Source: Minisyncoccota bacterium
GTDB taxonomy: Bacteria > Patescibacteriota > Minisyncoccia > Phycocordibacterales > UBA9973
Reading direction: 5' to 3'
Assembly (NCBI GenBank): GCA_031973235.1
Contig: DALYDM010000004.1
Location: forward strand, 1-38,144
Length of the DNA: 38,144 nt
Numbering within the stretch: position 1 is the stretch's first letter; every line of letters starts with the position of its first letter. A program made the translations under genes and the position numbers. Below are positions 1 to 38,144 of the stretch, in pieces. The notes below the pieces were generated by a model, which was not told the origin of the DNA, searched no databases, and worked only from the letters and a program-made list of their open reading frames with translations.

Positions 1-2
1 CA

Positions 3-563
3 ACAAATGTCGATATCAACAAAAAATTCGTAGTGTTTTCAGTTCGAGACATGGAAGACGAACTCAAGCCTGTTGCAATGTACATAGTGACTCACTTTAT
101 TTGGAATGCAGTCAGAAGAACACTCAAAAAGCGACTTCTTGTAGTGGATGAGGCATGGTGGATGATGAAATCTGAAGACACTGCGTCGTTTCTCTACTCA
201 ATTGCAAAACGAGGAAGAAAATACTATCTAGGTCTTTGTACCATCACTCAAGACGTAGGAGACTTCATGAGAAGTCCATATGGAGTTCCAATCGTAACAA
301 ACTCTTCACTTCAAATGCTTCTGAAGCAATCTCCGAGTTCGATTGATCTTCTTCAAAAAACATTCAACCTTACAGACGAAGAGAAATTTAGACTTCTTGA
401 GTCAAATGTAGGAGAGGGAATATTCTTTGCAGGACTAAAGCATGTACAACTCAAAATCCTCGCATCACCAACAGAGGAAATGATAATCACCTCAGACCCT
501 TCTCAGGTACTCGCAATCAAAAAAGCAAAACAAGACCTCGCACAAGCCGAAGTAAAACAATAA
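3..563 (+). CDS. VirB4/TraG-like P-loop ATPase, C-terminal part (5'-truncated by the window)
   Basis: Frame open from base 3. Walker B LLVVDEAWW, then KRGRKY and CTITQ, typical of the VirB4/HerA-like C-terminal domain. Confidence 0.85.
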   Translation, partial: TNVDINKKFVVFSVRDMEDELKPVAMYIVTHFIWNAVRRTLKKRLLVVDEAWWMMKSEDTASFLYSIAKRGRKYYLGLCTITQDVGDFMRSPYGVPIVTNSSLQMLLKQSPSSIDLLQKTFNLTDEEKFRLLESNVGEGIFFAGLKHVQLKILASPTEEMIITSDPSQVLAIKKAKQDLAQAEVKQ

Positions 564-597
564 AACACACAGTGACTCGGTCACTGTGTGTTTTATT
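559..597. terminator. Intrinsic terminator hairpin
   Basis: AATAAAACACACAGTGAC-TCG-GTCACTGTGTGTTTTATT, 18-bp stem at the ATPase stop. Confidence 0.85.
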
Positions 598-643
598 ACA
601 CAAGGTTTCTCTTTTTTTTAAAAATCATTGTATACTATTAGTA

Positions 644-1633
644 ATGAAAAACTGGATTAGAAGTCTATTTATACTATTTTCAATACTTCCATTTGCTGTA
701 TCAGCTCAAACATTTTCTGCAATAAAAGAAAGTGATGTTGTTGTAAAACTTTCACCTCAAATTCCTGGCCCAAACGAATCAGTTACAATTACACTGCAAA
801 GTTATGCTATTGATTTAAACAAAGCAAACATATCATGGACAGTAAACGGAAAACTCACTCCAAGTACTGAAGTCGGAGGGAAAAGCATAAAAATCACCAC
901 AGGTGGTGTAGGTTCAACAATTTCTGTGGTAGCTGAAATCAAAGGGACCGGTTTTGAAAACATCACAAAAAACATTCTGATTAGACCTGCTGAAATTGAC
1001 TTGCTTTGGGAAGTCAAAGATTCATATGTGCCACCATTTTACAAAGGAAAGGCACTACCATCATCAGAGTCGACAATAAAAGTGGTGGCAATCCCAAACA
1101 TCAAAACAGCAAGTGGTACAAAACTAAAATCAACTGATTTTGTGTTTAACTGGAAAAGAAATTTTGATTCAGTACAAGCAAGTTCTGGCTATGGCAAAGA
1201 TTCTTTTGAATTTAAACACAGTTATTTCAACAAAACAGAAAACATATCACTTGTTGTATCAGGAGTTTCACTTCCAACAGGTGCGGATTCACAGCTTTCT
1301 CTAACTCCAGGTTCGCCTAAAATTCTCTTTTATGAACAAAGTCCACTATATGGCACTCAATACCAAAAAGAGCTTGGTCAATTGTTTACGATGAACACAG
1401 ACGAGACATCAATCGTCGCAGAACCTTATTTCTTTTCGCCAAAAAATGTCATCTATAGTGATGTTCAGTTTAAATGGAATGTAAATGGAGCATCGGTGTC
1501 AAATCAATCACCAAAAAATGTCCTTCCTGTACGAAAAGGTGGCACTGGTGGTTCAAGCAAACTCACAATCACAGTTGAAAGCATTACAAAACTTTTTCAA
1601 TCAGCAACTAAAACACTTTTTGTGAATTTATAA
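644..1633 (+). CDS. Secreted beta-rich (Ig-like) hypothetical protein
   Basis: Signal peptide MKNWIRSLFILFSILPFAVSA-Q. Two similar beta-rich modules (I/F-x-W-x-VNG recurs near both ends). ATG 644 preferred over the upstream start; TATACT lies 7 nt before it. Confidence 0.75.
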   Translation: MKNWIRSLFILFSILPFAVSAQTFSAIKESDVVVKLSPQIPGPNESVTITLQSYAIDLNKANISWTVNGKLTPSTEVGGKSIKITTGGVGSTISVVAEIKGTGFENITKNILIRPAEIDLLWEVKDSYVPPFYKGKALPSSESTIKVVAIPNIKTASGTKLKSTDFVFNWKRNFDSVQASSGYGKDSFEFKHSYFNKTENISLVVSGVSLPTGADSQLSLTPGSPKILFYEQSPLYGTQYQKELGQLFTMNTDETSIVAEPYFFSPKNVIYSDVQFKWNVNGASVSNQSPKNVLPVRKGGTGGSSKLTITVESITKLFQSATKTLFVNL

Positions 1634-1637
1634 TATT

Positions 1638-2927
1638 ATGAAAAAAAGATTTTTTATTAAAATTGCTGGCTACATAGTTCTATCACTTTTTTGCGGTACA
1701 CTTGTAAGTCCATTACTTTCACATGCTCAATCAAGTCCAATCACTCTCCAGTCACAAAATGTATCACCCGCACCAAATGGAAATTTTAACTGGGAAATCA
1801 AGATCAATTCACCTTCAATCACCGGAACTGCACAAATAACAATCAAAGTGTACGAGCAAGTTTCACTACCCCAAGTTCCTCCTGTGGTAAACCAGCAAAA
1901 TGTTTCAATCACAGTACTTGGTGGAACATATTCGTCTGGACCAATTCTTCTTTCAAATAAAACTTATGTTGCAGAAGGTGTATATACACTAAATGGAGCA
2001 CCTCAAACCACTCCGTCAATCACTATCACTACAAGCCAAGGAACATCACCGACAGACACACCAGGAGATTCAAACCCAGCAGTCCTTAATCCAACCAATC
2101 CAACAGTAGAACAACCAGGCGAAGGGGAGTCTTACAAACTTCTTGCACCATTGCCGATATTTGGATCAGTATTTAATGCTTCAGGAAAATCTTTTGGGGA
2201 ATATCTCTCAATAATGTTTACGTTTTTTGTATCATTTGCTGGAGTACTTGCTGTGGTAATGCTCATTTTTGGAGGAATTCAATACATGTCGACAGACTCC
2301 CTCTCTGGAACAGAGTCTGGTCGTTCAAAAATGTATCAGGCTGTGTTTGGATTGATTATTGTTCTCGCGTCTTATGTTATCCTAAACACCGTAAATCCAA
2401 ACCTGGTTAAATTTAATTTTTCGATACAAGGACAATCAATTGAAATAAATGAAACAGCAGATGATGGAACAAATTTAACAATTCAATACTCAGGAGCGGG
2501 AACATGTCCACAAGACTGTGTAGATCTTCTTCCAGATGTCCCAATTAAAAACAGTTCTGGTAAAAAAATCGAAAAAAGCGTAAAGGAAAAACTTGTTGCC
2601 TTTACAAATAAAATTAAAAGCGACAACATAATCAACAATCAGTGGGGCGTTACGGAAGCATGGTCACCATCAAGGACACACAAAGCGCAGTGTCACCCAA
2701 AAGGAACATGCATTGATGCAAACTTTACAGGTTCTCCTACTGCACAAATGGTAAAACAATTTATAAGTCAGGCGTCTGCATCAGGTCTATGTGCTATTTA
2801 CGAAGTACAGAGCGACCAAGCACGCAATCAACTTATTAGCGCAGGAGTTAGTTCTTCAAATGTTAAAAATTACGGAACGTGGATTAGTGCACCTCATTTT
2901 TCGGTATACGGAGGTACTTGTAAATAA
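1638..2927 (+). CDS. Pilin-like (TrbC/VirB2-type two-TM hairpin) protein with a C-terminal M15/Hedgehog-fold Zn-peptidase-like domain
   Basis: Signal peptide, then a pilin segment (AGVLAVVMLIFGGIQYM...GRSKMYQAVFGLIIVLASYVILNTVNP), then VTEAW..H...HPKGTCID...PHFSV. Confidence 0.7.
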   Translation: MKKRFFIKIAGYIVLSLFCGTLVSPLLSHAQSSPITLQSQNVSPAPNGNFNWEIKINSPSITGTAQITIKVYEQVSLPQVPPVVNQQNVSITVLGGTYSSGPILLSNKTYVAEGVYTLNGAPQTTPSITITTSQGTSPTDTPGDSNPAVLNPTNPTVEQPGEGESYKLLAPLPIFGSVFNASGKSFGEYLSIMFTFFVSFAGVLAVVMLIFGGIQYMSTDSLSGTESGRSKMYQAVFGLIIVLASYVILNTVNPNLVKFNFSIQGQSIEINETADDGTNLTIQYSGAGTCPQDCVDLLPDVPIKNSSGKKIEKSVKEKLVAFTNKIKSDNIINNQWGVTEAWSPSRTHKAQCHPKGTCIDANFTGSPTAQMVKQFISQASASGLCAIYEVQSDQARNQLISAGVSSSNVKNYGTWISAPHFSVYGGTCK

Positions 2928-2932
2928 ATACT

Positions 2933-4264
2933 ATGAATAAAAAAATACTTACAATAATAATAGTAGTTTCTCTTCTGTCATTTGTTGGTGGAATTGGAGT
3001 TCTGTTGTTTAACAGAACAAACACTGCGGACAACACAGGAACTACTTCTGAAAATAATGGACTAACATTTCGAGATTTCTTCACATTTGGCGGATCAAAA
3101 AACACTACTCCAACTCCAGACCAAAATGAAGACACCCCTACACCTATCGATGACACCCCAGTTACTCCAAGTGAAATTCCAAAACTTCGCCAAGTATCTT
3201 ATGAACCAACTACAGGATTTGGAACACTTACAATCGAAAGAGAGATGGTAGAACCAGAGCCTTTAACAGCTTTAACAGAAAGTCCTACATCTGAATCAAA
3301 ATCTGCAACCACAGCAAATGCAAAAAAGGTTGAAAAAATTGACTCAGTACGATATCAAGATAGGGCAACTGGCCACATATATCAAACATTTCTCGACATA
3401 ATAAGTCCTCAAAAAATTTCAAACACCACTATTCCAAAAGTACATCACTCATATTTTGTCAGCAACAGCGAAGGATTAATTGACCAATATCTCACAACTT
3501 CACGTTCAATCGAAACGTACAGCGCCCAACTCACAAAAGACAAAGAAGGAAATTATAATGGAATCGTCGGAACATTTTTACCAAAAGATATTCTAGATCT
3601 ATCAACACTGACCGATTCTACAAAAATATTTTATATTTCTACTTTAGAAAACGGTGTTGTAGGGACTATTTCATCACCAAAAGGTGATTCAAAAATCCAA
3701 GTTTTCTCATCAAAATTTTCTGAGTGGAACTCACAATTTCCAAACAGTAAGCTTGTCACCGTCACAACAAAACCTTCTGCACGATCATTAGGATACATGT
3801 ACGGAATAGACACTTCAATAAAATCTTTCGATAAAATATTGGGTGGAATTTCTGGTCTTACAACACTTACGAGTCCAGACGGAAAACAAATTCTCTACAG
3901 TGCAACAACAACCGGAGGGTTCACTTCAAGTATATACAGCCGAGAAACAAAGAGTGCATTAACCCTTGGACTAGTTACTTTCCCTGAAAAATGCGTCTGG
4001 GCACGTGACTCAAAAACAGCATATTGTGCAGTACCACAATCAATCCCAACAGGTGAATATCCTGATAGTTGGTATCAGGGCACAGTATCATTCAATGATT
4101 CATTTTGGAAACTCGACACAGAATCAAATATATTTGAGCTTATCTATGATTCGGCATCAGAAGGAAGAAATTTTGATGGTGTTCAGTTAAAACTTTCGAC
4201 AAATGAAAAATATCTATTGTTTGTAAATAAAGTAGATAATCAACTTTGGAGTATTACTTTATAA
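2933..4264 (+). CDS. Membrane-anchored hypothetical protein with a probable TolB-like beta-propeller
   Basis: N-terminal TM helix and P/T-rich linker, then repeated blades (SPDGKQILYS, CVWARDSKTAYC, LSTNEKYLLF). Confidence 0.7.
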   Translation: MNKKILTIIIVVSLLSFVGGIGVLLFNRTNTADNTGTTSENNGLTFRDFFTFGGSKNTTPTPDQNEDTPTPIDDTPVTPSEIPKLRQVSYEPTTGFGTLTIEREMVEPEPLTALTESPTSESKSATTANAKKVEKIDSVRYQDRATGHIYQTFLDIISPQKISNTTIPKVHHSYFVSNSEGLIDQYLTTSRSIETYSAQLTKDKEGNYNGIVGTFLPKDILDLSTLTDSTKIFYISTLENGVVGTISSPKGDSKIQVFSSKFSEWNSQFPNSKLVTVTTKPSARSLGYMYGIDTSIKSFDKILGGISGLTTLTSPDGKQILYSATTTGGFTSSIYSRETKSALTLGLVTFPEKCVWARDSKTAYCAVPQSIPTGEYPDSWYQGTVSFNDSFWKLDTESNIFELIYDSASEGRNFDGVQLKLSTNEKYLLFVNKVDNQLWSITL

Positions 4265-4280
4265 CAACCAGGTAAATAGA

Positions 4281-4311
4281 ATAAAACGCACTGATATTCA
4301 GTGCGTTTTAT
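4281..4311. terminator. Bidirectional terminator between convergent genes
   Basis: ATAAAACGCACTGA-TAT-TCAGTGCGTTTTAT, 14-bp stem. Confidence 0.85.
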
Positions 4312-4772
4312 AATTCACCTATATATTTGATGGTAATTCTTCGATCTTTTCCTTCACCAATTGATTCTGTTTTTAGATCAGTTTTGCTTTGTAGAAATGA
4401 GTGGACGATTTTTCTCTCGTATGGAGACATTGGATCTATTTCAACGGTTGACTTAAAATATCGTGCTCGCTCTGCCATCATGTGAGCAATTGCTTTCAAA
4501 TTATCAATTTTTCTCTTTTGGAAATCATCAACATCGATAATGTATTGAGGAAGTACTTCTTGCTGTAAATTCTTTTCTATAAGCCGTTTTACGAGGTGGT
4601 TCAGTGCCATAAGGTTCTCACCATCACGTCCGATAAAATATCTTGGCTCGTGGGTTTTTATGGTGTACCAAGTGGTGTTTGTATCGTCATCATACGACAC
4701 AATAATATCTTCAACGTGAAAACTTGTTTTAGTAATCAAATCTTTAATTAATGTGTCTAGTTCGTAACTCAT
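4308..4772 (-). CDS. jag: Jag/KhpB-family KH-R3H RNA-binding protein, short form
   Basis: KH motif IGRDGENLMAL, R3H motif MSPYERKIVH, position after yidC. Confidence 0.85.
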   Translation of the reverse strand: MSYELDTLIKDLITKTSFHVEDIIVSYDDDTNTTWYTIKTHEPRYFIGRDGENLMALNHLVKRLIEKNLQQEVLPQYIIDVDDFQKRKIDNLKAIAHMMAERARYFKSTVEIDPMSPYERKIVHSFLQSKTDLKTESIGEGKDRRITIKYIGEL

Positions 4773-4778
4773 AGTATT

Positions 4779-5507
4779 TTAAGCAGAAATTGCTGTATTT
4801 TTTTGAAGTTTTTTCTTAATAATCAACTCTTGGATTATTGATACAACATTGTTTACTACAAGATAAAGTGCAATTGCTCCAGAAGTTGAATACGCCACAA
4901 ATGCAATAAACACAGGCATAACATATCTCATTTGCATATTCATACTTTTCATCAATTCACCCTTAAATGATTGATCTCCTTCCTTTTTCTTATAGACAGG
5001 CATTGAGATTCTTACTTGCAAGAATTGTGTTATACCGGCAAGAATTGCAAGAACAATACTCTTTTTTGCGATATCGATAATACCTAGAAATAGTGTGTTT
5101 AAGTGTTCTGGGTATTTTACAAAAGAATACATAAGACTCTCGTTGAATGTAAAACCACTATAAAAAACTTTATACAACGCAATAAGAATTGGGAGTTGTA
5201 TTATCAACACCAAACAACCAGAAAGGGGATTTATGTTGTGTTTTTTGTATAATTCAAAGGTTTTCTTTGCTTGTTCCTCTTTGTTTGGATACTGGTTCTT
5301 GATAGTTTCAAGTTCCGGCTCAATTTCTCGCATTTTTATTTGACTGCGAAGAGATTTTTGAGTTAAAGGGAAGGTTATTATCTTTACTAAAATAGTAAGT
5401 ACCACCACTGCAATACCCACATCAGACCAAGGAACATGAGAAATAAGGAATACGAGTGCGTTGTAAAGTGGTTCGTAGAAAAAATTCATCCAAATTGAGT
5501 TAAACAT
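4779..5507 (-). CDS. yidC: Membrane protein insertase YidC/Oxa1 (short form)
   Basis: LTILVK..FPL, NPLSGCL..IIQLPILIALY, GAIALY motifs; canonical synteny. Confidence 0.93.
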   Translation of the reverse strand: MFNSIWMNFFYEPLYNALVFLISHVPWSDVGIAVVVLTILVKIITFPLTQKSLRSQIKMREIEPELETIKNQYPNKEEQAKKTFELYKKHNINPLSGCLVLIIQLPILIALYKVFYSGFTFNESLMYSFVKYPEHLNTLFLGIIDIAKKSIVLAILAGITQFLQVRISMPVYKKKEGDQSFKGELMKSMNMQMRYVMPVFIAFVAYSTSGAIALYLVVNNVVSIIQELIIKKKLQKNTAISA

Positions 5508-5545
5508 GGAAGTATTATACTCTTTTCGAACACTATTTCAAAAGT

Positions 5546-5758
5546 TTAATTAAGTGGGTCTATTTCATGAGGATGCCATGGATGACATTTTAAAATCCTC
5601 TTAATTGTAAGAAAAAATCCTTTAAAAAATCCATATTTTGTAAAAGCCTGCAATGAATATTCTGAGCAGGTTGGATAAAACTTACATGAATCCTTTTTAC
5701 CAACAAATCGCATAATATGTTGATAAATAAGGATTATTTTAATCATTATCCACTTCAT
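5546..5758 (-). CDS. yidD: Membrane protein insertion efficiency factor YidD
   Basis: [10 protein letters not shown]...RILKCHPW motif, located between rnpA and yidC. Confidence 0.93.
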
Positions 5759-6093
5759 TACAGTAAAGATATCTTACTTAAAAGCTCTAAAACTGCTTTT
5801 TTTGCCTCATTCGGCGACAAATCGAGATAATGTTTTTTTGGAAATATCATTAAAATACAAGGTATTTTTAGGTTTTTTGATACATTTTGGACAATTTCAT
5901 ATATTCTGCGCTTTGTTTTATTGCGACCAACCGCGCTTTTTTCAACCTTTTTGGACACAACTACTGATGTTTTAGAGGGAAATTCGCTAATAACCTTATA
6001 TTTTAAGGTTAAAAAATCATTTGAAACAGTTTTTGAATGAGAAAAAGACTCAGAAAAGAGTCTTTTTGTAATTCTTTGCCTCTTAGGGAGCAT
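5758..6093 (-). CDS. rnpA: Ribonuclease P protein component
   Basis: MLPKRQRI start and RNR-type motif [18 protein letters not shown]; synteny. Confidence 0.92.
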
Positions 6094-6242
6094 TATTTTC
6101 GGCGAGTTTTCACTGCTACACGAGCTCGACCTTTTTGTCGGCGTCTCTTGAGGACATTTTTTCCTGTCTTAGAAGCACTTCGGACGAGAAATCCGTGTGT
6201 CTTTGCGCGCTTTCTTTTATTAGGGTTATAAGTCTGTGACAT
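6093..6242 (-). CDS. rpmH: 50S ribosomal protein L34 (missing from the supplied ORF track)
   Basis: Translated by hand: [49 protein letters not shown]. Its TAA overlaps the rnpA ATG (TAATG). Confidence 0.96.
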
Positions 6243-6369
6243 ATGTCGGAATATACACTAAATTATAAATTAAATCAATAGCTGCATTTATTGTAATGAT
6301 TTTCTTTTAGAGCACGACTCTTTGTTGTTGTGAAGTATGCACCATTAAGTAGGGGAGGGTATAATAACA

Positions 6370-6421
6370 CTATTCACAGTTTTTCCACAGGGTAATCCAG
6401 AGTTTTGAATTGTTATTCACA
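6370..6421 (+). promoter_or_regulatory. DnaA boxes upstream of dnaA
   Basis: CTATTCACA 6370, TTTTCCACA 6381 and TTATTCACA 6413, versus consensus TTWTNCACA. Confidence 0.7.
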
Positions 6422-6475
6422 GCCTTTGTTCAATTATAATTGTTTTTATACAAGCTAACTTATTGATTCATTCTT

Positions 6476-7828
6476 ATGACAGAGTACAAACAACTTTGGG
6501 ATACGTGTTTAGGAGAGATAGAACTTAATGTCTCAAAAGCTAATTTTAGTACTTGGTTTAAAGATACTTCCATAATTAAATATGAATTTGGAACAATATA
6601 TGTCGGTGTGCCAAATGAATTTGTTAAAGATTGGCTAATAAACAAGTTTAATAAGCTTATTCTAAAAACATTAGTTGATCATTCACCTGAAATCAGGGCA
6701 GTTGAATATATTATTTCTAAACACTCTCAAAAAAAGGAGGGTACAGATACAGATATTGCAAAAACATTCATAAACAAGGAATTGCCTTTGTCTGATTTAT
6801 ATATAAACAAAGAAGACAATCTTAATCCCCGATATGTTTTTGAGTCATTTATTGTAGGTCCTTTTAATGAATTAGCTCATGCTGCGGCTCAATCAATAAT
6901 AAGAAACCCTGGTCGTTCTTATAATCCACTATATATCTATGGAGACACAGGACTTGGAAAAACTCACCTAATACAAGCAATTGGTAATGCAATAAAACAG
7001 AAATTTCCTGAAAAAAAGGTTAATTATATTACCCTTGAGAAGTTCGCAACTGACCTTATAAATTCATTCCAAAACAACAAAGCTGCTCAATTTAAGGAAA
7101 AATACAGGAAATATGACGTATTAATTATTGATGACATACAATTTGTAGGTAAAATGGAAAAAACACAAGAAGAACTTTTCCATATGTTTAATTTTATGTT
7201 TGAAAATAATAAACAAATTGTATTTTCATCAGATAAACACCCAAATTTTATTCCTGGATTAGAAGATCGCCTTCGTTCAAGATTTAATCAAGGAATGATC
7301 ATTGATGTCCTTCAACCAGAATATGAATCTCGAATGGCTATACTTAAAGCAAAAGTATCACAACTAGGTGATATTCCACTTACTGATGAAATAATCGAGT
7401 ATTTAGCAACAACAATTCAAGGAAATGTCCGAGAACTTGAAGGAAATCTTAATGTAGTTGTCTGTCATATTCAGCTTAAAAATAGACCACTTTCATTGAA
7501 TGAAGTAAAAGGATTAATAAAAAATAGTATTAAACCAAAGAAAAATATATCTATTAAGGAGGTTGCAAAGGTTATTTCAGACTATTACAACCTTGAAGAA
7601 TCTCTTATATATGAAAAAACACGAAGGAAAGAGATAGTAAGAGCTCGACAATTAATCATGTATATTCTTCGAGAAGATTTCAATGTGTCATATCCATTAA
7701 TAGGTCAAAAACTAGGAGGAAAGGATCATACAACAGTAATTCATTCTTGTGAAAAGGTTAAAAATGACCTTAAAAACAACATGGGTCTTTCACAGGAAAT
7801 AGAGGAATTACGTTTATTATTTAAGTAA
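6476..7828 (+). CDS. dnaA: Chromosomal replication initiator DnaA
   Basis: NPRYVFESF, Walker A GDTGLGKTHL, IDDIQF, domain IV GGKDHTTVIH. Confidence 0.99.
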   Translation: MTEYKQLWDTCLGEIELNVSKANFSTWFKDTSIIKYEFGTIYVGVPNEFVKDWLINKFNKLILKTLVDHSPEIRAVEYIISKHSQKKEGTDTDIAKTFINKELPLSDLYINKEDNLNPRYVFESFIVGPFNELAHAAAQSIIRNPGRSYNPLYIYGDTGLGKTHLIQAIGNAIKQKFPEKKVNYITLEKFATDLINSFQNNKAAQFKEKYRKYDVLIIDDIQFVGKMEKTQEELFHMFNFMFENNKQIVFSSDKHPNFIPGLEDRLRSRFNQGMIIDVLQPEYESRMAILKAKVSQLGDIPLTDEIIEYLATTIQGNVRELEGNLNVVVCHIQLKNRPLSLNEVKGLIKNSIKPKKNISIKEVAKVISDYYNLEESLIYEKTRRKEIVRARQLIMYILREDFNVSYPLIGQKLGGKDHTTVIHSCEKVKNDLKNNMGLSQEIEELRLLFK

Positions 7829-8089
7829 AATATGTGTATAACTCTGTGTATATCGTGGATATAACTATAGGATAACAATATGAAAAACCTGTTTATTCAA
7901 AAAGAATAACTAGTCAGTAATAATATATTTATTAAAGTTGTTAACAATTACCAAGAGTTATACACAAGTTGTGTAAAAAATATTTTAGAAATCTAGTTAT
8001 GATTTAAAAGGTTATTTAAGACTTATCCACTTATCAACAGGACTTAATAGTATTAATAAATTTATATATAAGAATTAATACACATACTT
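7829..8089. other. Replication origin oriC (DnaA-box cluster, DnaA-trios, AT-rich unwinding element)
   Basis: Boxes TGTGTATAA 7833, TGTGTATAT 7845, TTATACACA 7958, TGTGTAAAA 7970, TTATCCACT 8023, TTATCAACA 8031, then GGAC, NTA trios at 8044-8058 and an AT-rich tract. Confidence 0.9.
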
Positions 8090-9187
8090 ATGAAAGTAGA
8101 ATGCCAAATAGAAAAAATAAAAAAAGCACTTGTAGATGCGGATAAGATTACTGGTAAAAATCTCACTCTCCCAATTTTAAGTTCTATCTTACTTATTGCG
8201 TCAGGTAAGTCATTAAAATTTAGATCTACAAATATTAATCTCGGTATAGAAATAGAAATTCCTGCCAAAGTTGAAAAAGAAGGTGTTATTGCTGTTCATG
8301 GAACAACTATAGCCACCCTTTTTAACTCTTTAAATGACCAAGGTAACGTCTTTCTAGAACAAAACGACCAGATTGTTAATATAACCACAAAACATAGCTC
8401 ATTCGTCATTAAAAGCTATTCATATGAAGATTTTCCAACTATTCCGATAATAGAAGGAGAAACAATAACAATCCCTGTTAAAAAGTTTATTGAAGGTATA
8501 AAATCAGTGTATTACAGTTCATCACTTTCAGATATTAAGCCTGAAATAGCAAGTATTTATATTTATAACGAAGGTGATTCTCTTGTGTATGTTGCTACAG
8601 ATAGCTTTAGACTTGCCGAAAAGAGAGTAAAATTTAAATCAGATAGTGATTTTCCTGGGATATTGATTCCCTATAAAAATATTATCGAAATAATTAAGAT
8701 TATAGGTGATATTGATGGTGAAATGTCACTTATTGTAAACAAAAATCAAGTTTCATTTAGTGCACCTGGTGTATATCTCACTTCAAGGGCAGTTGACGGA
8801 GTTTTCCCTGATTATAAGCAAATAATTCCAAAAGAATTTAAGAGTGAAGCGGTTGTGTTGAAACAACATTTAGTAAACACATTAAAACTCTCAACAATTT
8901 TTAGTGATAAATTTAATCAAATAACACTTTCATTGAAACCTTCACAAAAGATTTTAGAAATTCATTCGAAAAATTCAGATATTGGTGAACATACAACTCG
9001 AATTGAAGGGACATTTACAGGTGAAGATATTGAAGTAAGTTTTAATTCGAAATATTTTATTGATTGTTTTCAATCAATAAGTAACGATAGTATTGTTTTA
9101 AAATTTAATCAAACTAATAAACCTATGATTATTCAATCATCACAAGATTCATCCTTTACTTATCTTGTAATGCCAATGAATAGATAA
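8090..9187 (+). CDS. dnaN: DNA polymerase III beta clamp
   Basis: ATDSFRLA, FPDYKQIIP and C-terminal LVMPM; follows dnaA. Confidence 0.98.
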   Translation: MKVECQIEKIKKALVDADKITGKNLTLPILSSILLIASGKSLKFRSTNINLGIEIEIPAKVEKEGVIAVHGTTIATLFNSLNDQGNVFLEQNDQIVNITTKHSSFVIKSYSYEDFPTIPIIEGETITIPVKKFIEGIKSVYYSSSLSDIKPEIASIYIYNEGDSLVYVATDSFRLAEKRVKFKSDSDFPGILIPYKNIIEIIKIIGDIDGEMSLIVNKNQVSFSAPGVYLTSRAVDGVFPDYKQIIPKEFKSEAVVLKQHLVNTLKLSTIFSDKFNQITLSLKPSQKILEIHSKNSDIGEHTTRIEGTFTGEDIEVSFNSKYFIDCFQSISNDSIVLKFNQTNKPMIIQSSQDSSFTYLVMPMNR

Positions 9188-9191
9188 GTAT

Positions 9192-9452
9192 ATGGCACAA
9201 GGTAATCTTGGTGATTTTTTAAATATCTTTAAAAACTTACTTTCACATGAAGAATCTCTTCGTGAAGATATAATGTCTGCTATTCAAAAAAGCACCAATA
9301 TTGAATTAGATAAAAAACAACTTACTATTAAAAATTCAGTATGCACTATCGAATGCCATCCCGCATTAAAAAATGAAATTTACTTAAAGAAAAATGAAAT
9401 AATGAAATCTTTAAATGAAATCACACATAAAAAAATCAGCGATATTCGCTGA
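9192..9452 (+). CDS. Small protein, possible DciA/DUF721-like helicase loader
   Basis: Coupled to dnaN. C-half IKNSVCTIECHPALKNEIYLKKNEIMKSLNE...ISDIR resembles the DciA KH-like pattern (judged by eye). Confidence 0.5.
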   Translation: MAQGNLGDFLNIFKNLLSHEESLREDIMSAIQKSTNIELDKKQLTIKNSVCTIECHPALKNEIYLKKNEIMKSLNEITHKKISDIR

Positions 9453-9465
9453 TTTTTTTATAAAA

Positions 9466-11985
9466 CTATTCACTTGTAAGTGAGAAATTTTCAGTTGTTT
9501 CGTTTTGGTTAAACACCGTGTCATATCCTTTTACTTTGATTTCATTTGTTTCATTTAAATCTTCAATTTCAGAAAGATTAAGAGTATATATAAATGGTGA
9601 TTGGTTTATTGTATTGATATATATACCATTTAAAAATATATCAGCTTTCTTCAAAGGATATGTTCCAGTAGATGTAACTTTAATTACAATATCATCGCTT
9701 TTTGAAACCGAATTACTAGAAAGTGACACATTTATTCTTGGTTTGTTTTCTTCTGTGTGAATTGAATCTTCTTGTGTTGGTTTTTCACTTTCACTTACAT
9801 ATTCATTTTGATATCTTCCTTTGTTTGTATTCCACCAATTTTGTACTGCAGTTTCCCAATTTGAATATTGAGGATCATTTTCAGGATTTGAGATAATTCC
9901 TCCAGTTGGATTTGATTTATTTACCCAGTGAAGTATTGAATGTACATTTGTGATTACTTTTTCTTTTCTAGTCTCTTGTGGTGTAAAATCTGTTGCAAGT
10001 TTACCTGAAATAGTATCGATTATAAATGATTCTCCACCAATAAATTTACCTCGAAGTGGAGGAATAAGTGAATCATAATTTTCTGGTCGAACAGGTTTCT
10101 CAAAAACCTCCTTTGGTCTTTTTGATAATGCATATCTCATTACTTGATTAAAGGTTGGACCAGAAACAGTAGAACCTTTTTTCATTGGAGTATTTTCATT
10201 ATTTCCAGACCATACACCCACTACAAGTGATGGACTATACCCAATCATCCACGCATCTTTATTACTATTTGTTGTTCCTGTTTTTACGGCTACATTATCT
10301 GAAACATATAATGTTGAGTTCGCACCAAATGTTGGTGTACGAGCATTATTGTCTGAAAGAATATCTGAAATCATTAACGCAACATTTTTTGGAAGCACTT
10401 GTTGTTCTGTTTGCGAGTATTGTTCTAATACTTCACCAGTTTCTGTTTCAACACGAAGTATTCCTGTTGCAGGTACACGTACTCCATCATTTGCAAAAAC
10501 TCCATATGCACTCGTCATATCAAGAAGGGAAACTTCTCCACCTCCGAGTACAAGGGTGAGTCCGTATTGATCTGGGTTTGTAAGAGATTTTATTCCCATA
10601 TCTTTTGCTGTTTTAAGTGAATCTTTAATACTTGTGAGATAAAGAAGTTTTACTGCAGGAACGTTGATTGATTGTGCAAGTGCATCTCGAAGCATCATTG
10701 GTCCATGAAAAAGTCCATTGTAGTTTTGAGGCATATAACATTCACTTTTACTTCTTCCTCCTTTTGGATTTCCATATGCATCACACGTTGTTTGAAATTC
10801 TGTGGGAACATCAAACAATACTGTTTCTGCGGTGTAACCTTTCATAAACGCAGTTGCATAAATAAATGGTTTAAATGATGATCCAGGCTGTCTTTTTGCA
10901 GTTGCAATATTGAAATTCCCATCGATTTCTTTATCAAAATAATCACGTGAGCCAACCATACTTAAAATATGGCCAGTTTGTGGATCAAGTACTACTACAC
11001 CTGTATTTGTTGCGTTATACGTTTTTGCATTCTCTAATGCATTCTTGAGTGCTACTTCTTCTGCTTTTTTCTGGATGTCGTAATCAAGTGTTGTGATTAC
11101 TTTTAACCCTTCTCCTTCAACTGCATCCTTTCCGTATTTTTGTTCGAGATATTCACGAATAAACATTACAAAATGAGGTGCTTTTATCCCTGTTGTTTCC
11201 CGCGGAATAAACACAACTTGTTCATTTTTTGCTGTGGTCATTTCTTCTTCTGTTATAAACCCAAGCTCTTTCATTCGTGAAAGTACCACATTTTTTCTTG
11301 TGTCGAGTTCTGTTTTGTTTTTACCATAGGGAGAATAACGAGTTGGGGCTTGAGGAATAGCTGCAATGTATGCAGACTCAGCAAGAGTAAGATCTTTTGC
11401 ATTTTTATTGAAAAAAGTTCGTGATGCTTCTTGAACACCATACACACTTCCACCATAAGGTACTTCATTGAGATAAATACCAAGAATATCTTCTTTTGTA
11501 AGTTTTTGTTCAATTTTTACTGCAAGAATCCACTCTTTTACTTTTCGAGTGATGGTTTTATCTTTTGTGAGAAGAGTGTTTTTTATAATTTGTTGTGTGA
11601 TTGTTGAACCTCCTTGTGAAAAATCAATACTTAAAAGATTTACCAATACAGCTCGAAGTATTGCTTTTGGTTGAATACCTTGGTGCTGATAAAAATTTGA
11701 GTCCTCAATAGCTACTGTAGCTTTTTTTATATTGTCACTTATTTGATCAAAAGGTACCACTGTTCTTTTGATATCTTGGTGTACATCATAGAGAAGTACT
11801 TCGCCAGTGTTATCATAAATTTTTGTTGACCGTTCTATTTTGCGTGCGTCAAATGAATTAAAGTCTGGAATTTCTATTGTTCCAACCCAGACCATGAGCG
11901 CACCAGCAAGTAATACTCCTGTACTAAGAAGAAAAATAAATGTATTTAGAATAATATGTTTTCGTTTGTGTTTTTTATCCGTCAT
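9466..11985 (-). CDS. Class A penicillin-binding protein (PBP1A family) with C-terminal extension/Ig-like domain
   Basis: Transglycosylase motifs EDSNF and GGSTITQQ; transpeptidase motifs SSFK, SIN, KTG. ATG 11985 chosen because TATGAT lies 7 nt upstream. Confidence 0.95.
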   Translation of the reverse strand: MTDKKHKRKHIILNTFIFLLSTGVLLAGALMVWVGTIEIPDFNSFDARKIERSTKIYDNTGEVLLYDVHQDIKRTVVPFDQISDNIKKATVAIEDSNFYQHQGIQPKAILRAVLVNLLSIDFSQGGSTITQQIIKNTLLTKDKTITRKVKEWILAVKIEQKLTKEDILGIYLNEVPYGGSVYGVQEASRTFFNKNAKDLTLAESAYIAAIPQAPTRYSPYGKNKTELDTRKNVVLSRMKELGFITEEEMTTAKNEQVVFIPRETTGIKAPHFVMFIREYLEQKYGKDAVEGEGLKVITTLDYDIQKKAEEVALKNALENAKTYNATNTGVVVLDPQTGHILSMVGSRDYFDKEIDGNFNIATAKRQPGSSFKPFIYATAFMKGYTAETVLFDVPTEFQTTCDAYGNPKGGRSKSECYMPQNYNGLFHGPMMLRDALAQSINVPAVKLLYLTSIKDSLKTAKDMGIKSLTNPDQYGLTLVLGGGEVSLLDMTSAYGVFANDGVRVPATGILRVETETGEVLEQYSQTEQQVLPKNVALMISDILSDNNARTPTFGANSTLYVSDNVAVKTGTTNSNKDAWMIGYSPSLVVGVWSGNNENTPMKKGSTVSGPTFNQVMRYALSKRPKEVFEKPVRPENYDSLIPPLRGKFIGGESFIIDTISGKLATDFTPQETRKEKVITNVHSILHWVNKSNPTGGIISNPENDPQYSNWETAVQNWWNTNKGRYQNEYVSESEKPTQEDSIHTEENKPRINVSLSSNSVSKSDDIVIKVTSTGTYPLKKADIFLNGIYINTINQSPFIYTLNLSEIEDLNETNEIKVKGYDTVFNQNETTENFSLTSE

Positions 11986-12092
11986 TGTTCTTATCATACC
12001 GTGATTTTATAATTTATGTATATCTTTATAACGTATGAGATATGTAATTATTACATAAAGACAAAATCATTATTTTATGGTACATTTTTTCT

Positions 12093-13487
12093 ATGAACAG
12101 AGAAACAGAAATACAAGAACTTCTCACACGTGGTGTTGCTACATATATTGATCCAGAAAATGCATTTAAGAAAAAACTTGAATCTCACCCAGAGCGTATA
12201 GTAATAAAATTCGGAGTAGATCCAACTCGACCAGATATACACTTAGGTCATGCAGTAGTACTTCGAAGACTTCGTAAATTTCAAGACCTCGGATGTAAGG
12301 TTGTATTTTTGATTGGTGATTATACAACTCAAATCGGTGACCCAACCGGTAAAAGTAAAGTCCGCCCAGAAATCAGTCAACAAGAAATCGAGGCCAACAT
12401 GAAAACATATCTTGAACAGGTAGGAAAAATTCTTCGAACTGACGATGAGGTATTTACATGGATTAGAAATTCAGAATGGTTTTTAGATGTTTCAGATATT
12501 AATCCAGGAGAAAAAACTGAAGTAAACCTCTCTATTAATTCAGAAAAAGACAATATTCATAAAGACATTTCAATAAATCCAAACTCTTTCGTAGGGAAGG
12601 CGGTGCTTTTTGAAAACACCAGAATGCAAAAAACACACCTGAAAAGTTCTGTTATCCAAACAGTGTCATTTACACAAGTTCTTTCGACATTGCGCCATAT
12701 TACACACGCACGTCTTATCGAAAGAGATATGTTTCAAGATCGTATAAAAAGTGGAAGTGAGCTTTATATGCATGAAATGCTCTACCCTGTTATTCAAGGT
12801 ATTGATTCAGCACTTTTATATAGAATTTATGGTGCATGTGATTTAGAGGTTGGTGGAACAGACCAAACATTTAACATGCTTGTCGGTCGCGATGTAATGA
12901 AAATGAACAAACAAGAACCTCAGGCAGTCCTCTCTTTTGATCTTCTCGTGGGTCTCGACGGAAAAGAAAAAATGTCAAAGAGTCTTGATAATTATGTAGC
13001 AATAAGTGATGAACCTGCAGATATGTACGGCAAAATCATGTCTATTCCAGACAGTGCAATAGTAGAATATTTTACTCTCTGTACATATACACCACTTAGT
13101 GATATCGAAGAAATTAAAATAAAATTAAGCGAAGGAAAAGAAAATCCAAAAGATATTAAAATGCGACTTGCTGGTGAAATTGTTGCAATATATCACGGAG
13201 AGGGAGCACGACTTACTGCAGAGCATGATTTTGTTACAAAATTTCAAAAGAAAGAAATCCCTGATGATGTCTTAGAAGTGAAAGTGTCAAAAGACGATTT
13301 ACTAATGGATGTATTTAAAAAAGAAAAAATCGTAGAATCAAATGGAGAGTTTCGTAGGTTGATTGATGAGGGAGCAATCACACTTCTCACAAACAATAAT
13401 CAGAAAATATCTGATTCACAAACCATCGCACATGAAGGTGTGTATAAAATTGGAAAAAAGAGATTTGTGAAAATCGTGCTAATTTAA
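12093..13487 (+). CDS. tyrS: Tyrosine--tRNA ligase
   Basis: FGVDPTRPDIHLGH, GGTDQTFN, KMSKS, C-terminal S4-like domain. Confidence 0.97.
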   Translation: MNRETEIQELLTRGVATYIDPENAFKKKLESHPERIVIKFGVDPTRPDIHLGHAVVLRRLRKFQDLGCKVVFLIGDYTTQIGDPTGKSKVRPEISQQEIEANMKTYLEQVGKILRTDDEVFTWIRNSEWFLDVSDINPGEKTEVNLSINSEKDNIHKDISINPNSFVGKAVLFENTRMQKTHLKSSVIQTVSFTQVLSTLRHITHARLIERDMFQDRIKSGSELYMHEMLYPVIQGIDSALLYRIYGACDLEVGGTDQTFNMLVGRDVMKMNKQEPQAVLSFDLLVGLDGKEKMSKSLDNYVAISDEPADMYGKIMSIPDSAIVEYFTLCTYTPLSDIEEIKIKLSEGKENPKDIKMRLAGEIVAIYHGEGARLTAEHDFVTKFQKKEIPDDVLEVKVSKDDLLMDVFKKEKIVESNGEFRRLIDEGAITLLTNNNQKISDSQTIAHEGVYKIGKKRFVKIVLI

Positions 13488-13511
13488 AAAACCACCAATT
13501 GGTGGTTTTTT
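13486..13511. terminator. Bidirectional terminator (perfect palindrome)
   Basis: AAAAAACCACCAATTGGTGGTTTTTT. Confidence 0.85.
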
Positions 13512-13514
13512 AAA

Positions 13515-13721
13515 TTATTCTTCTATCTCTTCTTCTTGGTCATCATCTAGGGAGTCTTCATCTTCCCAAGACATTCCATCATCAAGACTATCGTCTTCGG
13601 TTCCAAACTCATCAATAACATCATCTGTCAACACTCCATCACCCATTTCTTTTTCATCATCATCGTCATCGAGTGCTGTGAGTAATGGACTTTTGATTAA
13701 GATTTCTTCTTCGTAGTGCAT
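13515..13721 (-). CDS. Small hyper-acidic protein
   Basis: 68 aa from ATG 13721, of which 32 are D/E; ends at the shared terminator with tyrS. Confidence 0.6.
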   Translation of the reverse strand: MHYEEEILIKSPLLTALDDDDDEKEMGDGVLTDDVIDEFGTEDDSLDDGMSWEDEDSLDDDQEEEIEE

Positions 13722-13817
13722 ACGTGTATAAAACAATTGATTATTACTAATATGCTACCTTTTGTATCAAATACAGAAAATTTTGCAAGTACTTTGGAAT
13801 AAAAGTGGGGGAAAATA

Positions 13818-13972
13818 AAAAAAGACTTAAATCTCTAAACAATCCTTGGGTGCGTGCGCACACAAGTAATGCACTGTCATAGGATAGCCCCAGGAACGAA
13901 AATCGCACCAAGACGTCCTAATCAAATACCTATAACCGCGAGGCTGATTGCTTAGAGATTTAAATCCTTTTT
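13818..13972 (-). ncRNA. Putative structured ncRNA (6S RNA candidate)
   Basis: 27-bp closing stem 13946-13972/13818-13844; its 3 mismatches become G-U pairs only on the minus strand. Internal stems, terminal U-run, upstream sigma70 promoter. Confidence 0.55.
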
Positions 13973-14018
13973 AGAAAACAAAATGTCACCTGCAATATTC
14001 AAGGTGACTTCTAGGGAG

Positions 14019-14046
14019 AGTATAGCATATTAATAAATTTTGTCAA
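14019..14046 (-). promoter_or_regulatory. Sigma70-type promoter toward the structured RNA and acidic ORF
   Basis: Minus strand TTGACA-16 nt-TATACT with extended TGn. Confidence 0.7.
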
Positions 14047-14075
14047 GCACCCAGTGTATACTATATACTACTAGT

Positions 14076-15059
14076 ATGAATAACTCCGATGATCGATTTT
14101 TAGACCAATCACTTCGTCCTGAAACTTGGGATGAATATATTGGACAAGAAACTATCAAAGAAAACTTAAGAATTTTGCTTAAGGCAGCAGAAGAACGCAA
14201 TCATCCAGCGGAGCATATACTTTTTTATGGACCACCAGGACTTGGTAAGACAACTCTCGCACATTTGATAGCAAAAGAAACAGGAAGACAAATCAAAATT
14301 ACTTCAGGACCAGCAATAGAAAAGGTGGGAGATCTCGCTTCAATACTCACCAACCTTTCACCAGGTGATATTATTTTTATAGACGAGATTCACCGACTCA
14401 ACAAGATGGTAGAAGAAGTATTGTATCCTGCAATGGAATCTGGTGTACTTGATATCATTATAGGAAAAGGACCTTCTGCTCGGACAATCCAACTCGACCT
14501 TCCTCCGTTTACTCTTATTGCTGCGACAACTCGTATTGCACTTCTTTCATCACCACTTCGTTCACGTTTTGGTGGTGGAGTTCATAGACTAGAATTTTAT
14601 ACTGAAGATGAAATAAAAAAAATAGTTGCTCGAAGTGCAAAAATTCTCGGAGTCAGTATTGATGACGATGCTCTTACAGAGATTTCCCGACGTTCACGGT
14701 TTACACCGAGAACAGCAAATTATTTTTTGAAACGTTGCCGCGATTATGCTCAGGTGCATAAAAAGGATTTAGATAAGAAAACTGTGTTTCTCGCACTCTC
14801 ACTTCTTGGAATTGATGAACTTGGACTTTCACAGTCTGACAGAGTCGTTCTTGAAACTATTATTGAAAAATTCAACGGTGGACCAGTCGGACTCAACACA
14901 CTCTCTGCGGCCACGAGCGAAGAAGAAGCGACCATCGAAGAGGTGACAGAGCCATACCTAATTCAACGCGGACTTCTCGAGCGTACACCACGTGGACGAG
15001 TTGCTACTCAAAAAGCATATGAGCATCTCGGTTTTGAAGGATTCGAAGATAAAAAATAA
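14076..15059 (+). CDS. ruvB: Holliday junction branch migration helicase RuvB
   Basis: [48 protein letters not shown]. Confidence 0.98.
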
Positions 15060-15083
15060 ACCCCCGCACGGCGAGGGTTTTTT
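15058..15083. terminator. Terminator after ruvB
   Basis: AAACCC-CCGC-ACG-GCGA-GGGTTTTTT. Confidence 0.65.
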
Positions 15084-15228
15084 GCTTTATAGAACACATT
15101 AGTTTGATTCAATGGATAACCTTAGAGAATCTTACTTCGGGGGACAAGCCCGTGGGTGTTCAGTCGTTTTTGTTTTTTCTGCTTTTGGCTAGGGGGTGTC
15201 ACGATTGCGTTGTGACCCCGGCAGCATG

Positions 15229-15327
15229 TTAGCAGGATGTTCCGGTGGCTTCGATCAAATTTTCATTAAATGTTACGGCGTTGATGCCGTTCGGGGCGCC
15301 ACGCGCCGAGCAGATTGTTTTTTTCAT
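15229..15327 (-). CDS. Possible 32-aa orphan ORF (MKKTICSARGAPNGINAVTFNENLIEATGTSC)
   Basis: First ATG downstream of a consensus promoter; no homology recognised. Confidence 0.25.
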   Translation of the reverse strand: MKKTICSARGAPNGINAVTFNENLIEATGTSC

Positions 15328-15356
15328 GTGCAAACCCTTTTTATATGGGTGAATAT

Positions 15357-15384
15357 ATTATATATTGTTTATTGTTTTTGTCAA
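15357..15384 (-). promoter_or_regulatory. Sigma70-type promoter within the ruvB-ruvC spacer
   Basis: Minus strand TTGACA-16 nt-TATAAT. Confidence 0.7.
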
Positions 15385-15433
15385 ACACTTGTGGGTGTTT
15401 TGGAATTAGGGTCCAGGGAGGTACACTAATTTC

Positions 15434-15910
15434 ATGCGAATTATTTCTATAGATCCGGGATACGATCGACTTGGTGTGTCAGTAATGGAGAAAGACACAA
15501 ATGGGAAGGAGGTGGTACTTTTTTCTGATTGTTTTACTACTGACAAAAGTGAATCACTTGATGCGCGTATTTTATTTTTGGGTCAAGCAGTTAAAAAAGT
15601 AATCAAAAAATGGTCGCCAACACACATGGCAATAGAAAAACTTTTCTTTACCAAGAACCAAACTACAGCCATGAAGGTAGCAGAAGTCCGCGGTGTGGTG
15701 ATATATGAAGCATCACAAATGGGAATAGTTATTCACGAATTTTCTCCACAAGATATCAAGATTGCAGTGACTGGATATGGAAGCGCCACGAAAGATCAAG
15801 TATCAAAAATGACAGAAAAAATTTTGAAACTTTCTCCTAAAAAACGTCTCGATGATGAGATGGACGCACTTGCACTTGGAGTGACTGCATTGGCACATAT
15901 TAAGAAATAG
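15434..15910 (+). CDS. ruvC: Crossover junction endodeoxyribonuclease RuvC
   Basis: ISIDPG, AIEKLFF, VTGYGSATKDQV, DDEMDALA. Confidence 0.96.
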   Translation: MRIISIDPGYDRLGVSVMEKDTNGKEVVLFSDCFTTDKSESLDARILFLGQAVKKVIKKWSPTHMAIEKLFFTKNQTTAMKVAEVRGVVIYEASQMGIVIHEFSPQDIKIAVTGYGSATKDQVSKMTEKILKLSPKKRLDDEMDALALGVTALAHIKK

Positions 15911-15929
15911 AATTTAAAGTATTAACAGA

Positions 15930-15984
15930 AAACCAAATACATAATGGGCGACGGCTTAGCCGTCGCCCATTATGTATTTGGTTT
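15930..15984. repeat. 26-bp perfect inverted repeat (long hairpin / bidirectional terminator)
   Basis: AAACCAAATACATAATGGGCGACGGC-TTA-GCCGTCGCCCATTATGTATTTGGTTT between convergent ruvC and pilB. Confidence 0.85.
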
Positions 15985-16055
15985 GGTTTTCAAACGAGGA
16001 GAACTGGAAAGAAAATAATTCTACTTCAAGAAAATACAAATTTTAAAGTCAAAAA

Positions 16056-17753
16056 CTAATTCTGTTCCAAATCCACCACAGACTTCACTTCTTCGAGTGA
16101 CGTAATACCTTTAAGTGCTTTGATGATACCGTCTTCTTTCATGTCGAGAATTCCTTGCTTATCACCAACTTTTTTGATTTCTCGCTCACTTGGATTCTGT
16201 GGAATTATTTCCTCAATCTTTTCGTCTGACACAATTGCTTCATATATTCCAAGTCGTCCTTTGAATCCAGTGTTGTTACACTTGTCACATCCAGGAGCAG
16301 AGTAGAGTGTGAATGGCTTAGTCATATCAATTCCATAAAAACTCAAATCTTTTCCTTCTGTTTGTGCGTCGGTAAGAATTTTTCTAATTACTGTGTCCTC
16401 ATCTTCCTTGATCGCTCTTTCTTTTTTACACTCAGCACAAAGTTTTCGTACAAGTCTCTGTGCAATTGAAAGGGAAAGGGCAGAAGTCAGAATTTTTGGA
16501 TTTACATCAAGGTCAATCAATCGAGGAATTACTCCTGCAGCATTGTTTGTGTGAAGTGTAGAAAACACCATGTGTCCTGTAAGTGCAGATTCAACAGCAA
16601 TTTTTGCTGTCTCGCTATCGCGGATTTCTCCCACCATTATCACATCAGGGTCTTGTCGAAGTGCCGAACGAAGTCCTTCAAGAAATGTATATCCTTTGTC
16701 TGTTTCGACTTGTGTTTGTGTGATTCCAGGAAGGTGGTACTCGATAGGATCTTCGATTGTAATAATTTTTATTTCAGGAGAATAAATTCTTCGAAGAAAG
16801 GCATACAGTGTAGTAGTTTTTCCAGAACCTGTCGGACCGTTGAGAAGAATGAGTCCATTTGGTTTGATAATTTCTTTTTGAATTACTTCAAAGAGTCTTG
16901 GCTCAATTCCCAAGTCCTCAAGTTGTACTTGAATTGATTTCGGATTAAGAATACGCATTACGATCGATTCACCATATGCTCCAGGAATCAAAGATGTACG
17001 AATACTTATTTCGTCTTTCTCAATAAAAATACTAAAACGTCCATCTTGTGCAATGTCGTTTACAAGCTTAAGTCCAGAAAGAAGTTTGATGCGAGAGTTG
17101 AGAAACTTATGAATCTCAAAAGGAAACTCCATGATGTCTTGCAAGAGTCCATCTAGTCGGTATCGAAGTCGCACATGTCCTTCTTCGGGCTCAATATGGA
17201 TATCAGATGCGCCGATTGAGATTGCTCCTGCGAGAATCACTTCAAGCATTTTTGAAATACGATGACTAGATGCATCTTTACTCATCTCATCAATCACATG
17301 TGGGACATCATTGATTGTATGGATACGTTTTCCAATATCAATAATCGCTTCACCTGTAATATCAAGACCACCTTGGCGTGAGGTTGTTGCCATTGATATT
17401 TCTTGATAACGCTCCCATACCTTATGGAGACTCGCAGGTGATGCCATGTACAAATGTACATTGTATCCTTTTGCTTCAAGTTCTTTCTTGAGTGCAAGTA
17501 CTTCATCGCGTTCTGGTGCACGCACTGCGATGTGTACATCGTGACCAAGAAGTTTGAATGGTGCGACTTCGATATTTTTAGCAAGATCTTCAGGTACGGT
17601 ACGTAGTGCATCATTTTCTACGAGTACGCCAGCGAGGTTGATGTAGGGAATACTATAGCGAGTTTGTGAAAGCACTTCGGCAAGTTCTTCCTCTTCTTGT
17701 TTGCGAATTTCTTCTAATTTTTTCTTCTGTACTTCTTCGTCGTTTTGGCTCAT
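16056..17753 (-). CDS. pilB: Type IV pilus / T2SS assembly ATPase (PilB/GspE family)
   Basis: ASDIHIEP, GPTGSGKTTT, TIEDPIEY, LRQDPDVIMVGEIRD, CxxC..CxxC, GFKGRLGIYE. Confidence 0.92.
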   Translation of the reverse strand: MSQNDEEVQKKKLEEIRKQEEEELAEVLSQTRYSIPYINLAGVLVENDALRTVPEDLAKNIEVAPFKLLGHDVHIAVRAPERDEVLALKKELEAKGYNVHLYMASPASLHKVWERYQEISMATTSRQGGLDITGEAIIDIGKRIHTINDVPHVIDEMSKDASSHRISKMLEVILAGAISIGASDIHIEPEEGHVRLRYRLDGLLQDIMEFPFEIHKFLNSRIKLLSGLKLVNDIAQDGRFSIFIEKDEISIRTSLIPGAYGESIVMRILNPKSIQVQLEDLGIEPRLFEVIQKEIIKPNGLILLNGPTGSGKTTTLYAFLRRIYSPEIKIITIEDPIEYHLPGITQTQVETDKGYTFLEGLRSALRQDPDVIMVGEIRDSETAKIAVESALTGHMVFSTLHTNNAAGVIPRLIDLDVNPKILTSALSLSIAQRLVRKLCAECKKERAIKEDEDTVIRKILTDAQTEGKDLSFYGIDMTKPFTLYSAPGCDKCNNTGFKGRLGIYEAIVSDEKIEEIIPQNPSEREIKKVGDKQGILDMKEDGIIKALKGITSLEEVKSVVDLEQN

Positions 17754-17873
17754 ACAAAAAGTATACCGCACTTATAGAAAACCTAGAAACCATCATGATT
17801 TGTTGGGTTGTTTGAGTGTTTATATGCCAAGTTTTGATCATAAAGGAGCATCATTTAATCCTTAAATATGGTA

Positions 17874-17902
17874 TTGACAAAAGTGTTTAATTGTGATAAG
17901 AT
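17874..17902 (+). promoter_or_regulatory. Sigma70-type promoter of the 527-aa ORF
   Basis: TTGACA-17 nt-TAAGAT with extended TGn. Confidence 0.65.
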
Positions 17903-17950
17903 ACACATAGAAAACAAAAACTGTCTGAAACTCAAAAAAATCGAAAGAAT

Positions 17951-19534
17951 ATGACAAAGATCTTTAAAAAGTTGATTCTTATGGCCTGTGTGGTTGTGAG
18001 TATCTCGTCCACCGTGGACGCACAGCGCCCAAAGGGGCACAAGTGGTACAAAGGGTCATCCGCAACAAAAGAGTGGATGATGTCTCAGTACAACGGACAA
18101 GAAGTTTGGTCTCCGCTTTGGAATATTTCTAAAGACGAGGCCATAAAAGCCCATTTATTTAATCTAACTCAATCATTTAAAATGCTTGGGGTAGATAAAA
18201 AAATTGAGACCGGTCATCTTGTATGGATGATCGAAAACAGTGTTGTTGAAACTGTTCCAGGTGGAACAATTTTTACAAACACACTCGTTAAAGATGATGG
18301 AGTTGCGGTGTCGTTTGTTGATACTGTTACAGAAGACGGAGAAAAATTTTTCGTGACCGAATACAAAGGTACAAAAATCGCATGGGCGAAAGCCACATGC
18401 CTCCAGTCCACGGTTTTGGTTCAAGGAAAAATAACTCCTGAATCAAAACCAGCAACAGAAACACAAACAACTTACACTTATGCGTCAACACCAGAAGTGA
18501 ATGTGTATGATGGAGATGTAAACGTTGAGGCCCCAATCGTAAATGTAATTGATTCAACCGGTGATACTTATGTTACCAACAATTACTACCAACAATCTGA
18601 TGATCGGCAATATCAACAACCGCAACCTTATTATGGTTCTGGTTATGGTAATGCTGGGGTGTATGCCCAAGCATCGATTGGCTGGGGGGTGCAGCAACCA
18701 TTTTGTGGTAATACATGGGGTAACTCAATGTATTATGGACCACGTGGTGGTGGCGGTGTTGTGTGTGGTGGCGGATCTTCAAACAATCAGCCTGTAAATG
18801 TTTACGTTGATGTGTATAACAATAATGTGAACAACAACACCAATAACAACAATATCGACATTGATATTCAGGATCCGCATGTGTATCATCCACCAACAGG
18901 TGGAGGTCCTGTTGATCCGGGTCCTGGTGACCCTCCAGTTGACGGAGGTGGTGTGGGTGATGGGCCAATTGACCCAGAGTCACGATTCAACAGAAATGTT
19001 GGCATGACGAGAAAATCTACACCAAATGTTGCGTACAACACTTCTTCAAGAAGTAATCGAGTTGTTCAGCGACAAACATCATCACAACCAGCTTCTTCAA
19101 ACAGTGGTGCAGTAAGCACTCCTGTAAGAGATGTGAGGAGTACTCGCAGTAATGGTGTGAGAGGTAATACTCAAACAACATCAACACCTGCACCGGTTCG
19201 TACTGCACCGCAACAGCAAAACTCTGAGGCAAAACCTCGAATGTTTGCGAGTCGTGCTGCAAACGAACGAAGCAGTGGAAATACTTCACCTGCACAAAGT
19301 CGCACTGGGAATTCTCAACCGAGATACAACCAGCAACAACGTGCGGGCGGTCAAAGTAATTACCAACAGCGCTCACCTCAACAACAGGTTTCAACAGCAC
19401 CGCGACAAAATTCTCAACCCCGTCAAACGATGAGTCAATCTCGTCCAATGGGTGGAGGAAGTCGCCCGACGGGAAACATGAACCGTGGAGGCAACAATGC
19501 AAGATCTGCTGGTGCTGGGTTTGCCAGACGCTAA
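17951..19534 (+). CDS. Secreted protein with a long low-complexity, probably disordered C-terminal half
   Basis: Signal peptide ...STVDA-Q, about 130-aa globular region, then successive Y/G/Q-, N-, G/P- and R/S/Q-rich tracts. Confidence 0.75.
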   Translation: MTKIFKKLILMACVVVSISSTVDAQRPKGHKWYKGSSATKEWMMSQYNGQEVWSPLWNISKDEAIKAHLFNLTQSFKMLGVDKKIETGHLVWMIENSVVETVPGGTIFTNTLVKDDGVAVSFVDTVTEDGEKFFVTEYKGTKIAWAKATCLQSTVLVQGKITPESKPATETQTTYTYASTPEVNVYDGDVNVEAPIVNVIDSTGDTYVTNNYYQQSDDRQYQQPQPYYGSGYGNAGVYAQASIGWGVQQPFCGNTWGNSMYYGPRGGGGVVCGGGSSNNQPVNVYVDVYNNNVNNNTNNNNIDIDIQDPHVYHPPTGGGPVDPGPGDPPVDGGGVGDGPIDPESRFNRNVGMTRKSTPNVAYNTSSRSNRVVQRQTSSQPASSNSGAVSTPVRDVRSTRSNGVRGNTQTTSTPAPVRTAPQQQNSEAKPRMFASRAANERSSGNTSPAQSRTGNSQPRYNQQQRAGGQSNYQQRSPQQQVSTAPRQNSQPRQTMSQSRPMGGGSRPTGNMNRGGNNARSAGAGFARR

Positions 19535-19548
19535 GAATCAGCTCTACA

Positions 19549-19589
19549 GAAGGGATCCTTATCCAAGGATTTGGATCCCTTTCATTTTT
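19549..19589 (+). terminator. Intrinsic terminator
   Basis: AAGGGATCC...GGATCCCTT followed by TCATTTTT. Confidence 0.7.
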
Positions 19590-19669
19590 AAGTGCTTAAT
19601 ACAATATTATTGAGCCTTTAAAAATGTACGGGAGACGTACAGAAATTATAAATTGTGAAAAAAATTTTT

Positions 19670-21943
19670 ATGAAAAATAATACACAGACAAAATCATATG
19701 TCGGCATGCTCGCGATTCTTTTCTTCGCGGTATTCGGAGTTTCTGTAGTGTCTGCTGATACTATAAATACAGCATTCAACACCGATCCTTCTGATCGTGC
19801 CACAATTCGAGTGACAAACTACACTCAAAACCCAGGTTCAACTGGATGTTGGGCAACCTCAATTCCAGGATCAAGTCCTCAAACAGGATGTTCAAACCAA
19901 ACTCTCCAAGCCGGAGATCTCGTTTCGGTTGCAATTTATTATCACAATACTGGATCACAAACTGCTGCAAACACACGAGTGAAGCTCAATAGTCCAAGTG
20001 GAACAAGTACCTCACACACATTTTCTGGTGGAGTGCTTGCAAACAATGCTTCATATAAATCAAGTTCAGCGACAGTGAATATTTCAAGTTCACAATCACT
20101 GACATACCAAGGATGTTTTTGGTATCCAAACCAAACACAATCAGCGCAAAACTGTCCTTCAAGTGGAAATGATGTGTTTTCATCAAATGGACTTTCTATT
20201 GGAAATGTTGCACCAGGATGGTCAACACAAGGTTCAGTGGTAATCCGTTTTCGAGTAAGTAACAATACCACAAACCCAACTACCTACGAATGTAACGATG
20301 GACAAGATAATGATGGAGATGGTGATACCGACTATCCATCTGATGCAGGTTGTTCTTCATCATCTGATAATTCAGAAAATTCTGACGTAAACAACAGTTC
20401 GTCTCCCGACGTAGACACTCGACCTGCGACTGATGTAAATAAGTACACAGCACGCATGAATGGTTATATTGATGCAAACAACACATATGCATATTACTGG
20501 TTTGAGTACGGAGAAAATTCATTTTCAAACCGCACCGCTGATTCCTCAGCTGCATATGGAACATCATACCCATCATATTATTTGACTGGACTAAATGATG
20601 ACACAGAATACAAATATCAATTGTGCGCAAAAAATTCTAACACTTCACGTGTGTGTGGTGGAGTAGAATATTTCACAACTATTGATGACAATGGAAATGG
20701 TGGAGGATCATCATCAGATGGTGAACCCTCAGTCACCACACTCTCTGCAGACGATGTTGAAGAAGACGAAGCGCTTCTTCAAGGTGAAGCAGATCCAAAT
20801 GGTGATGCACTTACTTCAGTATGGTTTGAATATGGAGAAGATGAAGATGATTTAGACGAAACAGTCTATGTCTCATCATCTAACTATGATGATAATGAAG
20901 ATACAGATACAGTAGACTTCGATAAGAAGATTACTGGACTTGATAATGATACAAGATACTACTTCCGAGCATGTGCAGAAAACTCTGAAGGAGAAGATTG
21001 TGGTTCTATTAGATCATTTACTACAGATGATAATGGTGGAAGTAATAATAATTCAAATGATCCATCTGTTTCTACGACTCCCGCTACTTCGGTTGGGTCA
21101 ACATACGCACGCCTAAATGGAATTGTTGATACAGGTTCTGATGACGACACAGAAGCATGGTTTGAATGGGGAACAAATACAAGTACTTCATTTAACACAA
21201 ACAAGATTGATGCAATAGATGGATCACGAATCGGAGACGATACGTATTCATACGGAATCACTATTACAAATCTTGCACCAAACACACTTTATTATTTCCG
21301 AGCAGTTGCTGAGAATGATGAAGGCGATGATACAGGAAATATTTACTCATTCCGAACACTTGCAGAATCTGTACCTGTTCAACCAACAATCGTGTACAAC
21401 ACTGTAGTTGGTGGAGGAAGTGGAGTAGGTCAATCTCTTGTTATGCTTGAAATCACTTCACGTGACTCATCAGTAGTTCCAGGTGATCTCGTTTCGTACG
21501 AAGTTCGTTATAAGAACATTAGTGGTAAGACACTAAAAGATACTGTTCTAAGTATTCAATTTCCACAAGATATTGAATATATCGACAGTACAGAAGGTGA
21601 TTATTCTGTAAGAGATAATGCACTTACGCTTGACCTAGGAACACTTGAAGCAAACGAAGAAGATGAATTCAGAATTGACGCACGAGTTTCTAGTGCTGCA
21701 GTGATTGGCGACTTGCTTACTACGAGTGCAACAATGGCATTCACTACTCCTTCAGGAGCACAAGAAGATGCTGTTGCGTATGCACTTCATGATGTGGTAA
21801 GTGGAAGAAGTGCACTTGCAGGACTTGCACTCTTTGGGTTCGATGGGTTTCTCCCAGGAACACTTATTGGATGGCTTATCCTTATACTTCTTATCGTAGC
21901 GATTATCGTTATTATTCGAAGAGCGTTTGGGCCACGAGTGTAA
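19670..21943 (+). CDS. Large modular cell-surface protein (DUF11-like domains, Cys-Asp motif, 3 FN3-like repeats, C-terminal TM)
   Basis: Signal peptide; CNDGQDNDGDGDTDYPSDAGC; three P.V.T..A..V....A.(L/M).G...WFE(Y/W)G repeats; VVPGDLVSYEVRYKN; TM GWLILILLIVAIIVII-RR. Confidence 0.85.
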   Translation: MKNNTQTKSYVGMLAILFFAVFGVSVVSADTINTAFNTDPSDRATIRVTNYTQNPGSTGCWATSIPGSSPQTGCSNQTLQAGDLVSVAIYYHNTGSQTAANTRVKLNSPSGTSTSHTFSGGVLANNASYKSSSATVNISSSQSLTYQGCFWYPNQTQSAQNCPSSGNDVFSSNGLSIGNVAPGWSTQGSVVIRFRVSNNTTNPTTYECNDGQDNDGDGDTDYPSDAGCSSSSDNSENSDVNNSSSPDVDTRPATDVNKYTARMNGYIDANNTYAYYWFEYGENSFSNRTADSSAAYGTSYPSYYLTGLNDDTEYKYQLCAKNSNTSRVCGGVEYFTTIDDNGNGGGSSSDGEPSVTTLSADDVEEDEALLQGEADPNGDALTSVWFEYGEDEDDLDETVYVSSSNYDDNEDTDTVDFDKKITGLDNDTRYYFRACAENSEGEDCGSIRSFTTDDNGGSNNNSNDPSVSTTPATSVGSTYARLNGIVDTGSDDDTEAWFEWGTNTSTSFNTNKIDAIDGSRIGDDTYSYGITITNLAPNTLYYFRAVAENDEGDDTGNIYSFRTLAESVPVQPTIVYNTVVGGGSGVGQSLVMLEITSRDSSVVPGDLVSYEVRYKNISGKTLKDTVLSIQFPQDIEYIDSTEGDYSVRDNALTLDLGTLEANEEDEFRIDARVSSAAVIGDLLTTSATMAFTTPSGAQEDAVAYALHDVVSGRSALAGLALFGFDGFLPGTLIGWLILILLIVAIIVIIRRAFGPRV

Positions 21944-21951
21944 TTCACTCT

Positions 21952-21991
21952 AAATAAAAAAACCTCGCACATGTGCGAGGTTTTTTTATTT
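21952..21991. terminator. Terminator, perfect 40-bp palindrome
   Basis: AAATAAAAAAACCTCGCACA|TGTGCGAGGTTTTTTTATTT. Confidence 0.85.
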
Positions 21992-22007
21992 GTGATAGAG
22001 TCGTGAG

Positions 22008-22460
22008 ATGGAGCAAATCTATAAAGAAAATGAGTTGCATGTAGTTGCACAAAATATTGTTCGCGAACTTCGTTCGTTTGATCGGTCTCGTGCAATATTG
22101 GTGAGCCTCTCTGGTGATCTTGGTGCTGGGAAAACAACACTTGTACAAGAGATTTCTAAAATTCTTGGAATTAAAGAAACAGTTGTTTCTCCAACCTATG
22201 TCATTATGAAAAAATACAATATTGAAAATGATGATACATTCAAAAAACTTATTCATATCGATGCGTATAGACTTGGTGGAGATGAAGAGCTTTCTCGACT
22301 AGGGTGGAGTGATTTTGTTGAAGATCCACATAGTATTGTCATGGTGGAGTGGCCAGAAAAAGTTCCAGGAATTACAAGAAACCCGGATTTTTCGATATCC
22401 CTTACACATCACAATGATGATTCGCGCAAGATGGTCATGGTTAGGTATACTAAAGAGTAA
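22008..22460 (+). CDS. tsaE: tRNA t6A biosynthesis ATPase TsaE
   Basis: LSGDLGAGKTT, VVSPTY, HIDAYRL, VEW. Confidence 0.96.
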   Translation: MEQIYKENELHVVAQNIVRELRSFDRSRAILVSLSGDLGAGKTTLVQEISKILGIKETVVSPTYVIMKKYNIENDDTFKKLIHIDAYRLGGDEELSRLGWSDFVEDPHSIVMVEWPEKVPGITRNPDFSISLTHHNDDSRKMVMVRYTKE

Positions 22461-24844
22461 TGGCAAACAAAGAACGAAAAACATTAGTACTATTAGATTC
22501 ACATGCAATAATTCATCGTGCATATCATGCACTCCCTCAGTTTGTTTCATCAAAAGGAATTCCTACAGGTGCACTGTATGGAGTTTCTACAATGTTGATG
22601 AAAATAATTACAGATCTCTCGCCTGAGTATATTGTTGCGTGTTATGACTTACCACAAAAGACATTTCGGCATGAGGCATATGATGGATATAAAGCAGGAC
22701 GAGTGCAGGCAGACGATGCGCTTATTTCACAATTAAAGGAATCAAGAAATATTTTTAATGCTTTTCATGTTCCAATGTATGATGCACCTGGTTTTGAAGC
22801 AGATGACATGCTTGGGACAATTGTGTCTCAAGTTTTAGAGAATGAAAAGAATGTCGACATAATTATTGCATCAGGAGATATGGACACACTTCAGCTTGTT
22901 GTTGGTGAGCGAGTGAAAGTGTTCACTTTGAAAAAGGGCATAAATGACACAATTTTATATGATGAAAAAGGTGTAATAGAACGTTTCGGATTTTCACCAA
23001 AACTTCTTGTCGATTACAAAGGTCTTCGTGGTGATCCCTCAGATAACATTATTGGTGTAAAAGGTATTGGTGAAAAGACGGCGACGACACTCATCACAGA
23101 GTTTGGCACAATAGAAAATATTTTTAAGGCACTAAAGTCAAACAACCCAAAACTCAAAGAAGTTGGTATTACTGATCGAATCAAAAATCTTCTTTTAGAA
23201 AATGAGGAAGAAGCACTCTTTTCAAAAACTCTTGCAACAATTCGTCGTGATGCACCTATTTCGTTTGTGTTGCCTACACCATTTAGAGAGCACCTTGATG
23301 TTTCAAAAGTCGAAGCACTTTTTCGAGAGTATGAATTTAAGAGTCTCATACCAAAAGTATCATTGATAAAAAATGGGAAAGGTGGCGAAGTCGGATTAAT
23401 ATATGAAGATTCAAAATCGAGTACTGTGCCAGAAATGACTGATTCTGAATTGGCTCATTTGTCGATAATGATGTGGTTGCTTAATTCAGACAAAACCCAA
23501 ATTACACCAGCTGATATTTTTGCATACACAAACACTCACTCGCTCGAATCTGCTCGAAGTGTGTTACAAAAGGAAATCGACGAAGCAAAAATGACGTACG
23601 TGTACGAAAAAATTGAAATGCCACTTATGCCAGTGATTAAAGAAATGGAAACTACTGGTATTGCGCTTGATGTTTCGTATTTGAAACAACTCGGTTCACA
23701 GTATCATGCTGAGCTTTCACGGTACGAGAAAAAAATCTGGGAATTTGCCGGAAGAGAGTTTAATATAAACTCTCCAAAACAATTAGGAGAAATACTTTTT
23801 GATGAGATGAAGTTGACCGCAAAAGGACTGAAGAAAACCGAAGGCGGTGCTCGCTCTACAAGAGAAAGTGAGCTAGAAAAATTGAAAGAAAGTCATCCGA
23901 TTATAGAAGAGATTTTTCGATATCGCGAACTTCAAAAACTTCTTTCGACATATATTGATACTTTGCCACTTTTGGTTGGTGAAGACAGTCGTCTCCATGC
24001 ACGCTTCAATCAAGCAGGTACAACAACTGGACGCTTTTCATCTTCGGATCCAAACCTGCAAAATATTCCAGTAAAAACAGAGCTCGGTAAAAAAATCAGA
24101 GATGCATTTATTGCAAAAGATGGATACAGTCTTGTGTCATTTGATTATTCTCAAATTGAACTTAGAATCGCAGCACTATTGTCTCAAGATGAATTCTTGA
24201 CTCGTGTGTTTGTCGAAGGAAAGGATGTCCACTCGGCTGTTGCAATGAAAGTGTTTGGTGTTGGGGAAGGGGAGGTTACTCAAGAAATGAGACGTCGTGC
24301 AAAGGTTATAAACTTCGGAATTCTTTATGGAATGGGAGTAAACGCCCTGAAAGATGCACTCGGAACAGACAGAAAAGAAGCTCAGGTTTTTTATGATAAT
24401 TATTTTGTGCAATTTCCTAGAATACAAGGATATCTCGATTCTGTGATTGAAGGAGTTAAGAAAAATGGTTACTCTACAACACTGTTCGGTAGAAGAAGAT
24501 ATTTTCCTGGAATCAAATCTCCACTGCCTTTTATTAAGGCGATGGCTGAGAGAATGGCTATCAATGCTCCTATTCAAGGCACAAGTGCAGACCTGATCAA
24601 GATCGCAATTGTGAAAGTTCATGACTACTTACAAAATGAGAAACTATTGGATGATGTGCGTCTTGTTCTGCAGGTTCATGATGAGCTTGTGTTTGAGGTG
24701 AAAAATGGATGTGATCAAAAAGTGTTAAAAATGATTGAAACAATAATGCAAGAATGTATCCCCGACGAGTATGTGTCTGATTTGGTCAAAGTACCACTTG
24801 AGGTACATGTTGCGCATGGTCGAAATTGGGGGGAGTTAAAGTAG
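22460..24844 (+). CDS. polA: DNA polymerase I (5'-3' exonuclease and polymerase domains; no recognisable 3'-5' exonuclease)
   Basis: GFEADD, GDMDTLQL, GDPSDNIIGV, DYSQIELR, RRRAKVINFGILYG, QVHDEL. Confidence 0.97.
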   Translation: MANKERKTLVLLDSHAIIHRAYHALPQFVSSKGIPTGALYGVSTMLMKIITDLSPEYIVACYDLPQKTFRHEAYDGYKAGRVQADDALISQLKESRNIFNAFHVPMYDAPGFEADDMLGTIVSQVLENEKNVDIIIASGDMDTLQLVVGERVKVFTLKKGINDTILYDEKGVIERFGFSPKLLVDYKGLRGDPSDNIIGVKGIGEKTATTLITEFGTIENIFKALKSNNPKLKEVGITDRIKNLLLENEEEALFSKTLATIRRDAPISFVLPTPFREHLDVSKVEALFREYEFKSLIPKVSLIKNGKGGEVGLIYEDSKSSTVPEMTDSELAHLSIMMWLLNSDKTQITPADIFAYTNTHSLESARSVLQKEIDEAKMTYVYEKIEMPLMPVIKEMETTGIALDVSYLKQLGSQYHAELSRYEKKIWEFAGREFNINSPKQLGEILFDEMKLTAKGLKKTEGGARSTRESELEKLKESHPIIEEIFRYRELQKLLSTYIDTLPLLVGEDSRLHARFNQAGTTTGRFSSSDPNLQNIPVKTELGKKIRDAFIAKDGYSLVSFDYSQIELRIAALLSQDEFLTRVFVEGKDVHSAVAMKVFGVGEGEVTQEMRRRAKVINFGILYGMGVNALKDALGTDRKEAQVFYDNYFVQFPRIQGYLDSVIEGVKKNGYSTTLFGRRRYFPGIKSPLPFIKAMAERMAINAPIQGTSADLIKIAIVKVHDYLQNEKLLDDVRLVLQVHDELVFEVKNGCDQKVLKMIETIMQECIPDEYVSDLVKVPLEVHVAHGRNWGELK

Positions 24845-24893
24845 TATTTTGGTGTGTGTACTCCTTTGTGTCATCGGGGTATACTATAACCAT

Positions 24894-25394
24894 ATGGAAC
24901 ATACCAACGAACTATCTCAAAATAACAAAGCTATTAAAAAAGCAAGCGTACACCATGTGTTAGCTCAGTCGTATTTTTTGTTTTTTATTGCAGTCATATC
25001 TGGGCTGTTTTTGAATATGATTTTTCCGATTGAAATCAGCAATACACACCCACCGCAAATGTACGGCATTGCCTTTTTGCTTGTTGGTACGTATTTAATA
25101 ATTTGGGCACAGCAAACTTCACGAAAGGGAACATCAGAAAGACGAGAAATACATTCTTTAACACACGAACATTTCTTGAGAGGTCCGTATAAATATTTTA
25201 GAAGCCCAACACATATTGGGCTCACATTGCTTGTCTTTGGATATGGACTTATTTCAAACGCTCTCTTTGTTGTTGTTACAACTTTGATATTTGCAGTTGT
25301 GAGTAGGTTTGTATATGTTAAAAAAGAAGAAAAAATTCTTGAAGAAAAATACGGCAACTCATATTCTGAATATAAGAAAAAAGTAAGAATGTAA
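24894..25394 (+). CDS. Isoprenylcysteine carboxyl methyltransferase / PEMT-family membrane methyltransferase
   Basis: TM helices, GPYKYFRSPTHIG, and EEKILEEKYGNSYSEYKKKV. Confidence 0.85.
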   Translation: MEHTNELSQNNKAIKKASVHHVLAQSYFLFFIAVISGLFLNMIFPIEISNTHPPQMYGIAFLLVGTYLIIWAQQTSRKGTSERREIHSLTHEHFLRGPYKYFRSPTHIGLTLLVFGYGLISNALFVVVTTLIFAVVSRFVYVKKEEKILEEKYGNSYSEYKKKVRM

Positions 25395-25398
25395 TTGT

Positions 25399-26103
25399 AT
25401 GATTTTTGTACTCACAGGAAACAATCATCAACTTAAGCATAAAGAATTAGAATCCATTATTTCAACACACGGAGGAAGTAATTCTTTTTTTGTAATGTCG
25501 TTTGATGAAGAGCAACCACTTAATGTATTACAAGAAGCACTTCGCTCCGAAGATATTTTTGGAAAACCATTGTTTCTAAAAATTACTGTTGAGGATATAA
25601 AAAAATACATTGATGAATTAAAAAATCCACTTAGTCGATTTAGAGATTCAAACGATGTGTGTGTAGTCATCGCCTCGTCGCTCACAAAACCTGAAAAGAC
25701 TTTTTTTGAAAAATACAATGCAGTGATAAAGGAGTATAGTATTATCAAAAAAAAGGAATCACCACTTGTGTTTGCATTGACTGACGCACTTATAAGAAAA
25801 GATAAAAAGAACGCATGGATAATTTTTCAGCGTCTAAAAAATCAAAATGTATCCGCTGAAGAAATTCATGGAACACTATGGTGGCAATGGAAAACTCTAG
25901 CACTGGTGTCGGGCAAAGAAAAAGTATTGGCAAAAAAAACAATATCACCGTATGTGTTTTCAAAAAGTGAATCAGCAATGAAATTGTTTTCACAAGAAGA
26001 AGTACTAAACAATATACATATGTTGATGAGCATGTTTCAAGAGTCTCGACGTGGTGTAAGTAATTTGTTTCATCAATTAGAATTATTTATTCTTACTTAT
26101 TAA
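25399..26103 (+). CDS. holA: DNA polymerase III delta subunit-like protein (shortened)
   Basis: MIFVLTG start, SEDIFG, VFALTDAL...KKNAW, PYVFSK, QLELFIL. Confidence 0.7.
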   Translation: MIFVLTGNNHQLKHKELESIISTHGGSNSFFVMSFDEEQPLNVLQEALRSEDIFGKPLFLKITVEDIKKYIDELKNPLSRFRDSNDVCVVIASSLTKPEKTFFEKYNAVIKEYSIIKKKESPLVFALTDALIRKDKKNAWIIFQRLKNQNVSAEEIHGTLWWQWKTLALVSGKEKVLAKKTISPYVFSKSESAMKLFSQEEVLNNIHMLMSMFQESRRGVSNLFHQLELFILTY

Positions 26104-26131
26104 AAGCGCGCCAAAAAATTGGTGCGTTTTT
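26102..26131 (+). terminator. Terminator after the holA-like gene
   Basis: AAAAGCGCGCCAA-AAAA-TTGGTGCGTTTTT, with G-U pairs on the plus strand. Confidence 0.7.
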
Positions 26132-26486
26132 ACATGCATATAAAAAAAGACCCTGCGTGCATCACGAGAGTTTTTTGTGTGGTGCAGGCAGAGCCTTATG
26201 GTGTGTCTCCTTAGTAGAGACGAGAATGCGAGTTGGTGTTTTATTTTAAGTTGTGTTCACAAAAGAACAGGGTAACGATGACGATGTGGTCATCAGAAAG
26301 AACTAATGGCTTGAAAATATCTTTTCGTTTAAATGATCAAATTATCTCTTGATCGAGAGTTGAAAAGTGTTTTCTAAGATCCGCTTAATTTAAGTATTAC
26401 ATATCCCAGATAGGACGCAAGTAGTCTCGTGTGGAAAACAAACACCTTTATAAGAAAGACTAAAGAAGCTTATAATATAAGGCTAA

Positions 26487-27614
26487 TTAGTGATGGTGGT
26501 GATGTGAATGAGGTCTGTGTGCGTGTAAATCAATTTTTCCTACAAGCATCATCGTTGAAATAAATGTAGTAAAGGGAACCGCCAGTATGACACCAATTGA
26601 ACCAATAACAATTCTGATTATTTCGGTTGCAAAAATTTCACGGTTTACAATCATGGTAAATGGAAGATTTGTAGCATGAACAAAAAACAAAAGTAATGGC
26701 AATGCTGCCCCTACATATGCGATAGCAAGTGTGTCTACAAGTGCGCCGATGTGTTCTCGTCCAATTCTTAAAACTTTTTTGTATACTTCTTTTTTTGAGA
26801 GTGATGGGTTTGTGTGGTGAATTTCTTCAACCGCAATCGCTTGACTAATTGCTGCATCATAAAGCGTTCCAAGTAATCCGATCAAAATTGCACCAAGAAG
26901 TAATCCAGAAAAATCGAGTGTTCCACCTGTGTTGAAGTTTAGGTATATTGCTTCTTCTTCTGCGAATCCGGTAAGTCGCGTTGACTGAACAGCAATGGTT
27001 GCAAGAATTCCTGTGATTACAATTGTTGAAATCATTCCGATAACCGCAGTGGTTGTTGTTCGATTAAATCCGTGTGTAATATATGAACCAAGAATGATGA
27101 TAAGTGATGATACACCAATCGATAAAAGTACTGGAGATATTCCATTTAAAAGTCCAGGAAGAAGTATGTAGAAAATAAGTGCAAGACTCCCAATCAAACT
27201 TACGAGTCCGCGAACTCCTTGTTTTCCTCCAAAAATAATTGTGACCAACACAAAGAGTCCAACAAAAATTAATAGTGAGTTAAGTCTGTATGGATCAGCA
27301 ACTGAAAAAAAGTCGCTTCCGTCTGTGCGGACTGTGTGATTTAGGAAAAAAGTTTCACCTTCAGCGAGTTGGATATAGTCATTTGAAAAAGTGGTAATAA
27401 CATTTTTTTTATCACCACTGATAATTTTTACCTGTATTTCCTGAGTTGGATTAGTAACTTTTGTTGCGGCTATTTCTTGTGAGTCAGTTGAAATAACTTT
27501 TAGTACTTGTGCTTTGTATGTCGTTGTAACGTCTTCAACAATTTCTTGCGAGTGAATGGTATGAGGGAAGATAAAGTGCAATAGGATCGCTGCAAATAAA
27601 AATTTCTTTTTCAT
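26487..27614 (-). CDS. YibE/F-family membrane protein with His-rich C-terminus
   Basis: KQGVRGLVSL, LIGLLGTLYD, GREHIGALVDTLAIAYVGAALPL; ends HAHRPHSHHHHH. Confidence 0.9.
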   Translation of the reverse strand: MKKKFLFAAILLHFIFPHTIHSQEIVEDVTTTYKAQVLKVISTDSQEIAATKVTNPTQEIQVKIISGDKKNVITTFSNDYIQLAEGETFFLNHTVRTDGSDFFSVADPYRLNSLLIFVGLFVLVTIIFGGKQGVRGLVSLIGSLALIFYILLPGLLNGISPVLLSIGVSSLIIILGSYITHGFNRTTTTAVIGMISTIVITGILATIAVQSTRLTGFAEEEAIYLNFNTGGTLDFSGLLLGAILIGLLGTLYDAAISQAIAVEEIHHTNPSLSKKEVYKKVLRIGREHIGALVDTLAIAYVGAALPLLLFFVHATNLPFTMIVNREIFATEIIRIVIGSIGVILAVPFTTFISTMMLVGKIDLHAHRPHSHHHHH

Positions 27615-27618
27615 GCTA

Positions 27619-28137
27619 TTACTTAGATACTTTTTTTGATACAAAATAGATGACACTAAGTGTAAAGAAAAGGATGAATGCCATTAGTGGTATTGTCATA
27701 AATCCAAATTCAAACACAAATCTTTGTGTGCAGGATGCATTTGCGTCACATGGAATTGCTGGTGTTCCACCAAAATAGAGATAGTTGTGATAGAGCGAAA
27801 AGAGACCTCCAATCAGTGAAAGAGCAAATGAATAGGGAAGAATATTTACATCTTTCTTTTTTAATGCCACCCCGAAAAGAATTGCCTGAGGATAAATAAA
27901 GATTCGCTGAATCCAGCAAAGTGTACATGGTACAAAACCTACAATTTCAGAATAATAAAGACTTGCAAGTATTGATACAAAGGAAACCACAAAACCAATT
28001 TCAAGCATACGGCTTGAGACAAAGTGAAGCACCTTGTCTTCATTTTTGTTCCGTATTGCTTTTATTAGGACAAACAATGATAATCCAAACAAAACGATTC
28101 CTCCAATTGAAAGTAGTGTGTTTATAAATTCAGTCAT
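27619..28137 (-). CDS. Disulfide bond formation protein DsbB/BdbC family
   Basis: GFVPCTLCWIQRIF (CxxC) plus a second Cys pair PCDANASC. Confidence 0.9.
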   Translation of the reverse strand: MTEFINTLLSIGGIVLFGLSLFVLIKAIRNKNEDKVLHFVSSRMLEIGFVVSFVSILASLYYSEIVGFVPCTLCWIQRIFIYPQAILFGVALKKKDVNILPYSFALSLIGGLFSLYHNYLYFGGTPAIPCDANASCTQRFVFEFGFMTIPLMAFILFFTLSVIYFVSKKVSK

Positions 28138-28141
28138 TGAA

Positions 28142-28528
28142 TTATTGTGTGTTTGTTGGTAATACGCACTGTGTTTTTTCTGCAAGAACACTCAATTCTA
28201 CTTCTCCGTTTAGTGTGGTTCCATCTGCAAAAATCCATGTCGGGTAAGACTTCACACCTTTCTCTGTACAAGTTGCAAGTTGTCCTTGTCCGTCCGGAGT
28301 AGAACACTCAACATAAGGGAGTAGCTTTTCTGATTTCCCAAAAGCCTTTTTTTGGTTTTGGCAGTGAGGACACCAAAATGCACCATAAAAAACTGCACCT
28401 TTATCTTTGAGACATTGTGCAAAACCGTCGAGCTTTCCAGGGGTTGTGTTTTCTTTATGAATAATGAATCCAAGACCAGCTATTACTGCGATTGTTATTG
28501 AAAGCACTATAATTGTTCCTTTTGTCAT
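28142..28528 (-). CDS. Membrane-anchored thioredoxin-like protein (CPHC)
   Basis: N-terminal TM; FYGAFWCPHCQNQK...PYVECS...C...GVKSYPTW, the pattern of the VKOR-associated Trx-like domain. Confidence 0.85.
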   Translation of the reverse strand: MTKGTIIVLSITIAVIAGLGFIIHKENTTPGKLDGFAQCLKDKGAVFYGAFWCPHCQNQKKAFGKSEKLLPYVECSTPDGQGQLATCTEKGVKSYPTWIFADGTTLNGEVELSVLAEKTQCVLPTNTQ

Positions 28529-28545
28529 ATAAAATATATTAATTA

Positions 28546-28968
28546 TTATAACGATTTTTTTGAGCAGTTGTTACATACACCAAAAAATTCTAATGAATGC
28601 TTTGTAATGGTTTTAAATGTCTGCGATTTTGTGAGTATTTTTTTACTTAACTCATCAAGCCCACATGATTCAATGTCTTCGATTTTGTTACACTTCGTGC
28701 AGATAATGTGATGGTGATGAGTTCTGCCGTGATGAATTTCAAAAAGTACTTTGTTTTTTTCGATATGAAGCGTGTCAACAATTCCTTTGTCTGCGAATTC
28801 GTTGAGTGTTCTGTAAATGGTGGAAAGATCAACGACTTTTTCAGTGGAAACAAAAAGTGATTCTGCCGAAAGTGGGTGAGTGGTAGAAATAAGTGCCTGT
28901 AATACTCGAATTCTTCCCGGCGTGCTCTTTAATCTAAATTGTTTGAGAATGGAATGAGGTGTATCCAT
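28546..28968 (-). CDS. Fur-family metalloregulator (probably Zur)
   Basis: HPLSAE, DLSTIYRTL, HHHHIICTKC, GVCNNC. Confidence 0.92.
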   Translation of the reverse strand: MDTPHSILKQFRLKSTPGRIRVLQALISTTHPLSAESLFVSTEKVVDLSTIYRTLNEFADKGIVDTLHIEKNKVLFEIHHGRTHHHHIICTKCNKIEDIESCGLDELSKKILTKSQTFKTITKHSLEFFGVCNNCSKKSL

Positions 28969-28996
28969 ACAGAAACTATAGGATAAATTACGAGAA

Positions 28997-29065
28997 TTTG
29001 CAATTGCAAAGTATTTGCATTTGAGTATTTTTTCAAGTAATATAAATGCAAACAAGTTGCATTTA
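28997..29065. promoter_or_regulatory. Two Fur/Zur-type operators
   Basis: AATTGCAA-AGTAT-TTGCATTT (29002-29022) and TAAATGCAA-ACAAG-TTGCATTTA (29043-29065). Confidence 0.75.
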
Positions 29066-29076
29066 AAATTAATACT

Positions 29077-29778
29077 ATGATACAGTATCAAATACGTAAT
29101 AAAACTATGATCAAAGAGGAAAATAAAGCAAAAAGTTACATGACAAAAAGTGCTTCTTTGGGACTTGGGTTCTTGGTTTTTTTGTCTTTAAGTCAGATGT
29201 ATCACTTTGTACACGAATCAAATTTTAGTCTGGAGTCAATAATCCTAGGATTGTCTGTGCTGATATTTTCTGTGGGTGTCGGACGAATTCTCGCGAAACA
29301 TCTTTCTGTGTGTACACACGAACACACAGATGATGTTGATATTACATTTATTCTGTTACTAGTGATCGGGTCTCTTATTCACACCATCTTTGATGGATCG
29401 GTGATCCACGAATCTTTTTCTAGTGGTGTAGCTGAAGGAGTTGGTGTGCTCGCAGCAATTTTATTTCATGAGATTGTTCGAACGAGCATTTTGTACCGTA
29501 TTATACGATTGATGGGATTCAAAAAATCTCTTGCACTTCTCTCTGTGTTCGGTGTTTCATTTCTCGGTGTTGCCGGAGGATATGCATTAGGTGGATTTAT
29601 TTCACGGTTCCATGAATATGAAAGTATTGCACATCTTATATCTGGAGGAATGTTTGTCGCAGTGACAACTGATTTGTACTACTACATAAGATATCATTAT
29701 GGAAAGGTGAGGATTGTACCAGTGATGTCAGGAATGGTGATTGCGTATATTGTTGGCGGCTTGGGTGGACATGAATAG
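29077..29778 (+). CDS. ZIP-family divalent metal transporter
   Basis: Multiple TMs, HEHTDD loop, HTIFDG and FHEIVR metal motifs; divergent from the Fur gene. Confidence 0.75.
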   Translation: MIQYQIRNKTMIKEENKAKSYMTKSASLGLGFLVFLSLSQMYHFVHESNFSLESIILGLSVLIFSVGVGRILAKHLSVCTHEHTDDVDITFILLLVIGSLIHTIFDGSVIHESFSSGVAEGVGVLAAILFHEIVRTSILYRIIRLMGFKKSLALLSVFGVSFLGVAGGYALGGFISRFHEYESIAHLISGGMFVAVTTDLYYYIRYHYGKVRIVPVMSGMVIAYIVGGLGGHE

Positions 29779-29781
29779 TGG

Positions 29782-29810
29782 AATCCTTACAGAAATGTAA
29801 GGATTTTTTT
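29782..29810 (+). terminator. Terminator after the ZIP gene
   Basis: AATCCTTACA-GAAA-TGTAAGGATT followed by a T-run. Confidence 0.85.
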
Positions 29811-29927
29811 ATTGGTACCAATATATATTTCTTAATTAAAATATATTCTCGGAATCACCTCTCCCTTTGGTCGAGATGCTCAATAAGTGCTGGGTAGGAA
29901 TCTTTCGTTACACGAACAGCGTACCTT

Positions 29928-30028
29928 TTCGATTCCTACACACAAGCCAAACAGTTGACTTGCTCGGGCGCACAAATTAAAAAACCCCATTCAGGGTTTT
30001 TTAATTTGTGCGCCCGGTAGGAATCGAA
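29928..30028. repeat. Inverted copy of the tRNA-Lys 3' end (12+23 bp arm split by a 25-nt hairpin)
   Basis: 29928-29939 plus 29965-29987 are the reverse complement of 29994-30028. Confidence 0.85.
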
Positions 30029-30081
30029 CCTACGACCATCTCCTTAAAAGGGAGCTGCTCTACCGACTGAGCTACGGGCGC
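30009..30081 (-). tRNA. tRNA-Lys(TTT)
   Basis: GCGCCCG acceptor stem, D arm GCTC/GAGC, anticodon loop CT-TTT-AA, T arm GTAGG-TTCGATT-CCTAC; CCA not encoded. Confidence 0.96.
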
Positions 30082-30203
30082 ATATGTTTATTTAATTTTT
30101 TGTTATCTGTTGAAGCCGCTACAACTGAGTTGTGGGCACATATATTTTTACCAAAACTCGCATAAAAAATACTTTTCTGGTACATTCAAAAATAACACAT
30201 AAT

Positions 30204-30683
30204 ATGATTAAAATCAAGAAAAAGGAAATAGTGCTTATACTCGAAAATATCCGAAGTGCAGAAAACGTCGGTTCGATTTTTCGTACCGCGGATGCAGTCG
30301 GTGTGACTAAGATATACCTTGTCGGCTACACCCCAGATCCTTTGGATCGATTTGGTAAACCACAAAAAGGTGTTGTAAAAGCTTCGCTTGGTGCTGAGAA
30401 GTCGATTCCATGGGAACACTCTGTGTCAATTCTTCCACTACTAAAAAAACTTAAAAAAGATAATTTCGAAATTGTATCACTTGAACAATCACCACGCTCA
30501 GTTTTGTACACAAAATATAAAACCCAAAAATGTGCTCTTGTTGTTGGGAATGAGGTTGAAGGTGTTTCAAAAAAAACACTCTCTTGCTCTGATGTGATAA
30601 TCGAAATACCAATGAAGGGAAATAAAGAGTCGCTTAACGTATCAGTCGCAACAGGTGTAGCATTATTTCAGCTTGTTCGTTAA
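30204..30683 (+). CDS. TrmH/SpoU-family RNA 2'-O-methyltransferase
   Basis: LENIRSAENVGSIFRTADA, VGNEVEG, IPMKGNKESLNVSVA. Confidence 0.93.
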   Translation: MIKIKKKEIVLILENIRSAENVGSIFRTADAVGVTKIYLVGYTPDPLDRFGKPQKGVVKASLGAEKSIPWEHSVSILPLLKKLKKDNFEIVSLEQSPRSVLYTKYKTQKCALVVGNEVEGVSKKTLSCSDVIIEIPMKGNKESLNVSVATGVALFQLVR

Positions 30684-30709
30684 AAAACAGCACATGTTGT
30701 GCTGTTTTT
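30683..30709. terminator. Bidirectional terminator
   Basis: AAAAACAGCACA-TGT-TGTGCTGTTTTT. Confidence 0.85.
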
Positions 30710-30718
30710 ATAGATGTG

Positions 30719-31303
30719 TTACTTAAAATCAATACTTCGCATTATTGTGTATGCAGTGTTTTTTTCTGCAGTCGAAAGATTGTCTCCTGCAATTGTGAGA
30801 TCTTTTCCAAACCATCTGTGATAGTACGCACCTGTTACTCCGTTGCCGACTTTCTTTGGTGTTACAAATTTCGTGCTGACTCCGTCGACTGCTTCGTATG
30901 CAATAGTGTACAGGTCTTTCGATACAGGCAAGTCTCCTGGTGTTGTTCCGTAGTCAAATGTGAGTGTTGTGATGTTGTTTGTAAATTCTCCAGAATAATA
31001 TCCATCTCGTGCAGGGATTTCACGAAGCTCCCAGCCTGGAGGGAGTGATACGGTAAAATATTTTGCATTTTCACCGTGATAGTTTTTTGGTGGAACGAAT
31101 GGTCCTTTCCAGTTTGGTTTTCCTATCTCTCCACCGTATTGCTCACCGGTATCAATGGGAGAAGGGGGTTTTAGAAATGCTTTTTGTTGAGAGATGCGTG
31201 CAGGTCCACCGGTAATAATCCATACAATAAATATAATAAGCAAGCCTTTGCCAAGCCACATTAAATCTTTTGTTGCATCGGGTCCTTTTGGTGCGTCTGC
31301 CAT
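30719..31303 (-). CDS. Membrane-anchored hypothetical protein
   Basis: TM near the N-terminus, P-rich linker, small beta domain (FTVSLPPGWE); begins 1 nt after the mutM stop. Confidence 0.7.
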   Translation of the reverse strand: MADAPKGPDATKDLMWLGKGLLIIFIVWIITGGPARISQQKAFLKPPSPIDTGEQYGGEIGKPNWKGPFVPPKNYHGENAKYFTVSLPPGWELREIPARDGYYSGEFTNNITTLTFDYGTTPGDLPVSKDLYTIAYEAVDGVSTKFVTPKKVGNGVTGAYYHRWFGKDLTIAGDNLSTAEKNTAYTIMRSIDFK

Positions 31304-31304
31304 G

Positions 31305-32231
31305 TTATTTTTGGTGGACACTACAATAATGCGCACTTCGTCCACCGATTACATTACGAAGTATAACACCAGTACACCCACGTTTCCCACACTTTTCATC
31401 TCTTTTTCTGTACACATTGTGGTTGTGGTGAAAATTTCCACGTGCACCATCTATTTGTCTATAATCACTTGTTGAATCTCCGCCAAAATCGATTCCTTTT
31501 AGAAGAATTTTTTTCATTGAATTGTATAGTTGAGTAAACTCATTTTTTGAAAGGGAAGAAACTTCTCTGTCGGGTCGTACATTTGCAAGCCAAAGCAGCT
31601 CATCAGAATAAATATTTCCAATACCAGATAGTAGAGTCTGATCCATAAGTGCAGTTTTTATTTTCATTGATGGACGCGTAGACAGACGCTCAATAAAATT
31701 CTTTTCACTAAATGTTTCCTCTAAGGGTTCTGGTCCGAGATTTTTTAGATGAATTGAGTTGTGTGCGTCGTTTGTTGGAAGTAGTGTGATTTTGCCAAAT
31801 TTTCTTGAATCACAAAAGACAAGATGTTTTCCGTTTGAAAGTGTGAACACAACATGGATAAATCTGTTATATGGATCTCGTAGTGCTTCGTTCTTTTCAT
31901 TGCTATGAACAGACCATGAATTAGTTTTTTTGTTGTATGAATATGTACCATAGAGCAAGTGCCCGGTCATTTTCATATGGATAAGTATTGTGTGGCCGCC
32001 TGAAATGTGAACAAGAATATTTTTTGCACGTCTTTCAACCGAGAGTACTTTTTGTCCGGATATAATTTTTTTAAATTTTTTATAAAATGCCTCGTCTTTA
32101 AGTGTATTTTTAAAATGCGAAATAGTCTGATTCTTTTTCGCAAGATCAGTCCATACATCTACTATCGTCAGTCGTGGCAGAACCTTTTGAAGTCCTGTGA
32201 CTGTGGTTTGAACTTCAGGCAATTCAGGCAT
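31305..32231 (-). CDS. mutM: Formamidopyrimidine-DNA glycosylase
   Basis: MPELPEV, HMKMTG, DSRKFG, GIGNIYSDE, C-terminal Zn finger (C..C..C..H variant). Confidence 0.97.
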   Translation of the reverse strand: MPELPEVQTTVTGLQKVLPRLTIVDVWTDLAKKNQTISHFKNTLKDEAFYKKFKKIISGQKVLSVERRAKNILVHISGGHTILIHMKMTGHLLYGTYSYNKKTNSWSVHSNEKNEALRDPYNRFIHVVFTLSNGKHLVFCDSRKFGKITLLPTNDAHNSIHLKNLGPEPLEETFSEKNFIERLSTRPSMKIKTALMDQTLLSGIGNIYSDELLWLANVRPDREVSSLSKNEFTQLYNSMKKILLKGIDFGGDSTSDYRQIDGARGNFHHNHNVYRKRDEKCGKRGCTGVILRNVIGGRSAHYCSVHQK

Positions 32232-32242
32232 ATAAAAGGAAA

Positions 32243-32824
32243 TTATTTTTTACCCAAAATCTTGAGTGCCTCTTTGATTCGAGCATTTGTATCCATGGCT
32301 GTATCTGGAATATCTTTGAGTGCATCACGAATTTCATGTTGTTGATAGCCAAGCGCCATAAGTGCTTGTGCTACATCACTTTCAGATCGAAGTGTTCCAC
32401 TTTCTGCACTGTGCCCACGAAGAGTGAGTTTGTCTTTGAGTTCAAGAACAATTTTCTCAGCTGTCTTTCTTCCGATACCTGAAACTTTTGTGAGGTAGCC
32501 AGTGTCACCACTTGCGATTGCGTTTTTAAGTGTGTCGACAGATCCCATGCCGATTATTCCAAGTGCACCACGTGGCCCGATTCCTGATATTTCTATAAGC
32601 ATTTGAAAAAAATCTAATTCTTCAAGATTAAAAAATCCAAAAAGTTCAATTGCATTCTCTCGTACTGACATGTGTGTCCATAGATTGATACTCTCACCAT
32701 CGAGTGAGTTGATTCGAGAAAGTGCATCTGTGGTGGTATAGACGAGATAGCCAACTCCTCCTACATCAAGTATTACCGATTTGTCTGTTGTGTGTAGAGG
32801 TATCCCTTTTAAGTATGAAATCAT
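32243..32824 (-). CDS. ruvA: Holliday junction DNA-binding protein RuvA
   Basis: MISYLKG, GVGY, SGIGPRGAL, GIGRKTAEKIVLELKDK, ALMALGY. Confidence 0.96.
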   Translation of the reverse strand: MISYLKGIPLHTTDKSVILDVGGVGYLVYTTTDALSRINSLDGESINLWTHMSVRENAIELFGFFNLEELDFFQMLIEISGIGPRGALGIIGMGSVDTLKNAIASGDTGYLTKVSGIGRKTAEKIVLELKDKLTLRGHSAESGTLRSESDVAQALMALGYQQHEIRDALKDIPDTAMDTNARIKEALKILGKK

Positions 32825-32860
32825 GATACTAGTATACCTTATATTTGAGTTGAGATGGAT

Positions 32861-32889
32861 TTGCAAAAATGATTATTTTCTTGTATAGT
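32861..32889 (+). promoter_or_regulatory. rpsT promoter
   Basis: TTGCAA-17 nt-TATAGT. Confidence 0.6.
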
Positions 32890-32986
32890 GTGCTCACTTG
32901 GATTTGAGTGTGTCTCACCCAAACCGAGACTTTAGGTGAGTATGTTTCCCGGAAAAACATCTCATTATCGTTAGCTATAGCAAATT

Positions 32987-33241
32987 ATGCCAATAACAAA
33001 ATCAGCAAAACGTGCACTTCGAGGTTCACTTCGAAAGAAAGCATCAAATGATCGCCAAAAGAAAGCGATGAAAGATACTATCAAAAAAGTAGAACGTCTT
33101 GTAAAAGAAAAGAAGGTTGATGAAGCAAAAAAACTTCTTCCAACTGTCTATCAAGTCATTGATAAGACAGCAAAGAAGGGAATCATCAAGAAAAACAACG
33201 CCTCACGAAAGAAGTCACGAATGTCACGAATTACAAAATAA
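32987..33241 (+). CDS. rpsT: 30S ribosomal protein S20
   Basis: MPITKSAKRALR...IDKTAKKGIIKKNNASRKKSR. Confidence 0.97.
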   Translation: MPITKSAKRALRGSLRKKASNDRQKKAMKDTIKKVERLVKEKKVDEAKKLLPTVYQVIDKTAKKGIIKKNNASRKKSRMSRITK

Positions 33242-33246
33242 CAAAG

Positions 33247-33268
33247 AATCGCCGAAAGGCGATTTTTT
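33247..33268 (+). terminator. Terminator after rpsT
   Basis: AATCGCC-GAAA-GGCGATT-TTTT. Confidence 0.85.
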
Positions 33269-33305
33269 GTTATACTAAATGAGTATTAGTAGTTATTAAA
33301 AATAT

Positions 33306-33572
33306 ATGTCACATTTACTGGAATTTTATGGAGAAGAGTGTCCGCATTGTGTTCGAATGAAAGAATTGGTTACAAAACTCGAAAATGAAGAAGGGGTCAA
33401 AGTAGAGAGTTTTGAGGTGTGGCACAACGAAGAAAATCTCAAGAAACAAGAAGAGTACGATAAAGATTTGTGTGGAGGCGTTCCTTTCTTTTTCAATACT
33501 GAAACAAAAAAGTTTGTGTGCGGTGAAGCAGATTATGATGAATTGAAGAAGTGGGCGAAGGGGGAGGAATAA
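33306..33572 (+). CDS. Small cytoplasmic thioredoxin/glutaredoxin-like protein
   Basis: FYGEECPHC and CGGVPFF. Confidence 0.88.
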   Translation: MSHLLEFYGEECPHCVRMKELVTKLENEEGVKVESFEVWHNEENLKKQEEYDKDLCGGVPFFFNTETKKFVCGEADYDELKKWAKGEE

Positions 33573-33603
33573 TAAAAAGCACCAAGAGGTGCTTTTTATT
33601 ATT
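33568..33603. terminator. Bidirectional terminator
   Basis: AATAATAAAAAGCACC-AAGA-GGTGCTTTTTATTATT. Confidence 0.85.
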
Positions 33604-33677
33604 GGTGATCTCGGCGGGAATCGAACCTGCATTTCTCCCTTCGCAGGGGAGTGTCCTATCCGTTGAACGACGAGATC
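33603..33677 (-). tRNA. tRNA-Arg(GCG)
   Basis: GATCTCG/CGAGATC acceptor stem, CTCCC-CT-GCG-AA-GGGAG anticodon arm, TTCGATT T-loop, encoded CCA. Confidence 0.93.
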
Positions 33678-33732
33678 AGTTGCTTCATTTGAAGTATTCC
33701 TAATGTACACGAAAATAGGATAATTTCAAGTA

Positions 33733-34197
33733 TTAGAAGCCAAACATGTCAAGAAGTTTGTAGATGCCAGGTTCACGAAGTTCAGTGTGCTCAATCTTTT
33801 CACTAAGTATGTGATTTATTTCTGAAAGCATGTCTTCGTGTGCAGGTATTGAAATAAGTGGCATGAATGTTCTGTTTGTTAGAAGAAGAATTTTTGACTC
33901 TCGTTCGTTGGTCTGAATATCATAGTACTTGATGCTTTCGAATGGAAAGACAATGTTTTTTGCGCGAATTCCATCATTTTTTATTGAGCAATGGATAGTA
34001 TCAGGTCTTTTTGTTCCGAAATAGCACATCGCACTTCCCGCAATAAGCACTAGAAATGAAAACAGATAATTTTTGAATATAAACGATGTGATTGTGATAG
34101 AAAGGGTGCTTATGATGATTGCCCAATACCAATCATTTGATTTTTTGTGATAAAAAAATTCTGGTGCATCCCATTCGATGAGAGGTGTAGTATTCAT
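33733..34197 (-). CDS. Two-TM hypothetical protein with C-terminal PH-like region
   Basis: IEWDAPEF...KSNDWYW, TM hairpin, soluble beta region; TACAAT 6 nt before the ATG. Confidence 0.75.
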   Translation of the reverse strand: MNTTPLIEWDAPEFFYHKKSNDWYWAIIISTLSITITSFIFKNYLFSFLVLIAGSAMCYFGTKRPDTIHCSIKNDGIRAKNIVFPFESIKYYDIQTNERESKILLLTNRTFMPLISIPAHEDMLSEINHILSEKIEHTELREPGIYKLLDMFGF

Positions 34198-34215
34198 GAA
34201 AATATTGTACCAAAT

Positions 34216-34938
34216 TTATTGAGAGAATGATGTGCGGAGCGAGTTGGCAAGTGTTGAATATTTTTGAGTGAAGGTGTCTTGTGCTTGTTGGATTTTTTTG
34301 TCACGCACGATTTTGAGCTGCGCGACACTTTCTCCAAATGTTGTTGCAGAAATTTGCTGGTTGAACTTTCGATGATTTTCTTCCATCGATTTTCTCAATT
34401 CATTTTTGAAAAGCAACACAGAACGACCTTTTTCGCAGTCGTTGATAGTTTTCTCAAATACCTTTTTTGACGATTCTTTGTATTCGCTAAGGAGTACTTT
34501 TTCAATTGATTTTCTCTGGTTGAATAGTTTTTTTATTCCATCTTTGTATTCTTGCTGTGCATTTTCAATTGCCACCGCTCGTGCTTGCGAGATGTTTTTC
34601 ACATTTGCAATATATGTGTGCACTATTTTCTTTTGTTCTGGGGTTGTTGCAAGTGTCAGGATTGAATCAGTGTGTTTTTTGAATTTATCTTCTGTGCTTT
34701 TCTTTTGTAACGCACGTCTAGATTCGAAATCTGATATTTCACTTCCTAATTCTCTTATAAATTCTTTTTCAACATCATCAAGTTTGCTATCGTGTTGGCT
34801 AAAGAGTGCTTCAGCGTTGAATTCTTTTTGTCTAAGTTCGTTGCAGGAAGAACGTGAACTTGCATGAGTAATAACCGGCGTGATTACGCTTATGATTATA
34901 ACCACCAGATATGAAGTTGTTCGTGATAATTTATTCAT
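34216..34938 (-). CDS. Exported coiled-coil protein
   Basis: Signal-like N-terminus (...VITHA-S) and K/E-rich helical body; overlaps the upstream stop by 8 nt. Confidence 0.7.
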   Translation of the reverse strand: MNKLSRTTSYLVVIIISVITPVITHASSRSSCNELRQKEFNAEALFSQHDSKLDDVEKEFIRELGSEISDFESRRALQKKSTEDKFKKHTDSILTLATTPEQKKIVHTYIANVKNISQARAVAIENAQQEYKDGIKKLFNQRKSIEKVLLSEYKESSKKVFEKTINDCEKGRSVLLFKNELRKSMEENHRKFNQQISATTFGESVAQLKIVRDKKIQQAQDTFTQKYSTLANSLRTSFSQ

Positions 34939-35503
34939 AGAGTGATGAAAGATTACTGTAATCAGAAGTACTTGCGAAGCGAATACTACTATCTTGCTCA
35001 GAAGAAAAATCTTCATTGTAGGCATTTTCAAGAGAGGCGATTGATGATTCTAGTGGTGATTGGATAGGTGATACACTTTTCGCCATAAAGGATGAATTTT
35101 CTGGAGCGGTGATTTCTGTCTGAGTTGATGCATCAAATAGTTCAGGTGTTTGAGGTGTATTTTCTGTGACGAGTGCCACTGGTGTGATGTTTGAATTTTT
35201 TGATGAAGAATACGAAAGCACAACAAATAGCACAATAAACACGGGTGTTGCAAATGCAATATAAGGCATGTACTTTGATACGATAGGTTTTTGTTCTGGG
35301 AGTGATTGGATAAGCATATAGAAACTCTTTTTGTCTGGATGTGTATCAGAGTTTAAATGTTTGCCAATACCATCAACAAATTTCCATGCATCAAAATACT
35401 CACCCTTTTGTTCTGGATGTTTTTCGAGAAGGCTTGCAAGACTAATACCTTTGTCTTTTGCTTCTAGGATGTGTTCTATTATTGTTTCGTAATCGTTGAT
35501 CAT
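34931..35503 (-). CDS. Putative single-TM anti-sigma factor
   Basis: ATGA overlap with the sigma gene; about 80-aa cytoplasmic N-terminus, one TM, S/T/P-rich outside tail. Confidence 0.6.
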   Translation of the reverse strand: MINDYETIIEHILEAKDKGISLASLLEKHPEQKGEYFDAWKFVDGIGKHLNSDTHPDKKSFYMLIQSLPEQKPIVSKYMPYIAFATPVFIVLFVVLSYSSSKNSNITPVALVTENTPQTPELFDASTQTEITAPENSSFMAKSVSPIQSPLESSIASLENAYNEDFSSEQDSSIRFASTSDYSNLSSLYE

Positions 35504-36054
35504 AGTGTGATGTTGTGTTTCCTTAAATACTCTCGCATTGCCTTTAGTCCTCGTGATTGGAGTTGCCGTACTGCTTCTTCTTTCTTTCCCGTAATTTCAC
35601 AAATCTCTTTCGTTTCTAGGTCGTGAATAAATCTATACGTAATTATTTCTTTCTGGTCTTCCGTCAGCGCTTCCATTGCCTGCGAAATTATTTCTTGTGC
35701 CTCACGAGTGCTCGAATCACTTTTTTCCTCCACAAGTTCCTCGGACTTTTTTGAAATAATTTCATCGTCATAAATCACGCGTCCTTGTTTCCTCCAGTGG
35801 TCGATGATGGTATTTCGTGCGACGGTAAAGAAGTAGGCGAGTGGAGCACTATTGCCGGATTCAAACCTTGAAATAGATTTGTAGGTTTTTAGAAATACAG
35901 TCTGAGCTAGGTCTTCTGCTTCCTCCTTGTTTTTTGTTCGGAGGTAAATGTATCTGAAAACAGGTGTATAAAAAAGGGTGTAAAGCTCCTCAAATGCACC
36001 AACGTCTCCGGCTTTGGCTCGTAACACTAGTATTTTAGGATCTTCTCCTGTCAT
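35500..36054 (-). CDS. ECF RNA polymerase sigma factor
   Basis: GDVGAFEELY, EAEDLAQTVFLK, region 4 LTEDQKEIITYRF...QLQSRGLKAMR. Confidence 0.92.
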   Translation of the reverse strand: MTGEDPKILVLRAKAGDVGAFEELYTLFYTPVFRYIYLRTKNKEEAEDLAQTVFLKTYKSISRFESGNSAPLAYFFTVARNTIIDHWRKQGRVIYDDEIISKKSEELVEEKSDSSTREAQEIISQAMEALTEDQKEIITYRFIHDLETKEICEITGKKEEAVRQLQSRGLKAMREYLRKHNITL

Positions 36055-36125
36055 ATATAACGTATAGTATACCGCGTTTGTGATGGGTTTTGAAAGGTCG
36101 AATGAAGGCATGGTATAACCTATAT

Positions 36126-36710
36126 ATGAACAAACAAAGAGATGTTGTCTTTTCAAAACATCACAATCGTATGGCTGTGGCAGTCCTTGATATAGTACAT
36201 TCAACTGAATCCACCTTTTCGCTTTCCGGTGAGGCAATTGATAATTTTTACTCATTATTTCTCACACATGTGTCTAGGATAATTTATGAAAATGGTGGAC
36301 GAGTTTTGAAAAATACTGGAGATGGTGTGTTGTGGTATTTTCCAGAAGTTACCACGGAAAACAATGAGTCGTTTTCTGTAGTTACAAAATGCGGTCATGC
36401 GCTACTTCAGAAAAGAGACGAAATCAACAAAGAGCTCGCAGAACAAGGGCTTCCAACAGTGTCATATAGAATCAGTATGAGTTTTGGATTAGTGAGTGCC
36501 ATGTGTGATGAAAGTGGGGAGGTGATTGATTTGTTTGGTGCAACAGTCAACACATGTGCAAAAATGAATAAGTACGCTCCTGAAAATGGATTTGTGGTAG
36601 GTGAGGCACTTAATGAAAAATTGAACGAAATTGGAATTGATACAGAAAAAATTTCTGATTTTCAAGTAGGTGAGAATCTTTTGTTCTCAGTGTTTGAAGT
36701 AAAGTTATAA
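36126..36710 (+). CDS. Stand-alone class III nucleotidyl (adenylate) cyclase
   Basis: LDIVHST, VLKNTGDG, DLFGATVNTCAKM. Confidence 0.85.
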   Translation: MNKQRDVVFSKHHNRMAVAVLDIVHSTESTFSLSGEAIDNFYSLFLTHVSRIIYENGGRVLKNTGDGVLWYFPEVTTENNESFSVVTKCGHALLQKRDEINKELAEQGLPTVSYRISMSFGLVSAMCDESGEVIDLFGATVNTCAKMNKYAPENGFVVGEALNEKLNEIGIDTEKISDFQVGENLLFSVFEVKL

Positions 36711-36740
36711 AAAATAGCCCATGTAAGGGCTATTTTTTAT
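36707..36740. terminator. Bidirectional terminator
   Basis: ATAAAAAATAGCCC-ATGTAA-GGGCTATTTTTTAT. Confidence 0.85.
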
Positions 36741-36777
36741 AAACACTCAAGTGTAATTATATAAACAGAATCAATAA

Positions 36778-37380
36778 TTATTTTTTTTTATTGTATTTTT
36801 CTAACACCATTCGAAAAATCATTATAAAAATAGAAATAACCAGTATTCCAAATATCACAGTGATTGCTTTTGGTCCAAAGAATGATCTTATAGCATTTCC
36901 TGAATACACCCCTATAAACCCCCATAAGTATGAACCTATAAAACTGTAAATTACATATCGTTTTGTGCGCACACCTCTTATTCCGGCAAAAAGCGAAGGA
37001 GTTGAGCGAATAACAGGCAATAATTTTCCAAAAATTGAGACCAGTGCAAGGTGTCTATCAAATAAATCCCATGATTTTTGATGTTTTTCGTGAGATGTAA
37101 TTCGTATTATCCAAGGGGTGTGACGAAATTTTTTTGCCAAGAAAAAACCCGTCATGTCACCGAGAAAACTTGATGTGCCTACAACAAGGGCTGCAACAAG
37201 AGGAGAAAGAAAACCTTCGGTTGCGATACTTCCTGCAAGTAGAGCAATTGTTCCTCCCGGAAGAATTGATCCTACAACAGGTAGTCCTTCAAGAAATGAA
37301 AATAATGATAAAAATAATATCTGAGTGGGGAGTGTAAGCGTGCTTGCGAGTGCAAGTATGTTCGAAGATAAGTCAGTCAT
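36778..37380 (-). CDS. DedA-family membrane protein
   Basis: FLEGLPVVGSILPG, GDMTGFFL, FGKLLPVIRSTPSLFAG. Confidence 0.9.
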   Translation of the reverse strand: MTDLSSNILALASTLTLPTQILFLSLFSFLEGLPVVGSILPGGTIALLAGSIATEGFLSPLVAALVVGTSSFLGDMTGFFLAKKFRHTPWIIRITSHEKHQKSWDLFDRHLALVSIFGKLLPVIRSTPSLFAGIRGVRTKRYVIYSFIGSYLWGFIGVYSGNAIRSFFGPKAITVIFGILVISIFIMIFRMVLEKYNKKK

Positions 37381-37436
37381 AAGATTAGTTTAACAGAATA
37401 AAAAAATTCATAAAACTATATATCAAAATATCAAAC

Positions 37437-37496
37437 CCGCCTCTGCAAAAAAAATGGCCCGACCAAAGTCGAACTCATTTTTGTTTGCGGAGGCGG
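37437..37496 (-). repeat. Long hairpin incorporating the tRNA-Ser acceptor 3' strand
   Basis: CCGCCTCTGCAAA (37437-37449) is the inverted copy, with 1 mismatch, of 37484-37496; inner stems pair via G-U on the minus strand. Confidence 0.75.
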
Positions 37497-37523
37497 TGAG
37501 ATTCGAACTCACGGACAGCTTTC
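37488..37523 (-). pseudogene. 3' fragment of a tRNA-Ser (likely att-site remnant)
   Basis: GAAAGCTGTCC-GTGAG-TTCGAAT-CTCAC-CGCCTCC-G: variable arm end, T arm, acceptor 3' strand and G discriminator. No 5' half within the window. Confidence 0.8.
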
Positions 37524-37601
37524 ATTGAGCCTGTTAAATCCAAATGTACTTGAATTATTTAACACACTGATAGTTTTTAAGAAATCTATATAATTTATTT
37601 A

Positions 37602-38144
37602 TTATGGACACACCTTACTAGTACATGGAGTAGCTTGAGAAATGGTTTCAATTTGTCCTGTTGTTTCTGCTGACTCACTCTCGGTTGAGGCAAATATTTC
37701 AAAAGTATATTTTGTACTTGGTTCAAGTTTGAATTCTAAAACATGCTCGCGGCTATTTTCACTAGGTGAATTTAATGATTTTATGGTTTGATTAGTGCCA
37801 GTTTTATATATTTTTATTCTGCTGTTTGATTTGTAATTTGTTTCCCAGCTGATTGTGCATTTATCGGATGGGCAATTTTGTTTTGTTACCGTAATTTTTA
37901 GAGGAGTGGATTTTGTAGTAAAATTAAAATTTTGACTTTTCCATTCATTGTTTGCTATGGCTGTAATAGTACCACTATAATATAAATTACTTTCCAGTCC
38001 ATCAATATCTGTATAGTGTGTTTTTCCTACACCGCCTTTTGAAAAATAAATCTTACCATCAAGAATTATTTTTGATTCACTTGATATACTTGTTTTCCAG
38101 TTTACTCTTGTTGAGTTTGATTCGATATCTGTTGAAATTTCATA
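37602..38144 (-). CDS. Fibronectin type III-like repeat protein, C-terminal part (runs off the window; missing from the ORF track)
   Basis: Open frame from 38144: two modules VNWKTSISSES..HYTDIDGLES.. and ISWETNYKSNS..HVLEFKLEPSTKYTFEI; stop at 37602-37604. Confidence 0.8.
   Translation of the reverse strand, partial: YEISTDIESNSTRVNWKTSISSESKIILDGKIYFSKGGVGKTHYTDIDGLESNLYYSGTITAIANNEWKSQNFNFTTKSTPLKITVTKQNCPSDKCTISWETNYKSNSRIKIYKTGTNQTIKSLNSPSENSREHVLEFKLEPSTKYTFEIFASTESESAETTGQIETISQATPCTSKVCP

Follow-up and report, generated by a model that had tools for sequence, protein, structure and literature searches.

The spacer in front of ruvB in this member of the Patescibacteria raises the question of what is specified by an inverted repeat with 27-nt arms that lies behind a near-consensus promoter. 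The first-pass annotation of the window (the whole stretch of DNA analysed, 38,144 nt) had described it as a promoter-driven RNA of 155 nt, and had offered as readings a divergent 6S RNA, a new class of non-coding RNA or a switchable leader of an acidic ORF further downstream. According to the comparative sequence data presented here, the element is a small-RNA gene family with a covariation-supported fold in Paceibacteria/Nomurabacteria (Patescibacteria, CPR), and our best guess, held with somewhat less than even confidence, is that this RNA would act as a 6S-like decoy of RNA polymerase. The locus comprises the following features.

14041..14046, minus strand: -35 hexamer TTGACA of the promoter directed at the RNA, a match to the consensus
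14019..14027, minus strand: extended -10 element TGcTATACT of the same promoter, a match to the consensus
14008-13985, minus strand: lineage-specific leader hairpin (GUCACC, 12 nt, GGUGAC), followed by AUUUUGUUUU
13972-13818, minus strand: structured RNA element of ~155 nt, beginning with AAAAAGGAUUUAAAUCUCUAAGCAAUC and ending with GAUUGUUUAGAGAUUUAAGUCUUUUUU
13946-13972, minus strand: 5' strand of P1, 27 nt, including the core AAUCUCUAAGCAAUC
13934..13945, minus strand: P2, small hairpin AGCC-UCGC-GGUU, directly 3' of the P1 5' strand
13871..13929, minus strand: P3, long arm with covariation (helices 3-5)
13845..13866, minus strand: P4, 3' hairpin CUUGUGUGCG/CGCACCCAAG, abutting the P1 3' strand with no linker
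13818-13844, minus strand: 3' strand of P1, GAUUGUUUAGAGAUUUAAGUCUUUUUU, 27 nt
13812..13823, minus strand: U-tract (UUUUUUUAUUUU), overlapping and then extending past the P1 3' strand
14040..14069, plus strand: promoter-like TTGTCA-18-TATACT aimed at ruvB (ATG at 14076), a 10/12 match to the consensus

The closing stem that had been proposed for the minus strand is there in full: all 27 positions of P1 pair, through 24 Watson-Crick and three G-U pairs (G6-U150, U9-G147 and G22-U134). Because three of the pairs are G-U, the two arms are 89% complementary as DNA. The arm pattern has no further match in the window, and none is expected in shuffled sequences. Folding of the minus-strand 155-mer yields -62.1 kcal/mol with a z-score of -7.48 (0/200 shuffles were as good), whereas the plus strand of the same interval reaches only -38.1 kcal/mol (z -3.1). 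Together with the higher scores of sense over antisense matches in the covariance model described below, this bears out the idea of a strand-specific RNA.

RuvB was used as an anchor to collect 80 loci from Paceibacteria/Nomurabacteria MAGs, and in at least 45 of these BLASTN located the element, at ~70-75% identity, upstream of ruvB on the opposite strand. An RNAalifold consensus obtained on an alignment of 44 sequences, with compensatory changes in 26 of 52 pairs, served to build a covariance model (R1), which gives exactly one sense-strand match, scoring 34-175 bits, in 79 of the 80 loci; the contig of the 80th (L063) is too short to include the site. The 73 aligned members score 65-175 bits in the sense orientation versus 28-58 bits in antisense. 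In their alignment 94.9% of the pair cells are occupied by standard pairs, changes on both sides are seen at 37 of the 52 pairs, and none of 500 shuffles attains any of the five measures used. When the consensus structure is shifted by 1-3 columns, only 37-53% of the cells remain paired. The reverse complement of the alignment is paired in 80.1% of cells, since 16.2% of the cells are G-U, one pair being G-U in 69 of the 73 sequences. Homologues and covariation, by which the first-pass annotation had wanted its RNA to be judged, are thus both present.

A pattern that does not depend on ruvB, ATCTCTAAG-N105-135-TTTAGAGAT, was scanned over metagenomes and viral contigs. It retrieved 120 metagenome stretches, 34 of which are true members by R1, and in all 30 pattern-found members with a long enough contig ruvB is adjacent and divergent. 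The viral contigs gave 85 pattern matches; R1 was applied to 80 of these and recognised no member among them. The core RNA of family members measures 144-168 nt, with a median of 155. RNA and ruvB are neighbours in ~113/114 loci, which is the most conserved adjacency of this neighbourhood, and the small RNA appears to be a core-genome gene, since no relative whose sequence covers the site lacks it. The occurrence of one copy per locus at the same site, the covariation and the absence of viral members argue that the element is neither a chance structure, nor a MITE, nor viral. A protein search with RuvB for distant CPR lineages added no phylogenetic depth, as every relative that it retrieved was at least 83% identical. 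Two loci have a layout of their own. In L013 the RNA (5877-6058, plus strand) is found ~1.9 kb downstream of ruvB on the same strand, and this is the only locus where it is not upstream of the gene; in L030 (2780-2960) a deletion joins the TGCTATACT promoter to the P1 core, so that the outer 5' half of P1 is lost and the 3' strand is intact, and this could be a minimal variant that exists in nature or else an error of assembly.

The fold supported by covariation is a four-way junction of P1, P2, P3 and P4. P1 is uninterrupted and has 26-27 bp throughout the family; in the alignment its 26 pairs (helix 1) are formed in 97.9% of the cells, with double changes at 18 of them. Only the core group has the P1 core AAUCUCUAAG/UUUAGAGAUU without variation. 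The Yonathbacteria-like loci L069, L072 and L073 have replaced it through compensatory changes, and they retain AGGAC...UGGU...CUG...AUCCU and the linker. P2 has 3-5 bp, followed by ~2-5 unpaired nt (U-N-U), and shows double changes at two of three pairs; in isolation its median energy is -0.6 kcal/mol, and values down to -9 kcal/mol are reached where members are richer in G+C and have UUCG loops. Given the covariation of P2 and its high stability in some of the lineages, the centre of the RNA would be a selected four-way junction, with ~2-5 unpaired nt per linker, and not an open bubble.

The P3 arm is built, in this order, of P3a (GUAUU/AGUGC), an internal loop, P3b (UAGGA/UCCUA), a 1x2 loop with C opposite UA, P3c and a variable tip, which ranges from a UUCG tetraloop to inserts of up to ~45 nt. 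The helix beyond the 1x2 loop ends in UGGU/ACUG with tandem G-U pairs. The deepest-conserved nucleotides of the whole RNA, kept in the most divergent members, are AGGAC (13919-13915) and CUAUCCU (13887-13881) in this arm. P3 is followed by the short linker UUA and then by P4, which has 8 bp, double changes at all eight pairs (helices 6-7) and a median energy of -6.7 kcal/mol. Thus, of the rod-like interior that had been drawn from the window, the 3' hairpin CUUGUGUGCG/CGCACCCAAG survives as P4; the pairings GUUAUAGG/CCUAUGAC and AGGACG/CGUUCCU are particular to the window, and covariation puts a four-way junction in their place.

The promoter of the RNA had also been recognised correctly. Its sequence TTGACA-16-TGcTATACT (14046..14019, minus strand) agrees with the consensus at 11 of 12 positions plus the TG, with a spacer of 16, it is one of only three sites of at least 11/12 in the 38-kb window, and its -10 element ends 46 nt before P1. 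From the promoter geometry, transcription would start near 14012. The string CTTGACAT-N-TGCTATACT is kept upstream of the RNA in most relatives. The GUCACC/GGUGAC hairpin that had been placed between promoter and stem is present as well, at 14008-13985, and it is shared only by the window and its closest relative, L001, unrelated leaders being found elsewhere. Because the distance from promoter to P1 varies from ~8 to 100 nt among loci, the leader, with the hairpin of the window included, falls outside the conserved family. At the other end, the U-tract at 13812..13823 probably serves as an intrinsic termination site; the longest U run has six or more residues in 49 of the 73 members, and a canonical terminator lies no more than ~40 nt beyond the RNA in most loci.

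The promoter-like site aimed at ruvB stands back to back with the RNA promoter in the window and overlaps it, and a ruvB promoter at 14040..14069 would imply a leaderless transcript or a very short leader. Loci of the L032 type carry, directly 5' of the RNA and on its strand, the sequence ATTATAGCAT, which is the reverse complement of an extended -10 element TGCTATAAT aimed at ruvB. In many relatives ATTATAGCAT sits downstream of the RNA-directed TGCTATACT; there the RNA and ruvB promoters would face each other, with 5' ends overlapping by ~20-30 nt, and transcriptional interference would therefore be possible. Other lineages have a second, proximal RNA promoter, TTTGCA-16-TATAAT. DnaA-box-like 9-mers (TTATCCACA, at most one mismatch) occur at 3.26/kb in the RNA-ruvB spacer versus 0.36/kb in the rest of the loci, a 9-fold difference, and at least one is found in this spacer in 28 of 78 loci (for example L062, L048, L053, L079, L002, L005, L054 and L033). 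Groups of two or three direct copies, spaced by ~12 nt, are frequent, and in one case such a 9-mer covers part of the -10/+1 region of the promoter aimed at ruvB; the RNA-ruvB spacer of the window itself has no such 9-mer.

The genes that matter for the interpretation of the neighbourhood are the following.

5758-6093, minus strand: rnpA
6476-7828: dnaA
8090-9187: dnaN
13721-13515, minus strand: acidic ORF of 68-73 aa
14076-15059, plus strand: ruvB (Pfam RuvB_N, RuvB_C and lid domain)

In the window the order is jag, yidC and rnpA, clusters of DnaA boxes, dnaA and dnaN, a PBP gene and tyrS, the acidic ORF, the RNA, ruvB and ruvC, and a T2SSE ATPase gene. The usual order in relatives is T2SSE ATPase (forward), RNA (reverse), ruvB, ruvC, acidic ORF (forward), tyrS (reverse) and the PBP gene. 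The window and L001 have the RNA-ruvB-ruvC block in inverted orientation, which is the sole reason why the acidic ORF comes to lie downstream of the RNA. The first-pass annotation had expected relatives to carry the element between tyrS and ruvB; they do carry it, in a spacer that is bounded by the T2SSE ATPase gene and ruvB instead. Where the usual order is kept, the RNA is followed by a terminator and by the T2SSE ATPase gene, which is convergent with it, and the place of the acidic ORF is behind ruvC, next to tyrS. The gene downstream of the RNA differs between the two gene orders. The acidic ORF is 71% identical in L001, and weak acidic matches are seen between ruvC and tyrS in many relatives (for example L018 4628-4849 and L027 4861-5016); from its position in these genomes, this ORF appears to travel with tyrS and not with the RNA.

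Other features of the same region deserve mention. A 17-bp bidirectional terminator (AAAAAACCACCAAUUGGUGGUUUUUU) at 13480-13517 is common to tyrS and the acidic ORF, and similar A-tract/U-tract terminators follow both tRNA genes. The ruvA gene (32243-32866, minus strand) lies 17 kb from ruvB, whose neighbours here are ruvC and the divergent RNA gene. In the ruvB-ruvC spacer (15060-15433) the minus strand carries a promoter that fits the consensus at 12 of 12 positions (15384..15357); the spacer also contains a stretch of ~280 nt with raised local G+C content (0.44-0.54) and, at ~15050-15082, a bidirectional terminator. It gave no Rfam, ARAGORN, phage-record or locus match, is absent from L001, and may harbour a second, lineage-specific small-RNA gene. 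Just past ruvC, at 15919-15995, there is a hairpin with 38-nt arms, 87% complementary, and a 1-nt loop, which is probably a long terminator. The replication-origin region spans 5700-8150, with DnaA boxes at 5718-5754, 6381-6421 and 7833-8145, and the cumulative GC skew has its minimum at ~4-5 kb, stays low until ~15 kb and then rises. A replication origin at the RNA-ruvB spacer of the window could be discarded, given that dnaA, dnaN and the DnaA-box clusters are found at 5.7-8.1 kb.

Searches for a known identity gave no match at the site. With Rfam 15 at the gathering score nothing was found there in a scan of the whole window, and the Rfam 15 models, RF00013 and 6S-Flavo included, gave no match at E<=10 for the window, L194, L014 or L072 (search spaces of 250-800 nt). 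As a positive control, E. coli ssrS obtained 139.8 bits with RF00013 in the same program. The check by covariance models that had been suggested for the 6S assignment therefore turned out negative in these four representatives. ARAGORN on the window reports two tRNA genes only, neither at the RNA site. A tRNA, a tmRNA, an SRP RNA and an RNase P RNA were ruled out, as there is no Rfam or ARAGORN match at the site, and the presence of rnpA at 5758-6093 leads us to expect a conventional RNase P RNA elsewhere. Likenesses to SRP RNA, RNase P RNA, K-turns, GNRA receptors, T-loops and hairpin ribozymes were dropped on inspection by eye because the motifs did not fit and no model matched. No reverse transcriptase, transposase or Cas gene was seen near the RNA. 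Since the family is absent from Rfam 15, it represents at least a new RNA family, and the absence of matches is compatible with the "new ncRNA class" of the first-pass annotation. The open-access literature gave no paper linking 6S RNA with CPR, Parcubacteria, Patescibacteria or Saccharibacteria, and the co-mention of Patescibacteria and 6S RNA that was found concerns the mitochondrial SRP. The 2017 catalogue of 224 RNA motifs does not mention CPR lineages or ruvB (PMC5737381).

How might such an RNA work? Helices and small internal loops are conserved and there is no single-stranded seed, which points to recognition by a protein; the RNA would then act in trans through a bound protein and not by base pairing with a target. 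Its likeliest partner would be the housekeeping RNA polymerase holoenzyme, as with 6S RNA. P1 would mimic the downstream duplex DNA and P3 the upstream DNA, and the 5' segment of ~16 nt, in which P2 is marginal in most members, would stand for the template strand of an open promoter; P4 would be the 3' hairpin opposite the bulge, as in 6S RNAs of the Firmicutes type, and short product RNAs that free the polymerase could be copied from the invariant 5' strand of P1.

Several traits bring the RNA close to 6S RNA, which is reported in nearly all bacteria and has a length of 160-200 nt (PMC8414754). With a core of 144-168 nt plus a leader, the RNA is of similar size (~155-185 nt), and the gene is a predicted single-copy, stand-alone gene behind a promoter of housekeeping type. 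The closing half is comparable, the 26-27 bp of P1 standing against 27 paired positions in the RF00013 consensus, and so is the 5' segment of ~16 nt (~13-19 nt), as against a 5' bulge of 16 nt. The apical arm (P3), which is supported by covariation, has internal loops and a variable tip, where 6S RNA has internal loops and a terminal loop. The 6S-1 RNA of B. subtilis and the 6S RNAs of lactic acid bacteria have a 3' hairpin opposite the 5' bulge (PMC8414754), and here the stable, covariation-supported P4 lies opposite the 5' segment as in the Firmicutes 6S-1 type. The template of the product RNAs (pRNAs) is on the 5' strand of the 6S closing stem beside the bulge, and is conserved in lactic acid bacteria (PMC8414754); this is also the place where the core group shows its strongest sequence conservation.

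However, other traits set the RNA apart from 6S RNA. Its 5' segment forms the covarying hairpin P2, which is mostly marginal (median -0.6 kcal/mol) and strong in some members (to -9 kcal/mol). The RF00013 consensus has a closing stem with a bulge and a 12x13 internal loop, whereas P1 is flawless; the GG/AA pRNA motif of the lactic acid bacteria is not evident; and the deepest conservation is in the apical arm (AGGAC/UAUCCU) and not around the bulge. Invasion by a pRNA was simulated in silico by constrained folding of the 73 members. No conserved alternative helix was found for the freed 3' strand, and 623 of the ~1000 freed positions were unpaired, although computed folding of this kind may miss a rearrangement. 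In lactic acid bacteria the 6S gene adjoins rarA, an ATPase gene that acts in replication restart. We take rarA to be related to ruvB, and the adjacency of 6S with rarA and that of the present RNA with ruvB would be an analogy only.

Three of the other explanations are improbable. That the element acts at the level of DNA, as a MITE, another mobile inverted repeat or a protein-binding palindrome, might be thought from its 27-nt terminal inverted repeats, but it is present as a single copy at an orthologous site in ~113 loci, it has no second copy in 38 kb and no flanking direct repeats, none of the 80 scored viral contigs with the pattern is a member, and the G-U pairs are conserved on one strand only (94.9% sense versus 80.1% antisense pairing). 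The MITE that the first-pass annotation had held up against its own proposal thus finds no counterpart in copy number, site or flanks, and we give a DNA-level element practically no weight. Hardly more probable is a riboswitch or other switchable 5' leader of the acidic ORF (13721-13515). The window and L001 have this ORF behind the RNA and in the same orientation, and in the window no separate terminator stands between U-tract and ORF. The adjacency is confined to these two genomes, and synteny thereby refutes this part of the annotation: in the usual order what comes after the RNA is a terminator and the convergent T2SSE ATPase gene, and the acidic matches, low-complexity and with E of ~5e-5 or worse, stand beside tyrS after ruvC. 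Moreover, the ORF has neither an upstream Shine-Dalgarno sequence nor a Pfam family. As terminators follow within ~40 nt in most loci, the RNA would be a stand-alone gene, and the leader hypothesis fails. A module acting in cis on ruvB is unlikely, although less so. According to this explanation, selection would act on the RNA-directed promoter, through transcriptional interference or antisense overlap of the 5' ends, with DnaA boxes as modulators in some lineages and the structured RNA as mainly a stable terminator or insulator. The near-universal adjacency to ruvB (~113/114 loci), the position of ATTATAGCAT, reverse complement of TGCTATAAT, downstream of TGCTATACT in many relatives, the 9-fold enrichment of DnaA-box-like 9-mers and the resemblance of P1 plus U-tract to a terminator would all agree with it. 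However, such a module would not need four covarying helices and invariant loop nucleotides ~100 nt away from the promoters; the promoter distance and the layout of the spacer vary widely while the RNA is constant, and in L013 the RNA is on the downstream side of ruvB, 1.9 kb away.

A more serious competitor of the 6S-like decoy, and nearly as likely, is that the RNA has no relation to 6S and belongs to a new class of housekeeping RNAs that bind a protein. A protein partner, for example a junction-binding or double-stranded-RNA-binding one, would dock at the four-way junction and at the invariant motif of P3 (AGGA/UCCU helix, 1x2 loop with C opposite UA, UGGU/ACUG helix with tandem G-U), and P1 may be a stem for RNase III processing or for stability. 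This would account for the lack of an Rfam match, for the covariation of all four helices, P2 and P4 included, for the deepest conservation being in internal-loop nucleotides of P3, away from the centre, for the perfect P1 duplex of 26-27 bp, for the absence of a conserved rearrangement helix and for a ruvB linkage that survives inversion. On the other hand, only ruvB co-varies in position with the RNA and no candidate partner was identified, the overall dimensions and the 5' segment opposite a 3' hairpin fit 6S, and very small genomes are expected to keep only universal small RNAs. It is thus possible, to much the same degree, that we are dealing with a previously undescribed CPR housekeeping RNA, a compact four-way-junction ribonucleoprotein RNA inherited with ruvB. 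In its extreme form, which we regard as very improbable, it would be a Holliday-junction-like mimic of branched nucleic acids, or a scaffold, acting on junction-binding proteins; a junction mimic would explain why the linkage to ruvB-ruvC persists through rearrangements and why ruvB is uncoupled from ruvA.

Comparison with other structured RNAs gives leads of different value. The orphan structured RNAs of bacteria, such as the raiA motif and the other candidates of that 2017 catalogue (PMC5737381), are likewise defined by covariation, with conserved internal-loop nucleotides, restriction to one lineage and no obvious regulated gene; however, the present RNA matches no such family in the Rfam 15 models and is a predicted core-genome gene. 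Retron msr-msd RNAs also have long inverted repeats (a1/a2) that bracket a structured non-coding RNA, but here there is no reverse transcriptase nearby, the neighbours are the housekeeping genes ruvB, ruvC, tyrS and that of the T2SSE ATPase, and the element belongs to the core genome and not to an accessory island. The Ro-associated Y RNA and YrlA presumably share with it a long stem that pairs the ends, a multi-helix interior and a 3' U-tail, which we take as a lead only; no Rfam Y_RNA or YrlA match was obtained and there is no tRNA-like domain, nor was a Ro/Rsr gene seen in the window.

Much of bacterial diversity belongs to the CPR/Patescibacteria, whose genomes are minimal, and to our knowledge their non-coding RNAs are almost unexplored. 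Both the 6S-like and the new-class readings can be tested directly with the alignment, covariance model and coordinates given here. If the RNA is not a 6S RNA, it would be a new core ribonucleoprotein RNA. If the 6S-like decoy that we tentatively prefer is correct, the 6S RNA so far missing from this lineage would be present in a strongly remodelled form, and would show how far the mimic of an open promoter can drift.

Follow-up and report, generated by a model that had tools for sequence, protein, structure and literature searches.

Patescibacteria (Candidate Phyla Radiation, CPR) are bacteria with tiny genomes, and to our knowledge their RNA biology is almost unexplored. The stretch of Minisyncoccota DNA analyzed here (38,144 nt; hereafter the window) contains a tRNA-Lys gene that is followed by an inverted copy of its own 3' end. 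This arrangement raises the question of what a spacer does when it is complementary to the tRNA in front of it. A sequence-only reading of the locus had proposed that a read-through transcript switches between a folded tRNA and a form with the acceptor and T arms sequestered, or alternatively that the copy, derived from the tRNA end, marks a site or scar of recombination. tRNA 3' external transcribed spacers can act as RNAs, as exemplified by 3'ETS-leuZ of E. coli, and the leader-trailer processing helices of rRNA and tRNA operons are cut by RNase III. The att sites of tyrosine integrases target tRNA genes, and Xer-dependent elements and integron cassettes use folded hairpin sites. Leader-trailer helices are the subject of PMC10250234, and guide-directed tRNase Z cleavage is treated in PMC2691602. 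Here, we describe the architecture of the locus and its relatives in other Patescibacteria, and weigh the explanations that may account for them.

The discriminator A73 of the tRNA-Lys lies at position 30009, and CCA is not encoded. The split reverse complement described in the sequence-only reading was reproduced by a repeat search, which returned two perfect inverted repeats, one of 23 nt (29965-29987 against 29994-30016, separated by a 6-nt loop) and one of 12 nt (29928-29939 against 30017-30028). The two combine into a 35-nt complement of tRNA nt 54-73 and 15 trailer nt, split by 25 nt (29940-29964). By arithmetic, about 5e-8 perfect 23-nt inverted repeats within 100 nt are expected per 38 kb; since this expectation is so low and the same arrangement recurs in relatives, chance is excluded. 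The recurrence in other Patescibacteria also disposes of the concern that the arrangement might be unique to this locus. An assembly chimera at the tRNA-Lys trailer, which had been named as another trivial explanation, is unlikely: positions 29779-30035 of the window are matched at 100% by three independent Logan assemblies from different runs, which give an identical sequence. All three assemblies end inside the tRNA, at 30035-30037, and we infer that this is the usual graph break at a tRNA common to several populations.

Judged from the comparison with related loci, the inverted copy is the 5' half of a conserved structured element of approximately 80-165 nt, which occupies the 3' trailers of single tRNA genes and is designated family C (Table 1). 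The 25 nt that split the copy had been regarded as an insert. Instead, their core is hp1, a conserved, covarying hairpin of a defined element, folded as GCAAGUCAA-CUGU-UUGGCUUGU; the 9-bp stem proposed earlier was found in this fold, with two G.U pairs that are valid on the tRNA strand only. The anti-T-arm segment had been proposed to pair with 29894-29902. The required copy is present there, and the pairing corresponds to the closing helix of the element, P2 (GUAGGAAUC/GAUUCCUAC), whose 5' strand is formed by the first 9 nt of the anti-T-arm segment (29931-29939) and is complementary to the T loop and the 3' strand of the T stem of the tRNA. The 3' strand GAUUCCUAC lies in addition within a 10-nt direct repeat of tRNA nt 57-66, and the acceptor-like continuation behind it (CCAGCAC) is decayed in the window. 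In the family C anatomy, P2 encloses a variable hairpin, hp2, and the hairpin hp3. hp2, which lies between P2 and hp3, is missing in the window, where 43 model positions are deleted; as the length of hp2 varies greatly across the family, the window copy is treated as a reduced family C member on the basis of the alignment.

Table 1. Coordinates of the features in and around the tRNA-Lys spacer of the window.
Feature	Position	Strand	Source
tRNA-Lys(UUU) gene	30009-30081	-	ARAGORN; Rfam tRNA model, 74.1 bits
H0 5' arm: tRNA nt 66-73 (30009-30016, acceptor 3' strand and discriminator) and first 15 trailer nt	29994-30016	-	23-nt inverted repeat
H0 loop, UGAAUG	29988-29993	-	sequence, repeat search
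H0 3' arm, with the anti-acceptor segment (element positions 1-7) as its last 7 nt (29965-29971, GCGCCCG)	29965-29987	-	inverted repeat, R1 alignment
Whole element (family C), 79 nt, without variable hairpin hp2	29893-29971	-	covariance model R1
hp1: 9-bp hairpin with CUGU loop, core of the 25-nt stretch	29942-29963	-	folding, family covariation
Anti-T-arm segment GUAGGAAUCGAA, complement of tRNA nt 54-65	29928-29939	-	inverted repeats
hp3: 5-bp hairpin UUCGU-GUA-ACGAA, conserved GUA loop	29904-29916	-	RNAfold, R1 alignment
P2 3' strand GAUUCCUAC, direct copy of tRNA nt 57-65	29894-29902	-	repeat search, folding
Remnant common to the closest relatives L103 and L075 (...GAGCAUCUCGAC...GGAGAGGYGAUUCC)	29850-29884	-	locus comparison
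Terminator hairpin of the convergent 233-aa membrane-protein gene	29780-29807	+	terminator scan
Convergent 233-aa membrane-protein gene	29077-29778		ORF list, Pfam

The covariance model R1 was built from eight related Patescibacterial loci, with the window left out. The window was matched over the full length of the model (positions 1-123) with 78.8 bits (E = 1.9e-19). As in the rest of the family, the window element lies on the same strand as the tRNA and directly behind it, comes after a hairpin whose long stem, H0, extends into the acceptor 3' strand (here 23 bp and perfect, pairing 8 tRNA nt), and contains the helices hp1, P2, and hp3 with its GUA loop. The trailer sequence differs between genomes, and the 3' arm of H0 compensates every time; among 11 family members, 144 of 154 H0 base-pair positions are Watson-Crick pairs and 2 are G.U pairs. 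hp1 occurs with eight different stem sequences in the 11 members, all of them paired (85 Watson-Crick pairs and 1 G.U pair at 86 positions). Changes on both sides were found at 6 of the 9 pairs of helix 1 and at 4 of the 5 pairs of helix 4 (hp3). P2 has an invariant 5' strand, and its 3' strand drifts via G.U pairs (4 G.U, 0 A.C). Over the whole family, 95% of base-pair positions are paired, compared with 40-49% in slid controls, and 13 pairs have changes on both sides. This covariation was reached by 0 of 500 shuffles on four of five measures and by 1 of 500 on the fifth. The pairings proposed from the window are conserved across relatives and maintained by compensatory change. Between the window and its relative L103, the element is 94% identical and the flanking coding sequences are 78-81% identical. 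Of 19 metagenome pattern matches, 13 were chance matches in unrelated, mostly coding DNA, and one more (L126) was the antisense of a real tRNA.

The strand of the fold was assessed from its G.U pairs. The trailer hairpins hold 37 G.U pairs on the sense strand against 16 on the antisense strand, the sense strand is the more stable one in 23 of 32 hairpins (antisense in 8), and a G.U pair is invariant in 10/10 sequences of a related family, A. This asymmetry favors the tRNA strand as the folding strand. By this comparative evidence, the tRNA strand is the one that carries the element, whether folded as RNA or as single-stranded DNA; the asymmetry, as G.U or G.T, would also arise from a single-stranded DNA fold of the same strand. 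The near-perfect Watson-Crick pairing of H0 (144 Watson-Crick, 2 G.U) also fits maintenance of a palindrome at the DNA level.

A family C element is also present behind tRNA-Arg(GCG) and tRNA-Leu(UAG) in other Patescibacteria, and all family C copies found sit behind tRNAs. When the element is behind these genes, its anti-acceptor and anti-T-arm segments switch to match tRNA-Arg or tRNA-Leu. The anti-T-arm segment is GCAGGAAUCGAA behind tRNA-Arg and GAGGACUU behind tRNA-Leu; the anti-acceptor segment matches the cognate acceptor in Lys and Arg copies, and partly in Leu copies. Six distinct tRNA 3' ends are covered, with 0-3 cognate mismatches in the 7 nt of the anti-acceptor segment and 0-2 in the 12 nt of the anti-T-arm segment. 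tRNA-Arg species with a G2.U71 pair distinguish a complement of the tRNA 3' strand (GAU) from a copy of its 5' strand (GGU): the complement was found in family A loci L094 and L013 and in family C locus L036, the family C copies L061 and L077 being uninformative for this comparison. Decay has usually affected the acceptor-like 3' strand of the element itself, and the 5' heptamer is kept, which points to the real tRNA as the partner of the heptamer. Hairpins that reach at least 4 nt into the acceptor occur at approximately 16 of about 55 Patescibacterial tRNA-Lys genes and at 0 of about 58 tRNAs of other types and phyla with the same 25-nt 3' end. The search for reverse-complement matches behind the tRNAs of relatives, which had been suggested as a check, was extended to all tRNAs in the compiled loci, and an exact 9-mer test gave 11/85 versus 0/101. 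Judged from these alignments, what is conserved is pairing to the tRNA 3' end. The element is dispensable, since it is present at only about one quarter of Patescibacterial tRNA-Lys genes.

The alternative between a folded tRNA and a sequestered 3' half, as put forward in the sequence-only reading, stands insofar as it is built into the sequence, with compensated pairings and favorable energetics. In nearest-neighbor calculations, the predicted minimum-energy fold sequesters the acceptor 3' strand and the T arm in 8/8 read-through precursors (the window and seven relatives), at 10-20 kcal/mol below any fold that keeps the acceptor and T stems of the tRNA; these calculations leave out the tertiary structure and modification of the tRNA as well as the order of co-transcriptional folding. 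The structure, its conservation, the tRNA-strand location, the cognate matching, and the predicted energetics were all read from sequence comparison and folding; transcription through the first hairpin, the enzymes, and the physiological role are what we infer from them. With a confidence that comes close to even, we propose that the element is a cis-acting, tRNA-matched trailer RNA that would serve as a processing or maturation lock. In this model, the element would be co-transcribed with the tRNA by read-through past the first hairpin, and its middle segment would pair with either the real tRNA 3' end or the downstream copy, giving two mutually exclusive folds. In one fold, the tRNA would be intact and the element closed by P2; in the other, the acceptor 3' strand and the T arm would be locked in a duplex of about 35 bp. 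The long duplex might serve processing as an RNase III-type stem, or it might lock the 3' end. As a result, the tRNA would be separated from a downstream structured RNA, or a read-through tRNA would be withheld from maturation. A point against such a lock is that the first hairpin is terminator-like in many copies; if it terminates efficiently, the element would rarely be transcribed. The dispensability of the element also speaks against it.

Known RNA systems resemble the element in part. Like 3'ETS RNAs and leader-trailer helices, it would be a structured RNA from the spacer behind a tRNA, and its duplex could be a processing stem. The difference is that the tRNA itself supplies one arm of the duplex, through its acceptor 3' strand and T arm, and duplex formation thereby unfolds the tRNA; moreover, the element carries a decoy copy of this stretch and is re-matched to each tRNA that it follows, and a processing or sponge role is putative, by analogy with these RNAs. 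Attenuators and riboswitches share the logic of 1:2 versus 2:3 pairing, here among the tRNA 3' end, its complement, and the downstream copy, with the middle segment pairing either way. However, the sequestered segment belongs to a mature tRNA rather than to a terminator or ribosome-binding site, and no ligand, ribosome, or tRNA-sensing input is evident for the element. Four copies (L133, L077, L074, and L083) resemble tRNA-like RNAs (mascRNA-type, YrlA, and minihelices for RNase Z and RNase P) in that they keep their own acceptor 3' strand: an acceptor-like stem can form on top of an extended T-stem-like helix and is followed by a discriminator A and a terminator, as in a tRNA gene. Most copies, including that of the window, have lost the acceptor 3' strand, and the element lacks a T loop, a D arm, and an anticodon arm. 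The element gave no match to tRNA, tmRNA, or Y RNA models. At the gathering threshold of Rfam 15, only the tRNA passed in the window and 18 related loci; at E values up to 10, only noise was returned, namely miRNA-like hairpins and tmRNA_permuted with 15 bits against a threshold of 47. A full-text literature search found no description of such tRNA-matched trailer elements, and the element is apparently undescribed.

The proposed lock has to be weighed against a reading in which the element is a small, recombinase-less unit that multiplies through duplication or mobility and targets tRNA 3' ends, like a cassette or a miniature integrative element. We regard such a unit as a serious competitor, although less likely than the lock. 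Each unit would hold a copy of a tRNA 3' end and a nearby inverted copy, and the hairpin folded from them, as single-stranded DNA or RNA, would mimic the acceptor/T-stem helix of its target. Inserted by a host-encoded or unlinked enzyme, the unit would duplicate the tRNA 3' end and restore a target at its own 3' end, leading to arrays, and the conserved hairpins would serve propagation of the element rather than the tRNA. In keeping with this, units are flanked by direct repeats of the tRNA 3' end (34 nt in L083, 19 nt in L074, at least 17 nt in L077, and 10 nt in the window), L129, L106, and L094 have tandem arrays, some 8-kb loci contain several copies, and homologous cores lie behind three different tRNA species. 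The element is present in the window and L103 and absent from L075. L103 resembles an L075-type locus plus one inserted unit, with the old trailer still recognizable downstream, and in it a 16-nt direct repeat encloses about 50 nt containing a family A 3' end and a tRNA trailer copy. The relative orientation of tRNA-Lys and its SpoU neighbor is not the same in all lineages, which shows that the spot rearranges (an exact-protein search with the SpoU gene product gave no match), and a related family A copy lies behind a protein gene in L072. Arrays, direct repeats, presence/absence, and the L072 copy are not needed by cis-regulation and look like duplicative spread. The repeats, arrays, and presence/absence pattern, together with the inverted target copy near one end and the lack of an own recombinase gene (as in Xer-exploiting elements and cassettes), are shared with integrative elements and cassettes. 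By contrast, the DNA bounded by the tRNA 3'-end direct repeats is only 80-190 nt, has no coding capacity, and has no integrase nearby. The inspection of orthologous loci for integrases, proposed earlier as a check, was carried out with Pfam on flanking ORFs of the window (about 8 kb on each side), L083, and L133; only housekeeping genes were found, and no recombinase, integrase, or transposase. No copies were found in viral contigs: seed scans with families A and C gave only chance matches, which nhmmer and the covariance model rejected, and a phage or attP link was dropped when the single viral contig with the tRNA 3' 20-mer proved to carry a tRNA cluster with an ordinary phage tRNA-Leu. At 10-34 nt, the direct repeats far exceed the target duplications of transposases. 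P2 could be read as MITE-like terminal repeats of 9-10 bp, but these are tRNA-derived and change with the tRNA. An intact T arm is expected at the attR site of a tyrosine integrase and none is seen at the distal junction, and the target is a tRNA end rather than dif or attI. In addition, the internal hairpins and loops (the GUA triloop, the GAAAR junction, and the invariant G.U of family A) are conserved as in a functional RNA, and a switch of the target tRNA requires a coordinated change of sense and antisense segments. The earlier idea of a recombination site or scar from the tRNA end draws real support from the repeats, the arrays, and the presence/absence pattern among close relatives, and no integrase was found at the loci examined. 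A primer-binding site of a tRNA-primed retroelement was rejected: the window complement follows the genomic trailer (CAA) and not CCA. TGG, the complement of CCA, was seen in L075 only, and no RT domain was found with Pfam in the flanking ORFs.

Two further readings treat the locus as an accident of decay or of termination. According to one, which we consider very improbable, the locus is a decayed inverted tRNA-Lys duplicate, that is, a convergent plus-strand pseudo-tRNA that arose by fold-back or template switching at a terminator palindrome and was later split by insertions of 25 nt and about 29 nt. Indeed, plus-strand positions 29861-29987 run colinear with tRNA-Lys nt 27-73 and 14 trailer nt, the inverted copy of the tRNA 3' end continues for 22 nt without interruption in L075 and L103, and the copy in L103 includes 15 nt of the L075-type trailer, which indicates inverted duplication at the DNA level. 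However, the supposed inserts are conserved hairpins with compensatory changes and with G.U pairs valid on the tRNA strand only, and the same architecture and core lie behind tRNA-Arg and tRNA-Leu, which three independent decays cannot explain. The plus strand has no Rfam tRNA match, and ARAGORN called no plus-strand tRNA or tmRNA in the window or 21 relatives; a tmRNA or convergent tRNA was also dismissed on the acceptor, which is without G3.U70. For 29893-29971, the pseudo-tRNA reading is largely refuted by the conserved hairpins and comparative data, and it is possible only as the origin of the remnant at 29850-29884. The other reading, which is hardly credible, is that of a bidirectional intrinsic terminator of unusual length, with a stem that extends into the tRNA by accident, followed by an unrelated spacer. 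It draws on the terminator-like inner A6CCC-loop-GGGU6, on the 15-bp terminator extended by A/U runs behind the window's tRNA-Arg, and on the convergent gene on the other side. The H0 loop, CCC/GGG pairs, and A and U runs look like a weak terminator, although the terminator scan did not call it; the full 23-bp H0 stem is followed by AGCAAG rather than U, and the inner CCC/GGG stem with U6 fits a terminator loosely. Against it, the convergent gene has its own terminator, in several members the stem is long and perfect and its G+C-rich part is not followed by a U-tract (e.g., L135, 29 bp), the stem extension is specific to these tRNAs, and a conserved structured element comes next. A plain long terminator is contradicted by these comparative data.

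Tentatively, and well short of even confidence, we suggest a new class of tRNA-matched elements, the core of which carries an antisense and a sense copy of the cognate tRNA 3' end. Its members would be either RNA locks on read-through precursors, i.e., a cis-acting maturation checkpoint with no described bacterial counterpart, or tiny recombinase-less elements that home to tRNA 3' ends via a folded acceptor/T-stem mimic. If the element acts as an RNA, it would couple tRNA 3' maturation or quality control to a trailer able to unfold the tRNA itself, and it would bring to light two or more structured RNA families (C and its relative A) that are absent from Rfam. If it is mobile, it would be an unusually small element that recognizes tRNA ends through matched sense and antisense copies, and it would bear on tRNA genes as rearrangement hot spots, including the flipped tRNA-Lys orientation between lineages. 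Under either reading, the matching to the cognate tRNA makes the role directly testable.

Downstream of the element, the remnant at 29850-29884, which L103 and L075 also have, probably stems from a second and older tRNA-end-derived element, of which the window keeps the 3' part and has lost the 5' part. The likeness of 29861-29881 to a tRNA anticodon arm, which is all that still speaks for the pseudo-tRNA reading, is weak (10-36 of 500 shuffles equal the score). The remnant contains the CAUCUC/GAGGUG hairpin described earlier; it exists in the window and is not conserved, as its pairing is lost in the two closest relatives (GAGGCG). On its far side, the 200-nt spacer with the element ends at the terminator of the convergent membrane-protein gene.

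Two tRNA genes were called in the window (Table), and two perfect inverted repeats were recovered at lower coordinates than tRNA-Lys, that is, downstream of it, where they jointly complement tRNA nt 54-73 and 15 trailer nt. The sequence-only reading had described a split perfect complement of the tRNA-Lys 3' end and its trailer, and this was reproduced as 23-nt and 12-nt inverted repeats. The 25 nt between the pieces also formed the 9-bp hairpin described there, with two G.U pairs existing on the tRNA strand only, and the proposed alternative partner, GAUUCCUAC, was found at 29894-29902 as a direct repeat of tRNA-Lys nt 57-65. The same reading had raised an assembly chimera, which is unlikely because over 29779-30035 the window is matched exactly by three Logan assemblies, each from a different run. 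Logan contigs L001-L003 all end inside tRNA-Lys at 30035-30037, within 3 nt of one another; this shared end is probably a graph break or branching at a tRNA common to several populations.

The 25-nt 3' end of tRNA-Lys was scanned against species-representative genomes, yielding 119 stretches from many phyla; the MAG labels of loci with the same tRNA 3' end were Paceibacterota, Saccharibacteria or Nomurabacteria. Such loci and the flanking genes together place the source of the window within the Patescibacteria. A trailer hairpin with a stem that takes in 4 nt or more of the acceptor 3' strand was present at about 16 of about 55 Patescibacterial tRNA-Lys genes; it was absent from all of the roughly 58 tRNAs that have an identical 3' end but belong to other types and phyla. 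The trailers vary among loci (CAAAU, CAAG, CCAG, CCAAG, CAGC, CACUUAU), and the 3' arm compensates every time. Nor is the arrangement unique, a possibility noted in the sequence-only reading: the full pattern (this hairpin, GCGCCCG-AG, a 7-9 bp hairpin and then GUGUAGGAAUCGAA) occurred in six genome loci, and a metagenome scan with it added five true members. Because the metagenome pattern demanded Lys-type segments, these five are not independent evidence of segment conservation; such evidence comes from the members found in genomes and from the copies behind tRNA-Arg and tRNA-Leu. In a metagenome contig of another lineage (L126:4800-5060), an opposite-strand tRNA is preceded by a duplicated 3'-end copy interrupted by about 70 nt, which may be a further variant of the tRNA-end theme.

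Aligned on the tRNA strand, the members (family C) share an anti-acceptor heptamer, the hairpin hp1, the helix P2 (GUAGGAAUC / GAU(A)UCCUAC), a long variable hairpin hp2, and hp3, a 5-bp hairpin with a GUA loop. In eight sequences, window excluded, 95% of base-pair positions were paired and 13 pairs were changed on both sides. The observed values were reached by 0/500 shuffles on four of five measures and by 1/500 on the fifth, and slid controls gave only 40-49% pairing. The hp1 stems were of eight unrelated sequences, one closed by a UUCG loop. A covariance model of these eight sequences, built without the window, matched window 29893-29971(-) at 78.8 bits (E = 2e-19), with hp2 (43 model positions) entirely deleted. 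Therefore, what had been read as a 25-nt insert is hp1, a defining hairpin, rather than an insertion, and the 12-nt piece provides P2 with its 5' strand. A partial match to the hp2/hp3 region at window 4164-4231 (+), which is A+T-rich, is most likely noise (9.6 bits, E = 0.77).

Drift in P2 was confined to the 3' strand (four G.U, no A.C). Trailer hairpins held 37 G.U pairs in sense vs 16 in antisense, and of 32 the sense strand was the more stable in 23 vs the antisense in 8. The G.U pairs point to the tRNA strand as that to which the element belongs.

The key result is that the flanks of the family C element are matched to the tRNA it follows. A covariance model search of 57 Patescibacterial loci located further copies behind tRNA-Arg(GCG) in L061, L036, L010 and L077, with a tandem pair in L129, and behind tRNA-Leu(UAG) in L074. 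The tRNA-related segments of each of these copies fit its upstream tRNA, not tRNA-Lys (Table). On its 3' side the element repeats the 3' end of the tRNA in direct orientation, for 19 nt in L074, for 17 nt or more in L077 and for 34 nt in L083, a related locus. Behind a tRNA-Arg with a G2.U71 pair, the copies carried GAU, the 3'-strand complement, not GGU, the 5'-strand copy; this was seen in family A loci L094 and L013 and in one family C copy (L036), while family C copies L061 and L077 were uninformative. In most copies decay has affected the acceptor-like 3' strand of the element itself (in the window it reads CCAGCAC), yet the 5' heptamer is kept; therefore, the conserved partner of the heptamer is the 3' strand of the real tRNA. 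Among all tRNAs in the compared loci, the signatures were confined to Patescibacteria (exact 9-mer test, 11/85 vs 0/101) and concentrated at tRNA-Lys(UUU) (11/44) and tRNA-Arg(GCG) (4/9). The tRNA-Arg(GCG) of the window (33560-33677, minus) has an encoded CCA, and the terminator behind it is an ordinary one of 15 bp, extended by A/U, without a tRNA-matched element; this tRNA species bears the element in other genomes. The tRNA-Lys of the window has no encoded CCA.

Features of the window and of related loci (L handles), with tRNA counterparts of element segments
Feature	Position or locus	Strand	Sequence	Basis or tRNA counterpart
tRNA-Lys(UUU)	30009-30081	minus		tRNA gene calls
tRNA-Arg(GCG)	33603-33677	minus		tRNA gene calls
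Perfect inverted repeat, 23 nt, 6-nt loop	29965-29987 vs 29994-30016			repeat search of window
Perfect inverted repeat, 12 nt	29928-29939 vs 30017-30028			repeat search of window
Anti-acceptor (Arg)	L010		GCUCCCG	acceptor 3' strand CGGGAGC
Anti-acceptor (Arg)	L129		GCCCCUG	acceptor 3' strand CAGGGGC
Anti-acceptor (Arg)	L036		GAUCGCG	acceptor 3' strand CGGGAUC
P2	Arg copies		GCAGGAAUCGAA / ..UCCUGCC	tRNA-Arg T loop + T-stem 3' strand
P2 (Leu)	L074		GAGGACUU / AAGUCCUC	tRNA-Leu T loop + T-stem 3' strand
Family A copies	L013:6238-6335; L013:1748-1835			
Family A copies	L067:3867-3964; L036:2361-2458; L074:983-1081			
Family A copies	L106:313-491; L094:2801-2951			
Family A copy behind protein gene (single case)	L072:3429-3520			

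In the position that family C takes, other genomes (Saccharibacteria-like MAGs) carry a second conserved structured motif, family A, which is about 100 nt long and follows tRNA-Lys(UUU/CUU) or tRNA-Arg, sometimes in tandem. Compensatory changes were found in 19 of its 28 predicted pairs, and one G.U pair was invariant in 10/10 sequences. The sequence before it is usually GUGCG, GUGCU or GUGAU, which in each case complements the 3' end of the tRNA concerned. In L124 the 5' part of family C is joined to a family A-like core, and in L083, L086 and L072 a P2-like helix encloses such a core; thus, the two families are regarded as one superfamily. Rfam 15 gave no match for family C, family A or the hybrids, and a literature search found no published description of such elements, an absence that is no proof of novelty.

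The tRNA, trailer and element of the window and seven relatives were folded. In all of them the minimum-energy structure was an invaded form, in which the anti-segments pair with the acceptor 3' strand and the T arm in a single long duplex, with hp1 as a side branch. Its energy was lower by 10-20 kcal/mol than that of the best fold keeping the acceptor and T stems (window, -86.4 vs -76.7 kcal/mol). The calculation omits tertiary structure, modifications and transcription order, and therefore shows potential, not behaviour.

The window has a G+C content of about 36% and carries housekeeping genes (PolA, a holA-like gene, YibE/F, DsbB, Fur, Fpg, RuvA and a sigma factor). A gene for a 233-aa ZIP-like membrane protein is convergent with tRNA-Lys, and a SpoU-type methyltransferase gene is divergent from it. 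The SpoU-type and Fpg genes always adjoin tRNA-Lys (window 30009-30683 vs L036, L040, L062, L082, L094, L106). In the window and in L103, L075, L107, L113 and L083 the tRNA and SpoU diverge; six other lineages have the tRNA upstream of SpoU and in tandem with it. Therefore, the tRNA gene was inverted in place at least once. The closest relatives among the loci compared were L103 (flanking proteins 75-85% identical in amino acids) and L075. Between the window and L103 the element shows 94% identity, compared with 78-81% for the flanking coding sequences.

Judged from sequence comparison, the element is best supported as a putative cis-acting RNA of the trailer, structured and matched to the tRNA that it follows. 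Its middle segment would pair with the tRNA 3' end or with the downstream copy, and through this choice of partners the resulting long duplex could be a candidate processing stem or a lock on putative read-through precursors. Its main rival, a small cassette that is duplicative or mobile and homes to tRNA 3' ends, is suggested by direct repeats of 10-34 nt, tandem arrays and the difference between lineages in how tRNA-Lys is oriented to SpoU. The element is also present in the window and L103 and absent from L075, and L103 resembles an L075-type locus with one inserted unit, the old trailer being visible downstream, inverted. However, no recombinase was found nearby, either within about 8 kb in the window or near the copies in L083 and L133; integrases at orthologous loci were a check named in the sequence-only reading. 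Viral copies were not found, the repeats exceed the length of transposase target duplications, and the loops are conserved in an RNA-like manner. A trailer RNA and a mobile cassette are mutually compatible. A plus-strand pseudo-tRNA was rejected for the element itself; at most, and on weak evidence, it may explain the remnant at 29850-29884.

In L103:5950-6230 (minus), downstream of the family C element of this locus, the 3' end of tRNA-Lys recurs as an inverted copy without interruption, joined to 15 nt of an L075-type trailer. A 16-nt direct repeat (AAGGAGAGGCGATTCC) in L103 flanks a piece of about 50 nt, in which the 3' end of a family A motif and a copy of today's tRNA trailer are found; the region consists of layered rearrangements at one spot. 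In L075:6150-6226, TGG precedes the inverted tRNA-Lys 3'-end copy, which is therefore complementary to a mature CCA-tailed tRNA (25 nt); the gene itself continues with CAG, and the 3-nt match may be chance.
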